Source: Candidatus Fermentithermobacillaceae bacterium (GTDB taxonomy: Bacteria; Bacillota; Sulfobacillia; Fermentithermobacillales; Fermentithermobacillaceae). Taken from it: a stretch of DNA of 64,000 nt. Where the stretch lies: positions 654-64,653 of the forward strand of contig JAGPNE010000007.1 in assembly GCA_018052455.1 (NCBI GenBank), read 5' to 3'. The position numbers and the translations under genes were made by a program. Below are positions 1 through 64,000 of the stretch, in pieces; position 1 is the first letter of the stretch, and each line of letters starts with the position of its first letter. A model generated the notes under the pieces. That model saw only the letters and a list, made by a program, of their open reading frames with translations, had not been told where the DNA came from and searched no databases.

Positions 1-770
1 TCTTGCTTTTGGTTCGGATCTTGATAGGCGATCGCGAAGTCAAAATCGCTGAAATCCGAAGGAGTACTAGGTGTATACCAGCCTCGGTTGATTGCGTAGG
101 TGACTATGTCATTCGATGCAACGTAGTTTTTCTTGTCCGAAAGATCCACATTTCGAATGGTGTACCAGTTGGGAATAAACATGACCTCATCATCTGGGAC
201 TCTTTTTGCTACGTAATGCTTACCCTTTACGACCTGAAGTACCCAACCTTCATTCTTGTCGACAATCTGATAAGCTCGGCCTGACGCTGTATATCCGTAC
301 TTATCCAACAGACTTGCCGCGATTTCGACCCCTTCTCTTGCAGTTCGTGCTCTCTGAGCTACTATATGTCCCAGTCCATATCCTATGCCGCCGTTTGTCA
401 GTTCGGGCATGTCTTCCCTGGAATTTGAGCAGCTGTCACTAGCTATTGCTACTCCCCACTCATTTATGAAAGTGTCGCTAAATGGAGCTTTCCAGCTTGC
501 TCTTGTCTCGGACCATAGGTAGCTCCAGGTTACCTGGACTTGGGGGATCTTGGCGCACTCGGGTTCAAAAGTCAGAAACTCTCCAGGTTCATGATTTTCC
601 CGCGGAACCCTGTATTGCACCATTACATTATTGCCACTGTCGTCCTCATTGTGACCAAAGAGAACTTCGTTGGTTAGAGATGCCTTTTTTCCAACTATGA
701 TTGCGCTGCAGTCTTCGACTATGTCGTCACAACGTGTTTCGTCTGATTCGAAGGTGTTCACTGTGATCAT
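1..770 (-). CDS. C69 family dipeptidase (partial; C-terminus lies beyond the window start)
   Basis: Minus-strand translation starts MITVNTFESDETRCDDIVEDCSAIIVGKKASLTNEVLFGHNEDD, which has the N-terminal nucleophile Cys motif typical of peptidase C69. ATG at 768-770 is preceded by a GGAG ribosome-binding site. The reading frame continues without a stop to position 1. Confidence 0.7.
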   Translation of the reverse strand, partial: MITVNTFESDETRCDDIVEDCSAIIVGKKASLTNEVLFGHNEDDSGNNVMVQYRVPRENHEPGEFLTFEPECAKIPQVQVTWSYLWSETRASWKAPFSDTFINEWGVAIASDSCSNSREDMPELTNGGIGYGLGHIVAQRARTAREGVEIAASLLDKYGYTASGRAYQIVDKNEGWVLQVVKGKHYVAKRVPDDEVMFIPNWYTIRNVDLSDKKNYVASNDIVTYAINRGWYTPSTPSDFSDFDFAIAYQDPNQKQ

Positions 771-843
771 ATCCTTGCTCCTTCCACTCGGGTGATGGTT
801 CGCGATCCCTCATATTCTACTATGTTTTTCGACTGAGCAATTT

Positions 844-2292
844 CTATTGAGTTTTTCTAATAAGCCTAAGACCATGCCGCATTGCCCACACATTGCCTTT
901 TGTATCGAACAAGAAGTACAAATCCGTGCTGTCTTCGTCGTCTTCCATGTCAATATCTTTATCTACGCGGATGGAATTGTAGCCTGTTGGTTTTGCAGGG
1001 TACGCATTTGCTCCATTTCTCCCATGCGAGATGTAAAAAAGGTTTTTTCCATCGAAGGCGACGGAAATCTCAGTACCTTCTCCCGATGCGTAAAGGCCTG
1101 CAAACTTTGCAATATGCTCAGAAGGAATGTCTGCTGCAGGTAGTTTTGGCTCGTGGTAGTCACGCGGAAGTCCAAGAACTCCGTTCAAAGCAGCGAAGAA
1201 TACCTTCGAAGCAGGGAAACCGCTGAGGTTAGTCAGTACGGAAACAGAGATCTTCTTTTCGGGTATGAACCCAATGTAAGAGGCCACGCCGACTATGTTT
1301 CCACCATGGTGAACCAGAGTAACGCCGTCATAATATTCAGGCTCTACCTGAAATCCATAGCCATAGTAACTTCCATTTTCAAGAGAATAGTAAGGCGAGG
1401 TTATTCTGTCTGCGGTTGCCGTTTCACATATCCTATTACTCCCACAGAAACCTCTTTTGATATATAAGTTAGTGTAGTTCAGCAGGTCCCTGATGGATGA
1501 TTTCAGAGATCCCGATGATACGAATGTCTCCCTGTGTTTCCAGGGTGCCTTGACTAGGCCGCCTTTTTCATTGCGGTAGTACAGTCCTTGAAACTCGAAA
1601 TTCGATAGAGCAGCCACATCAATGAACGTATGGTCCATTCCTAATGGTTCCAGGACATTCTTCTTCAGATACTGTTCAAACGAGACACCCGAAACCCTTT
1701 CAACTACCTCGCCCAAGAGCGAGAAGCAATCATTGGAATAGCTCATGTATTGTCCTGGTCGGCCGAGTGGTTCGAAGTCGTAATTCGAGATAAATCGCAA
1801 GAGGTCTTTGTTGGTTCGAATAACGGGTTTGCCCTGCATGCTATTCTCGGGTTTGTTTCTCAGAGCCATGCGGTCGGCTAGGTACTCTTCCACAGTAATA
1901 CTAAGTTCGTTCACGTAGTCAAGTGATGGAAGAGGTGGCATTCCTGAGGTATGTGTTAAGAAAGAGTGGATCGTCATCTTGTGAGCAGCATCCGATCCTC
2001 GGATGCTGAATTCCGGAAGATAGCGTTTCACAGGGTGAGATACCGACAGTTTCTTCTCCTCAGCCAGAAGGTTTATGCAAAGCGCCGTAAACGATTTGGT
2101 TAGAGACGCAAGACCAAATACGGTGTCTTCTGTTATCGGTTGGTTCTTCTCCACGTCTGAGAGACCGAAACCCTTGAAATATTCCATACTCCCATCGACA
2201 CTGATCCCCACGGCTACACCAGGGGCTCTGGTTTTTTCCATCAATTTACAAACGTAGTCCTCAAATTCGCTGACCTTAAAATCTTCTATCAA
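844..2292 (-). CDS. Serine hydrolase of the beta-lactamase / PBP-like (S12) family
   Basis: 482 aa ORF with S-x-x-K (ASLTKSF) and Y-S-N (MSYSND) motifs characteristic of class C beta-lactamase-like hydrolases. Confidence 0.75.
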   Translation of the reverse strand: MIEDFKVSEFEDYVCKLMEKTRAPGVAVGISVDGSMEYFKGFGLSDVEKNQPITEDTVFGLASLTKSFTALCINLLAEEKKLSVSHPVKRYLPEFSIRGSDAAHKMTIHSFLTHTSGMPPLPSLDYVNELSITVEEYLADRMALRNKPENSMQGKPVIRTNKDLLRFISNYDFEPLGRPGQYMSYSNDCFSLLGEVVERVSGVSFEQYLKKNVLEPLGMDHTFIDVAALSNFEFQGLYYRNEKGGLVKAPWKHRETFVSSGSLKSSIRDLLNYTNLYIKRGFCGSNRICETATADRITSPYYSLENGSYYGYGFQVEPEYYDGVTLVHHGGNIVGVASYIGFIPEKKISVSVLTNLSGFPASKVFFAALNGVLGLPRDYHEPKLPAADIPSEHIAKFAGLYASGEGTEISVAFDGKNLFYISHGRNGANAYPAKPTGYNSIRVDKDIDMEDDEDSTDLYFLFDTKGNVWAMRHGLRLIRKTQ

Positions 2293-2497
2293 ATCGCTAA
2301 CCCCCTCTTACTTACTCATACTGCAATCAGGGGTGCGATTGCAAGACAAAAGTGAAGGGTCAATGCCAGAAAACGCGGTGCTGGCCGAAGAAGGTATATG
2401 CGCGTAGTATATGGAATGTAAAGGCGCCCTCCTATATGATCTAGGAACAAAGACGGGCGACGGTTTTGGGGGTTCTTTGAAAGGAGCAATTCTCATG

Positions 2498-2890
2498 GGC
2501 TCTTATGGCTTCAGAATAGGCCTGGATCTGGTGTCTCTTGCTCGAGTAGAAGAGATGTACGAGACAAGGCAATTTCTATTTCTCGAGAGGTTCTTTACAG
2601 GCGATGAAATCGAGTTCTGCTTGCTGAGTCCAAATCCTAGGAGGCAGATAGAGAGCATGGCAGGCTCTATCGCTGCTAAGGAAGCAGTGATGAAGGTTTT
2701 GGGCGAAGGATGGCCGAAGATTCCGTGGACAGATATTGAGATCGTGCGTAAAGAAACAGGGCGTCCTGTCGCTTGCTTGAAAGGGAAAGCCTTAGAACTT
2801 ATGGAAGAAGAGAATCTGCAATCTATACCGATTTCGATTACTCATGATGGTCAGATGGCGGCTGCGGTTGCCATTGGAGTTCCCAAATAG
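2498..2890 (+). CDS. acpS: Holo-[acyl-carrier-protein] synthase (4'-phosphopantetheinyl transferase)
   Basis: ~130 aa, MGSYGFRIGLDLVSLARVEE...GSIAAKEAVMKVLG, an AcpS-like sequence. SD GAAAGGAG lies upstream of ATG 2498. Confidence 0.8.
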   Translation, partial: GSYGFRIGLDLVSLARVEEMYETRQFLFLERFFTGDEIEFCLLSPNPRRQIESMAGSIAAKEAVMKVLGEGWPKIPWTDIEIVRKETGRPVACLKGKALELMEEENLQSIPISITHDGQMAAAVAIGVPK

Positions 2891-2959
2891 TGGTTTGCGA
2901 AGTTCGTCTATGTGAAAGTAATCTGGCAGGTTGAAAGGTATTTGAAGGGGGGGTCAGCG

Positions 2960-4654
2960 GTGGTTCTTGTATCTTCGGAGCAAATGCGAGAGTTAGATCG
3001 CATGGTTCAGAAAATGGGTGTTTCAGCTCTTCTCCTTATGGAAAACGCGGGGAGGGCTTTGGCTCATCATTCCATGGATCTCCTAGATGAGGGAGAACAC
3101 TTTTTTCCCAAAGGGATAGAAAAGTCATCTCGGGCGGCACATATGACCACACGCCACGCAAAGAGAGGGACCATTGTTGTTCTTGCCGGTCCTGGTCAAA
3201 ATGGGGGTGACGGGTTCTGCGCCGCAAGACATCTAGCGGCGCATGGCTATGAAGTCAAGGTGGGCCTCTTCGGAAAAAAGGAGGATTTGCCGTATGAAGC
3301 GTCCCTCAATTACGAGGTGCTCAGAGCGTATCCGATTGAAGTTCTTCCTCTCGACTTTGAAAATCCGCAGGCGACAGTCGAACAGTTAGGCTCGCCTGAC
3401 CTGGTAATTGATGCTCTTTTGGGGATCGGGACCAAAGGACCTCCTAGATTTCCAATAGACCTTGCTGTAAAGTGGGCCAATTCCCAAGGGGTACCAATTG
3501 TGGCCTGCGATATCCCTACAGGGATCTCTGCAGATACAGGAGAGGTATATGAGCCATGCATAAGAGCCAATACTACTGTGACCATGGGATACGCCAAAAT
3601 AGGGCTTTTGTCTTATCCTGGTAGGATGTTTGCGGGCAATGTAGTAGTTGAAAACCTGAGTTTCCCACGTGACCTTGTAGCGGGCTCTGCGGAACCAGTG
3701 AAGATCGACATGATTTCAGAGAACATTCAGTGCACAGTTCCAGCTCCACTCGAGATCATGACACAGGCCGTGTTCTCAGAAGATGTGAGGCCGCTATTTC
3801 CCCAAAGGCAAGAAGATCATCACAAGGGACTGTCAGGTCATGTTATGGTAATTGCAGGTTCATTGGGGATGGCAGGTGCATCTGTCTTGTGCGCAAAGAG
3901 TGCTCTAAGGGCCGGCGCAGGTACAGTTACCCTTGTCTGCCCTGGTAAGATATATGAGGTGTGCGCTTCTGCGGCACCCGAAGTAATGGTGCTGCCTTAC
4001 GGGGATTCCAAGGCCTTTACGCCCGATCCCAAATCATTTAGAATGGTAAAAGATAAGTTAGAAAAGACCGACGCGATAGCCATAGGGCCAGGATGGGGCA
4101 GGGGACCTTCTCAAACGGAATTCTTGAAGGAAATGTTGCCTCTTGTGTTGAACATACCTTGTGTAGTAGATGCAGACGCGCTTTTTGCTCTCGCGGAATT
4201 GGGTGGATTGGCATATCTTGAACAACTGCACGGCGAGTTCATACTTACGCCTCATCCCGGAGAGATGGCGATACTTCGTAGTATGGGTGTGTCAGAATTG
4301 AACCGAGATAGGCCGGCTGTCGCCAGGAGAGCAGCTATGGAGTCTGGAAGCGTTGTATGCCTCAAAGGCGCCGGTACATGTACCGCAGGGCCACGAGGTG
4401 AATTGTTTATTAACACCTCAGGTACTGCTGCTATGGCTACAGCGGGATCTGGAGACGTTTTGACAGGGGTAATTGCAGGTCTAGGAGCGCAGGGTCTAGC
4501 TGCCCTAGACAGTGCCGTTGTGGGAGTGTTTTGGCACGGAACCGCAGGCGAGATGGCGCATGAGAACAAGGGTTCGTATGGGATACTCGCCGGAGACATC
4601 GTAGATTATTTGCCTTATAGCCGCGCTGCGATAGAAAGCGGTCAGAGGCGATGA
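2960..4654 (+). CDS. nnr: Bifunctional NAD(P)H-hydrate epimerase / ADP-dependent NAD(P)H-hydrate dehydratase (YjeF_N + YjeF_C)
   Basis: The N-terminal part (LMENAGRALA..LAGPGQNGGDG) matches a YjeF_N domain. The C-terminal part (GPGWGRG, GSGDVLTGVIAGL) matches a carbohydrate-kinase-like dehydratase domain. GTG start at 2960 follows a G-rich SD. Confidence 0.8.
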   Translation: MVLVSSEQMRELDRMVQKMGVSALLLMENAGRALAHHSMDLLDEGEHFFPKGIEKSSRAAHMTTRHAKRGTIVVLAGPGQNGGDGFCAARHLAAHGYEVKVGLFGKKEDLPYEASLNYEVLRAYPIEVLPLDFENPQATVEQLGSPDLVIDALLGIGTKGPPRFPIDLAVKWANSQGVPIVACDIPTGISADTGEVYEPCIRANTTVTMGYAKIGLLSYPGRMFAGNVVVENLSFPRDLVAGSAEPVKIDMISENIQCTVPAPLEIMTQAVFSEDVRPLFPQRQEDHHKGLSGHVMVIAGSLGMAGASVLCAKSALRAGAGTVTLVCPGKIYEVCASAAPEVMVLPYGDSKAFTPDPKSFRMVKDKLEKTDAIAIGPGWGRGPSQTEFLKEMLPLVLNIPCVVDADALFALAELGGLAYLEQLHGEFILTPHPGEMAILRSMGVSELNRDRPAVARRAAMESGSVVCLKGAGTCTAGPRGELFINTSGTAAMATAGSGDVLTGVIAGLGAQGLAALDSAVVGVFWHGTAGEMAHENKGSYGILAGDIVDYLPYSRAAIESGQRR

Positions 4655-4703
4655 AGATTCTGCGAAGAGAGGTGAAGGGCCCGCCAGAAGGTGGGCTTGG
4701 ATT

Positions 4704-5030
4704 TTGGACAGGATGAAAGAGTTTGTGACAACACTTCCCGAAGATATGCTTGCAGATATTGATGACATTGCAAGAAAAACGAGCAAGACCAGGTCTTTGT
4801 TTATCGAAGAGGCCTGTTGCTTTTACATTGAGAAGATAAGACGGGACAACATGCTTGAATCTATGAAAACTGGATACTTGGAAATGGCAGAGATAAACCA
4901 GGTTCTTGCTGAGGAGATATGGTGCGATTTCGCTTGTCTTCCTCGTAGTGATTACGAAAAAGAGTATTATTCAGATGCGATAGGAAGGATCTTGCATTCC
5001 GAGAACTTAGACAAATGGAGGAAGACCTGA
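4704..5030 (+). CDS. ndoAI: Type II antitoxin of the EndoAI / MazE-like family
   Basis: 108 aa ORF immediately upstream of, and abutting, the ndoA toxin gene (stop 5030, next start 5031). Resembles B. subtilis YdcD-type antitoxins (..RRGYLEMAEIN..). Confidence 0.65.
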   Translation: MDRMKEFVTTLPEDMLADIDDIARKTSKTRSLFIEEACCFYIEKIRRDNMLESMKTGYLEMAEINQVLAEEIWCDFACLPRSDYEKEYYSDAIGRILHSENLDKWRKT

Positions 5031-5381
5031 TTGGAGCCTTCTCGAGGAGATATCTATTTTGCAGACTTGAATCCTGTGCTTGGTTCGGAACAAGGCGGAT
5101 TCAGACCAGTCTTGATAGTGCAAAATGACATAGGCAACAAGTATAGTCCTACCGTCATTGTATCGGCCATAAGTTCACAGATCCAGAAAGCGAAACTCCC
5201 CACTCATGTTGAACTACCTGCAAGCGTTTCTAATCTCGAAAAAGATTCGGTCATCTTGCTTGAGCAGATCAGAACTATAGATAAAAGGCGGCTAAAGAAA
5301 TGGGTAGCTAGACTTGACAAGGATATCATGGATAGGGTCGATGAGAGTCTATCCATCTCGTTGGGACTTAAGGAAATATGA
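5031..5381 (+). CDS. ndoA: Type II toxin endoribonuclease of the MazF/PemK family (EndoA)
   Basis: [74 protein letters not shown] is near-identical in motif content to B. subtilis EndoA (YdcE). Confidence 0.9.
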
Positions 5382-5418
5382 GTGTATTCTGAGGTTTTTC
5401 TAACAAGGGGGTTTTGAA

Positions 5419-6498
5419 ATGTCAATAAGCGATCTAGGTTTCTCCAAAGTGCGCCTTTCTGATTTGCCAACTCCTTTTGAGGAAGCTCCACGATTTAGCC
5501 AGGTCTTAGGAGGACCGCGGATATTTGTCAAACGTGATGATGCTACGGCTCTTGCTTTAGGTGGAAACAAAGCCAGGAAACTTGAATTTCTCCTTGGAGA
5601 TGCGCTTGCGAGGCAATGCGATACAGTGATTACAGCAGGAGGACCGCAATCGAATCACGCTAGAATGACGGCGGCAGCCTCGGTAAAGCTTGGCATGCAG
5701 CCTGTTCTTGTACTAGATGGTGACGACCCGGGAACTAGGCAGGGCAACCTATTGCTAGATCACATTCTGGGCGCAGATTTAGTGTTTACTGGTCAGAGGG
5801 CTTCAGAAGATGTGATAGCAGAAACTGAGGTGAATCTAAAGCGCGAGGGTAAAAAGCCTTATGTTATTCCGGTAGGCGGTTCTAACTCTATAGGAACGCT
5901 AGGCTACATCGGTTGCGCTCGAGAACTTGCACATGATTTTGCAAGCGCAGAGATTTCCCCTAGCACTTTGTACCTTGCGACAGGTTCGTCGGGTACTCTG
6001 GCTGGTCTCTTGCTCGGAAAACTGATATATGGGCTGTCTTTCTCCATCAAGGGAGTTGCGGTAAGCCCAGGCGCGGATAAGAAAGAAGCCAGGGTCCTAG
6101 AACTGATAAAAGAGGCTATAGATCTCATAAAGGAGAAGCTCGAAGGCTTTGAAAGACGGACCGAGATACAGGCTGGTTCGTGCGATGTTGATAAGCTGAA
6201 AAATCAAATCTTCGGTATTACCGAGGAAGACATAAGAGCCAACATAAGCATTACCGAAGGTTTTGTTGGCCCTGGGTATGCTGTGCCAACTGCCGAGGGC
6301 ATAGAAGCTATCTTTACGCTTGCCCGAAGCGAGGGGATAATCACTGACCCGGTATACACAGGTAAGGCACTCGCGTGCCTAATGGCGGACGTGCGAAACG
6401 GACTGTATAGCAAAGATGAGGCAATTGTTTTTCTCCATACAGGAGGAACGCCTGCAAACTTTGCATATGTAAATGCTTTCTTGAAAGAAGGGGTTTAG
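5419..6498 (+). CDS. PLP-dependent D-cysteine desulfhydrase / ACC deaminase family enzyme
   Basis: GGNKARKLEFLL lysine motif and overall length (359 aa) fit the DcyD/ACC-deaminase fold. Confidence 0.75.
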   Translation: MSISDLGFSKVRLSDLPTPFEEAPRFSQVLGGPRIFVKRDDATALALGGNKARKLEFLLGDALARQCDTVITAGGPQSNHARMTAAASVKLGMQPVLVLDGDDPGTRQGNLLLDHILGADLVFTGQRASEDVIAETEVNLKREGKKPYVIPVGGSNSIGTLGYIGCARELAHDFASAEISPSTLYLATGSSGTLAGLLLGKLIYGLSFSIKGVAVSPGADKKEARVLELIKEAIDLIKEKLEGFERRTEIQAGSCDVDKLKNQIFGITEEDIRANISITEGFVGPGYAVPTAEGIEAIFTLARSEGIITDPVYTGKALACLMADVRNGLYSKDEAIVFLHTGGTPANFAYVNAFLKEGV

Positions 6499-6499
6499 A

Positions 6500-7207
6500 T
6501 TGAAGCCAATTATCGGCATAACGTCTAGCTGGGACGAGGAAAGACAAGCAGCGGTTTTGCAATATACTTATGTTGATGCAGTGTTAGAAGCAGGTGGCAT
6601 CCCAGTGTTGATCCCAATACTTGGGAAATCGGAGGCCGAAGAACTTTTGTCGAGAGTAGATGGCGTGTTGTTTCCAGGAGGTGCGGATGTAGATCCACAG
6701 AGGTATATGGAACGCCCGCATCAGAAACTTGGCAATATCAACCCTAGGCTTGATGAATTAGAGTTGAATGTCGCTAAACGTGCGCTGGAACGTAGGTTGC
6801 CGATTATAGGTATCTGCAGGGGATGTCAGATAGTTAACGTAGCCGCAGGTGGCTCATTGGTACAGGATATACCATCGCAGGTTGGAGGAGCTATGAAACA
6901 CAATCAAGATGCTCCGAGATGGTACGGGACGCACGAGGTAATTCTTGAGGAAGGCTCCATGGTGGCAGACATTTTCGAAACTCGTCGCTTAGTTGTTAAT
7001 TCGTATCACCATCAGTCAGTCAGAGATCCAGGAGACGGTCTGACCGTTTCAGGTAGGGCTCTTGACGGGGTGGTAGAAGTGGTAGAAGGCAGGCAAGGAT
7101 TCGTCTTGCTTATTCAGTGGCACCCCGAAGGGATGTGGAGACACAATCCTTTGTTTATCAAACCGTTCAAGGCATTTATTGAAGCCGCAAAAGAGTTCAG
7201 TCATTGA
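6500..7207 (+). CDS. Class I glutamine amidotransferase-like, gamma-glutamyl-GABA hydrolase family (peptidase C26)
   Basis: GICRGCQ catalytic Cys context, HHQS His, and the IIGITSSWDEE N-terminus typical of the PuuD/C26 family. TTG start after an AAGGGG SD. Confidence 0.75.
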   Translation: MKPIIGITSSWDEERQAAVLQYTYVDAVLEAGGIPVLIPILGKSEAEELLSRVDGVLFPGGADVDPQRYMERPHQKLGNINPRLDELELNVAKRALERRLPIIGICRGCQIVNVAAGGSLVQDIPSQVGGAMKHNQDAPRWYGTHEVILEEGSMVADIFETRRLVVNSYHHQSVRDPGDGLTVSGRALDGVVEVVEGRQGFVLLIQWHPEGMWRHNPLFIKPFKAFIEAAKEFSH

Positions 7208-7228
7208 CTTGGAGGATATTAGTTAGTA

Positions 7229-8365
7229 ATGGGATATGATATTTCAGTAAAGTCTACCGAAGGTCCTCGACGCAGGTTTCGGGATTACAGATTGTCAACA
7301 GGTTTGTTACCAACTGGTCCCTGCAATGCAATAACAGATGTCCCAGGAGTTCTTGTAGGTCACTCCACAATCGTTCAAGGCGAAGGTGCGCTTATTCCAG
7401 GGCAAGGCCCAGTTAGAACGGGTGTTACTGCAATTCTGCCTCATGGGGGAAATCTGTTCAGGGACAAAGTAAGGGGTGCTATACACGTAATCAATGGTTT
7501 CGGTAAGGCTACGGGTATTGCACAGATACAGGAACTTGGTATCATAGAAACGCCGATTGTTCTTACGAATACGCTTAGTGTAGGTTCCGCTTGGGATAGC
7601 CTTTGTGGATATATGTTGGATAGCAACCCTGAAATAGGTGTATCTGCAGGAACAGTCAATCCCTGTGTTTTGGAGTGTAATGATGGCTATCTTAACGACA
7701 TAAGGGGCAGGCATGTAAAGAAGGAGCATGTCTTGTCAGCTCTTTCAGGTGCCAAAGGTGGCCTCGTACCTGAAGGTAATGTGGGTGGGGGCACGGGTAT
7801 GTCGTGTTTGGGGTTCAAGGGAGGAATTGGTACATCCTCGAGAGTCGTACAGGTAGACGAACAATGGACCCTAGGTGTTCTGGTAATGTCTAACTTTGGC
7901 AGGCTGGAAGATCTGCTAATCTGTGGTATCCCCGTAGGCGTAGAGATCAAACAAACTATTGGAATGCAGCCGAAAAAACCTCCAGGATCAATCGTAGTTA
8001 TCGTTGGAACTGACGCTCCTTTATCAGATAGGCAGCTGTTACGGATTGCACGCCGATGCCAAGGTGGCCTGGCTCGGACGGGGTCTGTTTTTTCTAACGG
8101 CAGTGGTGATTTTGCGTTGGCTTTTTCGACAGCCAATAAGGTTTCAGATTCTGATACCTCACAACTCTCAGAGGAGATGTACATAAGAGACGACTCTCCT
8201 TACATGGGTCTTCTTTTCAGGGCTTGCGTAGAGGCGGTCGAAGAAAGCGTCCTTAATTCTTTATTTATGGCAGAGACTATGGTAGGACGCGACGGGCATA
8301 CGAGCCTTGGCATACCTACTGACATAGTGTTGGATATTCTAGCGCGGCATAATGTTATCGATTGA
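7229..8365 (+). CDS. P1 family peptidase (DmpA / L-aminopeptidase D-Ala-esterase-like, S58)
   Basis: 378 aa. Gly-rich segments (GGGTGMSCLGFKGGIGTSS) and the overall pattern resemble the DmpA/OAT self-processing Ntn-hydrolase family. Confidence 0.6.
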   Translation: MGYDISVKSTEGPRRRFRDYRLSTGLLPTGPCNAITDVPGVLVGHSTIVQGEGALIPGQGPVRTGVTAILPHGGNLFRDKVRGAIHVINGFGKATGIAQIQELGIIETPIVLTNTLSVGSAWDSLCGYMLDSNPEIGVSAGTVNPCVLECNDGYLNDIRGRHVKKEHVLSALSGAKGGLVPEGNVGGGTGMSCLGFKGGIGTSSRVVQVDEQWTLGVLVMSNFGRLEDLLICGIPVGVEIKQTIGMQPKKPPGSIVVIVGTDAPLSDRQLLRIARRCQGGLARTGSVFSNGSGDFALAFSTANKVSDSDTSQLSEEMYIRDDSPYMGLLFRACVEAVEESVLNSLFMAETMVGRDGHTSLGIPTDIVLDILARHNVID

Positions 8366-8503
8366 ACATGGTTGTAGCAGTATTTGAGCGGCAATTACTA
8401 GATAGCAGGAGAATTCTAAGGGTCGTAGAATCAGGTACGAAATGCCCAGGGCAAATGGTACAAGCTGGTAAGAAATGTGTTCATTGGGGAGGTTTATGAT
8501 GAC

Positions 8504-9206
8504 GGAAACAAAAGATGAGGGCAAAGGTACTGACAGGCGTACGCCAGATGCAAGCAGACCTTCGTACCTTAGGGGCCCACTGCCTAAAAAAGGTGATGTA
8601 GAAGTCAAGAGCGAGCCGCAGGAGAAAGCAGATGCGGGTGCTGTTGAAAACAGCGTTCCTCAAGCAGCCGAAGAAAAAGGAGAAGATGTTGAATTGTATT
8701 CGTGGAAGGTTTGGCTCCTTCCGCTCCGTCCTCTCGTTTCTGTCTTGGTAGTAGCATCTGTGGCAGGTTGTATAGGGCTTGCCTACTGGGCGTTTCCTCA
8801 GTTTTTCTTCGTGGCTGTGATGACTGTTATACTCTTGAACAGGCTGGCTCTTTACCTGTTCCCCGTGAAGTATGTAATCACAGAGCAGACTGTAGGGTAC
8901 AGGACCTTTCTTGCTAGAGATATCCGTCCTTGGAACAAATTCCTAACCTACTACCAGTTCCACGACGGCGTGCTTCTTTCCCACGACACACGAACAGTCA
9001 GGGGACGCATGAAACAGGGCATGTTCCTCTACTACAGCCCGGATGGTTCGAACAAAGACAAAGTACTCGAAATAATATCCTCAAAGCTCAACCCGCCTGA
9101 AGAGGCGTTTACTGAGAAAGACAAGATCGTCGAGAAAGAGAAGAAGGAAAGAGGAGGGATCCGAGCGGCAATTGAGCGAACTCGCAAGGTCAAACCCAAA
9201 GACTGA
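8504..9206 (+). CDS. Membrane protein: two transmembrane helices followed by a bacterial PH-like (bPH_2/YdbS-type) domain, with an acidic N-terminal region and a K/E-rich C-terminal tail
   Basis: GGGGAGG SD 4 nt before ATG 8504. Hydrophobic helices LLPLRPLVSVLVVASVAGCIGLAYWAF and FFFVAVMTVILLNRLALYLF are followed by a ~100 aa soluble domain (VKYVITEQTVGYRTF..GMFLYYSP) with a bPH_2-like pattern. Confidence 0.5.
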
Positions 9207-9302
9207 GATTTGCAATCACACAGGTAGGATCTTGGTGTAATAGGCGATGCGACAGTTAAGGCGGACCACTGGACCAAGGAACGACTTTAAGGAGGGAATC
9301 GG

Positions 9303-11234
9303 ATGGAAGAAATCCAGCGAAAGGAAGGCGTTGATGAAAGACAGGTAGAGTCTATCCTTGCAACCGACGTAGGATCGACTACTACCAAAGCCATACTAAT
9401 CGAAAAGCGCGGCGACGAATATCGGCTGGTAACCCGCGGAGAGATGCCGACCACAGTTGAAGAGCCGTGGGAGGATGTAATGATTGGTGTCAAGAAAGCC
9501 GTTCGACGTATCGAGGAGCTTATCGACAGACCAATTCTAGATGAGTCAGGTAATTTGATTCGACCAAAAGAAGGAGATAAGGGTGTAGACATTTACGTTT
9601 CAACGTCATCTGCCGGTGGTGGATTGCAGATGATGGTTGCAGGGTTAGTCAAGACAATAAGTGCCAGTTCAGCCCACCGTGCCGCCCTCGGTGCAGGAGC
9701 GGTTGTGTTGGATGTAATCTCGGTAGATGACGGTAGATCACAGTCGGAGCAGATCACCAGGATTACGGAACTGCGACCGGACATTATTCTTATGTCAGGT
9801 GGCGTAGATGGCGGCTCAGTTGCTTATATAGCGTCAATTGCCGAGATTATAAAACAAGCTAATCCGCAGCCCAGATTCGGTGCGACGTACAAACTGCCAC
9901 TGATATATGCAGGTAACAAAGATGCCCAGGATCTTGTTATGGAAATATGCGGGGCGGACATGGATGTGCATATAGTCGAGAATCTGAGGCCCCGGCACGA
10001 TATCGAGAACCTGGGACCTGCCAGGGAGGCCATACACGAGATTTTCATGAACCACGTAATGGCTCAGGCTCCAGGGTACGGGACTCTAATGGAATGGGTC
10101 GATACAACAATCATGCCCACCCCTGGTGCGGTAGGCAAACTCATCATGCTTCTTGCAGAGAGAAATGCTGAGAACATAATAGGCGTGGACATTGGCGGTG
10201 CTACAACCGACGTGTTCTCAAACTTCGAGGACACTTTTACCAGGACTGTATCTGCAAACCTAGGTATGAGTTATTCAATCTGCAACGTTCTCGAAGAAGC
10301 TAGTTTTGAGAACATCCTACGATGGGTACCGTTTGAGGTTGACCATTCGCGCATCTCAGACTGGGTTGCAAATAAGATGATAAGGCCCACTACTATACCG
10401 CAGACAATGTACCATTTGATAGTTGAGCAGGCTATTGCTAGAGAAGCGCTTCGCCTCAGTTTTGAACACCACAAGAGTCTTGCTAAGAAGGTTGAAAAAG
10501 AAGAGATAGGACTTCAAATTGCAGGGCGTAGCAAGGTAGCATCAGCTACAGGGCGAGACATCATAGACATGCTCCATCTTGATATGTTAGTAGGTTCGGG
10601 CGGAGCCCTGTCGCATGCTCCCCGCAGACAACAGGCCGCTTTGATGCTTATCGATGCTTTTGAGCCATCTGGCGTAACGTATCTGGCTGTGGACTCAATA
10701 TTCATGATGCCCCACCTTGGCGTTCTTTCATCAGTATATCCTGACATAGCAGCCGAGGTCTTTGACAAGGACTGCCTAGTGAGACTAGGAACCGTTATAG
10801 CGCCTGTTGGACCGTTCAAGCAGGGTACAGTAACAGCCACCGTAAAAATGACCATGGCAGACGGCACAGTAGTGGAGCATAAAGTTACAGGCGGAGAGAT
10901 CCGGGTTATCCCGCTCGGTGTTGGGGAAACAGCGCTGTGCAAGATACAACCTCACGGTGGAAACATAGATGTGGGTGCCGGTAAGGGTAAGGCCTTGGAG
11001 AAAGAAATCCATGGAGGTCTGGTCGGTGTTGTTCTAGACGGAAGGGGACGCCCCTTGGAACTGCCTGAAGACAACGTTGAGAGAATCAATTTGCTCACAT
11101 CTTGGATTGAAAGCATGAACGCGTACCCAATGGATGCTGTTCGTGACCTACAAGAGAAATACCCGGCCAAGAGCTCGGAAGGCGCAAAAGGAGGGAAGAA
11201 GCGTGGCGGACTTTTCAGCAGATTTGCCGACTAA
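9303..11234 (+). CDS. Large ASKHA-fold ATPase, cassette copy 1 (GlmL/MutL-, EutA-, DdrA-like by motifs; function unknown)
   Basis: GGAGGG SD. Phosphate-1 motif ATDVGSTTTKAILIE, phosphate-2 motif GVDIGGATTDVFS, and adenosine motif VGSGGALSHAPRR. 643 aa, with an extra ~170 aa beta-rich C-terminal domain (GGNIDVGAGKG..GGLVGVVLDGRGRP). Confidence 0.7.
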   Translation: MEEIQRKEGVDERQVESILATDVGSTTTKAILIEKRGDEYRLVTRGEMPTTVEEPWEDVMIGVKKAVRRIEELIDRPILDESGNLIRPKEGDKGVDIYVSTSSAGGGLQMMVAGLVKTISASSAHRAALGAGAVVLDVISVDDGRSQSEQITRITELRPDIILMSGGVDGGSVAYIASIAEIIKQANPQPRFGATYKLPLIYAGNKDAQDLVMEICGADMDVHIVENLRPRHDIENLGPAREAIHEIFMNHVMAQAPGYGTLMEWVDTTIMPTPGAVGKLIMLLAERNAENIIGVDIGGATTDVFSNFEDTFTRTVSANLGMSYSICNVLEEASFENILRWVPFEVDHSRISDWVANKMIRPTTIPQTMYHLIVEQAIAREALRLSFEHHKSLAKKVEKEEIGLQIAGRSKVASATGRDIIDMLHLDMLVGSGGALSHAPRRQQAALMLIDAFEPSGVTYLAVDSIFMMPHLGVLSSVYPDIAAEVFDKDCLVRLGTVIAPVGPFKQGTVTATVKMTMADGTVVEHKVTGGEIRVIPLGVGETALCKIQPHGGNIDVGAGKGKALEKEIHGGLVGVVLDGRGRPLELPEDNVERINLLTSWIESMNAYPMDAVRDLQEKYPAKSSEGAKGGKKRGGLFSRFAD

Positions 11235-12561
11235 CGTTAAGGACCAGATTACCCTAGTTAGGAAAACTCGTAAACTGCCTCTTCCAGGAGAAGTACTGGT
11301 TAAAGAGGGAGATATAGTAAAGCCAGATACGCCGGTAGCCAAAATTGCTGTTAGACCTGGGATCCCCTGGGTTATACCGGCCGCTAGACTGTTGGGAATT
11401 GAACCGAGTCATCTTTCTAGAAGCATGTTGAAAGAAATTGGCGATTCGGTCAAGACGAAAGAAGTCTTTGCAAGGGCAGAGCAGGGGCTATATGGCCGAA
11501 AAGAGCTTGAATCTCCCACAGATGGGGTTATAGAGTCAATATCCGACCGCTCGGGAAGGGTAACTATACGAGAAGAATTTGGAAAAGAGGAACCCCCTGT
11601 CACATTTGATGTTGCCTTCGAGATCAAATGCAAACCCGAGGAACTGCCACAGCACATGCTAAGGACAGTGGGGCAAGAAGTGAAAAAAGATCAGATGATT
11701 GCAAAAAAAGGCGAAGCTCAGGCTTTTTTCACTAAGACAGCACTTGCGCCTGTGTCCGGGATAATATCCGATATCGATTCCAAGACCGGAAAAGTTACTA
11801 TTTCCAGGCCCTTTAGGGAAGTTGTAGTGAACGCCTATGTAGAGGGGCGTGTTTCTAAGGTAATGGAAACGCGGGGATGTGTTATTGAGACCCCGGGAAT
11901 AAAGATAAACGGCATCTTTGGCCTAGGTCGCGAGACTAACGGCGAGATCAAGGTCTTAGTGAGCGGGCCGGACCAGGTCCTTGAAGCTGGCATGATAACC
12001 GATGATTGCAGAGACAAGATAATCATTGGAGGTTCTTTTGCCACTAACGACGCTCTTTCAAAGGCTATAGACGTTGGTGCAAAAGGCGTAGTAACTGGCA
12101 CGGCGAACTATTTTAATCTCACGCAGTCTTTGGGCGTAAAACTAGGGATAGGTATCACAGGCCAAGAGGATATACCTATAACGGTAATTCTCATGGAAGG
12201 CTTCGGACACCTCAACATGAGAAAAGAAGTATGGGAGACGCTGGCGGCTCTTGAGGGCATGACTGCGTCCATGAATGGTGCAACTCAGATTAGAGCGGGA
12301 GCCATAAGACCCGAGATAATTGTCTCGTTCTTTGGTTACACAGGGGAACTGGCTAAGCCGGCGCGGTACGACGTTGATCTGAGAAAGGGTGCAGAAATAC
12401 GCATTGTGAGCGAGCCTTACTTTGGTGCTGTAGGTACTGTAGCGGAGATCATCAAAGAGCCCGTGATGATCGACACTGAAGCCAAAGTTCCAGTCGTGAA
12501 AGTACAACTTGAGGATGGCAAGCAAGTTATGGTGCCAAGAGCGAATGTAGAGATGCTGTAA
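11203..12561 (+). CDS. Partner protein of cassette 1: two lipoyl/biotinyl-like barrel repeats, a swivelling-domain-like core and a KOW-like C-terminus (function unknown)
   Basis: GTG 11203 is preceded by AGGAGGG and overlaps the upstream gene by 32 nt. Homologous to the 15111-16235 product. Repeated motif KEGDIV..P.SG.I..I....G.VTI. Core IIGGSFATNDALSKAIDVGAKGVVTG. C-terminal KVQLEDGKQVMVPRANVE. The start codon is uncertain; the ORF extends upstream to 11134. Confidence 0.6.
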   Translation: MADFSADLPTNVKDQITLVRKTRKLPLPGEVLVKEGDIVKPDTPVAKIAVRPGIPWVIPAARLLGIEPSHLSRSMLKEIGDSVKTKEVFARAEQGLYGRKELESPTDGVIESISDRSGRVTIREEFGKEEPPVTFDVAFEIKCKPEELPQHMLRTVGQEVKKDQMIAKKGEAQAFFTKTALAPVSGIISDIDSKTGKVTISRPFREVVVNAYVEGRVSKVMETRGCVIETPGIKINGIFGLGRETNGEIKVLVSGPDQVLEAGMITDDCRDKIIIGGSFATNDALSKAIDVGAKGVVTGTANYFNLTQSLGVKLGIGITGQEDIPITVILMEGFGHLNMRKEVWETLAALEGMTASMNGATQIRAGAIRPEIIVSFFGYTGELAKPARYDVDLRKGAEIRIVSEPYFGAVGTVAEIIKEPVMIDTEAKVPVVKVQLEDGKQVMVPRANVEML

Positions 12562-12714
12562 GGTGGCTTTGGACCATTTTACTTATGAGCTTAACCCCTG
12601 GCTTTGTCACGATGTTGGGGCGGTTGGGATGCTAGAATGGATTGGCCAAGTTGACAAAAGTGATGTACAATATGAAGGTTATAAGCTATCCGGAACCAGG
12701 AGGAGGTGTCATAG

Positions 12715-13140
12715 ATGCTGGAATTTCATGAGCCAATTGATGAGGGTAGACGGGACGAGATTATAGAAGCTATAGCGGCTCGGATTGTGCAGTTTGGAAT
12801 GACAGTTCCTGCAATCTTCTTTCTCGAGATGAACAAGCCCCTCAGCTACTTTGGAGGACAAGCTATGCACTTTTTTGCGCCCATAGTTGGTGTCTTTTTC
12901 GAAACTTTTGAAGACTATGCGTACTTTTTTGATCAAAGAGACAATGTGGAACTCTTGATTCAGCGCCTTGAACTTGCAGCCATGGAGGAAGAAGCTGAAC
13001 GTAAAGCGGAAAAGGCTACCAAGAAGGAAGCAAAGAAAGCAAGGAGAATGAAGAGAGGTTCCATGCTAGACGAAGCCCTGAATATGGATAGTGATAAGAA
13101 TAGTGGGTCCAAACCAGAGGGAACAATTGAGAATCAGTAG
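12715..13140 (+). CDS. Hypothetical 141 aa protein between the two cassettes (hydrophobic/aromatic core, K/E-rich basic tail)
   Basis: Strong SD AGGAGGAGGTG 6 nt upstream of ATG 12715. Contains ..MTVPAIFFLEMNKPLSYFGGQAMHFFAPIVGVFF.. and then EEEAERKAEKATKKEAKKARRMKRG. No family recognised. Confidence 0.5.
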   Translation: MLEFHEPIDEGRRDEIIEAIAARIVQFGMTVPAIFFLEMNKPLSYFGGQAMHFFAPIVGVFFETFEDYAYFFDQRDNVELLIQRLELAAMEEEAERKAEKATKKEAKKARRMKRGSMLDEALNMDSDKNSGSKPEGTIENQ

Positions 13141-13230
13141 AAGAATAAGAGGATTTACAAACCAAATGTCGTAGTCTATATGTTAGGTATTTATGACGCT
13201 ACATGTGGCAGCGAGGGAGGGGAAGAGTTC

Positions 13231-15093
13231 GTGCAGGAAGAAAAAACTGCGTTCAAGCCAGATACAGAAATCAACACTGTTCTGGCGACCGACTGCGGTT
13301 CTACTACAACAAAAGCTATCCTCATCGAGAAGGTTGAAGACGAGTATCGCCTTATTGTAAGAGGCGAGGCACCAACCACAGTAGAAGCACCTTTTGAAGA
13401 CGTTACGATGGGTGCGAGGAACGCCATAAGAGAGATCGAAGAGCTTACGGGCAGGCGTTTCTTGAGTGACCAGGGAGTTATAACCCCGAGGCAACCAGAT
13501 GGGTCAGGTGCTGATATCTTCATGTCAACCTCTTCTGCAGGTGGAGGATTGCAGATGATGGTAGCCGGCGTTGTCAAAACGATGACGGCAGAATCGGCAG
13601 CGAGAGCCGCTCTTGGAGCAGGCGCAATAGTAATGGATGTAATTTCAGTTGACGACGGAAGAAAACCTCACGAGAAAATCCAAAGAATCAGGCATTTGAG
13701 GCCTGATATGATCCTTCTTTCCGGAGGGATCGACGGAGGCACAATAACACACGTTGTCGAAATCGCAGAGCTAATTTCTGCGGCGGAGCCCAAGCCCAGG
13801 CTTGGGATAGGGTACAAGCTACCCGTAATTTATGCTGGCAACCAGCATGCTAGAAAGCACATCGAGGATATCCTTGGCGAAAAGACAGACCTGAGGGTGG
13901 TAGATAACCTAAGGCCTGTTCTGGAACGAGAGGTCCTTGGGCCTGCCAGGGAAGCTATCCACAATCTTTTCATGGAACACGTTATGGCGCAGGCTCCTGG
14001 TTACAACAAACTCATGACCTGGACGCCTATTCCTATAATGCCGACTCCTGGTGCCGTAGGAAACTGTATGCAGACAGCATCTAAGGAGTATGATATGAGC
14101 GTCATAGGCGTTGATATCGGAGGGGCTACTACTGACGTATTCTCAGTTTTTGGAGAATTCTTCAACAGAACGGTATCAGCAAACCTGGGAATGAGCTATT
14201 CCATTTGTAACGTGCTTCTTGAAGCGGGAATGCCCAATATTTCAAGGTGGATCCCGTTTCCCATCGATGAGGCAGACCTTAGGAACAGGATTAGAAACAA
14301 GATGATCCGTCCTACTACGATTCCACAGACTCTAGACGACCTCATAATCGAGCAAGGAATTGCGCGCGAGGCTCTTCGCCTTGCGTTTGTCCACCACAAG
14401 AGCCTTGCAGTAGGCTTAAGAGGTGTTCATAGGGAAAGGACAATCGGAGATACATTTGAGCAATCAGGTTCAGGAGAAACATACATCGACATGGCGGACT
14501 TGGGGATGTTGATCGGGTCAGGAGGAACGCTTTCTCACGCACCTAGACGTGCGCAGGCCGCTCTTATGCTACTAGATGCGTTCCAACCGGAGGCTGAAAC
14601 AATGCTTGCCGTTGACTCCATTTTCATGATGCCCCAGCTTGGGATACTTGCTTCTGTTCATCCCAAGGCAGCGATGCAGGTTTTTGATAGAGACTGTCTG
14701 GTGAAACTGGGCACTTCTATTGCTCCCATAGGTCCTAGCGGCAATGCACAATTTGGAGAACCGTGCGTCACTGTAACGATTGACTATAACGGCGAGACAA
14801 TTGAAGAATCTGTTCCCTACGGATCGATGAAAGTCGTAAAGATTCCTGAAAACGTTGAGGTTGATGCAGTTATTCATCCAGCAAGGCAGTTTGACGCAGG
14901 GAAAGGGCATGGACGTGTTGTTGAGACGAAGGTTAACGGCGGCGTAGTTGGGGTAGTGATAGACTGTCGAGGACGTCCTATCGCTCTTCCTGACGATCCG
15001 ACGCTGAGAGGCCAGAAACTGTTGGAGTGGTTTACGGCCATGGATATGTATCCGGCAGAGTTACTTAAGAAATATGCGGACAAGGGCATATAG
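13231..15093 (+). CDS. Large ASKHA-fold ATPase, cassette copy 2 (paralog of the 9303-11234 product)
   Basis: GTG 13231 is preceded by GGGAGGGG. Same motifs (ATDCGSTTTKAILIE, GVDIGGATTDVFS, IGSGGTLSHAPRR) and the same C-terminal beta-rich domain. Blocks of the protein are collinear with copy 1. Confidence 0.7.
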   Translation: MQEEKTAFKPDTEINTVLATDCGSTTTKAILIEKVEDEYRLIVRGEAPTTVEAPFEDVTMGARNAIREIEELTGRRFLSDQGVITPRQPDGSGADIFMSTSSAGGGLQMMVAGVVKTMTAESAARAALGAGAIVMDVISVDDGRKPHEKIQRIRHLRPDMILLSGGIDGGTITHVVEIAELISAAEPKPRLGIGYKLPVIYAGNQHARKHIEDILGEKTDLRVVDNLRPVLEREVLGPAREAIHNLFMEHVMAQAPGYNKLMTWTPIPIMPTPGAVGNCMQTASKEYDMSVIGVDIGGATTDVFSVFGEFFNRTVSANLGMSYSICNVLLEAGMPNISRWIPFPIDEADLRNRIRNKMIRPTTIPQTLDDLIIEQGIAREALRLAFVHHKSLAVGLRGVHRERTIGDTFEQSGSGETYIDMADLGMLIGSGGTLSHAPRRAQAALMLLDAFQPEAETMLAVDSIFMMPQLGILASVHPKAAMQVFDRDCLVKLGTSIAPIGPSGNAQFGEPCVTVTIDYNGETIEESVPYGSMKVVKIPENVEVDAVIHPARQFDAGKGHGRVVETKVNGGVVGVVIDCRGRPIALPDDPTLRGQKLLEWFTAMDMYPAELLKKYADKGI

Positions 15094-15110
15094 AGGGGAG
15101 GAAGGATTAA

Positions 15111-16235
15111 ATGGCACACGCATATACACCAGGGCTGAAAGTCACGGAAAAGGCGGTTATAAAAAAGACCCGGCGCCTTCCTATCCTCGGCGAAGTTTTG
15201 GTTGAAAAAGGGCAGAAAGTCTCGCCTAGTACGGTTGTAGCGAGAACCAGTATTCCGGGCAATCCGCAGACTGTTAACGTCGCCAATATTCTAGGCGTAG
15301 AGCCTGAAGACGTTGCAGAGTACATGATAAAAAAAGAAGGCGATTACGTTCACCAAGGAGATATCCTTGCCCAGTATAGTTCCTTCTTTGGCCTCTTCAA
15401 ACGTGAGGCGAGATCACCTGTAAATGGCACGATAGAAATGATCTCAAAGGTTACCGGTCAGGTAACGCTCAGAGAGCCTCCGATTCCTGTTGAGGTCGAT
15501 GCCTATATCGAAGGCATAGTGGAGGAGGTTCTTCCAAAAGAGGGCGTAGTCGTTGCGACCGAAGGTGCTTTCATACAGGGGATTTTTGGCGTAGGCGGCG
15601 AAACAACGGGGGTTGTAAGAGTAGCAGTCGATTCTCCTAGCGACATATTCGATGCCTCGTGGATAAAGAGTGACGATACAGACAAGGTGCTGGTCGGCGG
15701 CTCACTCGTGACTGCAGATGCAATCAAAAGAGCTGCGGAGGTAGGAGCGCGCGGTATTGTTGCAGGCGGCATCATAGACCGCGATCTGGTTGAATACTTG
15801 GGGTTTGACATTGGAGTTGCTATCACGGGTCACGAGGATGTACCGGTTACTGTTATCATAACCGAGGGTTTTGGCCAGATGAGGATGGCAGACAGGACGT
15901 TTTCACTGCTGCAGAAACTGAGCGGGCTTAAAGCCTGTATAAATGGGGCCACACAGATCAGGGCCGGCGTCATGCGTCCTGAAATAATAGTACCAGGATA
16001 TCAGGCAAACTCGTCAGCAGGGGATGAGCAGGATCTGGCTCAAGGGTTGGTTGTTGGAACACCCATAAGAATCATTAGGGAGCCCTATTTTGGATTGCTT
16101 GCTCAGGTTGTTGAACTGCCACCTGAGCTTCACGTAATCGAGTCCGAATCTAAGGTTAGAATTCTAAAAGCGAAGTTGGAAGATGGAACTGTTGTAACTG
16201 TTCCAAGAGCAAACGTAGAGATAATCGAAGCTTAA
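15111..16235 (+). CDS. Partner protein of cassette 2: single lipoyl-like barrel, swivelling-domain-like core and KOW-like C-terminus
   Basis: GGAGG SD before ATG 15111. LPILGEVLVEKGQKV.. barrel, VLVGGSLVTADAIKRAAEVGARGIVAGG core, and KAKLEDGTVVTVPRANVE C-terminus. Confidence 0.65.
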   Translation: MAHAYTPGLKVTEKAVIKKTRRLPILGEVLVEKGQKVSPSTVVARTSIPGNPQTVNVANILGVEPEDVAEYMIKKEGDYVHQGDILAQYSSFFGLFKREARSPVNGTIEMISKVTGQVTLREPPIPVEVDAYIEGIVEEVLPKEGVVVATEGAFIQGIFGVGGETTGVVRVAVDSPSDIFDASWIKSDDTDKVLVGGSLVTADAIKRAAEVGARGIVAGGIIDRDLVEYLGFDIGVAITGHEDVPVTVIITEGFGQMRMADRTFSLLQKLSGLKACINGATQIRAGVMRPEIIVPGYQANSSAGDEQDLAQGLVVGTPIRIIREPYFGLLAQVVELPPELHVIESESKVRILKAKLEDGTVVTVPRANVEIIEA

Positions 16236-16296
16236 GGCATCGTGACCTATGTAGAGACAAAAGAGAACAGCAACGTTCTGAAGAATCGAGGGGCGA

Positions 16297-16318
16297 TAGA
16301 GCCTTGCGCGGCTCTACC
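16297..16318 (+). terminator. Putative rho-independent terminator after the second cassette
   Basis: Hairpin ATAGAGCC-ttgcgc-GGCTCTAC followed by a moderately T-rich tract (cgtccctttctagtttct). Confidence 0.35.
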
Positions 16319-16493
16319 GTCCCTTTCTAGTTTCTGTAGGGCCGCATTTCCTTTTCGTTTTGTCACTTAGAGGGTTACAATACCAGGGTGAAGAACCATT
16401 GTAAACGGCGATGACCGTATGATGTATGATGAAAGTGCAAAGGTATTCTAGAACCATGAGGAAGGAGGATCAAAAGGCAGGCCACTGTGATTA

Positions 16494-17459
16494 TTGCCTG
16501 CCGGCAACATGGATAGTAAAATTCTGCAAGAGTTTATGGAGGAATCCGCAATACCTCTTGGATGCAAGTTTGACGATTTCTTGCCCGTAGTGTTAGGTGT
16601 ACGTAAGGCCTCACAGATCATAGTGCCTGCTGAATTGCCTGACGCAGCCATCCTCGGTGCGACCATTGACAGTAGATTTCGCAGCAAAACCGAAGGCAAG
16701 AAGAGCTTAGGGGGGTCTTTTGCCGACTATGTTAAAAGCAAAACGGGGAAATTTGGGCGAAATGACAAAGTGAAAGAAGCTCGGATGAAGACAGAACTTC
16801 TGAGAGAACTATACGCGGAGATCGTCGAAGGTTCCATTTCTTACAACCTATACATGGATTGGATTGATAGACTGGGTCTACAGAAGAAAATACTTGAGTC
16901 CAGGCCTACCATACGAGAGGTCTACATTTTCAGGGACCCTTCCGTAGCGGTTGAACTAGAGGAATTGCAGGATATGCGCAAAGACATAAGGTGGGATGCG
17001 ATGCGATCCCCAGATCTTTCTGCGCCAGTATCCTTGCGAGCTTTTCCGGAGGAAAACAGCCCCGCGTTTCTGAGAAAGATTGGAAGCATTCTTGGATTCC
17101 CTCCATGCTGCATAGATAGGTATATTTTCGATCGGGGTTCCGGAGTTCTGAGCCCTGAAGTTAGGGCAGCCAATCAGATAATACACGCAGAGAGTCCCGA
17201 AGAGGTGGACAAGTTTGCCTATTTCACGAAAGACTTTTTCCCTTGCCAGCCTGATTGCGAGTCAGCTGCAGAGATTGGTAGGGTTATGTATGAGAAACTA
17301 AAAGACTTTGACCCAGAACTAGCGGAACTGTATCTGCAGCACCTAAGTGACAACCTGGACTTAGTCAGGCGGTACCCCGAGATCATAGAGGAGAGAATAA
17401 GGAGCCTGGAACGCCAGAGCCATTCAGAAGAAGGCGATCACGTTGACCAAAAAGAATGA
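16494..17459 (+). CDS. Hypothetical Cys-motif protein (..GFPPCCIDRY.. / ..FFPCQPDCES..), possible metal-binding
   Basis: 321 aa ORF. The start is uncertain: TTG at 16494 or ATG at 16509. A strong AGGAGG at 16464 lies 25-40 nt upstream, with a 7 bp-stem hairpin in between. Confidence 0.45.
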   Translation: MPAGNMDSKILQEFMEESAIPLGCKFDDFLPVVLGVRKASQIIVPAELPDAAILGATIDSRFRSKTEGKKSLGGSFADYVKSKTGKFGRNDKVKEARMKTELLRELYAEIVEGSISYNLYMDWIDRLGLQKKILESRPTIREVYIFRDPSVAVELEELQDMRKDIRWDAMRSPDLSAPVSLRAFPEENSPAFLRKIGSILGFPPCCIDRYIFDRGSGVLSPEVRAANQIIHAESPEEVDKFAYFTKDFFPCQPDCESAAEIGRVMYEKLKDFDPELAELYLQHLSDNLDLVRRYPEIIEERIRSLERQSHSEEGDHVDQKE

Positions 17460-18135
17460 GTGGTTACAGCACTCACTTTTTGACTATCCTGACAGGGGCG
17501 AAGACAATAGTCTGCTCGAAGCAGTTCTGGTGGTTGAGCCGGACTATTCAAACGAATTTCTTAACATTCGTGATTTGGAGACTTTGAGGAAAGCTGTAGC
17601 CGAATGCGCAGAGTGCGAGCTGAGGCATGGAGCAAAAGGCGTGGTCTTTGGCGAGGGAGATAGCCGAGCACGCATAATGTTCGTAGGAGAGGCGCCTGGG
17701 AAAACTGAGGATGACACTGGCAAGCCTTTCGTAGGGCGGGCAGGACAGCTTTTGGATTCCATGCTTGAAGCTAACGGTTTCTCTCGAGGAGAGGTCTTCA
17801 TAACCAATATCGTGAAATGTCGTCCCCCCGGAAACAGAATGCCAGCCAATGAAGAGGTTGAGGCATGTCTCCCCAATCTGAGGGCGCAGATTCGCCTTAT
17901 CAGGCCGGAGATAATTGTTCTTCTCGGGGCACTTTCGTGCCAGACCTTAATAGACCCTGGTCTGAGGGTCACAAAGGATAGAGGCAAGTGGTTTGAAAAA
18001 GATGGGATCAAGTATCTGGTAACATTTCACCCTGCGGCTGTCTTACGGGACGAAGCGGGGAAGAAGCCCCTTATGCTCAACGATATGAAAAGCTTAAGGA
18101 CCAAATATGATGAATTGACAAAGAAACGCACTTAA
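17443..18135 (+). CDS. Uracil-DNA glycosylase, family 4 (Fe-S type)
   Basis: Motifs CAECELRH..GEGD and FVGEAPGKTEDDTGKPFVGRAGQLLD ... ITNIVKCRPPGNR. The exact start is uncertain. Confidence 0.8.
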   Translation: MTKKNEWLQHSLFDYPDRGEDNSLLEAVLVVEPDYSNEFLNIRDLETLRKAVAECAECELRHGAKGVVFGEGDSRARIMFVGEAPGKTEDDTGKPFVGRAGQLLDSMLEANGFSRGEVFITNIVKCRPPGNRMPANEEVEACLPNLRAQIRLIRPEIIVLLGALSCQTLIDPGLRVTKDRGKWFEKDGIKYLVTFHPAAVLRDEAGKKPLMLNDMKSLRTKYDELTKKRT

Positions 18136-18155
18136 GAGATAACATTGCACATGAA

Positions 18156-18674
18156 ATGGTGAGATTATTGGAAACGAGATCCTTTAGTGTAAAGACACAA
18201 TCTTCCGATGAAACGAAGGAACTGGGAAGACTAATAGGAACACATCTAAAAGGCGGAGAGGTGATCCTTCTAGAGGGTCCGTTGGGCGCCGGAAAGACTA
18301 CAATGGTGCAAGGAATTGCATCAGGGTTGGGCATTGACAAACCAGTGAATAGTCCTAGTTTTGTCCTCGAGAAGATCTATGAAGGTAGATGCAACCTTTA
18401 TCACTTCGACTTCTATCGCTTGGATGAGAGGGAAATTGAAGAATCGGGACTCCTTTTCGACCTGGATCCAGAGGCGGTAGTTGTGATCGAGTGGGCTGAC
18501 CGTTTGAGCAGTGGAATGCACGATGTTACACTTAGAATTCGTATGGATTTTGTTGGTGTGCCTCTTAGCGCTGCAACTATGGCAGTAACGGATGCCCGTA
18601 GCATTGATATTAGCACGGAAGATGAGTTCTGGGCTGATGTAATCGAAAAGCTCAGTGAAAGAGGAAGCAAATAG
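18156..18674 (+). CDS. tsaE: tRNA threonylcarbamoyladenosine biosynthesis ATPase TsaE
   Basis: LEGPLGAGKTTMVQGI P-loop, SPSFVL motif and YHFDFYRL motif typical of YjeE/TsaE. Confidence 0.85.
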   Translation: MVRLLETRSFSVKTQSSDETKELGRLIGTHLKGGEVILLEGPLGAGKTTMVQGIASGLGIDKPVNSPSFVLEKIYEGRCNLYHFDFYRLDEREIEESGLLFDLDPEAVVVIEWADRLSSGMHDVTLRIRMDFVGVPLSAATMAVTDARSIDISTEDEFWADVIEKLSERGSK

Positions 18675-18675
18675 G

Positions 18676-19437
18676 ATGAATAACACAGTATTAGCAGTAG
18701 AAACAAGTACAGACTTGCTCGGGGTATCTGTGGTCAACAAAAGGGGTGTGCTTTCCGAGGTAACTACATCCAGGCCAAGGGTTCATTCTGCCATGCTTCT
18801 TCCCCTATCGGTAGAAGCGCTGAGAATGGCGGATCTGGCCATGGACGATATAGACTGCTTTGCAGTATCACAAGGCCCCGGCTCGTTTACTGGATTGAGG
18901 ATAGGTTGTGCAAGTGTCCAGGGGATGGCTTTGGCTCTCGGCAAAGGCGTAGTTAAAGTGCCAACTTTTGAAGTATACTTGAGACAGTGCAAAGCATATG
19001 ACAACCTGGCAATTGTCCAGGGAAAGGCTAAAGGTCAAACGGTGTGTGCCTATTTTGAACGCATAGCATCGTTTGTTTCAGATGAGCGTGAGTTTTCGTG
19101 TGATTACGGGTTCGAGGAGAAGGTCCGAATTGGGCCGAGGACATACACTGATTTCTGTGAGGATCTATGCAAAGAGCCAATAGAGGGGCCTCTTTGGGTT
19201 ACAGGAGACGCGGCTCATGAATTCAGTATATCGGCTTCAGACCTGTTACCTTATGAGGTACGTCTGGTCGATGAGTATCTTTTGCTGCCTAAGCCAGGCA
19301 TAGTAGGGTTGATCGGTCGGCGAATGTTTGAACAAGGGTTGGCCGTAGCCCCTTCTTTAGTTACCCCAGAGTATTACAGGCAGTCTCAGGCCGAGGTCTT
19401 GTTTTCAGAACGAGGAGACGAAGGTGAAAGGCGATGA
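18676..19437 (+). CDS. tsaB: tRNA threonylcarbamoyladenosine biosynthesis protein TsaB (YeaZ)
   Basis: MNNTVLAVETSTDLLGVSV.., an ASKHA-fold inactive Kae1 paralog. GAGGAAG SD before ATG 18676. Confidence 0.8.
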   Translation: MNNTVLAVETSTDLLGVSVVNKRGVLSEVTTSRPRVHSAMLLPLSVEALRMADLAMDDIDCFAVSQGPGSFTGLRIGCASVQGMALALGKGVVKVPTFEVYLRQCKAYDNLAIVQGKAKGQTVCAYFERIASFVSDEREFSCDYGFEEKVRIGPRTYTDFCEDLCKEPIEGPLWVTGDAAHEFSISASDLLPYEVRLVDEYLLLPKPGIVGLIGRRMFEQGLAVAPSLVTPEYYRQSQAEVLFSERGDEGERR

Positions 19438-19934
19438 AGAGTATTTTGCAGGTTACAATAAGTGAGATGACGCCCAAGGATCTTGACGAAGTTCTGGCCA
19501 TAGAGAGTCAATCCTATCCTACGCCATGGTCCAGAAGAGCGTTTGAATCAGAGCTTAGAGACAATGTGTATGCTCACTACTTTGTGGCTAGACACGAAGA
19601 CCAAATTGTCGGCTACTTTGGCATGTGGATCATATTAGACGAAGCCCATATTACCAACATAGCTGTAAGCCCGAAGATGAGGCGTCAAGGCATAGGTGAG
19701 CAGATGCTCAGGTTTGCTTTTGACAAAGCGAGGGAACTCGGTGCCTCTAGAATGACTTTGGAAGTGAGAGTCTCCAACCACCAAGCCCAAAACCTGTACC
19801 GAAAGCTGGGTTTTGTGGAACGAGGGATCAGAAAGGGATACTATACTGACACCAATGAAGATGCTCTCATAATGTGGAAAGATGATCTCGGACCAGAAAA
19901 CCCCCAGTCAGAACAGGTCAAATGGATGGTGTAG
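19434..19934 (+). CDS. rimI: Ribosomal-protein-alanine N-acetyltransferase (GNAT)
   Basis: GNAT motifs (RRQGIGEQML, MTLEVRVSNHQAQNLYRKLGF). Canonical position after tsaB. Confidence 0.8.
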   Translation: MKSILQVTISEMTPKDLDEVLAIESQSYPTPWSRRAFESELRDNVYAHYFVARHEDQIVGYFGMWIILDEAHITNIAVSPKMRRQGIGEQMLRFAFDKARELGASRMTLEVRVSNHQAQNLYRKLGFVERGIRKGYYTDTNEDALIMWKDDLGPENPQSEQVKWMV

Positions 19935-19984
19935 ACGTCCCGGAAGGCGATTTTACGGTCAAGTTTGGGTTTTGACAAAAGGAC

Positions 19985-20908
19985 CTAGAGTAGGGAAACT
20001 GCCGAGTTTACATCGTCTCTTGCCTTCAAGGCCGCGTCTTTGATCGCACCGGCTATTTCTTCCCGCGTAGGACGCGGGTCTTCAAGCTTTTCGTAGGCAA
20101 ATATGATTTGCCTTGACGAAGAGACTACCGCGCCATTTCCCCTGGCAGTAAATGCGGGTAGTACATCCTGCGCTGTTCCGCCTTGAGCACCATAACCTGG
20201 AAGAAGAAAGATAGTGTGGGGCATGATTTGTCTTAAGCGAATCATGCTTTCGGGATATGTAGCCCCAACGACTGCTCCTATATTGGAGAACCCGCAGGTG
20301 CCTAGGCTTTCGTCTCCAAGATTGGCGATTTCGGCGCCTACTATCTCAGACACAGTAGTGTTGTATCTTTTATCTTCATCCAAGACCCTGAGATCTTGAA
20401 ACACTGAAGAACCAGCGTTAGATGTTTTTACGAGTACGAACAACCCGCAGTCGTTCTTGTTTGCGGTTTCGATGAAAGGCCTGAGTGTATCGGGACCCAA
20501 GAAGGGGTTAACGGTCAGAGCATCCGCGAAGAAATCCGAGTTAGGCTCAAGGTATGCAGTAGCGTACGCGGAAGCTGTGTTTCCAATGTCACCTCTTTTG
20601 GCGTCAAGAATAACTGGGATCCTAAGAGAACGAGCGTACAGAATTACTCTAGATAGGACCGTAAGACCCATAATGCCCATGCATTCAAAAAAAGCGGCCT
20701 GAGGCTTTACGGCACACGCATATTCTTTTGCTACGTCTACTATCATGCGACAGAATGTTTCCAACACATATTCTGAAGATTTGCCCGAAAAGGCCTCTTG
20801 CAGCCTGGATTGGGGAGAAAAAACACGTTTCGGGTCTGGATCGATACCTATTACGATCCTAGAGTTTACTTCATCGATTCTACTCTGGAGCCTGTCTGCA
20901 AAGTGCAT
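19985..20908 (-). CDS. pyrF: Orotidine 5'-phosphate decarboxylase, long (type 2) form
   Basis: 307 aa with IGIDPDP and LDAKRGDIGNTASAYA motifs characteristic of type 2 OMP decarboxylase. Confidence 0.8.
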   Translation of the reverse strand: MHFADRLQSRIDEVNSRIVIGIDPDPKRVFSPQSRLQEAFSGKSSEYVLETFCRMIVDVAKEYACAVKPQAAFFECMGIMGLTVLSRVILYARSLRIPVILDAKRGDIGNTASAYATAYLEPNSDFFADALTVNPFLGPDTLRPFIETANKNDCGLFVLVKTSNAGSSVFQDLRVLDEDKRYNTTVSEIVGAEIANLGDESLGTCGFSNIGAVVGATYPESMIRLRQIMPHTIFLLPGYGAQGGTAQDVLPAFTARGNGAVVSSSRQIIFAYEKLEDPRPTREEIAGAIKDAALKARDDVNSAVSLL

Positions 20909-21083
20909 TCTTGTTATCCCGCCTTATGTGACCTACTAGGTACTGCAATCTATGGGTCATAAAAAGACTATCAATACTACTGTAAGGTTTCAATACCGGC
21001 ACACAAGTTTGTAGTTCGACGAAATCCTGGTAAAGCCTTTGGATCACAGTATAATTATTGTAGACTTCTAAGAGGTGATACAA

Positions 21084-22112
21084 ATGCTAATGCTTGGAAT
21101 TGATACGTCCTGCGATGACACTTCATGCGCAGTGGTCGAAAATGGGGTGACAATGCAATCCAACGTGGTTTCCTCACAGACCGACATTCATTCAAGGTAC
21201 GGAGGTGTTGTTCCGGAAATAGCATCAAGGCGTCATGTCGAGATGATGATACCTGTTACTGAGCAATGTCTTAGCGAAGCGGGTGTGGGACTCTCAGATA
21301 TCGATGCAGTGTCAGTGACTCATGGCCCTGGTCTGATAGGGGCGCTTCTTGTAGGAACATCTTTTGCAAAGTCTCTGGCATACGCGCTTGGTGTCCCTCT
21401 TGTACCTGTGCATCATCTGGCCGGACATATCTATGCCAATTTCCTGCGGGCCAATCAACCTGTCTTTCCGGTTTTGAACCTTGTGGTCTCGGGCGGTCAC
21501 TCTGAACTCATTTTGATGAAAGACCACGGTAAGTTTGAGATTATTTCCCAAACCTTGGATGATGCTGCAGGGGAAGTTTTTGATAAGGTGGCTCGCGAAA
21601 TGGGTTTGCCGTTTCCAGGAGGTCCGCATCTAGACGAACTTGCCGAAAAAGGGGATCCTGAGAGCATATTCTTTCCTCTGCCAAAAATCCAAGGTGTTAG
21701 GCATGCCTACAGTTTCTCTGGCATCAAAACGCGTGCTCTTTTGGAGTTTGAGGCAAGTGAGAGAAACGAAGAGATCATTCCTGATTTGTGCGCAAGTTTC
21801 AGGAAAGCAGTTGTGGAGCAGCTACTGCATCCGGTGAATGAGGTCATCCAGGAGACAAGGGCAAGCAGTTTTGCGATCTCAGGGGGAGTTGCAGCTAACA
21901 GGCTACTGAGAAGGGAAGCCGAGCTTCTCTGCGATAGACTGGGGGTTCCTCTATATATTCCACCAATTGAACTCTGTACAGACAATGGAGCCATGATAGC
22001 TGCCGCAGGTTTCTTCAAGTACCGTCGTACGGGCAGCGATACGGCACAGTGGTTGCATTTAAGCCCATCAGCCGGCCTTGAACTAGAGTCGTGGGGGGAA
22101 GGCGCTTTATGA
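21084..22112 (+). CDS. tsaD: tRNA N6-adenosine threonylcarbamoyltransferase TsaD (Kae1/Gcp)
   Basis: MLMLGIDTSCDDTSCAVV, HHLAGHIYANFL and VSGGVAANRLLR motifs. SD AGAGGTGA 5 nt before ATG 21084. Confidence 0.9.
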   Translation: MLMLGIDTSCDDTSCAVVENGVTMQSNVVSSQTDIHSRYGGVVPEIASRRHVEMMIPVTEQCLSEAGVGLSDIDAVSVTHGPGLIGALLVGTSFAKSLAYALGVPLVPVHHLAGHIYANFLRANQPVFPVLNLVVSGGHSELILMKDHGKFEIISQTLDDAAGEVFDKVAREMGLPFPGGPHLDELAEKGDPESIFFPLPKIQGVRHAYSFSGIKTRALLEFEASERNEEIIPDLCASFRKAVVEQLLHPVNEVIQETRASSFAISGGVAANRLLRREAELLCDRLGVPLYIPPIELCTDNGAMIAAAGFFKYRRTGSDTAQWLHLSPSAGLELESWGEGAL

Positions 22113-23449
22113 TTCTTACACCTACACCCTCTCCATCCATAGACGCGCTTTTGTATCACGCGCAAAAAGAAGGGATATTGCCCATTACCTCAGTCTGCAA
22201 TATGAACTGTGTTTTTTGTTCCAACAAGTATAATCCGCAGGGCTGCGAGGTTTTGAGCATTCCGCCTCGGTCCTTGGAGGAAATAAGAGAGACAATTCCG
22301 TGGCTTGGAGGTACCAGGGGACCGATAGTGATTGGTGAGTCAGTAACAAGGATTAATGAGGGAGAACCTCTTACTCACCCCGAGTTTCTCGAAATAGTGG
22401 AGGCAGTGCGTAAAGCCTATCCTGAACGCACAATTAGCGTGACAACCAATGCTACCTTATTCACTGAGGAACTGATCGAACGGATCTCACAAATAGGAGA
22501 AGTCGAGTTTGTTGTTTCTCTGAACACCGTAGGATATAGAAGAGACCTAATGGGAGATACGGATCCCCAAAGGACTCTTAAGAATGTCTCCATACTTGGC
22601 TCCAAGATCCCATTTGAAGGTAGTATTGTCGCGCTGCCTTTTATAACCGGATGGGACGATATTAGCGAAACGACCATGTTCCTCAAAGAATCAGGCGCGA
22701 CGACTACAAGATTGCTGGCACCGGGTTTCTCAAGGTTTCATCCGCTGAGTTCAAAGGTTTCACCAAGCATGTGGGACGACCTTTACCATCTCAGTATTGA
22801 ACTAACCAGAAAAACAAAGAGTCCTGTTCTCTTCGAGCCTCCTCGACTAAAGGATTTGACACCCGAGGTGATAGACGTTTTGCCAAGGTCTCCGGCGAAA
22901 AAGGCTGGCATAAGGCCTAAAGACGTGATCACTCGCGTACAGGGCGACGAGATGTTCTCTAGGACAAATGCATTCGAAACGACGAGGTATTTGGAGAATC
23001 CCAGGTTGACATACGAAAGAGACGGAGTGTCTTACGATACTGTCCTCTACAAAGAAAAGTATGATCCTCCTGGTCTGATAATGTACGATGACCTCGATGC
23101 TGAAGATTGGTTCGAATGGGAACGCAAGTCAGGAGTGCGGCGTAAAAAAGTGCTAATCCTTACATCAAGCTTCGCAAAACCACTTATAGAAAGCGCTCTC
23201 TTGAAGCGAGGACTGCATGCAAGAATAGAGGCTGTTCCTTCTATTTTCTTCGGAGGAAACATTCAAGCGGCTGGGTTGCTTACGGTACGCGATTTTCTAG
23301 CTGTTTATGAGGATGTCGCTTCTTCAGGATTCTTGCCTGATGTCATTACCTTGCCCAAACGTGCTTTTGACCCGTGGGGAAGAGATCTGGAATGCGTCAG
23401 GTACAAGGAACTTGAGATGATAACTGGACGCCCGGTGGTTCTGGCGTAG
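22109..23449 (+). CDS. Radical SAM domain protein with a C-terminal PDZ domain
   Basis: CNMNCVFCS (CxxxCxxC) radical-SAM cluster motif. The PDZ-like segment KKAGIRPKDVITRVQGDEM is internal. A G-rich SD precedes ATG 22109; the ORF extends upstream to 22091. Confidence 0.65.
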   Translation: MILTPTPSPSIDALLYHAQKEGILPITSVCNMNCVFCSNKYNPQGCEVLSIPPRSLEEIRETIPWLGGTRGPIVIGESVTRINEGEPLTHPEFLEIVEAVRKAYPERTISVTTNATLFTEELIERISQIGEVEFVVSLNTVGYRRDLMGDTDPQRTLKNVSILGSKIPFEGSIVALPFITGWDDISETTMFLKESGATTTRLLAPGFSRFHPLSSKVSPSMWDDLYHLSIELTRKTKSPVLFEPPRLKDLTPEVIDVLPRSPAKKAGIRPKDVITRVQGDEMFSRTNAFETTRYLENPRLTYERDGVSYDTVLYKEKYDPPGLIMYDDLDAEDWFEWERKSGVRRKKVLILTSSFAKPLIESALLKRGLHARIEAVPSIFFGGNIQAAGLLTVRDFLAVYEDVASSGFLPDVITLPKRAFDPWGRDLECVRYKELEMITGRPVVLA

Positions 23450-23552
23450 CGAAAAGGAGGAATGGCTCCTATTATTGGAGAAGACTTACGGGTAGGGGAA
23501 ACTATGTGATTCGTTGCAGTAGGCAGAGTGTTATTAGGAGGTTGAGAACAGA

Positions 23553-24614
23553 GTGGATGTTAAGCGATTCCTTAAAAAAGCATCCATGGCCTATGGCGTG
23601 AGCGGTTTCGAGTTTTCGAATATTGCGGATCTTGTTAAGGATGCAATGTCGGAACTGGTAAATGAAATCCGCGTAGATGCTCTCGGCGACGTCATCGGGG
23701 TGCGCTATGGGGAAGGGCCCGAACCAAGGCCAAGGATAATGTTGGCTGGGCATATGGACGAAATCGGGCTCATGATTACGAAAATCGAAGAAGGCGGGTT
23801 CCTTAGATTCGCACAAGTAGGAGGAGTAGATCCTCGGATACTACCAGGCCACGAAGTTATCGTATATGGGAGGAAACCTCTAACCGGCGTCATTGGGGTG
23901 AAGCCCCCTCATATGACGTCTAGGGAGGAGGCAGGAAAGGCCCATAAGATGGAAGATCTGTTCATTGACATAGGTATACCCGAAGAAGAGGTTAGGCAGT
24001 TGGTGAATGTAGGCGATGTCGTAACCTTCAAGCGTGAAGTGACTGAGCTTACGCAAGATGCAATGTCCGGCAAATCTTTTGACGATCGTGCAGGCGTTGC
24101 TGTAATCCTTGTCTGTCTTGAGGAGCTAAGGCGCTATAAAGTAAATGCTGACGTGTATGCTGTTGCTACTACACAAGAAGAAGTGGGCCTAAGAGGGGCA
24201 CTCGTATCTACATATGGTATTGTGCCTGATATTGGCATAGCTATCGATGTCTGCCATGCGGAGACTCCAGGTGTTCCTGATTGGAAGACTTTTTCAATGG
24301 GGAAAGGTCCCTCCATTACTCAGGGCGCGAACATTCACCCCGCGGTGTATGCGGGACTGGATAAGGCAGCAAAAGAACTTGGTATTTCCGTGCAGCCAGA
24401 CGTGACGCCTGCAGCAACTGGAACTGACGCGTGGGCCATTCAGGTAGCTCGTTCAGGTGTAGCTACGGGTTTGGTTTCGATCCCAGAAAGATATATGCAT
24501 ACTTCAGTGGAAACTTTTTCGGTACAAGATGTAGATAAGGCTGGGCGGCTAATTGCCAGGTTTATATCATCAGTCGATGCGGCTTTTGTGAAGGAGTTGA
24601 AGACATGGACCTAA
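23553..24614 (+). CDS. M42 family metallo-aminopeptidase (TET/FrvX/CelM-like), paralog 1
   Basis: GVSGFE, HMDEIGLMITKIEEGGFLRF and DDRAGVAV motifs. GTG start. Confidence 0.8.
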   Translation: MDVKRFLKKASMAYGVSGFEFSNIADLVKDAMSELVNEIRVDALGDVIGVRYGEGPEPRPRIMLAGHMDEIGLMITKIEEGGFLRFAQVGGVDPRILPGHEVIVYGRKPLTGVIGVKPPHMTSREEAGKAHKMEDLFIDIGIPEEEVRQLVNVGDVVTFKREVTELTQDAMSGKSFDDRAGVAVILVCLEELRRYKVNADVYAVATTQEEVGLRGALVSTYGIVPDIGIAIDVCHAETPGVPDWKTFSMGKGPSITQGANIHPAVYAGLDKAAKELGISVQPDVTPAATGTDAWAIQVARSGVATGLVSIPERYMHTSVETFSVQDVDKAGRLIARFISSVDAAFVKELKTWT

Positions 24615-25624
24615 AAACCCTAACATCCCTCTCAGGTGTTTCAGGAAACGAGCATGAGGTACGAAATGCGATCATTGCTGAACTCAAAGAGATGGGGATC
24701 TCATACGAGTGTGATGTCTTGGGTAACGTGATTGCTAAGAAGGGTTCCAAGGGGGTTAAAGTAATTGTCGACGCCCACATGGATGAAGTTGGGCTAGTAA
24801 TAACTTACATCGAGAAAAACGGATTCCTCCGGTTTGCGACTGTAGGAGGTATTGACCCTAGAGTCTTGGTTTCTAAGCGGGTTTTGATCGGTAAGGACAA
24901 AGTGCCCGGAGTGATAGGGGCCAAAGCCATACACCTTCAGGAACGGGAAGAGCGAACCAGAGTAATACCTCCGGACCAGCTTTTCATCGATATTGGAGCG
25001 GGATCCCAAGAAGAAGCTCAGAAGAAAGTCTCCATGGGTGACTACGTGATCTTTGATACACAGTATGAAGAGTTGTCTTGCGGGATGGTGAAGGCCAAGG
25101 CTCTAGATGACAGAGTCGGCTGCGCCTTGCTGCTAGAGGTCCTCAAAGAACCGTGGGAGGATATTCAGCTCAACGCAGTATTTGCAGTACAAGAAGAAGT
25201 AGGATTAAGAGGCGCACGAGTAGCCGCGTTCAGTGTGGAGCCTGACATGGGTTTGGCCATTGAAGGCACTATTTGCGCTGATATTCCTGGTACCGACAAA
25301 GAATTTCAAGCTACTCGAATTGGTAAAGGCGCCGCCCTCAGCATAATGGACGGAGGTTCTATACCAAATCAGGCCATGCTAAAGGAACTTCTGAGAATCG
25401 CCGAGGAAAACAACATCCCCGTCCAGTTTAGGGAAGCTACTTCAGGTGGAAATGATGCAGGAGCAATTCAACAAGCCAGGTCAGGGTGCCCTGTAGCATC
25501 TGTTTCTGTGCCCTGCCGCTATATACACACCCCGTGTTCTATCATGTCGATGTCTGATTTCGAAGCAGCGAGAAGACTCGTGATTCTTTTCCTGAAAAGT
25601 GTTGAGGGAGGTTTTAGACCATGA
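24605..25624 (+). CDS. M42 family metallo-aminopeptidase, paralog 2
   Basis: GVSGNEHEV, HMDEVGLVITYIEKNGFLRF and LDDRVGCA motifs. AGGAG SD. Confidence 0.8.
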   Translation: MDLKTLTSLSGVSGNEHEVRNAIIAELKEMGISYECDVLGNVIAKKGSKGVKVIVDAHMDEVGLVITYIEKNGFLRFATVGGIDPRVLVSKRVLIGKDKVPGVIGAKAIHLQEREERTRVIPPDQLFIDIGAGSQEEAQKKVSMGDYVIFDTQYEELSCGMVKAKALDDRVGCALLLEVLKEPWEDIQLNAVFAVQEEVGLRGARVAAFSVEPDMGLAIEGTICADIPGTDKEFQATRIGKGAALSIMDGGSIPNQAMLKELLRIAEENNIPVQFREATSGGNDAGAIQQARSGCPVASVSVPCRYIHTPCSIMSMSDFEAARRLVILFLKSVEGGFRP

Positions 25625-26613
25625 AGGAACTTATAAAGAAATTCACTGAGGGTTTTGGGCCCTCTGGGTTTGAAGATTCAATCCGACAGATTATCCGCGA
25701 AGAAGTAGAACCTTTTGTTGATGAAATCAAAGTAGATGCCCTTGGGAATCTGATCTGCTTCAAAAAGGGCAACGGTGGGAAGAAGATTCTGCTTGATGCC
25801 CACATGGATGAGATAGGCGTCATCGTGACGCACGTTGACGAGAATGGGTTTCTGCGATTTGGCAATATAGGCGGCATAAATCCTGTAGTAGCTTTGGGTC
25901 AGCGAGTCTACTTCGAAAATGGTGTTTGCGGAGTGATCGGGTGCGAGGCCATCGAAGATCCAAAGGACCTGAAGTTGAGCAAGTTCTTTATAGATATTGG
26001 CGCCAAGGGCCAACAAGAGGCTTTGGAGAAAGTGAAAGTGGGCCAAAGTGCGGCGTTCCTGCAAAGCGCCATCGATCTAGGCGATAGAATGATAGCAAAA
26101 GCCATGGACGACAGGATTGGATGTGTTGTAATCGCGGAGGTACTAAAGAAACTCAAATCCCTACAGCATGATGTCTACGCGGTTTTTGCGACGCAGGAAG
26201 AAGTCGGGCTCAGAGGCGCGAGAGTTGCAGCGTTCGGCATAGAACCTGACGTAGGCATAGCTTTTGATGTGACTGGTACTGGAGATACTCCAAAAGCGCG
26301 TACTATGGACGTTTCACTTGGAAAAGGAGCCGCAATAAAGGTTAAGGATTCTAGTCTTATATGCCACCCAGGGCTAAGAGAATATCTTGTGAAACTTGCT
26401 GAGGAAAACGGAATTCCTTATCAGTTAGAAGTATTGGAATACGGCGGCACCAATGCAGCTGCCATACAAATGACGAAGGCGGGCATACCCGCAGGTGTCA
26501 TCTCAATCCCATCACGGTACATTCATACTCCCGGTGAGGTCATTGACCTTGATGATGTGAAAGCTTGCATTGACCTTTGTGTTGCGGCATGTCATAGCTC
26601 CCTGGAATTCTAA
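25621..26613 (+). CDS. M42 family metallo-aminopeptidase, paralog 3
   Basis: GPSGFEDSI, HMDEIGVIVTHVDENGFLRF and MDDRIGCV motifs. GAGGGAGG SD. Confidence 0.8.
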   Translation: MKELIKKFTEGFGPSGFEDSIRQIIREEVEPFVDEIKVDALGNLICFKKGNGGKKILLDAHMDEIGVIVTHVDENGFLRFGNIGGINPVVALGQRVYFENGVCGVIGCEAIEDPKDLKLSKFFIDIGAKGQQEALEKVKVGQSAAFLQSAIDLGDRMIAKAMDDRIGCVVIAEVLKKLKSLQHDVYAVFATQEEVGLRGARVAAFGIEPDVGIAFDVTGTGDTPKARTMDVSLGKGAAIKVKDSSLICHPGLREYLVKLAEENGIPYQLEVLEYGGTNAAAIQMTKAGIPAGVISIPSRYIHTPGEVIDLDDVKACIDLCVAACHSSLEF

Positions 26614-26634
26614 GCGGGAAGGAGCGTCGTATTA

Positions 26635-28062
26635 ATGCTAGAGCTAGAAACGGTCATAGCCCTGGCTCAGAAATGGGGTGCCGAGTATGCTGATGCGCGG
26701 TACGTGTCTACCAAGAGAGAACCCATATCGGTAGAAAGTGATGGCGCGGTCAGCGTATCCACTTCGAAAAGCACCGGTATTGGGTTGCGGGTGCTCGTGG
26801 ACGGTGCTTGGGGCTTTGCTTCAACCCCATATATGGATGATAGAAGCCTTGGCGAACTCGCGAAAGAAGCCGTAAGAATAGCCGGTGCTTCTGCATTACA
26901 CAAACAAGGGGAAGGTACCAAACTTGAGCCCTTGCCGTCGATTGACGCAAAGTACAGTACTACTTCTAGAATCGATCCATTCAGTGTTGAACCCGAAGAG
27001 AAGTTGGAATACTTGACCGATGCAATTAATGCCGCTAAAGGTATGCCGGATATTTCTCGTGCGCGGGCTTCGATGATTACTTGTTCTGAGGAAAAAGAGT
27101 TTTTGTCGACAGATGGGCGTAGAATCGTCCAGAACCTCTCGTATACAGGAGCATCGGTTTCGGTTACTGCAAGAGGCCAGGGTGATACTCAAGTGAGGTC
27201 TTTCGAAGACTATGCTACTTCAGGATATGAGTTCGTTGTGGGCTTGGACCTAAAGACAAAGATCCAAGAGTTAGCAGAAGAAGCAAAGGAGCTACTTGCC
27301 GCTCCTGTTTGTCCTAAAGGTGTGACTGACCTTGTAATGGGCGGATCGATGACAGCTTTACAGATCCACGAGTCATGCGGGCATCCCGTAGAACTGGACA
27401 GAGTGATGGGATGGGAAACTACTTATGCGGGGACTTCGTTTCTGACACCAGAGAAGAAGGGTAGTTTCAGATACGGTTCTCCGTCAGTGCACTTAGTAGC
27501 TGACGCGACGGTGCCGGGTGGCTTGGGCACCTTTGGATATGACGATGAAGGCCTAGAAGCGCAGAGGACAGACCTCATTGTCGAGGGAATCTTCCAGGAC
27601 TACTTGACTTCAAGGGAACTGGCTCCAATGTTTGGTCAGGAGTCAAATGGCAGTATGCGTGCGGTTGGCTGGGAGAATTTGCCGATGGTGCGTATGACCA
27701 ACATAAATCTGGAGCCGGGTGACTGGACACTCGATGAAATCATACGGGATACAAAAGAAGGGGTTTTTGTAGACACTCCCAAGAGCTGGAGCCTTGATGA
27801 TAAAAGGCTCAATTTCCACTTTGGTCAAGAAATAGCCTATGAGATTAGAGATGGCTCACTGGGTAAGATGCTTAAGAATCCGGCATACACGGGTATGACC
27901 CCTGAGTTCTGGAGATCATGCGATGCGTGCGCCGGAAAAGACGAATGGAGAGTCTGGGGAACTCCTGGATGTGCAAAGGGAGAACCAGTACAGGTGATTC
28001 ACGTAGGACACGGAGCAGCGCCTGCCCGATTCCGTAAGATAAAGGTAGGTGTTGAGGAATGA
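26635..28062 (+). CDS. tldD: TldD family metalloprotease (peptidase U62)
   Basis: HESCGHPVELD HExxxH-type motif. 475 aa. Paired with a PmbA/TldE-like gene. Confidence 0.8.
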   Translation: MLELETVIALAQKWGAEYADARYVSTKREPISVESDGAVSVSTSKSTGIGLRVLVDGAWGFASTPYMDDRSLGELAKEAVRIAGASALHKQGEGTKLEPLPSIDAKYSTTSRIDPFSVEPEEKLEYLTDAINAAKGMPDISRARASMITCSEEKEFLSTDGRRIVQNLSYTGASVSVTARGQGDTQVRSFEDYATSGYEFVVGLDLKTKIQELAEEAKELLAAPVCPKGVTDLVMGGSMTALQIHESCGHPVELDRVMGWETTYAGTSFLTPEKKGSFRYGSPSVHLVADATVPGGLGTFGYDDEGLEAQRTDLIVEGIFQDYLTSRELAPMFGQESNGSMRAVGWENLPMVRMTNINLEPGDWTLDEIIRDTKEGVFVDTPKSWSLDDKRLNFHFGQEIAYEIRDGSLGKMLKNPAYTGMTPEFWRSCDACAGKDEWRVWGTPGCAKGEPVQVIHVGHGAAPARFRKIKVGVEE

Positions 28063-29402
28063 TCGGCAGAGATGACGCACTTAAGGTGCTTGACACGGTG
28101 CTTTCTCTTGGCAAAGGGTTTGATATTGCTGCGCACCTTGTTTCAGAGGATTTAAGCCTTACCAGATACGCAAGGAATCAGATCCATCAGAACCTCAGCC
28201 GCAAGAATCATCTCCTGACAGTGACGACGGTGAAGGGCAAGAAAGTTGGCGCGGCGTCTACCAACTTGTTGGATGAGGGATCTCTGCGATGGGTGGTGCA
28301 GCAGGCGCAGGAGAGTATGGAACTTGCTCAAGAAGACCCCGACCTTCCGCCTCTTTTCAAAGCTGAACCTGCTCCGATCATAAACACATATGTTCCTCAT
28401 ACTGCCCATATGACACCAGAAGATAGAGCGTCTGGCTGTGGGGTCCTGATTTCAGCCTCCCGCGAAAAAGGGATTCTAGCATCTGGAACTTATTCGACGT
28501 TGGTAAGAGAAACAGCCGTCGCGAACACCCCAGGCACTAGAGCGTACAGCTTATCGACAGAGGCCTTCTTCAAGACGGTCGTGGAGTCAGGCGACAATAC
28601 AGGATATGCCGACAGGCTTGTGAGAGACGTAAGAGATATAGACTACGGCGAAGTAGCGAAAGAGGCCATAGGCCGGGCGCTTTGTTTGGATAATCCGGTT
28701 GCCATTGAGCCGGGAAGGTACGATACGATTTTTACGGAGTATGCTCTGGCAGACCTAGTCCGTTTCTTGGGGTATGTTGCTTTTGGCGCTGCGGCGAAGC
28801 AGCGTGGTACGAGTTTCATGGCTACGAAGATGGGGCAAAAGGTCATGGGAGATAACGTGACCATCTGGGATGACGGTCTTGACACAAGCGGCTTTGCTTC
28901 CCCCTTCGACGCAGAAGGTGTCCCTAGGACAAAAGTGGTGTTCATCGATAAAGGTATCGCCAGCGGTGTAGTGTATGATACCAGAACTGCGGCTAAAGAT
29001 GGAGTGGCTTCAACAGGTCACGCGACTTCGGTGATGGGAAGGTCGCAACCAATGCCCCACAACATGTTCATGGCCAGAGGCGATTCCTCTGTTGAAAAGA
29101 TGATCAAGTCCACGGAAAGAGGTATCTTGGTGACCCGCTTTCACTACACGCATTGTCCCGAGCCTATGAGAGTTGTTGCGACCGGCACTACGAGAGACGG
29201 TACATTCCTCATACAGGATGGAGAGATATGCGCCCGAGTACGGAACTTACGGTTTACCGAATCCATGCTTGACGCTTTTTCCAACGTAGAGGCTATCTCA
29301 AGGGATTCTAGAATAGTAAAAGATTGGTGGAGCACGTTCATTTCGGTGCTGCCAGCTGTCAAAATAAGGGACTTCAATTTCACGGGTTCTACAACGTTCT
29401 AA
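28059..29402 (+). CDS. tldE: PmbA/TldE family protein (TldD partner)
   Basis: 447 aa. Paralogous fold to the upstream gene but without the HExxxH motif. Translationally coupled: the start overlaps the tldD stop. Confidence 0.7.
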   Translation: MIGRDDALKVLDTVLSLGKGFDIAAHLVSEDLSLTRYARNQIHQNLSRKNHLLTVTTVKGKKVGAASTNLLDEGSLRWVVQQAQESMELAQEDPDLPPLFKAEPAPIINTYVPHTAHMTPEDRASGCGVLISASREKGILASGTYSTLVRETAVANTPGTRAYSLSTEAFFKTVVESGDNTGYADRLVRDVRDIDYGEVAKEAIGRALCLDNPVAIEPGRYDTIFTEYALADLVRFLGYVAFGAAAKQRGTSFMATKMGQKVMGDNVTIWDDGLDTSGFASPFDAEGVPRTKVVFIDKGIASGVVYDTRTAAKDGVASTGHATSVMGRSQPMPHNMFMARGDSSVEKMIKSTERGILVTRFHYTHCPEPMRVVATGTTRDGTFLIQDGEICARVRNLRFTESMLDAFSNVEAISRDSRIVKDWWSTFISVLPAVKIRDFNFTGSTTF

Positions 29403-29408
29403 TTCCGA

Positions 29409-29450
29409 GACCAAGGGCAGATGTCGAGCATCCGGCATCTTTCCTTGGTC
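29409..29450. terminator. Bidirectional hairpin terminator between the convergent tldE and amidase genes
   Basis: GACCAAGG-GC-AGATG-tcgagcatccgg-CATCT-TT-CCTTGGTC: an 8 bp outer stem plus a 5 bp inner stem. Confidence 0.5.
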
Positions 29451-29469
29451 TTAGTACTGAACATCAACA

Positions 29470-31698
29470 TTACTTGGTGGTTCCGGGCGAAAAATAGGCT
29501 TTCAGTGCATTGAAAATCCCAAGAGCCGCAGCGTCCTGGATGTATGCTTGCTTTAGAAGTTGTTCCTCTCTAGGATTTGAAAGGTACATTACCTCAACCA
29601 GGACTGAAGGGCATAGGGACTCTCTATTTACAAAGAAGTTTGCAGTTCTAATGCCGCGATCGTAAGTACCTACGCTCCTTGTTACTTCGCCCTGAATTAG
29701 CTGGGCCAATCTTCTCGATTCAGACACATTTAACGTGTTTTCACAGATATATGAAGTCGTGCCTGCAATGGATCTGTCTGCGTGAGCGTCGTTGTGGATC
29801 GATACAAAAGCGTGCGCCTTCTGCGACCACGCCGTTCTTTTTGCAAGATCGCCCGAGTATTCGTCTATGTCAGGATTCCAGTCTTCAGGAGGTGTAGCTC
29901 CTTCATAGATCCCATGTCGCGTCATTATGACGGTAGCTCCAGCATCTTCAAGAAGTTTCTTGAGCCTGATAGCTATTTCCCAGTTTGCAACGCGCTCCGC
30001 ATAGCCTGTAGGTCCTGAAGCCCCGGGATCAGTCCCGCCATGTCCAGGGTCAATTACGATGGTTTTACCTGAAAGACCTGGATTATGGAACATGGCTTCC
30101 AAGGAGTTAGGGTTTTTTCTTAGGAGATACGACCCGCTCTGAGATGCATCCAAAGAGAGCGTAACGCCATCTTGTTGAGATGAAATACTGGTTGCCTTGA
30201 CTAGATTACCTTGGATCTCGGAGATCTCGCCTGAATACGATGCTCCGGGCAAGAACATGTTTATTGAAGAACCATTTCTATGCATAGTTGGCCAGGCATA
30301 ACCTAAGGTTTTGACCTCGAGGGTTTCACCGTCCGTACCCGGTTCGATAGTCACTGATGTAATGACAGGTGAGAAAACAAGGACCAATTTTCCTGCATTT
30401 TGTTCCTTTATGACATACGAAGGCTTTTCTTGAAAACTAACTACAACACTATTGCCTTCAACTTTTATGCTCTGAAACTCACAGAAATTTATATCCAGCC
30501 GTCCCGAGGTTCCAAAAGAACTGGACGTAGAAATCTCAAGAACCTTGTCGTCTTCCTTAGATGCAATAGAAGAGGATTCAAATGGACCTTGTACAGTGAA
30601 TACACGCACACTGGAACTTATGTCCAAAGAAACGGAAAAGCCGGGAGATTTTCCTGGAGTTCCTGCGGTTAGCCATGATGCGATCCAGCCTACTATCCCT
30701 TTGGGCGAAATGCACTTTATCCATTGGCCTTCCGTTTCAAGAACTCGAAGAGTATCTCCTTTTTGGACCATTGATATTACCGGGTAGGTTGTGCCGGGAC
30801 CCGAACGGAAGTTGACGTTGGTAGCGTTTACCACGATGGTGCTATACTTACCCATAGACCACGACGACTCAGATACGCCGAATGACAGTGCCGGGTCGGT
30901 GAGGAGGGTGATGACAGTATCCGGACCGTAGACCCATCCTCGTGTTCCACTTGACGTTTCAACTGCGATCCAGGCTCCCCTAGAGGTTATGTACTTGGCT
31001 GAGTTTCCCGGGGCTATGGTTGCCATAGTGGCCGAACCCTTCAGAGGAAACTGGTACACAGTTACAGTACTGCTTCGGGGTCTAACCACCATGTCACCTG
31101 CAGGTTTTTCTGTTTCTTTGATGGAAGGTAGCAGGAGATCTAGTAAATCAGCACGTACCCAACCTGCTTTTCCGGTCCCCAGCGAGAACCTAATCCAGTC
31201 ACCCCTTTTTGCTTCGGCGTAATAGGAATATCCCTTTTGCGTGAGGCCAATTACGGGGTAATCAGTGCCGGGACCTTGGCGTATGTTTACATCAGCTTTG
31301 CTTATGACCGCTTTTATGTTGTGTGAACTCAGATCTATGTCGACAAGCCAATCGGCTATCCATACCTCGTCGTTTTTGTATTTTACCTTTAGCCAGTTAT
31401 TTTCCTTTGTCAGAATGTCTAGCCACGTTCCTTGAAGGACGAGGCCTTTGGAGGGATAGTCAGTCCCGGGGCCGGTTCTTAAGTTGCACGCGTCTCCAAC
31501 CACTATGCCCTTAAACCCTGCAAAATCCGGAGGGATTGAGGGCGTTTCCGATGCGCTAAGCACAGGAGTTGCGGCCAAAAGGTTGGCGGACAAAAGACAG
31601 ATGATCACTGCAAGAGAAAAAGCACTTGAAACCTGGGTTTTCTTTCGCTGCACCTTCTTGTGCCCGTTAGGATGTGCTAATAGATTAAGACTTTTCAT
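29470..31698 (-). CDS. Secreted N-acetylmuramoyl-L-alanine amidase (Amidase_3) with three N-terminal SH3b-type domains
   Basis: Signal peptide (KKTQVSSAFSLAVIICLLSANLLAATPVLSA). Three repeats carry the GPGT[DT]YP SH3b motif. The C-terminal catalytic domain has IVIDPGHGGTDPGA. Likely start is ATG 31698 after a GAGGT SD; the ORF extends to 31788. Confidence 0.8.
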   Translation of the reverse strand: MKSLNLLAHPNGHKKVQRKKTQVSSAFSLAVIICLLSANLLAATPVLSASETPSIPPDFAGFKGIVVGDACNLRTGPGTDYPSKGLVLQGTWLDILTKENNWLKVKYKNDEVWIADWLVDIDLSSHNIKAVISKADVNIRQGPGTDYPVIGLTQKGYSYYAEAKRGDWIRFSLGTGKAGWVRADLLDLLLPSIKETEKPAGDMVVRPRSSTVTVYQFPLKGSATMATIAPGNSAKYITSRGAWIAVETSSGTRGWVYGPDTVITLLTDPALSFGVSESSWSMGKYSTIVVNATNVNFRSGPGTTYPVISMVQKGDTLRVLETEGQWIKCISPKGIVGWIASWLTAGTPGKSPGFSVSLDISSSVRVFTVQGPFESSSIASKEDDKVLEISTSSSFGTSGRLDINFCEFQSIKVEGNSVVVSFQEKPSYVIKEQNAGKLVLVFSPVITSVTIEPGTDGETLEVKTLGYAWPTMHRNGSSINMFLPGASYSGEISEIQGNLVKATSISSQQDGVTLSLDASQSGSYLLRKNPNSLEAMFHNPGLSGKTIVIDPGHGGTDPGASGPTGYAERVANWEIAIRLKKLLEDAGATVIMTRHGIYEGATPPEDWNPDIDEYSGDLAKRTAWSQKAHAFVSIHNDAHADRSIAGTTSYICENTLNVSESRRLAQLIQGEVTRSVGTYDRGIRTANFFVNRESLCPSVLVEVMYLSNPREEQLLKQAYIQDAAALGIFNALKAYFSPGTTK

Positions 31699-31826
31699 AT
31701 GTACTAACCTCGCATCAGTATTTGGGTCGACAAAAGGGTAGAACGCGTTAATCGCGTCTCTTTCTGTTATGACAGTGTTTTTGGCCAAAATGTTCCAAGA
31801 AACGATGCCCGCTATATGTAAGAACT

Positions 31827-31858
31827 AGGCCACAGTCTCCCATCTTGGTACGACTGTG
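31827..31858 (-). terminator. Putative terminator downstream of iscU
   Basis: 9 bp stem GCCACAGTC/GACTGTGGC with a 14 nt loop. The downstream region on the minus-strand transcript is moderately U-rich. Confidence 0.4.
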
Positions 31859-31881
31859 GCTCCATGCGTCTTTGCTACAAC

Positions 31882-32280
31882 CTAACACTCGCTCTCTTGA
31901 GCTAACTGGTCTTTACCCGTCTTACTGTAATAGTCTTGGATTGCCATGTGGACCGCATCTGCAGCGAGATTTGAGCAGTGCAGTTTCTGAGGGGGCAAAC
32001 CATCTAGAGCTTCGGCAACCGTTCGATTGGAGATATCCAGAGCTTCCTCCAAAGTGCGCCCCTTGACTAGTTCGGTGACCATGGAACTTGTAGCAATTGC
32101 TGCGCCACAACCAAACGTCTTGAACTTGATGTCTTCGATCCTGTTATCCTTGACTTTTATGGTCATCTTCATGACATCGCCGCACACAGGATTTCCTACC
32201 AAGCCTACCCCGTCGGGATTTTCAATTTCGCCTACATTTCGCGGATTCATGAAGTGGTCCATTACTCTCTCGTTGTACAT
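31882..32280 (-). CDS. iscU: Fe-S cluster assembly scaffold protein (IscU/NifU-type)
   Basis: GNPVCGDVMKM, FKTFGCGAAIATSS and HCSNLAADA motifs: the three conserved Cys of U-type scaffolds. Confidence 0.85.
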   Translation of the reverse strand: MYNERVMDHFMNPRNVGEIENPDGVGLVGNPVCGDVMKMTIKVKDNRIEDIKFKTFGCGAAIATSSMVTELVKGRTLEEALDISNRTVAEALDGLPPQKLHCSNLAADAVHMAIQDYYSKTGKDQLAQESEC

Positions 32281-32307
32281 GTTATCCCACCTTAGAGTTA
32301 GTCTTGT

Positions 32308-33492
32308 CTAGCGTCCAAATACAGACATTGCCCGCAGTTTTTCTACTATTGGCGGCAATACTTCCAGGACATAGTCGATATCGTCTTTAGTGTTAGATTT
32401 CCCCAATGTCATTCTCAGCGAACCGTGTGCTACTTCGTGAGGAATTCCCATGGCCAGCAGCACGTGAGAAGGCTCTAGTGAGCCTGAGGTACAAGCAGAA
32501 CCCGAGGAAGCTCCAATACCAAGTAGATCCATGTTAAGGAGCATAGACTCTCCCTCTACGTATTTCACGCTCACATTTGCATTGTGAGGCAATCTTTTCT
32601 CAGGGTGGCCGTTTAGGGCCGTATCCGGAATTGTGGACAAGATGCCGTCTATGAGTCTATCGCGGAGCATCTGCAGTCTCTTGGACTCTTCAGGCATTTC
32701 TTTGTCTGCGAGGAGACATGCTGCGCCGAAGCCTACCATTCCAGGAACGTTTTCAGTACCCGCTCTCAACCCTTTTTCATGTATGCCGCCTGTGACTTGA
32801 GGTCTTATTCTGGTTCCTTTTCTTATATAAAGAGCTCCTACGCCTTTGGGACCATATATCTTATGGCTCGACAGGGTCAGCAAATCGACCCCCATGTCGT
32901 CTACCTTAACGGGAATCTTGCCAAGGCTTTGTACCGCATCAGAGTGAAAGAGCACTCCATGTTCTTTAGCGATTTTGCCAATTTCGTCGATTGGTTCGAT
33001 TGTTCCCACTTCGTTATGGCCGTGAATGATGGATATGAGGACTGTTTCCTTTGTGATAGCTTTTCTTACGTCGTCAGGATCAATCAAACCGTATTTGTCA
33101 CAAGGAAGATAAGTTACCTTATAGCCATCTTTGGCCAAGGATTCAAATGTATTAAGAACTGCGTGATGTTCGATCTGACTCGTAATTAGATGCTTGCCTT
33201 TACTCCGCATCGATTCGGCAACGCCCCTAATTGCTAGGTTGTCAGATTCGGTGCCGCCAGATGTGAAAATAATCTCGGATGGATTTGCGCCTATGATTGA
33301 CGCTACCTGTTCCCGAGCTAGATCAACTGCGGTTCGGGCTTGACGTCCCCAGCTGTGGACGCTGGAGGGGTTACCAAATTTATCGCCGAAATATGGCAGC
33401 ATGGCTGCCAGCACCTCGGGTCGTACTGGAGTTGTAGCGGAGTGATCCAGGTACACGGATCTAGTAGCATGCGGTCGACTACCCATGGTCAT
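32308..33492 (-). CDS. iscS: Cysteine desulfurase (IscS/NifS family, PLP-dependent)
   Basis: YLDHSATTP, SSHKIYGPKG (PLP lysine) and SGSACTSG active-site Cys loop. AGGGAG SD before ATG 33492. Confidence 0.85.
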   Translation of the reverse strand: MTMGSRPHATRSVYLDHSATTPVRPEVLAAMLPYFGDKFGNPSSVHSWGRQARTAVDLAREQVASIIGANPSEIIFTSGGTESDNLAIRGVAESMRSKGKHLITSQIEHHAVLNTFESLAKDGYKVTYLPCDKYGLIDPDDVRKAITKETVLISIIHGHNEVGTIEPIDEIGKIAKEHGVLFHSDAVQSLGKIPVKVDDMGVDLLTLSSHKIYGPKGVGALYIRKGTRIRPQVTGGIHEKGLRAGTENVPGMVGFGAACLLADKEMPEESKRLQMLRDRLIDGILSTIPDTALNGHPEKRLPHNANVSVKYVEGESMLLNMDLLGIGASSGSACTSGSLEPSHVLLAMGIPHEVAHGSLRMTLGKSNTKDDIDYVLEVLPPIVEKLRAMSVFGR

Positions 33493-33925
33493 TTTCTCCC
33501 TTCAAATTGTAAGAATCATCTAGTTCAAGTAAATCTTGGAGAGTAATCGAGTTCAGAACACTACTGATGGCATCTCCAACTTTGCGCCATACTAGTCTGG
33601 CCTTGCAGTCCAAGGGGCTGACACAAAAGGAGAAATCATTGTTCACGCACTGGACAGGAGCCACGGGACCTTCTGATATGGTCACAATCTCCCCAATCGT
33701 AATCTGGTCCGGTGGTTTCGCCAGTCTGTACCCGCCCCCATAACCTCTTTTGCTTTGAACAAGGTTTTGTTCCTTAAGCGGTCTCACGATCTGTTCGAGG
33801 TACCCCTGAGAGATGTTCTGGGCCGATGAAATCTCAGATAAAGACGTTAATGCACCGTCTGACTGGGCTAGCTGATACATCAGCAAGACCGCGTAACATC
33901 CCTTTGTCGACAGGGAAAAAGCCAT
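33479..33925 (-). CDS. iscR: Rrf2 family transcriptional regulator (IscR/CymR-like)
   Basis: MAFSLSTKGCYAVLLMYQLA.. wHTH. Three Cys (C..C..C) near the C-terminal half could ligate a cluster. SD GAGGTG. Start chosen at the internal ATG 33925. Confidence 0.75.
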   Translation of the reverse strand: MAFSLSTKGCYAVLLMYQLAQSDGALTSLSEISSAQNISQGYLEQIVRPLKEQNLVQSKRGYGGGYRLAKPPDQITIGEIVTISEGPVAPVQCVNNDFSFCVSPLDCKARLVWRKVGDAISSVLNSITLQDLLELDDSYNLKGENDHG

Positions 33926-33954
33926 TTGATTCACCTCGAATCTGTCATAACACG

Positions 33955-33982
33955 ATAATCCTATTATTGTACTAGGATTAAT
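33955..33982. promoter_or_regulatory. Near-perfect inverted repeat (ATAATCCTA-N9-TAGGATTAAT) about 30 bp upstream of iscR: candidate Rrf2 operator
   Basis: Palindrome read directly from the sequence. It lies in the divergent promoter region between iscR and the TPR gene. Confidence 0.4.
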
Positions 33983-34118
33983 CGGAGTCAATATGGTTTC
34001 GGAAAAAATCGTCAATCGTCAGTAGTCTGAGCGCTTCGACATGGAGGGCAACATAAAGGTATTATATAAGGGAAGATAGAATATGTATGAGACTTCAATA
34101 GTATAGCGAGGGATTATT

Positions 34119-35567
34119 GTGGACATTGATGAGAAGTCCTTGAGAGAGATAATAGAGCGGCTCGAAAAAGAAGTTTCTAAGAGACCTAAGGATGTAGCTA
34201 CTAGGCTGCAACTTGCTTTGTCCTATATGAAGCTTGGAGAGACAGACAAAGCTAAAGAGCAACTTATGAAAGTTACTGAAATTGATAGGCGCAATGTAGA
34301 CGCCTACTACTATTTGGGGATTACTATGGCTGATGCCGAGGAGATTGACGAGGCCAAAGCTGCATGGGAGAAGGTTCTATCCATAGACAAAAACCACAGT
34401 CCATCCTTGTACTTCTTGGGCAAACTTTATGCTTTGGAAGGGAACATTGACGAGGCAATAGCCATGACAGAAAGAGCGCGAAACATAAAGCCTAGCAACA
34501 TACTGGCGCATTCTCAGCTGGGCGAACTCTACTTAGCTAAGGGGAGAGTAAAAGATTCACTGCTAGAGTGGCATGAGGTTCTCAAACTTGATCCGTCAAA
34601 TGTGCAGGCGCTGCATAATGTGGGTGCCATTTATATAGATCTCCAGATGTATGACGAAGCCCTGGATACCCTTGAAAGAGCGGAACGCCTGGGTTCGGAC
34701 GCGCCTTTACTCTATTTCAACAAAGGCTTGTCGTACTTGGGCAAGAAGGAGTATTCCAAAGCGATTGAGTCCTTACTTCAGGCCAAGGAGATGGAACCCG
34801 AAAACACCCACACTATAACCACGCTCGGTGAAGCCTATGCTATGTCAGGTGATCTTGACTCGGGCATGGAGCAATGGAAAGAGGTTCTCTCTAAAGATCC
34901 AAACGATCTGTTTGCCATGTACAATCTAGCGCTTGGGCTGTTCCAAAAGGGCGAGAAAGACGAAGCAATCAAACTATGGGAGAAGTGTGTTCTCATTAAT
35001 CCCAACTATGTTTCTGCGCGTCAAAACCTTGCAACGTGTTTTTTGATGGATAATGAATACGAAAAAGCCATATATCAGTGGGAACAGATCCGCATGTTGC
35101 AGCCGAGCTCGCCTCAACCGATGCTGGTATTGGCGGAGCTCAACTATAGAGCAGGTAATCTCTCCAAAGCCAAAGAAATCGCTGAGGAAGTGTTGGATGC
35201 ACAAAGGCAGACCGAGCCTACAGACATAGACGAGAGGAAGTTCAGATCCGACTGCGAGTTCTTGTCTGGCACGGTGAATCTGGCATTAGGCAATGCAAGA
35301 GAAGGCCTTAAGAACTGGTTAGCGGCGATGAGGTATAACCCCAACTTTGCCCTTGAATCAGGGGCATTCATATCGCGAGCGATCTGGCCGGAACTGATTG
35401 CTTTTGCAAAGGAAAATGCAAAAACTGAAGATGAGAAGAGAGTCGTTAGTTTGGTTGGGAGTTTTGTGAAAGAGGATGCTGAACCTCCTCGCGGTGTAGA
35501 TAGAATTCCAGGTTCTAAGGGGACTGGAAAGGAAGGTTTCAAGTGGCGTCCATGGGAAAAGAAATAG
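34119..35567 (+). CDS. Tetratricopeptide-repeat (TPR) protein
   Basis: 482 aa of ~34-residue repeats (e.g. AYYYLGITMADAEEIDEAKAAWEKVLSIDKNH). Confidence 0.7.
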   Translation: MDIDEKSLREIIERLEKEVSKRPKDVATRLQLALSYMKLGETDKAKEQLMKVTEIDRRNVDAYYYLGITMADAEEIDEAKAAWEKVLSIDKNHSPSLYFLGKLYALEGNIDEAIAMTERARNIKPSNILAHSQLGELYLAKGRVKDSLLEWHEVLKLDPSNVQALHNVGAIYIDLQMYDEALDTLERAERLGSDAPLLYFNKGLSYLGKKEYSKAIESLLQAKEMEPENTHTITTLGEAYAMSGDLDSGMEQWKEVLSKDPNDLFAMYNLALGLFQKGEKDEAIKLWEKCVLINPNYVSARQNLATCFLMDNEYEKAIYQWEQIRMLQPSSPQPMLVLAELNYRAGNLSKAKEIAEEVLDAQRQTEPTDIDERKFRSDCEFLSGTVNLALGNAREGLKNWLAAMRYNPNFALESGAFISRAIWPELIAFAKENAKTEDEKRVVSLVGSFVKEDAEPPRGVDRIPGSKGTGKEGFKWRPWEKK

Positions 35568-36403
35568 GACCCGGCCCAGTCTTTCCTGATGTGGAGGTTG
35601 TCGCGCTTATAGGGCCTAGCGGAACAGGTAAGTCGCATCACGCGATGTGGGTGGCGCAAGAGCAGGGATGCGAAGCAATTATAGATGACGGTCTCTTAAT
35701 CTCTGGCTCTAGGATTGCTGCAGGGAGATCTGCAAAGAGGGAGGAAACCAAACTAGCTGCTGTTAGGAGGGCCGTCTTCACTTCGCCTTCTCATGCTTTT
35801 GAAGTTCGTGCAGCAATTGCCGAGCTAAAGCCCAGGCGCGTTTTAATCCTGGGCACTTCTTTGTCTATGGTAGAGAGGATAGTGGAAAGACTAGGCTTAC
35901 CAAATCCTTCTGTTATCCTAGATATAGCCGATCTGCAGAGCGAAGAGGAGATTATGGAGGCCTTGAGGCATAGAAAACAGGAGGGCAAGCACGTCATTCC
36001 CGCTCCTACGTTCGAGGTCAAAAAGACCTTTTCGGGTTACTTGGTAGATCCTTTGCAGATATTTGTGAGGTCGCGAGAACAAAGGCCAGCCATACTTGAA
36101 AGAAGCGTTGTGAGGCCTACCTATAGCTATTTTGGGAATTTCTACATTGCAGACAATGTAGTGATGCATATCGCAGCCCAAATCTGTTACGAAATTCCAG
36201 GGGTGAAGAAGGTACTAAGGACGATAGTTATCAATACGGGTGAGGGCACGACTCTAGAGGTAGAACTGGCACTGGCTTATGGCGTGCAGGTGTTTTCCGT
36301 CATGAGCGAAGTGCAGACGAAGCTCAAGCAAAAACTCGAGTACCTTACAGGAATCTACTTGGTCAGCGTGGATGTAGTTACAAGGAAAATCAGTTTGGAT
36401 TAG
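35543..36403 (+). CDS. Fusion protein: HPr-kinase-C-like P-loop domain + Asp23/Gls24 (DUF322) domain
   Basis: N-terminus LIGPSGTGKSHHAMWVAQEQGCEAIIDDGLLI resembles the HprK C-terminal kinase domain (GxSGxGKSE...ADD). The C-terminal half (YIADNVVMHIAAQICYEIPGVKKV) carries the Asp23 hallmark. Confidence 0.5.
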   Translation: MASMGKEIGPGPVFPDVEVVALIGPSGTGKSHHAMWVAQEQGCEAIIDDGLLISGSRIAAGRSAKREETKLAAVRRAVFTSPSHAFEVRAAIAELKPRRVLILGTSLSMVERIVERLGLPNPSVILDIADLQSEEEIMEALRHRKQEGKHVIPAPTFEVKKTFSGYLVDPLQIFVRSREQRPAILERSVVRPTYSYFGNFYIADNVVMHIAAQICYEIPGVKKVLRTIVINTGEGTTLEVELALAYGVQVFSVMSEVQTKLKQKLEYLTGIYLVSVDVVTRKISLD

Positions 36404-36446
36404 CGAAGGGGTAAATGATAGTTATGCGCCTACTCCAGACCTACGT

Positions 36447-37847
36447 GTGAATCGGCTGCAAGGGAGTGAGAATGTGGAACCAGGATATAGTCTTGAACTT
36501 GTACAGACACAAAAACTCATTCTTACACCTGAACTTCGTCAGGCCATTATGGTTTTGCAAATGAATGTTCAGGAGCTTGCCCAGTTTATACTTCGGGAAG
36601 TAGAAGCGAATCCTCTTTTGGACGTATCGGATGAACAGAGCGACACGATCTCTTCGGATGGTCCAGTTGATGATGACTACGAGGAGTGGATAGCGTATTT
36701 TGCGGATTCCTCAGACCTTGGAGTGGTCCAGACAACTCTGAAAGACAACAAGGACCAGGTCGGTCCGTCGTATCAGGATATACCAGAGACCACAGGGAGC
36801 ATATGGGATGTTCTTTCATCGCAACTAGGGCTTCTGCGTTTGGGCAGAAAAGAGCTTGAGGTCGCACGATTTGTAATTGGTAACATCGATGGCAACGGGT
36901 ATTTGAGGTGTTCTGTTTCCGATGTTGCTTCAGCCGCATCTTGTACGGAGCGAACGGCCGAATCCGTGATCAGGATGATTCAAGGTTTCGAACCTGCAGG
37001 CATCTGTGCGAGGGACTTAAGAGAATGTCTGGAACTTCAAGCCGTATCGAGAGGACTAGGGGACCTCGAATTGAGGATCATAAGGGCGCATCTTGAGGAT
37101 TTAGGGCAGGCTAGATACAGCAAAATCGCCGAGGAAGAACAAGTGTCAATAGAGGACGTTCTTAGAGCGAGAGATTCCATTGTTGGGCTAGACCCGAAAC
37201 CGGGAGCGAGCCTTTCTTACACACACACAACCTATATACTGCCCGATATCACCGTTAAGAAACTGGGTGACGAATTCGTTGTGATATTGAACGAAAACAC
37301 CCTGCCTGTAATAAGGTGGAACCCTTACTACCGCAAGTTGCTCTCCGAGGGCCAGAAGGAAACGAAGGATTACTTAACCCAGCAAGCCAAAAGGGCATAT
37401 TACTTGATGAAGAGCGTGGAACAAAGAAGGATGACCATATCCAGAGTCATGGATAGCATATTGAAGCACCAAAAGCGTTTCTTCATAGAAGGACCTGGGC
37501 ATCTTGAACCTATGACTCTAAGTGATATTGCGGATGAGCTTGGGATTCATGCCTCTACTGTATCAAGGGCGATATCAGGCAAATACGTAGATACTCCGTT
37601 TGGTCTTTTCCCGTGCAAAATGTTTTTTGGTCCCGGCATCAAATCTGCGGGTGACGAAGTTTCTCAGTATAACGTAAAAAGAGCCATATCAGAGATAGTA
37701 GGCAACGAGGACCCCAGAAATCCCCTCACTGATAACCAGATTAGCGAGGTTTTGTCTAGAAACGGGATTTTTGTTGCAAGGCGTACTGTTGCCAAATATC
37801 GTTCCCAACTGGGTATCCCTGCGTCAAACCGGAGGAAGGGGTTATGA
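36447..37847 (+). CDS. rpoN: RNA polymerase sigma-54 factor
   Basis: C-terminal RpoN box (ARRTVAKYR) and HTH (LSDIADELGIHASTVSRAI). Possible start at GTG 36474 after GGGAG. Confidence 0.85.
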   Translation: MNRLQGSENVEPGYSLELVQTQKLILTPELRQAIMVLQMNVQELAQFILREVEANPLLDVSDEQSDTISSDGPVDDDYEEWIAYFADSSDLGVVQTTLKDNKDQVGPSYQDIPETTGSIWDVLSSQLGLLRLGRKELEVARFVIGNIDGNGYLRCSVSDVASAASCTERTAESVIRMIQGFEPAGICARDLRECLELQAVSRGLGDLELRIIRAHLEDLGQARYSKIAEEEQVSIEDVLRARDSIVGLDPKPGASLSYTHTTYILPDITVKKLGDEFVVILNENTLPVIRWNPYYRKLLSEGQKETKDYLTQQAKRAYYLMKSVEQRRMTISRVMDSILKHQKRFFIEGPGHLEPMTLSDIADELGIHASTVSRAISGKYVDTPFGLFPCKMFFGPGIKSAGDEVSQYNVKRAISEIVGNEDPRNPLTDNQISEVLSRNGIFVARRTVAKYRSQLGIPASNRRKGL

Positions 37848-37971
37848 CTTTTCTCTTGGCCTCAAGCAATAGCCTTCTTGAAACTGTTTTTCTCAATGCA
37901 TGTCTACTATGTGTGGTAGAATTTAGAATAGATTTTGTGGTTGACTATAGGTTGTAATTGAGGTGGTGTGA

Positions 37972-39315
37972 GTGATCACGATAAGGAAAGTGTTTGGAGG
38001 CGTTAGCGTTCCAGATAAGAAGCATCTATCTGAAGATTCTCCCATAGAGTTCCCGGGCATTCCTCAAGAGCTTGTGCTTTTCGTATCCCAGCACACGGGA
38101 GCTCCGTCTAGGCCCATCGTACAATCCAAGGATGTGGTTAAGAGGGGGCAGGTCATAGCTGAGCCTCAGGGTGCAATCAGTGCCGCATTACACGCACCTA
38201 CATCAGGGGTCATAAAGAGCATTGAACCGAGGTTCCATCCGGTGCAGGGACGAATGGCTGACGCGATTATCTTACAACCTGATGGACAGCATGAATCCTG
38301 TGAGAGCTTGGCGCCGATAGCGTCTAACCTAGAGGAGATTTCGCCCGAGAATGTGAGGGAAATCGCTAGGAAGATGGGACTCGTAGGCTTAGGAGGGGCG
38401 GCATTTCCAACGGATGTAAAACTGTCTCCGCCCAAAGACAAGCCCATAGATACATATCTCTTGAATGGTGCAGAATGTGAGCCCTACTTAACGGCAGACT
38501 ATAGACTCATGGTCGAGCAGCCTGAAAAGGTTGTATTTGGGTTTAGGGCATTTATGAAAGCCTCAGGTGTTGGGAGAGGCATAATATGTATAGAGGATAA
38601 CAAGCCACAAGCGATCGAGACTATGAAGCGGGCAATTGAGCCTTTCGACGGGATTGAACTAGCTGTGCTTAGTTCCCGTTACCCTCGAGGAGGCGAGAAG
38701 CAGCTCATTCAAGCGGTCTTAGGGCGAGAGGTGCCTCCGCCTCCAGGTCTTCCGCTGGACGTCGGGGTGATTGTATCAAACGTAGGTACTGCTTATGCCA
38801 TGGCAGAGGGCATTTTGGAGGGCCTCCCGCTGGTAGAGAGGATTGTAAGCGTTACTGGTGAGGGTGTAAAGAAACCGTCAAACTTCAGAACTCTTATTGG
38901 GACTCCTATCTCTTTTTTGATTGAAAAAGCAGGAGGATATAGCAATACCCCTCGCAAAGTCATAATGGGTGGGCCTATGATGGGCATGGCGATTAGAGAA
39001 TTGAACTCGCCCGTCTTGAAAGGCACGTCAGGTGTTTTGGTGTTAGGCAAAGACCAGGTAGTACAAGAGCCTATTCTGCCGTGTGTGCGCTGCGGAAAAT
39101 GTGTTGACGCATGCCCGATGCGGATACAGCCTCTGTGGATAGCCGCCTATTCGGAACGCGGCCTCATTGACCAAGCCGAGGAGGCAAGAGCAATGGATTG
39201 CTGCGAGTGCGGAGCGTGTGCCTTTGTGTGCCCGGCAAAAAGGCCTTTGGTGCAATGGATAAAGATGGCCAAAGCTGAGATTACTGCGAGGCGAAAGGCT
39301 GAGCGTAGCCGTTAG
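37972..39315 (+). CDS. rnfC: Rnf electron-transport complex subunit C
   Basis: NADH-binding-like N-terminal domain and two C-terminal CxxCxxCxxxCP 4Fe-4S motifs. Confidence 0.85.
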   Translation: MITIRKVFGGVSVPDKKHLSEDSPIEFPGIPQELVLFVSQHTGAPSRPIVQSKDVVKRGQVIAEPQGAISAALHAPTSGVIKSIEPRFHPVQGRMADAIILQPDGQHESCESLAPIASNLEEISPENVREIARKMGLVGLGGAAFPTDVKLSPPKDKPIDTYLLNGAECEPYLTADYRLMVEQPEKVVFGFRAFMKASGVGRGIICIEDNKPQAIETMKRAIEPFDGIELAVLSSRYPRGGEKQLIQAVLGREVPPPPGLPLDVGVIVSNVGTAYAMAEGILEGLPLVERIVSVTGEGVKKPSNFRTLIGTPISFLIEKAGGYSNTPRKVIMGGPMMGMAIRELNSPVLKGTSGVLVLGKDQVVQEPILPCVRCGKCVDACPMRIQPLWIAAYSERGLIDQAEEARAMDCCECGACAFVCPAKRPLVQWIKMAKAEITARRKAERSR

Positions 39316-39344
39316 GCTCATAAGAAGAGACGGAGGTATTTAGT

Positions 39345-40331
39345 ATGGAGGACAAACTACTTATAACGCCGGCACCCCATATCACAAGTAAAAACACGGT
39401 ACGGGGGCAAATGTTGGATGTGGTGATTGCTCTTGTTCCCGCTAGTATCGCTGCGGTAGTCATATTTGGGGTTAGGTCGTTGTGGGTGATACTCGCTTCT
39501 TTGGTTTCGGCAGTTGCAGCGGAAGCAATATATCAAAAGCTCCTAAAGAAACCACTTACTATAAACGATATGTCCGCAACTGTAACAGGTCTTCTTTTGG
39601 CGCTTACGTTGCCGCCCGGTGTCCCCATATGGGTTCCCATTATCGGGTCGGCGTTTGCCATCGTAATTGCAAAGCAAATATTTGGTGGGTTAGGGACCAA
39701 TTTCATAAACCCAGCCTTGGCTGGAAGAGCATTTGTTTTGGCTGCCTGGCCTCTTCACATGACTCACGATTGGGTTACTCCCATGGGATATGATGCGCTA
39801 ACAGGTGCCACGCCTCTTGTGGCCTTCAATAGCACTGGAAGAACTGGGTTGACGCTCAAGGAGTTGTTTCTTGGGTTGAGAGCGGGTTCTTTAGGTGAAA
39901 CCTGCGTAATAGCTCTTTTGGCAGGAGGCGTTTATCTAATTGTAAGAGACGTGATAGACTGGCGAATTCCTGTCGGATATCTCGGAACTCTTGCACTCGG
40001 AACATGGATTTTTGGGAGTCCTAACGGGCTTTTCCAAGGAGATTGGATAAGTGCTATATTTCTGGGTGGTGCTGTTCTAGGTTCGTTCTTTATGGCTACC
40101 GACTATGTTACCTCTCCGGTTACTCGCAGAGGCCGACTGTTTATGGGAATTGGAGCAGGTATTGTCACGCTCCTCATTAGGCTCTGGGGTAGTTATCCTG
40201 AAGGTGTTACATATGCTATCTTGTTCATGAATCTTGTCACACCCCTTATCGACAAGTACGTAGTGCCTAAGTACTACGGTTACGCACATGATGTGCAAGC
40301 TAGAAGGGCTGCAGGAGGTGCAACGAAATGA
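39345..40331 (+). CDS. rnfD: Rnf complex subunit D (NqrB-like membrane subunit)
   Basis: Polytopic membrane protein with GTNFINPALAGRAF and MATDYVTSP motifs. Confidence 0.85.
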   Translation: MEDKLLITPAPHITSKNTVRGQMLDVVIALVPASIAAVVIFGVRSLWVILASLVSAVAAEAIYQKLLKKPLTINDMSATVTGLLLALTLPPGVPIWVPIIGSAFAIVIAKQIFGGLGTNFINPALAGRAFVLAAWPLHMTHDWVTPMGYDALTGATPLVAFNSTGRTGLTLKELFLGLRAGSLGETCVIALLAGGVYLIVRDVIDWRIPVGYLGTLALGTWIFGSPNGLFQGDWISAIFLGGAVLGSFFMATDYVTSPVTRRGRLFMGIGAGIVTLLIRLWGSYPEGVTYAILFMNLVTPLIDKYVVPKYYGYAHDVQARRAAGGATK

Positions 40332-40975
40332 ACGAGTCTAGGTCATCTCTTGGCTTTGATTTCATCAAGGGGTTTGTACAAGAGAACCCTACTTTTGCGT
40401 TGGTGATCGGCATGTGCCCTACTCTTGCCGTTACTACAAACGTAGTGAACGGTTTTTGGATGGGTATCGCAGTGCTGTTTGTGCTGACCTTTTCCAATGT
40501 GTTTGTGTCTCTATTAAGAAAGTTTATACCTGATGAAATAAGGATTCCAATATTTGTCATACTAATTGCTACGCCTGTTGTCATTGTTGAGCTAGTCATG
40601 GAAGCTTATCTTCCTGCCATCTATGAAGTCTTGGGGATTTTCGTCCCCCTTATTGTAGTAAACTGCATAATCATCGCCCGGGCTGAGGCGTTCGCATACA
40701 GACGTCCCGTAATGAATTCTCTGATGGATGGTCTTGGCATAGGTGCTGCATACACGGTGAACCTAATGGTCATCGGAGGAATACGTGAGTTTCTCGGTAC
40801 CGGCCAAATCGCCTTTGGAAGTGCTGTTTTCCCGTCAGCCCCGTTTTTCGAACCTGCCGCAGTTATGCTGACTCCTCCAGGGGGGTTCATAACGCTGGGG
40901 CTTCTTATGGTCCTTTTCAAAGCTACGTTAGGCTCTAAGGCGAAGCCGAAGAATGACGGTGAGACTTCGTCGTAA
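40328..40975 (+). CDS. rnfE: Rnf complex subunit E (NqrD-like)
   Basis: GMCPTLAVTT signature. 215 aa membrane protein. Confidence 0.8.
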   Translation: MNESRSSLGFDFIKGFVQENPTFALVIGMCPTLAVTTNVVNGFWMGIAVLFVLTFSNVFVSLLRKFIPDEIRIPIFVILIATPVVIVELVMEAYLPAIYEVLGIFVPLIVVNCIIIARAEAFAYRRPVMNSLMDGLGIGAAYTVNLMVIGGIREFLGTGQIAFGSAVFPSAPFFEPAAVMLTPPGGFITLGLLMVLFKATLGSKAKPKNDGETSS

Positions 40976-41002
40976 GAGACTCACTAATGGGGAGGGATTT
41001 AT

Positions 41003-41587
41003 GTGTCCGTAATCGGGATTATAATAAGCGGAGTCCTTATTAACAACTTTATTTTCATGCAATACCTGGGCATATGCCCGTTTGTTGGCGTATCTCAGAA
41101 CCTTGAAACGGCACTGGGGATGTCAGGTGCGGTTGTATTCGTTATGACAGTCGCTTCTGCGGTTACAGCAGCGTTTGAGCAGTTTGTGTTGGTTCAGTTT
41201 GGTCTGCAGTACCTGAGAACAATTGCGTATATACTAGTCATAGCCGCCTTTGTGCAGTTAGTGGAAATATTTATGAAAAAGACGTTGCCTGGTCTCTACA
41301 AAGCTCTGGGCATTTACCTCCCACTAATCACAACAAACTGTGCGGTGTTAGGGGTTACCATGTTGAATGTAAGGCACTCATACGGTATCTTGATGAGTAC
41401 TGTGAATGGGTTTGCGGGAGCCCTAGGATGGAGTTTAGCGATAATCATATTTGCCGGCATTAGGGAGCGGTGGCAGCTTATGGACATTCCTCCCGCACTC
41501 GAGGGTTTTCCATTGGCTCTAATATCTACTGGGCTCATGTCTTTGGCTTTTTTGGGCTTTTCAGGATTATTCAAAGGTCTGTTGTGA
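41003..41587 (+). CDS. rnfA: Rnf complex subunit A (NqrE-like)
   Basis: LGICPFVGVS signature. 194 aa. GTG start after GGGGAGGG. Confidence 0.85.
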   Translation: MSVIGIIISGVLINNFIFMQYLGICPFVGVSQNLETALGMSGAVVFVMTVASAVTAAFEQFVLVQFGLQYLRTIAYILVIAAFVQLVEIFMKKTLPGLYKALGIYLPLITTNCAVLGVTMLNVRHSYGILMSTVNGFAGALGWSLAIIIFAGIRERWQLMDIPPALEGFPLALISTGLMSLAFLGFSGLFKGLL

Positions 41588-41606
41588 TTAAAAGGGGGAA
41601 CTACTG

Positions 41607-42413
41607 TTGCTAAATGCGGTGCTTGCGTTAGGACTAGCAGGTCTTGTATTCGGCGCCATGTTGGCCATGGCCGCTCAGAAGTTCAAGATTGAACAAGATC
41701 CTAGGGTGCTAGAGGTGCTAGCTGCGCTTCCAGGAGCAAACTGCGGGGCGTGCGGCTTCCCAGGGTGTTCAGGGTTAGCTCAAGCAATAGTTCAGGGCAA
41801 GGCTCCCACCAACGCGTGTGTTCCAGGCGGAAAAGCGGTCGCAGAAGCAATTTCCAAGATAATGGGAGTCGAAGCTGAGGTGGATCGACCGCAGGTTGCG
41901 GTTGTGTATTGCCAGGGAGATCGAGATAACGCTCAAAGTGTGGCAGACTACCATGGAGTCTCAAGTTGTCAGGCAGTAAATCTTCTGGGCGGGCTTAAGG
42001 GTTGTCCGTACGGATGTCTGGGGTTTGGCGATTGCGTAAAAGCCTGTCCCTTTGGTGCCATGCATATGTCATCCGAGGGATTGCCTGTAGTCATTCCTGA
42101 AAAATGCACGGGTTGTGGGGCGTGCGTAAGGGCATGTCCTAGAGGGATCATTCATCTTGCCCCTAGGGGTAAGGATGTGCACATCCTATGCAGTTCTTAT
42201 GACAAGGGACCCTTGGTGAGGAAGTACTGCAAGGTTGGATGTATTGCCTGCCAGTTGTGTGCCAAGGCGTGTCCTCAGACTGCCATATCTATGGACAAAG
42301 GTACTTTGGCAAGAATCGACTATACCTTGTGCGACAACTGTGGGATATGTGCTACCAAATGCCCTATGAAAACCATTCGAGATGAAAACGAGGCGGAGGA
42401 CGTAAGCGCGTAG
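41607..42413 (+). CDS. rnfB: Rnf complex subunit B (polyferredoxin)
   Basis: N-terminal TM helix, CGACGFPGC motif and multiple CxxCxxCxxxCP ferredoxin motifs. Confidence 0.85.
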   Translation: MLNAVLALGLAGLVFGAMLAMAAQKFKIEQDPRVLEVLAALPGANCGACGFPGCSGLAQAIVQGKAPTNACVPGGKAVAEAISKIMGVEAEVDRPQVAVVYCQGDRDNAQSVADYHGVSSCQAVNLLGGLKGCPYGCLGFGDCVKACPFGAMHMSSEGLPVVIPEKCTGCGACVRACPRGIIHLAPRGKDVHILCSSYDKGPLVRKYCKVGCIACQLCAKACPQTAISMDKGTLARIDYTLCDNCGICATKCPMKTIRDENEAEDVSA

Positions 42414-42507
42414 GTAAGCCGACGTAGGATACATACTTTTCACGGGGGTTGGTGTGTGGGCTGTTTGGTGATGTCAATGATACCGAGAATCTAGGGGGCG
42501 GGCAATC

Positions 42508-42753
42508 GTGAGGAGACAATCGAACACCTGGGTATGGGTGATAGGCCTTTTGGCAGGCGCCATAGTGGGCAGCGTAATTGGCGAGGCGTTGTCGGGAGTA
42601 GTACCCTTGCTAGCCAAAGGGTTTGCTGTTGGAATACAGCCGCCTTTCAATCTTGATCTCAATGTAGTTTCACTTACATTGGGGTTTACTGTTCGACTTA
42701 ACTTAGCCGGTGCGGTGATGGTGCTTATTCTAGTCTTGTTTCTTGGGCGGTGA
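42508..42753 (+). CDS. Small hydrophobic membrane protein (81 aa)
   Basis: Two predicted helices. Translationally coupled to maf (ATGA overlap). No family assigned. Confidence 0.4.
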   Translation: MRRQSNTWVWVIGLLAGAIVGSVIGEALSGVVPLLAKGFAVGIQPPFNLDLNVVSLTLGFTVRLNLAGAVMVLILVLFLGR

Positions 42754-43349
42754 GAAGGTTGCAGCTGATTTTGGCTTCGGGGTCGCCAAGACGGAAGGAG
42801 CTTCTGGAGGCCGTAGGCATAAGGCCTGTTGTCGTTCCCTCAGGCTTCGATGAGAGTTCCATCTTAGAAGAGAGTCTAGGTCCGGATAGGCTTGTCAAGA
42901 TATTGGCCTGCAGGAAGGCGGAAACTGTGAGTCGTACGTATCCTGACTCTCTGGTTCTGGGCGCAGATACAATTGTCTATGTCAAAGGTGAGACTATAGG
43001 CAAGCCGCGAAGCCGAGATGAAGCAGAAGGAATGCTCAGAAAACTGTCAGGGAACACCCATAGAGTCTACACTGGAGTTGCCCTTTATGAGCCCAGAAGC
43101 AAGCAGGTGTTTTCAGACGTTGACTGTTCGTACGTTACTTTCGCTGAGATGAGTCCTTTGGAGATCCAATGGTACATAGGAACTGACGAACCAATAGGCA
43201 AAGCAGGCGGATATGCTATTCAGGGCAGAGCTGCCCTGTTTATCAATAGGATCATTGGCGACTACACTAGCATAGTAGGACTATCTATGCCCAAGTTCTA
43301 CCATATATTAAAACAAGCTGGTGTTTCGTTTGAGTCTTTGGTTTCATAA
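42750..43349 (+). CDS. maf: Maf-like nucleoside triphosphate pyrophosphatase (septum formation protein)
   Basis: LILASGSPRRKELL and GADTIV motifs. Confidence 0.8.
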   Translation: MRRLQLILASGSPRRKELLEAVGIRPVVVPSGFDESSILEESLGPDRLVKILACRKAETVSRTYPDSLVLGADTIVYVKGETIGKPRSRDEAEGMLRKLSGNTHRVYTGVALYEPRSKQVFSDVDCSYVTFAEMSPLEIQWYIGTDEPIGKAGGYAIQGRAALFINRIIGDYTSIVGLSMPKFYHILKQAGVSFESLVS

Positions 43350-43409
43350 AGAGCAAGCGGGGATGGCTGCGAAGGAATACAGGAGGTATTTGCCATTACC
43401 CTTGAAAGA

Positions 43410-44117
43410 TTGACGATCAAAGATTGGCCAGAGCAAGAGAAACCGCGTGAACGGTTGTTTTCGTTAGGGCCATCAGCGTTGTCAGATGCGGAACTTCTGG
43501 CTATTTTGCTGGGCACAGGTAGTCCAGAAGAGACTGCTCTTGACTTGGCCAAACGACTCTTGTTCTGGGGAACGGGTCAGTACGGACCGGGGATGGGATT
43601 TTTGAAAGAAAGCTCAATAGAGGAACTTATGTGTCTGCCAGGTATAGGGCCTGCTAAGGCAGCAAGACTAAAGGCATGTTTTGAAATCTCGAGAAGGTTG
43701 CAAAGAGTAGATGACTGTAGTTTCAAGTCGGTGTATCTAAGAAGCGGACGAGACGTGTACGAATTCATCAAAGGCGACGTGGAAGAACTAGACAGAGAAC
43801 ACTTCTGCATAATCATGGTCAACGTGAGAAATCAGGTTATCGCAAAGGAAGTGGTGTCCGTAGGCGGATTAAATGCAGCGATTGTGCATCCGCGTGAGAT
43901 ATTCAAAAACTGCATAAAAAAGAGCGCTGCCGCTGTGATTCTTGTACATAATCATCCAAGCGGCGAACCTGCGCCAAGCGATGAGGATGTTGCAGTGACC
44001 AAGAGGATCATAGAAGCAGGTAGAATAGTTGGCATAGACGTGCTGGATCACGTGATAGTTGGGCACGGCCAGTACATTAGTTTAAGGGAGTCTTTTAACA
44101 GCTGGTTTACATGGTAG
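43410..44117 (+). CDS. radC: RadC-family JAB-domain protein
   Basis: [18 protein letters not shown]-like motif. N-terminal HhH region. Confidence 0.85.
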
Positions 44118-44158
44118 GAACTGGTCTGTTTTTCGGACGGAGAGGGGAGTGGAAGAAG

Positions 44159-45184
44159 GTGCAATGGCTCTACAACTATATTACTAGGGATATAGGCATG
44201 GATCTTGGCACAGCAAATACTTTGGTTCACGTGCGTGGTCAGGGTATAGTACTGGTTGAACCTTCTGTAGTAGCTATTCATGCCGACAGTAAGGAGATCC
44301 TTGCAGTTGGTACTGAGGCCAAGCAGATGATTGGAAGAACACCTGGTAATATAATAGCTATAAGACCAATGAAGGACGGAGTAATTGCCGATTTTGACGT
44401 AACTCAGGCTATGATGCACCATTTTATCAGAAAAGCTTACAGGCGAGGTCTACTGAAGCCCAGAGTTATCGTAGCCGTCCCTTCAGGCTGCACAGAAGTT
44501 GAACGAAGGGCAGTGCTAGATGCAGTGTTGCGGGCTGGAGCGAGAGAAGCTTACACAATTGAGGAGCCTATGGCAGCGGCAATCGGCGCCGGTCTTCCCG
44601 TGAACGAGCCTACAGGGAACATGATTGTCGACGTAGGGGGAGGAACGAGTGAGGTAGCAGTCATATCTCTGGACGGTATAGTAGCCTCTCGGTCGATCAG
44701 AGTTGGCGGAGATGAAATGGATGAATCCGTTATAAACTATCTCAAGAGGGCATACAATCTGCTTATCGGTGAAAGAACTGCTGAAGAGATAAAGATCAAT
44801 ATCGGATCTGCCTATCAACTCAATCCAGAAGAAACAATGGAGATACGCGGCAGGGACTTGGTTACCGGGTTGCCTAGAACAATCTCAGTAGAGTCACCTG
44901 AGATACGCAAGGCACTATCTGAGCCGGTCCGTGCAATTCTTGATAGTATAAAAGAGACTCTGGAGAATACGCCACCGGAGCTTGCCGCAGACATAATGGA
45001 TAGGGGAATAGTGATGACAGGCGGAGGTTCGATGCTAAAAGGGTTGGATAAGCTGGTTAGCGACGAAACAGGAATGCCTGTACATACGGTTGACGAACCT
45101 ATGTACGCGGTTGTTCGGGGGACAGGCAAGGCACTTGAAGAGATCGAGACTTTGCGGAAAGTCCTAGCCTCGTCGAAACGATAA
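44159..45184 (+). CDS. mreB: Rod-shape determining actin homolog MreB
   Basis: [25 protein letters not shown] and MTGGGSML motifs. GTG start after GGGGAG; the ORF extends upstream to 44111. Confidence 0.9.
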
Positions 45185-45202
45185 AAGGAAGGATGACACA
45201 GG

Positions 45203-46015
45203 TTGAGGCGGCTATTTCCATATAAGAAAGTAGTACTTGCCATTTTGTTAGTGGCCGCCTCAGTGTTTCTGATGAACATTACAGGCAGTTCACAAGATAG
45301 TCCTTCGTTTTGGGAGAGAATTTTGCGCCAATGCATGGAACCTTTCGTAAACCTCTTTTCCGCGCTGATGGAAAGAGCATCCGCTTATGCTGCCCTACTA
45401 GAGTCAAAGCAGGAACTCATGGAAGAGAACGAGGATCTGAGAAAGAAACTGGGTTCTCTTGAACTCCTGTTGGCTCAGTTGAAAGATGTGCAGCAAGAGA
45501 ATCAAAGATTGAGAGAACTGCTTGAGTTCAAAGACCAATTGCCGGGCGAATACAAGGGTGGCGATGTAATAGGGCGAAATCCCAGTAAGTGGTTTTGTAC
45601 GATTACCGTGGGATTAGGAGCCGACGACGGTGTGGAAGTGGACGATCCTGTGATTTCCAGGAGCGGCCTCGTAGGACGGATCATGAAAGTTGATGAAGAA
45701 CAAGCTGACGTTTTGCTCCTTACCGATCCCGAAAGTGGAGTAGGAGCGTTGGTCGCCAGGTCGCGCGACTACGGGGTCGTAGTAGGCGGTAGTGGATCTG
45801 ACCTACTGACAATGACTTTTTTCTCCAAAGATGCGGATGTGCAAGAAGGAGATATTGTTGTTACTTCCGGTATTGGTAGTCTGTACCCTCCTGGTCTTTT
45901 GATCGGTGAAGTGACTGAGGTGTACGTACCCCAACCTGGTTTGATTAGAGAATGCCATATAAGGCCTGCAACTGATTTTGACCATCTCGAAGAAGTACTG
46001 GTGATGATGAAATGA
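45203..46015 (+). CDS. mreC: Rod-shape determining protein MreC
   Basis: N-terminal TM helix, a coiled coil, then a beta-rich domain (GLVGRI..V..LTDP.S). Canonical position after mreB. Confidence 0.8.
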   Translation: MRRLFPYKKVVLAILLVAASVFLMNITGSSQDSPSFWERILRQCMEPFVNLFSALMERASAYAALLESKQELMEENEDLRKKLGSLELLLAQLKDVQQENQRLRELLEFKDQLPGEYKGGDVIGRNPSKWFCTITVGLGADDGVEVDDPVISRSGLVGRIMKVDEEQADVLLLTDPESGVGALVARSRDYGVVVGGSGSDLLTMTFFSKDADVQEGDIVVTSGIGSLYPPGLLIGEVTEVYVPQPGLIRECHIRPATDFDHLEEVLVMMK

Positions 46016-46560
46016 CCAAAAGGGATGCAGTCTTGATTGTACTATGTGTCTTGCTTGCTTTTTTGGCTATGAGCGTGGAGTATGTTTATCTTGGAGGACC
46101 GGGAAAGCCGGATTTGACGCTTGGATTGGTTTGCGCCGTTAGTTGGGTATGTTCGTGGCCGGTGGGTCTCATTGCAGCTTTTCTGGTTGGAGTCATAGAA
46201 GACATCATCATAGGGCGATTTGTTGGTATATCTGCGTTATCGTTCTTGGTAGCGGCAATGACAATGATGGGGATGCGCGGACCTCTCAACCCCGACATGG
46301 TCCTTTCACCTGCTATAGCTGCGGTGATTTCTGCTATTACCAGCGGCCTTGTGTCTTATGCGGCGCTTTTGTCTTTTGGAACACGTATTCATTGGAAATT
46401 CTTCCTTAGAGGCATCCTGTACTACGATGCTATTTGGTCTTTGATCATGATATTTCCGTTCTATCTACTGTTCAGAGGTGTTTCGCGTTCATTGGAGAAA
46501 ATGTGGCCTGAAAGCACGAATGAAAAGGTAGGTCGGTCAAGCTATGAATCTAGGGCATAA
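46012..46560 (+). CDS. mreD: Rod-shape determining protein MreD
   Basis: 182 aa polytopic membrane protein between mreC and mrdA. Confidence 0.6.
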   Translation: MTKRDAVLIVLCVLLAFLAMSVEYVYLGGPGKPDLTLGLVCAVSWVCSWPVGLIAAFLVGVIEDIIIGRFVGISALSFLVAAMTMMGMRGPLNPDMVLSPAIAAVISAITSGLVSYAALLSFGTRIHWKFFLRGILYYDAIWSLIMIFPFYLLFRGVSRSLEKMWPESTNEKVGRSSYESRA

Positions 46561-48439
46561 AGATGTGAAAGAGACATCTCAGAACCTACCTCGCAAAGAC
46601 ATGAGGCGAATAAAGGGCGTCCTGGTGGCTGCTATGATCGTGTGTTTCGGCGTCTTATCTCTGCAGCTTTTCAATCTGCAAATTGTAAATGGTGAAAAAT
46701 ATAGGACCATGTCCCAGAACAACTACCTGCGAATTACTCCAATACCCGCACCACGTGGGGACATCATAGACTGTAACGGGAATGTCTTGGCTACTTCGCG
46801 GCCGACTTTCACAGTCTTTTACTGGTACTTGGACGAGGCAAAAGCTCAAGAGGCACTGCCTAGGCTGGCAGATATACTTGATATGGAACTAGAGCAAATA
46901 GAAACGAGAGTTGAGCAGTATGCGGGTAGGTATTACCAACCTATACCTATCGCTAAGGATATCACGTCTGAGACCTACACCCGGATCATCGAAGATGCCC
47001 CAAATCTGCCCGGAGTGTTTATCGAGCCTGAACCAATCAGATACTATCCCGAAGGTACGCTTCTTAGCACTACGCTTGGTTATGTGGGAGAGATCAGCCA
47101 ATCCCAATTAGCCGACGCGCGTTGGGATGGGTACAAAATGGGCGATATTCTGGGGCAAGAGGGCCTAGAGGCTTACTACGAGGATATTTTGAAAGGTAAA
47201 GACGGTGGATATCAAGTGGAGGTCGATTACCGAGGCAGACCTACGGGAAGCGACGTAGGCTCTGGAACCGAACCAGAGCCTGGTAAAACCATACAGATTG
47301 AAGTCGATATCGAGTTTCAGCGGGCAGTTGAAGAGGCGCTTTACGAAGTGCTTAAGAGTAGCAAAACTGCAAAAAGCGCTTCGGCCGTGGTATTGGATGT
47401 GAAAACCGGTGGAGTCCGGGCCATTGCTTCTGTACCTGGTTTCGATGCAAATGCGTTAATTTCGGGCATTTCCGCCAAAGAGTTGGACGAGAAAATATCG
47501 TCAGGGGAGTGGCGCTTTGCGAATTTGGCTGTAACTGGGCTTTATCCGCCTGGCTCGGCCTTTAAGGTTGTCACTGCCATAGCTGCCTTGGCCGAAGGGA
47601 AAACTACAGAGTCCGAGCTGTTTTTCGATCCAGGGTACCATCCCATGGTTACTACACTGGTATGCCATAAGCGAGGCGGACACGGATACGTGAACATAGT
47701 AGATGCCTTGGCAGTATCGTGCAATACTTACTTCTACGAAATGGGCAGGCGCTTGGGCGTAGATGCTATAGCGAAATACTCAAGAGCCATGGGACTTGGA
47801 GCAAAGACTGGGATTGACCTTTTTGGAGAGAATTATGGTACAGTACCTAGTACAGAGTGGAAAGAGAAAGCATATAGCGAAGGAAGGGTCGCCGAACCTC
47901 AGTTTCTCTTGTCTGAGCATATGATGGCCGGAATGGGACAAGTTTTCCACCTATATACCCCCATTCAGATGGCATCTGTGGTTCAGTGCATTGCAAATGA
48001 CGGTGTTAGGATGAAACCTAGGCTGGCTGCCAAGATCCTTGATTCAGATCACAACGTGATCGAAGAAGTTGAACCAGAGATTTCGAGTGTCTTAGACGTG
48101 ACGCCTGATGTGATTGACACGGTGAAGAAGGGTATGCTCAAAGTAACGTCAGATCCGAAAGGGACGGCTTACTGGGTTTTCTACAATGTTGCATTTCAAG
48201 TTGCAGGTAAAACCGGAACGGCCCAGAATCCTCTTGGTGAAGACCATGCCTGGTTTATAGGTTTTGCTCCGTATGAAGAGCCAGAAATTGCTTTGGCGGT
48301 AGTCGTAGATCAAGGAGGTTCTGGCTCAACAGTTGCAGGACCTATTGCTAGGAAGATTTTCGAGTCGTATATGACGCTCAAGTATCCACCGGAGGTCGAA
48401 GTACAAAGCGAACCGGACCAAGCTAGGGAGGAGCACTGA
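46544..48439 (+). CDS. mrdA: Penicillin-binding protein 2 (elongasome transpeptidase)
   Basis: PBP dimerisation domain plus transpeptidase motifs SAFK, SCN and KTGT. Confidence 0.85.
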   Translation: MNLGHKDVKETSQNLPRKDMRRIKGVLVAAMIVCFGVLSLQLFNLQIVNGEKYRTMSQNNYLRITPIPAPRGDIIDCNGNVLATSRPTFTVFYWYLDEAKAQEALPRLADILDMELEQIETRVEQYAGRYYQPIPIAKDITSETYTRIIEDAPNLPGVFIEPEPIRYYPEGTLLSTTLGYVGEISQSQLADARWDGYKMGDILGQEGLEAYYEDILKGKDGGYQVEVDYRGRPTGSDVGSGTEPEPGKTIQIEVDIEFQRAVEEALYEVLKSSKTAKSASAVVLDVKTGGVRAIASVPGFDANALISGISAKELDEKISSGEWRFANLAVTGLYPPGSAFKVVTAIAALAEGKTTESELFFDPGYHPMVTTLVCHKRGGHGYVNIVDALAVSCNTYFYEMGRRLGVDAIAKYSRAMGLGAKTGIDLFGENYGTVPSTEWKEKAYSEGRVAEPQFLLSEHMMAGMGQVFHLYTPIQMASVVQCIANDGVRMKPRLAAKILDSDHNVIEEVEPEISSVLDVTPDVIDTVKKGMLKVTSDPKGTAYWVFYNVAFQVAGKTGTAQNPLGEDHAWFIGFAPYEEPEIALAVVVDQGGSGSTVAGPIARKIFESYMTLKYPPEVEVQSEPDQAREEH

Positions 48440-48440
48440 G

Positions 48441-49178
48441 ATGGCCGACAAGCCAGACATAGTATTCAGAGGGACGAAAAATGGACTGCATCTTATCTTA
48501 AACGGGACCCAGGATTTCGATGTCTTGACAGAAAAACTCAAAGACCACTTAAACAAAGCGGACAAGTTCTTCGAAGGGGCCGATGTGACTCTAGATGCGG
48601 GAGACATGGAGCTGTCCATTGATCAAATCTTGGCGATTCAAGAGATACTGGCTTTTCCCTATGGGCTGCACCTGAAGAAAATCGTGTATGGCAAAGACGA
48701 CTCTTTGAGGGCTAATGGGCGATCTCGAGAAACTGCCGATAGGGCAGGCAAAGGGTTAAGAAGTGCTGGGCGAATCCAAGAACGCCGGACAAGAGATGTA
48801 GAGCTGACGTCGAAGGTCAGAGATGGCCAAGGCGCGTTTCTGCACAAAGGCACTCTCAGATCAGGACAGCGTATCTCATACGACGGAGATGTAGTAGTTG
48901 TTGGTGATGTTAATCCAGGTGCGGAAATACGGGCGAGAGGCGATATTGTTGTCTTGGGTACCTTAAGAGGCCTGGCTCATGCCGGTGCGGCAGGATCTTC
49001 AGACGCGGTCGTAGTAGCCTTTAACCTAGAACCGACGCAGATTAGAATAGGAAATGTTATAGGACGTCCGCCGGAAGGCGATGCAGGCTCGCGTAGAGTA
49101 CCAGAGGTAGCAAGGGTGAGAGATGGCGTGATTGTTATTGAGCCTCTAGATGAAAGCCGTTGGGAGGGAGATCGGTGA
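48441..49178 (+). CDS. minC: Septum site-determining protein MinC
   Basis: C-terminal beta-helix repeats (GDVNPGAEIRARGDIVVLGTLRG). AGGGAGGAG SD. Confidence 0.8.
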   Translation: MADKPDIVFRGTKNGLHLILNGTQDFDVLTEKLKDHLNKADKFFEGADVTLDAGDMELSIDQILAIQEILAFPYGLHLKKIVYGKDDSLRANGRSRETADRAGKGLRSAGRIQERRTRDVELTSKVRDGQGAFLHKGTLRSGQRISYDGDVVVVGDVNPGAEIRARGDIVVLGTLRGLAHAGAAGSSDAVVVAFNLEPTQIRIGNVIGRPPEGDAGSRRVPEVARVRDGVIVIEPLDESRWEGDR

Positions 49179-49972
49179 GCGAAGCGATAGTCATTACATC
49201 AGGAAAAGGAGGCGTGGGAAAAACTACAGCCTGCGCCAATTTGGGGGTAGCTTTGGCATCTCTAGGTTACAAAGTTGTACTAGTTGATGCAGATATTGGT
49301 CTTAGGAACCTAGACGTGGTCTTGGGTCTCGAAAACCGAATAGTATACGACCTTATAGACGTAGTTGAAGGGTCGTGCAGGTTGAGACAGGCTCTCATAA
49401 AGGACAAAAGGCTTGACGGGTTGTTCTTACTCCCTGCGGCTCAAACAAGGGACAAATCGGCGGTCAGCCCAGACCAAATGAAAGAACTCATGGATAAGCT
49501 CAGGGAAGATCATGACTATATTTTGGTTGACTGCCCAGCGGGCATAGAGCAGGGGTTCAGAAACGCTATTGCAGGGGCCGACAGGGCGTTGATCGTAACT
49601 ACGCCAGAAGTTGCCGCTGTTAGAGATGCTGATAGGATTATTGGTCTTTTGGAATCTTCGGATCTTTTGGACCCGGCCTTGATAGTAAACCGTATAAAGC
49701 CGAAAATGGTGGCCAAAGGCGACATGATGGATATATCAGACATAATGGACATCTTGGCAATAGACTTGATTGGCGTGGTACCTGACGACGAGTACATAGT
49801 AGTTTCGACAAATCGAGGGGAACCCGCGGCTCTTGCGCCTAATAACTCTAAGGCCGGCGAAGCTTTTAGGAACATTGCTCTCCGGATAAAAGGAGAAGAC
49901 GTCCCGTTTTTGGATCTGTCTGATACTGAAACGCTGTGGAACAAGATCCTGAATTTCTTCAAAGCAAAGTAA
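49175..49972 (+). CDS. minD: Septum site-determining ATPase MinD
   Basis: Deviant Walker A IVITSGKGGVGKTT. GTG 49175 after GGGAGGGAG. Confidence 0.9.
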   Translation: MSEAIVITSGKGGVGKTTACANLGVALASLGYKVVLVDADIGLRNLDVVLGLENRIVYDLIDVVEGSCRLRQALIKDKRLDGLFLLPAAQTRDKSAVSPDQMKELMDKLREDHDYILVDCPAGIEQGFRNAIAGADRALIVTTPEVAAVRDADRIIGLLESSDLLDPALIVNRIKPKMVAKGDMMDISDIMDILAIDLIGVVPDDEYIVVSTNRGEPAALAPNNSKAGEAFRNIALRIKGEDVPFLDLSDTETLWNKILNFFKAK

Positions 49973-49984
49973 GGGGGGATAGGC

Positions 49985-50263
49985 TTGTTTGGTTTCTTCA
50001 AGAAAAAGGAAAAATCCAAGGAAGTTGCACGAGATAGGCTCAAAGTAGTCTTGATGCAAGACAGGTTGGCCATTGCCCCCCAAACCATGGAGCAGATGCA
50101 AGACGCGGTCATTGTAGCGATATCTAAGTTTGTTGAGATCGATGAAAAAGGACTCGAGTTTGAATGGGAAGACACCGACAGGAACAAAGTCCTGGTGGCT
50201 AGCATACCTATTCGGTCCGTTAAAAGGGGTGCAGGAGAGACTCGTGGCGCTGCCAAGCGTTAG
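49985..50263 (+). CDS. minE: Cell division topological specificity factor MinE
   Basis: MFGFFKKKEKSKEVARDRLKVVLMQDR is a typical MinE N-terminus. TTG start. Confidence 0.8.
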   Translation: MFGFFKKKEKSKEVARDRLKVVLMQDRLAIAPQTMEQMQDAVIVAISKFVEIDEKGLEFEWEDTDRNKVLVASIPIRSVKRGAGETRGAAKR

Positions 50264-51383
50264 GATCGACAGAAAAGCGGTAAGACGCATAGACTTCTGG
50301 TTGTTAGGCGCAGTGCTTGTTTTGGAGATACTATCTCTGCCTCTCATAGATAGTGCTACCCATGGAGCAGACGGGCACTATTATCTCAAGCGGCAGGCAG
50401 TCATGATCGCCGTCTCGTTTTTAGCGTTAGTGGTAGGAGCCTTTGTTGACTACCATGACCTGGTGCGCCTGTCACCATGGATATTTGCGGCTAACGTGTT
50501 ACTGCTTTTGTCATTGCGTTTCATAGGTAAGACCGTAGGCGGCTCTACGCGTTGGATTCCTCTTGGGCTGTTTGATCTACAACCTTCGGAGCTGCAGAAG
50601 ATTGTAACAATCCTTTTTAGTGTGGCGCTGCTGTGTTCAAAAGACACCTATCCCGATTCTTTATGGGATATACTCCCTGTTTATGCGTGGATGGTCGTAC
50701 CTGTTGTCTTGATACTGTGGCAGCCGGACCTAGGTACAGCTATCACCACTATCGTCATTGGGACAGGAGTTGTCTATTTCTCAGGTACTCCCGGCAAGGT
50801 GATCCTGAGTATTGTGGCCTTAGGCATGGTAGCGGTGGTTTTAGTGTTTGGACTGTACTGGTATGCCGGGTTACCACTTCCAATTGAACAGCATTGGATT
50901 GACAGAATAGTATCTGCTTTCAATCCTGAAAAAGATCCTTTGGGTCTTGGCTATCAGGTATTGCAGTCTAAGATCGCTATAGGTTCCGGTGGCCTCTGGG
51001 GGAAAGGTCTCGGCCAGGGCACCCAAAACAGGTTGGACTTTATTCCTGAACAGCATACCGATTTCATCTTTTCTGTAGTCGGTGAGGAACTGGGGTTTGT
51101 TGGCACCCTATGTGTGCTTGGCTTGTATGCGCTTATAGTCTACCGTTGCCTTGTAGTGGCGATCGGTTCGCCTGACAAAGAAGGTATGCTAATTGCAGGT
51201 GGTGTCTTCACCATGTTCTTGTTTCAGGTCCTGGTAAATGTAGGTATGACAATGGGCATAATGCCTGTGACTGGGATTCCCCTTCCTTTTCTCAGCTATG
51301 GAGGAACCGCGTTGATCGTGAATGGTTTTTGTGTTGGCTTGGTCCTGAACGTGAGCTGGAAACGTCACAAGATTCTCTTCTAG
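50244..51383 (+). CDS. rodA: Peptidoglycan glycosyltransferase RodA (SEDS family)
   Basis: RIDFWLLGAVLVL.. N-terminus, ten TM segments, and the FIPEQHTDFIFSVVGEELG SEDS motif. GTG 50244 after GGAGAG; the ORF extends to 50130, overlapping minE. Confidence 0.85.
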   Translation: MALPSVRIDRKAVRRIDFWLLGAVLVLEILSLPLIDSATHGADGHYYLKRQAVMIAVSFLALVVGAFVDYHDLVRLSPWIFAANVLLLLSLRFIGKTVGGSTRWIPLGLFDLQPSELQKIVTILFSVALLCSKDTYPDSLWDILPVYAWMVVPVVLILWQPDLGTAITTIVIGTGVVYFSGTPGKVILSIVALGMVAVVLVFGLYWYAGLPLPIEQHWIDRIVSAFNPEKDPLGLGYQVLQSKIAIGSGGLWGKGLGQGTQNRLDFIPEQHTDFIFSVVGEELGFVGTLCVLGLYALIVYRCLVVAIGSPDKEGMLIAGGVFTMFLFQVLVNVGMTMGIMPVTGIPLPFLSYGGTALIVNGFCVGLVLNVSWKRHKILF

Positions 51384-51434
51384 GTGTTAGTTGGCAATAC
51401 GTATCGGGGTTTATACCAGGGTGAGGGATCTTTC

Positions 51435-51860
51435 GTGAAAGAGCTTGCTGTGGTCGTATCTCGAGAGGATACCTTAGTTACCGTTGAAGTCAAAAGAAAA
51501 GCTGCCTGTGAAAACTGCGGGCGCTGCGGAGGCAAGATTTCCTCTGGAGGAGATTCTCTTATTGTTGAAGCCAGGGCAGTCGGCGAGATGAAGCCTGGGG
51601 ATCTCGTTCAATTAGAACTCCCTAGTTCCGACTACGTCCGCCTATCTTTCTTGGTATATGGTCTTCCGCTTCTTTTTGCTGCGTTAGGGTATGGCATTGG
51701 GTGGTCGGTAGTCCGGTTCTTTGGCGGTCAACAGGTGTTTGAGTGGATCTTGACGCTTCTGGGCTTTGCCCTATCTTTTGTCTGGCTAAGGCGCTATGAC
51801 AGACTGTCTACTGAATCTAAGAAATACATGCCCATAGCGAGGCCTGTGGAAAGGTTTTAG
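51435..51860 (+). CDS. RseC/MucC-family protein (SoxR-reducing-system-like: CxxC + 2 TM)
   Basis: KRKAACENCGRCGG followed by two TM helices. GTG after GAGGGA; the ORF extends to 51384. Confidence 0.5.
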   Translation: MKELAVVVSREDTLVTVEVKRKAACENCGRCGGKISSGGDSLIVEARAVGEMKPGDLVQLELPSSDYVRLSFLVYGLPLLFAALGYGIGWSVVRFFGGQQVFEWILTLLGFALSFVWLRRYDRLSTESKKYMPIARPVERF

Positions 51861-51868
51861 ATTGGGGT

Positions 51869-53461
51869 CTAACGACTTGCCTCTTTTGGTACCAGTCTGG
51901 GGCTTCCTGCACTAACCTTAGGCATATATCCTTCCTCTGACAAGGCGGCTATGAGCGATTCATATGATTCCCTGTCTACTACCAAATAACAAGGGCCAAC
52001 CTTCTTTTTCAGATAGACCTTAATCTTGGGAGACATCATGAGTTCATCCGCAAGTTCGTCAGAATCGCATTTGAGCAAAATGACGTCTTCAAACTCGATG
52101 CGTCCGTAGGACGTTCCCCAATGAGATATTGAATACATGACGTTCTGAGGAAGAGGGGTCTTAGAATGCCTTGCGAGGAAATGCTGAATCATCTCTGGGG
52201 TGTACCCGTGCAACATTGCCTTGTATACCGAGTTTTTTGTAAGTTTGTATACCATCATCTGGTCTACTTTTGTGTTTTGAGCGAACGTGTCGATGGCCCA
52301 CAGAATTCTAGGTTCAATCGTGCACGGAACGAGTATTTCAAAGTTTGATTGCACATATATATAGGTATCAAAAACCTCTTCTGGCCACTTTTCCAAGCCA
52401 AAGAGCGCCCTTCCCAAAGGGGTAACACGTATGACGGTCTCTCCTCTGCTTTGAGCTACCTCAAGTCCCCCTAGGTACTCCATCATTTGAACAAGGTTTC
52501 TTTGTACGCGTAGGCTCAAGCCATGTGATGAGTGATTTGTAGATAGAGTATCCATTTCTTCGAGGAGTTTGTCGACAGAGACAACAGAGCCTTCGGGTGA
52601 GTTCATCATGATCCAGTGCATAGTCTGAAGATCTGAGTCTTGGGCCACGAAAGTCTGCAGCCAGTATTCGTAAAGATCGGTTCGCCACTCTGAATAGGGC
52701 GTTTGAATCCACGTGCTTGCCTGAGAGCCTAGCCTAAGGACCTCGTTTCTTTCTTCGCACAGGCTTTTTGACTTAGCGAAATACATAAGGAATGCAAGCC
52801 TGGGCGGGTATCTCACCGGGAAAAATGATTGCTCTATATCAGAATCAGCTTCTTCTATCAAGACCGAAAGATCGCTTTGGGCTTTTTTGAATATGGTACC
52901 TGCTTGCGTCAGCCGTACTTCGTTTTTGCGCAGGTAAGAGAGAAATAGGCACAAATGCCTCAAGGGCGCCGCATGGTCTACTATGTGACGGGGATAGAAG
53001 CGGGCTGGATCAGAGCCAATTTCGTCAAAAATCCTGGTGAGGAAGAAATCTGCCAATATGACTCTCAAGTCTTCGGGCACAAAATACACTTGGCGATAGT
53101 CCTCACGCTTGGAAAAAACAAGACCTCTGTTTATGAGAGCCTCAATCACTTTGAATCCGTTTCGTCGCCACTTGCGCGAAAGCTGATTGAGCTTTTGGTG
53201 GCACTGTTCCACAACGACTCCGTTACCGCCGCCGGAGAGGGTTATGAGTCTCAATGCAATCATTTCTTCGTCGTCTAGCCCATTCATCGCCACCAGCACG
53301 TTTGCAGGTACAAGAAGATGCTCAGACACCAAAGACGCGAGACTACACGAGAATTCGGCTTTGTTGCATCCCGAGTTGCCAGGTAAGGGGATACCGTAGA
53401 AACTTGATATGGAGACAAGTCTCTCAACAGGAATATTCAAAAGCGCTTCTTTTAGGTTCAT
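51869..53461 (-). CDS. XPB-associated conserved protein (helicase-associated domain protein), co-transcribed downstream of the XPB-type helicase
   Basis: 530 aa. Its start (ATGA) overlaps the stop of the upstream helicase gene. No catalytic motif recognised. Confidence 0.55.
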   Translation of the reverse strand: MNLKEALLNIPVERLVSISSFYGIPLPGNSGCNKAEFSCSLASLVSEHLLVPANVLVAMNGLDDEEMIALRLITLSGGGNGVVVEQCHQKLNQLSRKWRRNGFKVIEALINRGLVFSKREDYRQVYFVPEDLRVILADFFLTRIFDEIGSDPARFYPRHIVDHAAPLRHLCLFLSYLRKNEVRLTQAGTIFKKAQSDLSVLIEEADSDIEQSFFPVRYPPRLAFLMYFAKSKSLCEERNEVLRLGSQASTWIQTPYSEWRTDLYEYWLQTFVAQDSDLQTMHWIMMNSPEGSVVSVDKLLEEMDTLSTNHSSHGLSLRVQRNLVQMMEYLGGLEVAQSRGETVIRVTPLGRALFGLEKWPEEVFDTYIYVQSNFEILVPCTIEPRILWAIDTFAQNTKVDQMMVYKLTKNSVYKAMLHGYTPEMIQHFLARHSKTPLPQNVMYSISHWGTSYGRIEFEDVILLKCDSDELADELMMSPKIKVYLKKKVGPCYLVVDRESYESLIAALSEEGYMPKVSAGSPRLVPKEASR

Positions 53462-55167
53462 GGCAATTTCCCTTTCTTTAGTTCTGATACAAATCTGTCT
53501 TGCTCCCAGATTGTGTATTTATATCCCTGTTCGGTAAGAAAAAGCTGCCGCTTTTGTGAAAAATCCTGGTCCTTGGTATTCCTTGTTACCAACGAGTAGA
53601 ACAAAGCACTTTCCCCTTGCGGTTTCGGCCTAAGGATCCGCCCTAGGCGTTGAGCTTCCTCTTGCCTTGAACCAAAGGTACCTGACACCTGTATTGCGAC
53701 GCTTGCATCGGGTAAGTCAACAGCGAAATTTGCTACCTTTGACACTACCAGTACTTTGATCTCTCCTGATTTGAACTTCGAGTACAGTTCTTCTCTTACG
53801 CTATTAGGAGTCTGCCCATATATCATAGGGGCCTTCAAGATCCCTGCTATGGTTTCTAGCTGGTCTATATACTGTCCCAAAATCAGAATCTGGTCATCTT
53901 TGTGATGCTCAACTATTTGTTTCACCAATTCGTATTTGGCAGGATTTGTAGCGGCGATCCTGTATCTATCCCTTTCACTGGCAGTATGGTAGTCCAGTCT
54001 ATTTTCTTGGTCAAGATCTACCCTCACTTCGTAGCACTTTGCGGCTGCGATCCAATTCTGTGCCTCTAGCTCCTTCCAGGGCTTATCGAATCTCTTCGGG
54101 CCTATGAGGCTGAAGACGTCATCTTCGCGACCGTCTTCCCTAACTAGCGTGGCCGTTAAGCCTAGTCTTCTTCTGGCTTGAAGATCAGCAGTGATTCTAA
54201 ACACAGGTGCTGGGAGAAGATGGACTTCATCATAGATGATAAGACCCCAGTTTTTCTCGTTGAACAATCGAAAGTGAGGAAATTCTTCTTCGGCAGTACC
54301 CCGCTTCTTGTATGTGAGTATCTGGTAAGTTGTTACGGTAACCGGGCCCACTTCTTTCTTCTCGCCGCTGTATTCTTTTACCATATCTTCCGTCAGTTCC
54401 GATTTGTCTAGGATTTCATTTATCCACTGTCTTAGTGCAACCACATTAGTTGTAAGGATCAATGTTTGGGCCGCAACCTTTTCCATGACTCCAAGACCTA
54501 CGATCGTTTTTCCAGCTCCACATGGAAGAACAACTACTCCGCTTCCTCCTCTTACGCTTCCGCCAGCCCAAAAGGCATCTCTCGCTGCTTCTTGATAGGG
54601 CCTTAATGCGAAAGGTGCACCGGTTAAGGTCTTGTTTCTAAGTGGTACATCGAGAGGGTCACCTTCAACGTAACCTGCGAGGTCTTCGCAGGGATAGCCC
54701 ATCTTTACAAGTATTTGCTTAACCAGTCCCCGGGAGTACGGTCTTATTACAACAGAGTCCTTTCCTTTTACTTCTTGAATGTGAGGCGCTAACCTGTCTG
54801 AGCGACGGATTTCTTCCATAATAAACTCGTCGGCCGATTTCAATACAAAAGCATCGCCTTCTTGAGTTAGCTTCAGTATACCGAACTTCGCCATGGTATC
54901 CCGGATGTATACTTCAATGTTATCGGGTACAGGGTACCGAGAGTAGCGGCGAAGTCCCTCGATTACCTCCTCAGGAGTAAACCCGCATGACGCGGCGTTC
55001 CACAAAGACAGAACCGACAGCCGATATGTGTGGACATATTCAGGGCTCTTGACAAGGTCCGAAAACCGCATAATGGTGTCCCGGGCGTTTTCGTACTCTG
55101 CATTGTCTACTTCTAGTAGAATGCTGCCATCGCTTTGCACTATGGCCGGACGGTCTTTTCCCAACAA
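53458..55167 (-). CDS. XPB/Ssl2 (ERCC3/RAD25)-type SF2 DNA helicase
   Basis: N-terminal damage-recognition-like domain. Motif I LPCGAGKT, motif II DEVH, and SAT/QxxGR C-terminal motifs. Confidence 0.8.
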   Translation of the reverse strand: MLGKDRPAIVQSDGSILLEVDNAEYENARDTIMRFSDLVKSPEYVHTYRLSVLSLWNAASCGFTPEEVIEGLRRYSRYPVPDNIEVYIRDTMAKFGILKLTQEGDAFVLKSADEFIMEEIRRSDRLAPHIQEVKGKDSVVIRPYSRGLVKQILVKMGYPCEDLAGYVEGDPLDVPLRNKTLTGAPFALRPYQEAARDAFWAGGSVRGGSGVVVLPCGAGKTIVGLGVMEKVAAQTLILTTNVVALRQWINEILDKSELTEDMVKEYSGEKKEVGPVTVTTYQILTYKKRGTAEEEFPHFRLFNEKNWGLIIYDEVHLLPAPVFRITADLQARRRLGLTATLVREDGREDDVFSLIGPKRFDKPWKELEAQNWIAAAKCYEVRVDLDQENRLDYHTASERDRYRIAATNPAKYELVKQIVEHHKDDQILILGQYIDQLETIAGILKAPMIYGQTPNSVREELYSKFKSGEIKVLVVSKVANFAVDLPDASVAIQVSGTFGSRQEEAQRLGRILRPKPQGESALFYSLVTRNTKDQDFSQKRQLFLTEQGYKYTIWEQDRFVSELKKGKLP

Positions 55168-55272
55168 TACTCCTCCTGAAATCTATCTGTATTTCTATTA
55201 CTATATAGTCAGTAATCCTTCATTATATTCTACCTTGCATAATGAGTTTCCTTCAAGGGGTTCATGAGAGTT

Positions 55273-55302
55273 TTGGCTACTTAAGGGAGGATACTGTATA
55301 AT
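55273..55302 (+). promoter_or_regulatory. Putative sigma-A promoter for pcrA (-35 TTGGCT, 18 nt spacer, -10 TATAAT)
   Basis: TATAAT at 55297-55302 with an upstream TG, and TTGGCT at 55273-55278. It lies so close to the TTG ORF start that the true pcrA start is probably downstream (for example GTG 55358). Confidence 0.35.
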
Positions 55303-55306
55303 TTAC

Positions 55307-59357
<4,051 letters not shown>

Positions 59358-59365
59358 AAAGGAAA

Positions 59366-59653
59366 ATGGAGTTTGATATGAAGCAGATTACACATGATTC
59401 GGGCATATTCTTGCCGGAAGAGTACAAACAGGATTTGGCTAATGACCTGGCTTTACTGTTCGAGCATATGAAACACTTGTTAAAGGCAGATTTGGAAGGT
59501 TATGAGCCCACGTTTAGCATGGTAGAAGCACGGCATCTTAGATTGTTTGATGACGTTGTGGAGCAGACTCTGAGTTCAGAAGTTTTCTTGGAGACTGCTC
59601 CTTCAGTTTTGGAAAGATATTTTAAGGTTCCTAGAGAGTCCCAGGGTTCCTAA
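59366..59653 (+). CDS. gatC: Asp-tRNA(Asn)/Glu-tRNA(Gln) amidotransferase subunit C
   Basis: 95 aa, immediately upstream of gatA-gatB. Acidic helical protein (..PTFSMVEAR..). Confidence 0.75.
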   Translation: MEFDMKQITHDSGIFLPEEYKQDLANDLALLFEHMKHLLKADLEGYEPTFSMVEARHLRLFDDVVEQTLSSEVFLETAPSVLERYFKVPRESQGS

Positions 59654-59673
59654 CAAGGAAGGTGGCTTGGAGT

Positions 59674-61185
59674 ATGAAATTGTGGGAAATGACGGCAAAA
59701 GAAATTGTGGCGCATGTACTATCGCGGGACATTTCTGCAGATCAAGTCCTCGACAGTTTTCTAGGCAGGATAGCAGAAGTCGAACCGCAGTTGAACGCTT
59801 TTATAGAACTCTTAGAGCCTGGTGCGAGGATTTGCGCCTCGCGGGTTGACAAGAAGCTAGAAAGAGGAGAGAATCCAGGCCTGCTTGCGGGTCTGCCTGT
59901 TGCCATTAAAGATAATATCTGCGTGAAAGGAGCTCCCTGTACCTGCGCGTCGAGGATGCTCGAAAACTGGATCGCACCATACGATGCTTCGTGTGTGACT
60001 AGGCTTGTGGAGCAGGGGGCTGTTATCATAGGCAAAACGAATCTCGACGAGTTTGCAATGGGTTCTTCCACTGAAACGTCAGCGTTTGGTGTTACGAGGA
60101 ATCCTTGGGATAAAGAGCGTGTGCCAGGCGGATCTAGTGGAGGTTCGGCGGCCGCGGTCTCATCAGGCATGGTCCCTATTGCCCTAGGTACGGATACGGG
60201 AGGTTCTATCCGACAACCTGCAAGTTTCACGGGCGTATGCGGATTGAAGCCGACCTACGGGTTAGTCTCAAGATATGGGGTAACGGCATTTGCGTCTTCA
60301 CTTGACACTATAGGTCCTATTGGCGAAACAGTCTGGGATTGTGGTTTGGCTCTAGACGCGATAGCAGGGTTTGATGAGATGGATCCAACGTCATTTGAAG
60401 CAACTGGTTCGTCTTATCTTGCAGGTCTAGGCAAAGAAGTCAAAGGGCTCAAGGTTGGCATTGCCGAGGAGTTTCTAGAGGGTGTTGAGCCTGATGTAAT
60501 GGAGTGTTTTGAATCTGCCGTAGAGCGTCTCAAAGACTTTGGCGTTGAGATACAAATACTGAATCTTCCCTCTTTGGCATATGCCATCGATATATACTAC
60601 ATTATAGCTTCGGCGGAGGCTTCTTCTAATCTGGCGCGATTCGACGGAGTGAGATTTGGAAGACGCGCCGAAGCGGAAACTCTAGATGACCTGTATGGTT
60701 TATCAAGGGGCACAGGATTTGGCGAAGAGGTCATAAGGCGTATCATGATTGGCACATATGCCCTCAGCGCAGGAAACAAAGAGAAATACTATATACGGGC
60801 GGCTAAGGCTCGCACTATGCTTATTGAAGATTTTAGGAAGAGTTTTGAGAAAGTTGACCTGATTATCTCGCCTGCTACACCGTATGTTGCTTTCAAAATC
60901 GGCGATAAGATTGAAGACCCTCTTGCTATGTATACCGGGGACCTCATAACCATCCCAGTTAACCTTGCCGGACTATGTGCGCTTTCCATGCCGGTAGGGT
61001 TTTCTCACGCTCATGGTAAGGATCTTCCCTGCGGATTGCAGATAATCGGCAAGCCTTATGACGAACATACTGTACTCAGACTTGGGTATGCCCTAGAACA
61101 AGAGATAGGTGAGGAAATACGCTCCAAACGGGTTGCCATGCGGCAGAGTTTGAAGCCTGTTAGGGAGGTTGAGCTTGTTGACTGA
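59674..61185 (+). CDS. gatA: Glutamyl-tRNA(Gln) amidotransferase subunit A (amidase signature enzyme)
   Basis: KDNICVKG, GGSSGGSAAAV and GTDTGGSIRQPA amidase-signature motifs. ATG 59674 after GGAAGGTGG. Confidence 0.9.
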   Translation: MKLWEMTAKEIVAHVLSRDISADQVLDSFLGRIAEVEPQLNAFIELLEPGARICASRVDKKLERGENPGLLAGLPVAIKDNICVKGAPCTCASRMLENWIAPYDASCVTRLVEQGAVIIGKTNLDEFAMGSSTETSAFGVTRNPWDKERVPGGSSGGSAAAVSSGMVPIALGTDTGGSIRQPASFTGVCGLKPTYGLVSRYGVTAFASSLDTIGPIGETVWDCGLALDAIAGFDEMDPTSFEATGSSYLAGLGKEVKGLKVGIAEEFLEGVEPDVMECFESAVERLKDFGVEIQILNLPSLAYAIDIYYIIASAEASSNLARFDGVRFGRRAEAETLDDLYGLSRGTGFGEEVIRRIMIGTYALSAGNKEKYYIRAAKARTMLIEDFRKSFEKVDLIISPATPYVAFKIGDKIEDPLAMYTGDLITIPVNLAGLCALSMPVGFSHAHGKDLPCGLQIIGKPYDEHTVLRLGYALEQEIGEEIRSKRVAMRQSLKPVREVELVD

Positions 61186-62632
61186 AGTTCACGATGATAC
61201 GTACGAGATGATGGTAGGGTTGGAAGTCCATGTGGAATTGGCAACTAAGACCAAGATGTTCTGCAGGTGCTCATCTAGATTCGGCGATCCCCCAAATACG
61301 AATATCTGCCCCATATGCATGGGCCTTGGGGGTAGCCTTCCTCAGCCAAACATGGAGGCGGTAAAGCTTGCGGTAAGAGCTGCCCTTGCTTTGAATTGTT
61401 CCATCAACCTCACAAGCAGGTTTGATAGGAAGCACTATTTCTATCCGGATCTTCCAAAGGGATATCAAATATCTCAGTTCTATATACCACTTGCTCAGGG
61501 GGGGTATATAGAGATCGATAATCCGCGCAAGAGAATAAGGATAAACAGAGTACATATCGAGGAGGATGCTGGGAAATCTATTCACGCCGGTGAGGAGATA
61601 ACTACGGCATCATATTCGCTTCTCGACTTCAATAGATCAGGCGTGCCCCTTATTGAGATTGTCTCGGAACCTGACATAGCATCACCCGATGAAGCAAGGC
61701 AGTACCTTGAAAAACTCCAAAGGACGCTTGCTTTTTCTGCAGTATCAGATGTGAAGATGGAAGAGGGTTCCATGCGTGTTGACTGCAACATATCCGTGAG
61801 ACCCAGAGGTGCACAGGTCAGGGGAACCCCTTGCGAGATGAAGAACTTGAGTTCCTTTAGAGCGGTGACCAGGGCTTTGGCATATGAATTCGAAAGACAA
61901 AAGGAAATTTTGTCACAAGGCGGAACGATACAACGGCAGACCAGACACTGGGATGAAGCTCAAGAGATCACGAAACTGTTGCGGATCAAACAGACTAGCG
62001 AGGACTACCGCTATTTTCCAGACCCTGACTTGCCTCCTCTGCAGCTGACTCGGGAGTTTGTAGATGAGGTTGGACGGAACATGCCCCGATTGCCGGAGGA
62101 GATAGTTGCTTACTATGTTCAAGAGCTGGGGCTACCGCGATACGATGCAGAAGTGCTCACGCTTAATCCGGCAATTTCCGCGTTCTTTGAGGGTTGCATT
62201 ACCCTTGGAGGAGAACCAAAGATGGTCTCCAACTGGATAATGGTAGAATTACTTGGATATATGAAGAACAAAGGAATACCCTACGACAATATACCTGTAA
62301 GTCCCCAATATTTCGTATCTATGCTAGACCTCATAGAAGAGGGAGTAATAAGCGGGAAGATAGCAAAAGATGTCCTCGTGACCATGATTGAGACGGGGAA
62401 AGAGCCTAAGGCGATAGTTGAGGAACATGGGCTAGAGCAGATCTCCGACGATGAGAGCCTTGCAAGGATAGTAGACGAAGTCATATCGAAGAATCAGTCT
62501 GTTGTAGAAGAGATCAAGGCAGGAAAAGACAAGGCTTTAGGCTTCTTGGTTGGCCAGGTCATGAAGATTACAAAAGGAAAAGCGAATCCCGGAAAGGTCA
62601 ATGAGCTTCTCAGACAGAGACTTTCCGACTAG
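61175..62632 (+). CDS. gatB: Aspartyl/glutamyl-tRNA amidotransferase subunit B
   Basis: VGLEVHVEL and NRSGVPLIEIVSEPD motifs. TTG 61175 lies 6 nt after GGGAGG; the ORF extends to 61169. Confidence 0.9.
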   Translation: MLTEVHDDTYEMMVGLEVHVELATKTKMFCRCSSRFGDPPNTNICPICMGLGGSLPQPNMEAVKLAVRAALALNCSINLTSRFDRKHYFYPDLPKGYQISQFYIPLAQGGYIEIDNPRKRIRINRVHIEEDAGKSIHAGEEITTASYSLLDFNRSGVPLIEIVSEPDIASPDEARQYLEKLQRTLAFSAVSDVKMEEGSMRVDCNISVRPRGAQVRGTPCEMKNLSSFRAVTRALAYEFERQKEILSQGGTIQRQTRHWDEAQEITKLLRIKQTSEDYRYFPDPDLPPLQLTREFVDEVGRNMPRLPEEIVAYYVQELGLPRYDAEVLTLNPAISAFFEGCITLGGEPKMVSNWIMVELLGYMKNKGIPYDNIPVSPQYFVSMLDLIEEGVISGKIAKDVLVTMIETGKEPKAIVEEHGLEQISDDESLARIVDEVISKNQSVVEEIKAGKDKALGFLVGQVMKITKGKANPGKVNELLRQRLSD

Positions 62633-62667
62633 CAATGTGTTTTTGGTTCTGCAGGGAGGAAGGATCA

Positions 62668-63606
62668 GTGGGAGATAATACTCCTAGGAATATGGACTGT
62701 ACCTATGCCGAGATTGCGGCAGGGCTGCATGACTCAAAAGTGTTTTTCTCTGAACCTATGGCGAATCACACGTCATTTCGGATAGGGGGTCCCTGCGATC
62801 TTCTTGTCGTGCCTAAGACTAGAGACGACGTCATAAAGGCGTGGTCAACGTGCAGAAATCTCGGCGTGCCCTGCTACATTGCTGGAAACTGCACGAATTT
62901 GTTGGTAAGAGACGGCGGATTGAGAGGGTGCATGATCAAACTATCTCCAGGCTTCAGCGGGATAGATAGACGTGACGGCAATACGCTAAGTGTCTTGGCA
63001 GGAAGCCTTCTGGGACAAGTAGTAGAACTGAGTGCTTCTTTAGGACTCGCGGGTTTGGAATTTGCCGCCGGTATTCCTGGAAGCATTGGTGGAGCAGTTA
63101 CAATGAATGCGGGGGCCTACGGAAGCGACATAAGTTCATTGGTCAGGAGAGTCGAAGTCGCTACGTTGGATGGCGATATCGGTTTTGTGAGCGCCAGTGC
63201 CCTGGATTTTTCCTACAGGCACTCCTTTTTTTCCGGCCGGGAGGATCTGCTCATATTGTCAGCGGATCTGGTCCTTGCGCAGGGGGATACTGGCACGATA
63301 CGGCAGACTGTTGCGCAGAGACTAAAAGACAGACAAGACAAGCAGCCCTTGGATTTCCCATCTGCAGGTAGCGTGTTCAAAAGACCCCAAGGAAGATATG
63401 TTGGGCAGATGATCGAGATGTTGGGATTGAAAGGGTTGTCATGCGGCGGTGCGATGATTTCGCCTAAGCACGCAGGATTTATAGTAAACACAGGTAAGGC
63501 TACGGCTGAAGATGTGCTCACGCTCATGGGCATGATCGAGAAAAAAGTGTATGAGGAATTTGGGGTAAGGCTGGAGCCTGAAATAGTAGTGATAGGGGAA
63601 GACTGA
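62668..63606 (+). CDS. murB: UDP-N-acetylenolpyruvoylglucosamine reductase
   Basis: FAD-binding domain with SFRIGGP motif. GTG 62668 after GGAGGAAGGA; the ORF extends to 62635. Confidence 0.8.
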   Translation: MGDNTPRNMDCTYAEIAAGLHDSKVFFSEPMANHTSFRIGGPCDLLVVPKTRDDVIKAWSTCRNLGVPCYIAGNCTNLLVRDGGLRGCMIKLSPGFSGIDRRDGNTLSVLAGSLLGQVVELSASLGLAGLEFAAGIPGSIGGAVTMNAGAYGSDISSLVRRVEVATLDGDIGFVSASALDFSYRHSFFSGREDLLILSADLVLAQGDTGTIRQTVAQRLKDRQDKQPLDFPSAGSVFKRPQGRYVGQMIEMLGLKGLSCGGAMISPKHAGFIVNTGKATAEDVLTLMGMIEKKVYEEFGVRLEPEIVVIGED

Positions 63607-63613
63607 TCGAAAT

Positions 63614-64000
63614 ATGGACAGTTGCATGGTCAGAATTGAGAGCCTCAACCACAGAGGGGAAGGCGTAGGAAGGGTACTTTCAGGCCCTTATGAGGGACTT
63701 ACGGTTTTTGTTCCGGGTACAGTCCCAGGTGACGTGGCTCAGACTTTCTTTGTGGAAAAGAAAAAGACTTTTGCCCGCGCACAAGTGAAAAGGATATTGG
63801 AGCAGGGTGAGGGCCGCGTTGGAGAGGCATGCCCTGTCGCTTCAAAATGCGGAGGATGTTCTTGGCAGCATATGGACTACGGAGTCCAGCTTGAATGGAA
63901 AACTAAGATAGTTGAAGAAGCTTTTCATAGGATTGCAAGGGTCTTTGATTGTGAGATCTCGCCTTGTGTGCCGTCACCTAAGATCCTAGGATACAGGAAC
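63614..64000 (+). CDS. TRAM-domain 23S rRNA (uracil-5-)-methyltransferase RumA/RlmD family (partial; continues beyond the window end)
   Basis: N-terminal TRAM barrel (VRIESLNHRGEGVGRV..GLTVFVPGTVPGDV) followed by a Cys cluster C..C..C (CPVASKCGGCSWQH). No stop before position 64000. Confidence 0.65.
   Translation, partial: MDSCMVRIESLNHRGEGVGRVLSGPYEGLTVFVPGTVPGDVAQTFFVEKKKTFARAQVKRILEQGEGRVGEACPVASKCGGCSWQHMDYGVQLEWKTKIVEEAFHRIARVFDCEISPCVPSPKILGYRN

What the first reader, a model, noticed from the sequence alone, without database searches (positions are those of the whole stretch)
15111..16235. Partner proteins combine lipoyl-like barrels, a His-less PEP-utiliser-type swivelling-domain look-alike and a KOW-like tail
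B2, and B1 at 11203-12561, begin with a biotinyl/lipoyl-like hybrid barrel pattern (LP[IL][LP]GEVLV[EK][KE]G..V.P.T.VA). Their core segment is VLVGGSLVTADAIKRAAEVGARGIVAGG / IIGGSFATNDALSKAIDVGAKGVVTG.

This core aligns by eye with the phosphohistidine swivelling domain motif of PEP-utilising enzymes (GGRTSHAAIIARELGIPAVVG), but Thr/Asn or Ala replaces the catalytic His. Both B proteins end with a KOW-like [KV][LQ]EDG..V.VPRANVE strand pair.

A mobile swivelling domain paired with an ATPase recalls the domain logic of the diol-dehydratase reactivase DdrA, where an ASKHA domain and a swivelling domain sit in a single polypeptide. Here the two would be split across two proteins. I know of no described family with this lipoyl-like + swivel + KOW architecture.
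Basis: inference. Interest (0 to 1): 0.7.

Follow-up and report, generated by a model that had tools for sequence, protein, structure and literature searches.

The report
Undescribed partner subunit of actin-fold ATPase
The two flagged genes encode an undescribed but widely conserved three-domain protein (lipoyl-like barrel, swivelling domain lacking the catalytic histidine, KOW barrel) that is the dedicated, sometimes fused, partner of a GlmL-like actin-fold ATPase found from Bacillota to archaea; its cellular job is still unknown.

Summary
B2 (15111-16235) and B1 (11203-12561) are real paralogues, 41% identical over 323 aa. Each lies directly downstream of a paralogous 640-aa PF13941 (MutL/GlmL) ASKHA ATPase.

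- an N-terminal barrel-sandwich hybrid;
- a C-terminal KOW/SH3 barrel.

B is not a carrier protein. The His-equivalent position is Thr/Ser in 30 of 37 homologues and never His. The lipoyl/biotinyl Lys position is Phe. No homologue matches the PEP-utilizers HMM.

The A-B partnership is strongly supported. A lies directly upstream of B in 30 of 60 informative loci across many phyla. At least 43 clusters of natural A-B fusions exist, and a fusion model has pTM 0.82.

Outside Bacillota the usual operon is m1-m2-A-B followed by a four-gene membrane cassette that starts with DUF6754. No Pfam, NCBIfam, PDB or literature entry describes B.

The most likely role is the coupling or adaptor subunit of an ATP-driven, membrane-associated remodelling machine. 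This is inferred, not shown. The specific DdrA analogy is not supported structurally.

The parts
8475..9206 (+). m1: membrane protein with two TM helices (residues ~78-131) and a conserved C-terminal soluble domain; first gene of the locus
   Evidence: Hydropathy. The family is found in 19 loci, typically in the order m1-m2-A-B. No Pfam or NCBIfam hit. Conservation profile.
9303..11234 (+). A1: long GlmL/MutL-type ASKHA ATPase (643 aa), partner of B1
   Evidence: PF13941 E 6e-124. It scores below the NCBIfam GlmL equivalog cut-off (235 vs 475 bits). It is 55% identical to A2.
11203..12561 (+). B1: long paralogue of B (452 aa from GTG 11203; an alternative ATG lies at 11134) with a duplicated lipoyl-like half-barrel segment
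   Evidence: 41% identical to B2 over 323 aa, plus a second HSP that shows the duplication. RnfC_N E 4e-5 and KOW E 0.13. Long-type homologues exist in other organisms.
12715..13140 (+). m2: small hydrophobic protein with a Lys/Glu-rich tail and the conserved motif PAixfLExxKPL...Q...P
   Evidence: The family is found in 29 loci, directly upstream of A. No Pfam or NCBIfam hit.
13180..15093 (+). A2: long GlmL/MutL-type ASKHA ATPase (637 aa), partner of B2
   Evidence: PF13941 E 5e-124. The ATP-binding motifs LATDCGSTTTK, GVDIGGATTD and SGG are invariant in 62/62 sequences, as is the C-terminal GGxVGxxxDxRGRP. The fold is ASKHA plus a flavodoxin/B12-binding-like insert.
15094..15105 (+). Ribosome-binding site of B2 (AGGGGAGGAAGG), immediately after the A2 stop codon
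   Evidence: Read directly from the sequence.
15111..16235 (+). B2: the flagged protein (374 aa), orthologue of the widespread single-copy B
15138..15473 (+). B2 residues ~10-121: barrel-sandwich hybrid (lipoyl/biotinyl-like) domain; the hairpin tip is F93-G94 instead of the modifiable Lys
15483..15995 (+). B2 residues ~125-295: swivelling beta/beta/alpha domain, which carries most of the family-invariant residues
15576..15602 (+). Motif QGIFGVGGE (residues 156-164)
   Evidence: Q156, G157, G160, G162 and E164 are conserved in >=90% of 37 diverse homologues.
15711..15713 (+).
   Evidence: T in 20, S in 10 and His in 0 of 37 homologues. It sits at the N-terminus of helix 202-211, after strand 192-195.
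15861..15875 (+). Motif TEGFG (residues 251-255)
   Evidence: E252, G253 and G255 are invariant and F254 is present in 36/37 homologues.
15942..15983 (+). Motif NGATQIRAGVMRPE (residues 278-291), the family signature
   Evidence: T281, Q282, R284, G286, R289, P290 and E291 are invariant in 37/37 homologues. The pattern Q[IV]RAG[VA]xRPE retrieved 577 confirmed loci in species-representative genomes.
16056..16232 (+). B2 residues ~316-374: KOW/SH3-like barrel ending in the invariant PRANxE

Best explanation
B2, and its Bacillota-specific paralogue B1, is the dedicated partner subunit of the long GlmL/MutL-type actin-fold (ASKHA) ATPase encoded just upstream.

B is a soluble, acidic, three-module protein:
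- a lipoyl-like barrel-sandwich hybrid without a modifiable lysine;
- a swivelling beta/beta/alpha domain of the RraA / phosphohistidine-domain fold, without a histidine;
- a KOW/SH3 barrel.

B therefore does not carry phosphate, biotin or lipoate. It packs against A to form a compact A-B unit, which some phyla encode as a single chain.

In that unit, ATP binding and hydrolysis by A (all nucleotide-binding motifs invariant) is coupled to B. The invariant Gly/Arg/Glu loops of B's swivel domain (QGIFGxGGE, TGxE, TEGFG, ATQIRAGxxRPE) and its C-terminal PRANxE are the probable coupling or client-binding surface.

The unit most likely acts as an ATP-driven chaperone or remodelling motor at the cytoplasmic face of the membrane. 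Its likely clients or anchors are the membrane proteins it is co-inherited with: m1 and m2 everywhere, and in most phyla a four-gene membrane cassette that starts with DUF6754.

Shown: the domain folds, the loss of carrier residues, the genetic and fusion linkage to A, and the conserved membrane-protein neighbourhood. Inferred: physical docking, ATP coupling, the role of the invariant loops, and the membrane client.
For: Folds:
- AF2 model of B2, pLDDT 88 and pTM 0.79.
- Foldseek hits to KOW domains and NusG.
- Pfam scan of 37 diverse homologues: RnfC_N 25, Biotin_lipoyl 19, NQRA_N 13, KOW 7. Individual homologues pass the Pfam cut-offs.

Not a carrier:
- Position 201 is T/S in 30/37 homologues and never His.
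- The Lys-equivalent position is Phe in 27/37.
- PEP-utilizers hits: 0/37.

Partnership with A:
- B2 starts 17 nt after the A2 stop with a strong RBS, and A1/B1 overlap.
- A lies directly upstream of B in 30 of 60 informative loci and elsewhere in the locus in 9 more. These loci span Bacillota, Zixibacteria, Eisenbacteria, Planctomycetota, Synergistia and Bathyarchaeia.
- At least 43 distinct fusion clusters of 974-1022 aa, query included.
- The fusion model has pTM 0.82 over 995 residues.
- All 55 full-length A proteins held in the fetched B-containing loci are 594-663 aa. They therefore carry a conserved C-terminal extension that is not covered by the 450-459-position GlmL models.

Active ATPase: the phosphate-1, phosphate-2 and adenosine motifs are invariant in 62/62 sequences.

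Membrane context:
- m2 is present in 29 loci and m1 in 19.
- The order m1-m2-A-B-DUF6754-f4-f7-f6 is seen in Planctomycetota and the other assemblies looked up, and next to a fusion gene.
Against: - No experiment exists, and no residue-level interface could be inspected. The tools return neither coordinates nor PAE, so docking rests on pTM and on the fusions.
- The window itself lacks the DUF6754 cassette.
- In 21 of 60 loci (Poribacteria, WOR-3) B has no A within 8 kb. Tight genetic linkage is therefore not universal.
- So many invariant charged residues (R21, E164, E242, E252, R284, R289, E291, N368, E370) would also fit a catalytic site.
Confidence: 0.5

Rival explanations
1. A-B is a two-subunit ATP-dependent enzyme (kinase, ligase or carboxylase-like). 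A supplies the ASKHA ATP site. B supplies substrate-binding and catalytic residues from its invariant polar loops. This would resemble hydantoinase/acetone-carboxylase A+B pairs or RraA-fold aldolases.
Against: No match to any enzyme family in Pfam, NCBIfam or PDB sequences. The RraA/HMG-aldolase-like 'G..RD' segment (D223-R224-D225) is not conserved, and B1 lacks it. The recurrent neighbours are membrane proteins rather than pathway enzymes.
Confidence: 0.2
2. A-B is a reactivase or chaperone for a cofactor-dependent (B12 or radical) enzyme, comparable to GlmL or DdrAB. The three reactivase modules would be redistributed. DdrAB is (ASKHA + swivel) plus a Rossmannoid beta subunit. Here A would be (ASKHA + flavodoxin/B12-binding-like insert) and B would contribute the swivel.
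Confidence: 0.12
3. A is a polymerising actin-like protein. B is its filament-binding adaptor, tethering filaments to the membrane proteins m1 and m2. The system would be cytoskeletal.
For: A's best structural matches include FtsA, PilM and ParM. Membrane-protein genes are co-inherited.
Against: The GlmL-type family is treated as a non-polymerising enzyme or chaperone branch of the actin superfamily (PMC5597319). The large flavodoxin-like insert and the C-terminal domain are atypical for filament formers. No evidence of polymerisation is available.
Confidence: 0.1
4. B is a phosphocarrier that uses Thr/Ser201 in place of His. It would swivel between the ATP site of A and an acceptor, as in PEP-utilising enzymes.
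For: The fold and the local strand-loop-helix geometry match the phosphohistidine domain. T/S occupies this position in 30/37 homologues.
Against: Seven of 37 homologues have R, M, G, P, D, N or E at this position. The GG motif is only 25/37 and 31/37 conserved. No PEP-utilizers HMM similarity was found. The invariant residues lie in other loops. No acceptor domain is encoded nearby.
Confidence: 0.03
5. B is a NusG/Spt5-like factor that uses its KOW domain to bind RNA polymerase, the ribosome or nucleic acid.
For: The best Foldseek hit is T. maritima NusG (E 7e-5). There are many Spt5/NusG KOW hits. One JGI record names a homologue NusG.
Against: B has no NGN domain. The NusG match comes from the shared barrel-hybrid insert and the KOW barrel only. 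B is acidic (median pI 5.5; B2 pI 4.96), and the KOW module carries little net charge: family median +1 (range -6 to +5), and -2 in B2. The conserved partners are an ATPase and membrane proteins.
Confidence: 0.03

Closest known systems
GlmL/MutL (PF13941; glutamate mutase accessory protein) - the closest family to the partner A
   Same: A1 and A2 match PF13941 end to end (E ~1e-124). They share the ASKHA core and the inserted Rossmannoid domain.
   Different: A is ~150 aa longer, with a conserved C-terminal beta domain. It scores below the GlmL and Or-4 equivalog cut-offs and is never seen next to glmS/glmE. It is paired or fused with B, which is not known next to canonical GlmL operons (the last point from general knowledge of those operons).
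Diol/glycerol dehydratase reactivase DdrAB (PDB 2D0O, 1NBW)
   Same: It combines an ASKHA ATPase with a swivelling beta/beta/alpha domain and a Rossmannoid module. ATP hydrolysis controls a swivel-domain contact (PMC7674605).
PEP-utilising enzyme mobile phosphohistidine domain (PF00391; Enzyme I, PPDK, PEP synthase, rifampin phosphotransferase)
   Different: No His, no HMM similarity, and no ATP-grasp or PEP-binding domains.
RraA-like proteins / HMG-CHA aldolase family
   Different: No Pfam-level match. The RraA-type catalytic and metal-binding segment is not conserved. B embeds the domain between two other modules.
NusG/Spt5 KOW domains, especially T. maritima NusG (2XHC), which combines a barrel-hybrid-like insert with a KOW domain
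   Same: The C-terminal five-stranded barrel and the G..V.I...PyFG.G.V motif. The barrel-hybrid plus KOW combination is shared.
   Different: No NGN domain, an acidic protein, and a different genomic context.
RnfC / NqrA N-terminal barrel-sandwich hybrid domains and biotinyl/lipoyl carriers
   Same: The N-terminal fold, with sub-threshold to threshold HMM hits.
   Different: No modifiable Lys (Phe-Gly at the hairpin tip). No Fe-S, SLBB or NADH-binding parts.
PilM-PilN and FtsA-FtsN type ASKHA/membrane-protein pairs
   Different: No sequence relationship. The B-type partner and the DUF6754 cassette are unknown in those systems.

Membership tests
PEP-utilising enzyme phosphohistidine (swivelling) domain, PF00391 | Swivelling beta/beta/alpha fold | tested here: met
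PEP-utilising enzyme phosphohistidine (swivelling) domain, PF00391 | Catalytic His in the GG(x)TSH motif | tested here: not met
   Position 201 is T in 20, S in 10, other residues in 7 and His in 0 of 37 homologues.
PEP-utilising enzyme phosphohistidine (swivelling) domain, PF00391 | Significant match to the family HMM | tested here: not met
   0 of 37 diverse homologues hit PEP-utilizers at E<=0.1. There was no hit for B1 or B2 at E<=1.
PEP-utilising enzyme phosphohistidine (swivelling) domain, PF00391 | Flanked by nucleotide-binding (ATP-grasp) and PEP/pyruvate-binding domains | tested here: not met
   The architecture is barrel-hybrid + swivel + KOW. The partner is an ASKHA ATPase.
Biotinyl/lipoyl carrier domain (PF00364) | Barrel-sandwich hybrid fold | tested here: met
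Biotinyl/lipoyl carrier domain (PF00364) | Modifiable Lys at the hairpin tip (MKM / DKA) | tested here: not met
   The HMM alignment to the transcarboxylase 1.3S subunit places the biotinyl-Lys opposite F93. Position 93 is F in 27, W in 3, Y in 2 and K in 0 of 37 homologues.
KOW domain (PF00467) | Five-stranded SH3-like barrel | tested here: met
KOW domain (PF00467) | Match to the KOW HMM above the gathering score | tested here: inconclusive
   B2 gives no hit and B1 gives E 0.13. Homologue P0222 scores 23.1 bits against the 22.3-bit cut-off. Seven of 37 homologues hit at E<=0.1.
Diol/glycerol dehydratase reactivase (DdrAB type) | Alpha subunit with the swivelling domain inserted in an ASKHA ATPase, plus a small Rossmannoid beta subunit | tested here: not met
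Diol/glycerol dehydratase reactivase (DdrAB type) | Encoded with its B12-dependent client enzyme | tested here: not met
   The recurrent neighbours that were examined are m1, m2, the DUF6754 cassette and lineage-specific housekeeping genes. No B12 enzyme was recognised among them.
GlmL/MutL family (for partner A) | PF13941 domain | tested here: met
   E 6e-124 and 5e-124, covering profile positions 1-450.
GlmL/MutL family (for partner A) | Equivalog-level score and a glmS/glmE (or ora/kam) operon context | tested here: not met
   NF040745 scores 235 and 219 bits against a 475-bit cut-off. NF040744 scores 226 and 206 against 600. TIGR01319 scores 178 and 151 against 204. No mutase genes are adjacent.
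RraA-like / HMG-CHA aldolase | RraA fold | tested here: met
RraA-like / HMG-CHA aldolase | Family HMM match and a conserved catalytic Arg/Asp segment | tested here: not met
   No Pfam hit. The profile-to-PDB hit to RraA is only E 0.43. The D223-R224-D225 segment is variable and absent from B1.
Anti-phage defence or mobile element | Match to defence-system models, or presence in viral contigs | tested here: not met
   No PADLOC hits for A, B, m1 or m2. No relative was found in IMG/VR contigs.

The most novel reading that the evidence does not exclude
m1, m2, A and B, together with DUF6754 and three further uncharacterised membrane proteins, form a previously undescribed ATP-powered membrane machine shared by many bacterial phyla and by Bathyarchaeia/Thermoproteota. 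The GlmL-like actin-fold ATPase would be the motor. B would be the transducer: its swivel domain would convert nucleotide state into movement, and its barrel-hybrid and KOW modules would grip the membrane components. The function, whether transport, envelope assembly or membrane-protein quality control, would have no known analogue.
Probability: 0.35. Interest if true: 0.8.

Novelty: new variant of a known kind. Interest (0 to 1): 0.6.

Why it matters
GlmL/MutL-type actin-fold ATPases are usually annotated, by name only, as 'glutamate mutase L'. This analysis shows that a large and very conserved branch of that family has nothing to do with glutamate mutase operons.

That branch always carries an extra C-terminal domain. 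It works with, or is fused to, an undescribed three-module protein. It belongs to an operon of uncharacterised membrane proteins that spans Bacillota, the FCB group, Planctomycetota, Synergistia and archaea.

The result corrects a systematic mis-annotation. It defines a new protein family with a diagnostic signature (TEGFG ... ATQIRAGxxRPE ... PRANxE). It gives another example of the swivelling fold being reused without its phospho-histidine. It also points to a testable, possibly new, ATP-driven membrane-associated system in lineages that are mostly uncultured.

Tried and rejected
- Membership of PEP-utilisers, DRTGG, RraA and biotin/lipoyl carriers at sequence level. Rejected: no HMM hits, no His, no Lys.
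- An AFDB50 Foldseek search. The library was unavailable.
- Defence system or phage origin. Rejected.
- DdrA-like global arrangement. Not supported.
- An apparent 1190-aa 'A-B-DUF6754' fusion in L033. It is a spurious wrong-frame ORF in high-GC DNA. Families f32 and f52 are similar antisense artefacts, which lowered the counts of A and B.
- The DUF6754 cassette in the window. Absent by tblastn.
- Annotation of m1, m2, f4, f7 and f6. Nothing was found in Pfam, NCBIfam or PDB sequences.
- Literature. Searches for GlmL/ASKHA, DUF6754, TIGR01319/PF13941 and the domain combination found no description of this family. Two of these searches were too unspecific to be informative.
- Residue-level analysis of the A-B interface. 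Not possible, because model coordinates and PAE are not returned. The ~85 A-B pairs available are too few for covariation analysis.
- Whether Poribacteria and WOR-3 genomes encode A elsewhere.
Full report
**What is at the coordinates**

The window carries a co-oriented block on the + strand:
- m1, 8475-9206
- A1, 9303-11234
- B1, 11203-12561
- m2, 12715-13140
- A2, 13180-15093
- B2, 15111-16235

B2 begins 17 nt after the A2 stop codon, behind a strong Shine-Dalgarno sequence. B1 overlaps the end of A1 by 32 nt.

B1 and B2 are 41% identical over 323 residues (E 1e-80). B1 contains an extra tandem copy of the lipoyl-like half-barrel segment. A1 and A2 are 55% identical.

The surrounding genes are ordinary housekeeping genes: acpS, nnr, a PemK module, peptidases C26 and S58, UDG, tsaE-tsaB-rimI, pyrF, tsaD, a radical SAM enzyme and M42 peptidases. 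The closest genomes belong to uncultured Bacillota related to Candidatus Fermentithermobacillaceae.

**Checking the three-domain reading of B**

Pfam and NCBIfam give B2 no hit above threshold. The only sub-threshold hits are Biotin_lipoyl_2 and RnfC_N. phmmer against the PDB finds nothing meaningful.

- Barrel-sandwich hybrids: NqrA (8.3), RnfC (8.0) and BCCP (7.7).

Foldseek against the PDB finds only KOW and NusG-type matches (TM 0.80 to Spt5 KOW5) and no full-length analogue. A family profile searched against PDB sequences gives the same picture weakly: NusG, Spt5, transcarboxylase 1.3S, GcvH, NqrA, RraA and uL24.

Among 37 diverse homologues, 25 hit RnfC_N, 19 Biotin_lipoyl, 13 NQRA_N, 12 Biotin_lipoyl_2 and 7 KOW. 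None hit PEP-utilizers or DRTGG. Individual homologues pass the Pfam cut-offs for Biotin_lipoyl, Biotin_lipoyl_2, RnfC_N and KOW.

The architecture of barrel-hybrid (~10-121), swivel (~125-295) and KOW (~316-374) is therefore confirmed. The core is related to PEP-utiliser domains only at fold level, and RraA-like proteins are at least as close.

**Carrier residues are absent**

Across the family it is T in 20, S in 10 and other residues in 7 of 37 homologues, and it is never His. The GG pair is present in only 25 and 31 of 37.

The HMM alignment to a biotinyl domain places the modified Lys opposite F93. That position is Phe in 27 of 37 homologues and never Lys.

The invariant residues lie elsewhere:
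- R21 and G27
- Q156-G157..G160.G162.E164
- T239-G240.E242
- E252-G253-F254-G255
- T281-Q282.R284.G286..R289-P290-E291
- P325.F327-G328
- N368.E370

Most of these are in loops of the swivel domain. The rest are in the KOW tail.

**B is the partner of the ATPase**

A1 and A2 match PF13941 (MutL/GlmL) over the whole model (E ~1e-124). They score well below the NCBIfam equivalog cut-offs for GlmL and the ornithine-pathway Or-4 protein.

B homologues are abundant: at least 8000 90%-identity clusters and 2637 50%-identity representatives. A signature scan of species-representative genomes found at least 577 loci. The best 80 span Bacillota, Poribacteria, Zixibacteria, WOR-3, Eisenbacteria, Planctomycetota, Ignavibacteria, Synergistia, Cloacimonadota and Bathyarchaeia/Thermoproteota. 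B is 53-59% identical across these phyla.

I clustered the ORFs of these loci. Of 60 loci with enough upstream sequence, A lies directly upstream of B in 30 and elsewhere in the locus in 9. In 21 loci, mostly Poribacteria and WOR-3, A is absent within 8 kb.

The representative search also showed proteins of ~1000 aa with B at the C-terminus. These carry PF13941 at the N-terminus. A dedicated search found at least 43 distinct fusion clusters of 974-1022 aa, counting the query itself. Some are named Neomarinimicrobiota or Planctomycetota by NCBI, and NCBI labels these 'glutamate mutase L'.

An AF2 model of one fusion (995 aa) has pTM 0.82, which implies a fixed A/B arrangement. All 55 full-length A proteins held in the fetched B-containing loci are 594-663 aa. 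They therefore carry a C-terminal beta domain with an invariant GGxVGxxxDxRGRP motif that is not covered by the GlmL models. Their phosphate-1, phosphate-2 and adenosine motifs are invariant in 62/62 sequences.

**What A looks like**

- FtsA (12.5 and 12.1)
- PilM (12.1 and 11.9)
- type III pantothenate kinases and EutJ

The 'split DdrA' idea therefore has no specific structural support. The same three module types (ASKHA, Rossmannoid, swivel) are nevertheless present, distributed differently between the polypeptides. The domain composition and mechanism of the reactivase are taken from PMC7674605. The chaperone role of MutL/GlmL is taken from PMC4682846.

**Wider genomic context**

Two further families travel with A-B:
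- m2, a ~135-aa hydrophobic protein with a conserved PAixfLExxKPL motif, in 29 loci.
- m1, a protein with two TM helices and a soluble domain, in 19 loci.

The typical order is m1-m2-A-B. In at least 16 loci, from Zixibacteria, Eisenbacteria, Fermentibacteria, Planctomycetota, Synergistia, a Bacillota relative and Bathyarchaeia/Thermoproteota, the block is flanked by one to three tandem copies of a four-gene membrane cassette:
- f5, which carries DUF6754 (PF20539, E 3.5e-123) behind an FN3-like exodomain
- f4, polytopic
- f7, bitopic with an alpha/beta domain
- f6, polytopic

Independent look-ups show the full order m1-m2-A-B-DUF6754-f4-f7-f6 in two A-only loci, one of them from an assembly that NCBI names Planctomycetes. 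The same order holds next to a fusion gene.

None of m1, m2, f4, f7 or f6 has a Pfam, NCBIfam or PDB match. The window lacks the cassette. Its arrangement, m1-A1-B1-m2-A2-B2, is a Bacillota-specific duplication that is conserved in relatives.

There are no PADLOC hits and no relatives in viral contigs. No paper in the searchable library mentions DUF6754, TIGR01319/PF13941 or this domain combination.

**Mechanism**

The following points are shown:
- B has the three folds.
- B has lost the residues needed for a phospho-, biotinyl- or lipoyl-carrier role.
- B is genetically coupled to, and sometimes fused with, an ASKHA ATPase whose nucleotide site is intact.
- The pair is co-inherited with membrane proteins.

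I infer that B docks on A, probably involving A's extra C-terminal domain. I also infer that B couples A's ATP cycle to a client through the invariant loops of the swivel domain, and that the unit works at the membrane on or with m1, m2 and the DUF6754-cassette proteins.

Overall confidence is 0.5. It is about 0.85 for 'obligate, non-carrier partner subunit' and about 0.4 for the membrane-machine role.

The rivals are:
- a two-subunit ATP-dependent enzyme with catalytic residues on B (0.2);
- a GlmL/DdrAB-like reactivase for a cofactor enzyme (0.12);
- an actin-like filament plus adaptor (0.1);
- a Thr/Ser phosphocarrier (0.03);
- a NusG-like nucleic-acid or RNAP factor (0.03), disfavoured by the acidic composition.

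**Novelty and verdict**

B is an undescribed family built from three known folds in an arrangement with no PDB analogue. Its partner is a mis-annotated branch of the GlmL family. I rate the finding a new variant of a known kind, namely an ASKHA ATPase with a swivel-domain accessory.

There is a substantial chance (about 0.35) that the whole eight-gene system is a categorically new membrane machine. Interest is 0.6. The architecture and partnership are solid and phylogenetically widespread, but the function remains inferred.

Noticed in passing
L026:4948-17122; L084:9184-16969; L085:9046-17366; L086:9016-18280: In other phyla A-B sits in a conserved eight-gene operon, m1-m2-A-B-DUF6754-f4-f7-f6. 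The four membrane-protein genes are sometimes repeated two or three times in tandem. Only DUF6754 has any database entry. The cassette is absent from the 64-kb window.
   Followed up: partly
P0157, P0271-P0313 (proteins); L084:10001-12979: Natural single-chain A-B fusions of about 1000 aa. Some are named Neomarinimicrobiota or Planctomycetota, and NCBI annotates them 'glutamate mutase L', which is probably a misleading name.
   Followed up: yes
window 13180-15093 and 9303-11234 (A2 residues ~110-230 and ~500-637): The A proteins carry an inserted flavodoxin/B12-binding-like domain without a DxHxxG motif. They also carry a ~150-aa C-terminal beta domain with an invariant GGxVGxxxDxRGRP motif that is not covered by the GlmL models.
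   Followed up: partly
window 16494-17459: A 321-aa protein with a weak DUF483 match (E 3e-5) and Cys-rich motifs (PPCCIDRY, FPCQPDC) follows B2. The same gene follows B in 10 Bacillota loci (family f11). Its function is unknown, and it may be only lineage synteny.
   Followed up: no
L018, L020, L029, L034, L036, L038, L047, L058 (Poribacteria); L021, L081, L082 (WOR-3/Stahlbacteria): In these lineages B is encoded without any A within 8 kb. In Poribacteria it lies next to a divergently oriented family-f12 gene and ABC-2-type permease genes. In WOR-3 it lies after topoisomerase I and endonuclease IV genes. These neighbour names are my reading of the sequences and were not checked with a tool. 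Whether A is encoded elsewhere in these genomes could not be checked.
   Followed up: partly
window 4704-5381: A small two-gene module upstream. The 116-aa product falls in the same family as a gene annotated PemK_toxin in L001, so it is probably a toxin-antitoxin pair.
   Followed up: no
window 18156-19934 and 21075-22112: The t6A tRNA-modification genes tsaE, tsaB, rimI and tsaD lie just downstream. tsaE/tsaB/rimI co-occur with the A-B locus in about 12 Bacillota loci. This looks like lineage synteny rather than a functional link.
   Followed up: partly
L011:5454-8213(-), L033:1-3573, L056:9196-10593(-): Long spurious ORFs in high-GC loci (families f32 and f52, and the apparent 1190-aa ORF) displaced real A/B calls in my simple ORF caller. 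They mimicked a triple fusion and made the adjacency counts lower bounds.
   Followed up: yes
window 1-64000: GC skew is positive across almost the whole window, and nearly all long ORFs are on the + strand. This is consistent with leading-strand gene orientation in a Bacillota chromosome.
   Followed up: no
L032, L052, L055, L056, L059, L085: In several loci (some labelled Eisenbacteria or Fermentibacteraceae, others unnamed bacterial MAGs, and one Planctomycetes assembly) the operon lies next to glycine-cleavage genes. GDC-P was confirmed by Pfam in L085. GcvT and GcvH in the other loci were identified by reading the sequences only. In L084 it follows the lipid genes plsX, a DAGK-type kinase and cdsA. 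These associations are not consistent across phyla.
   Followed up: no
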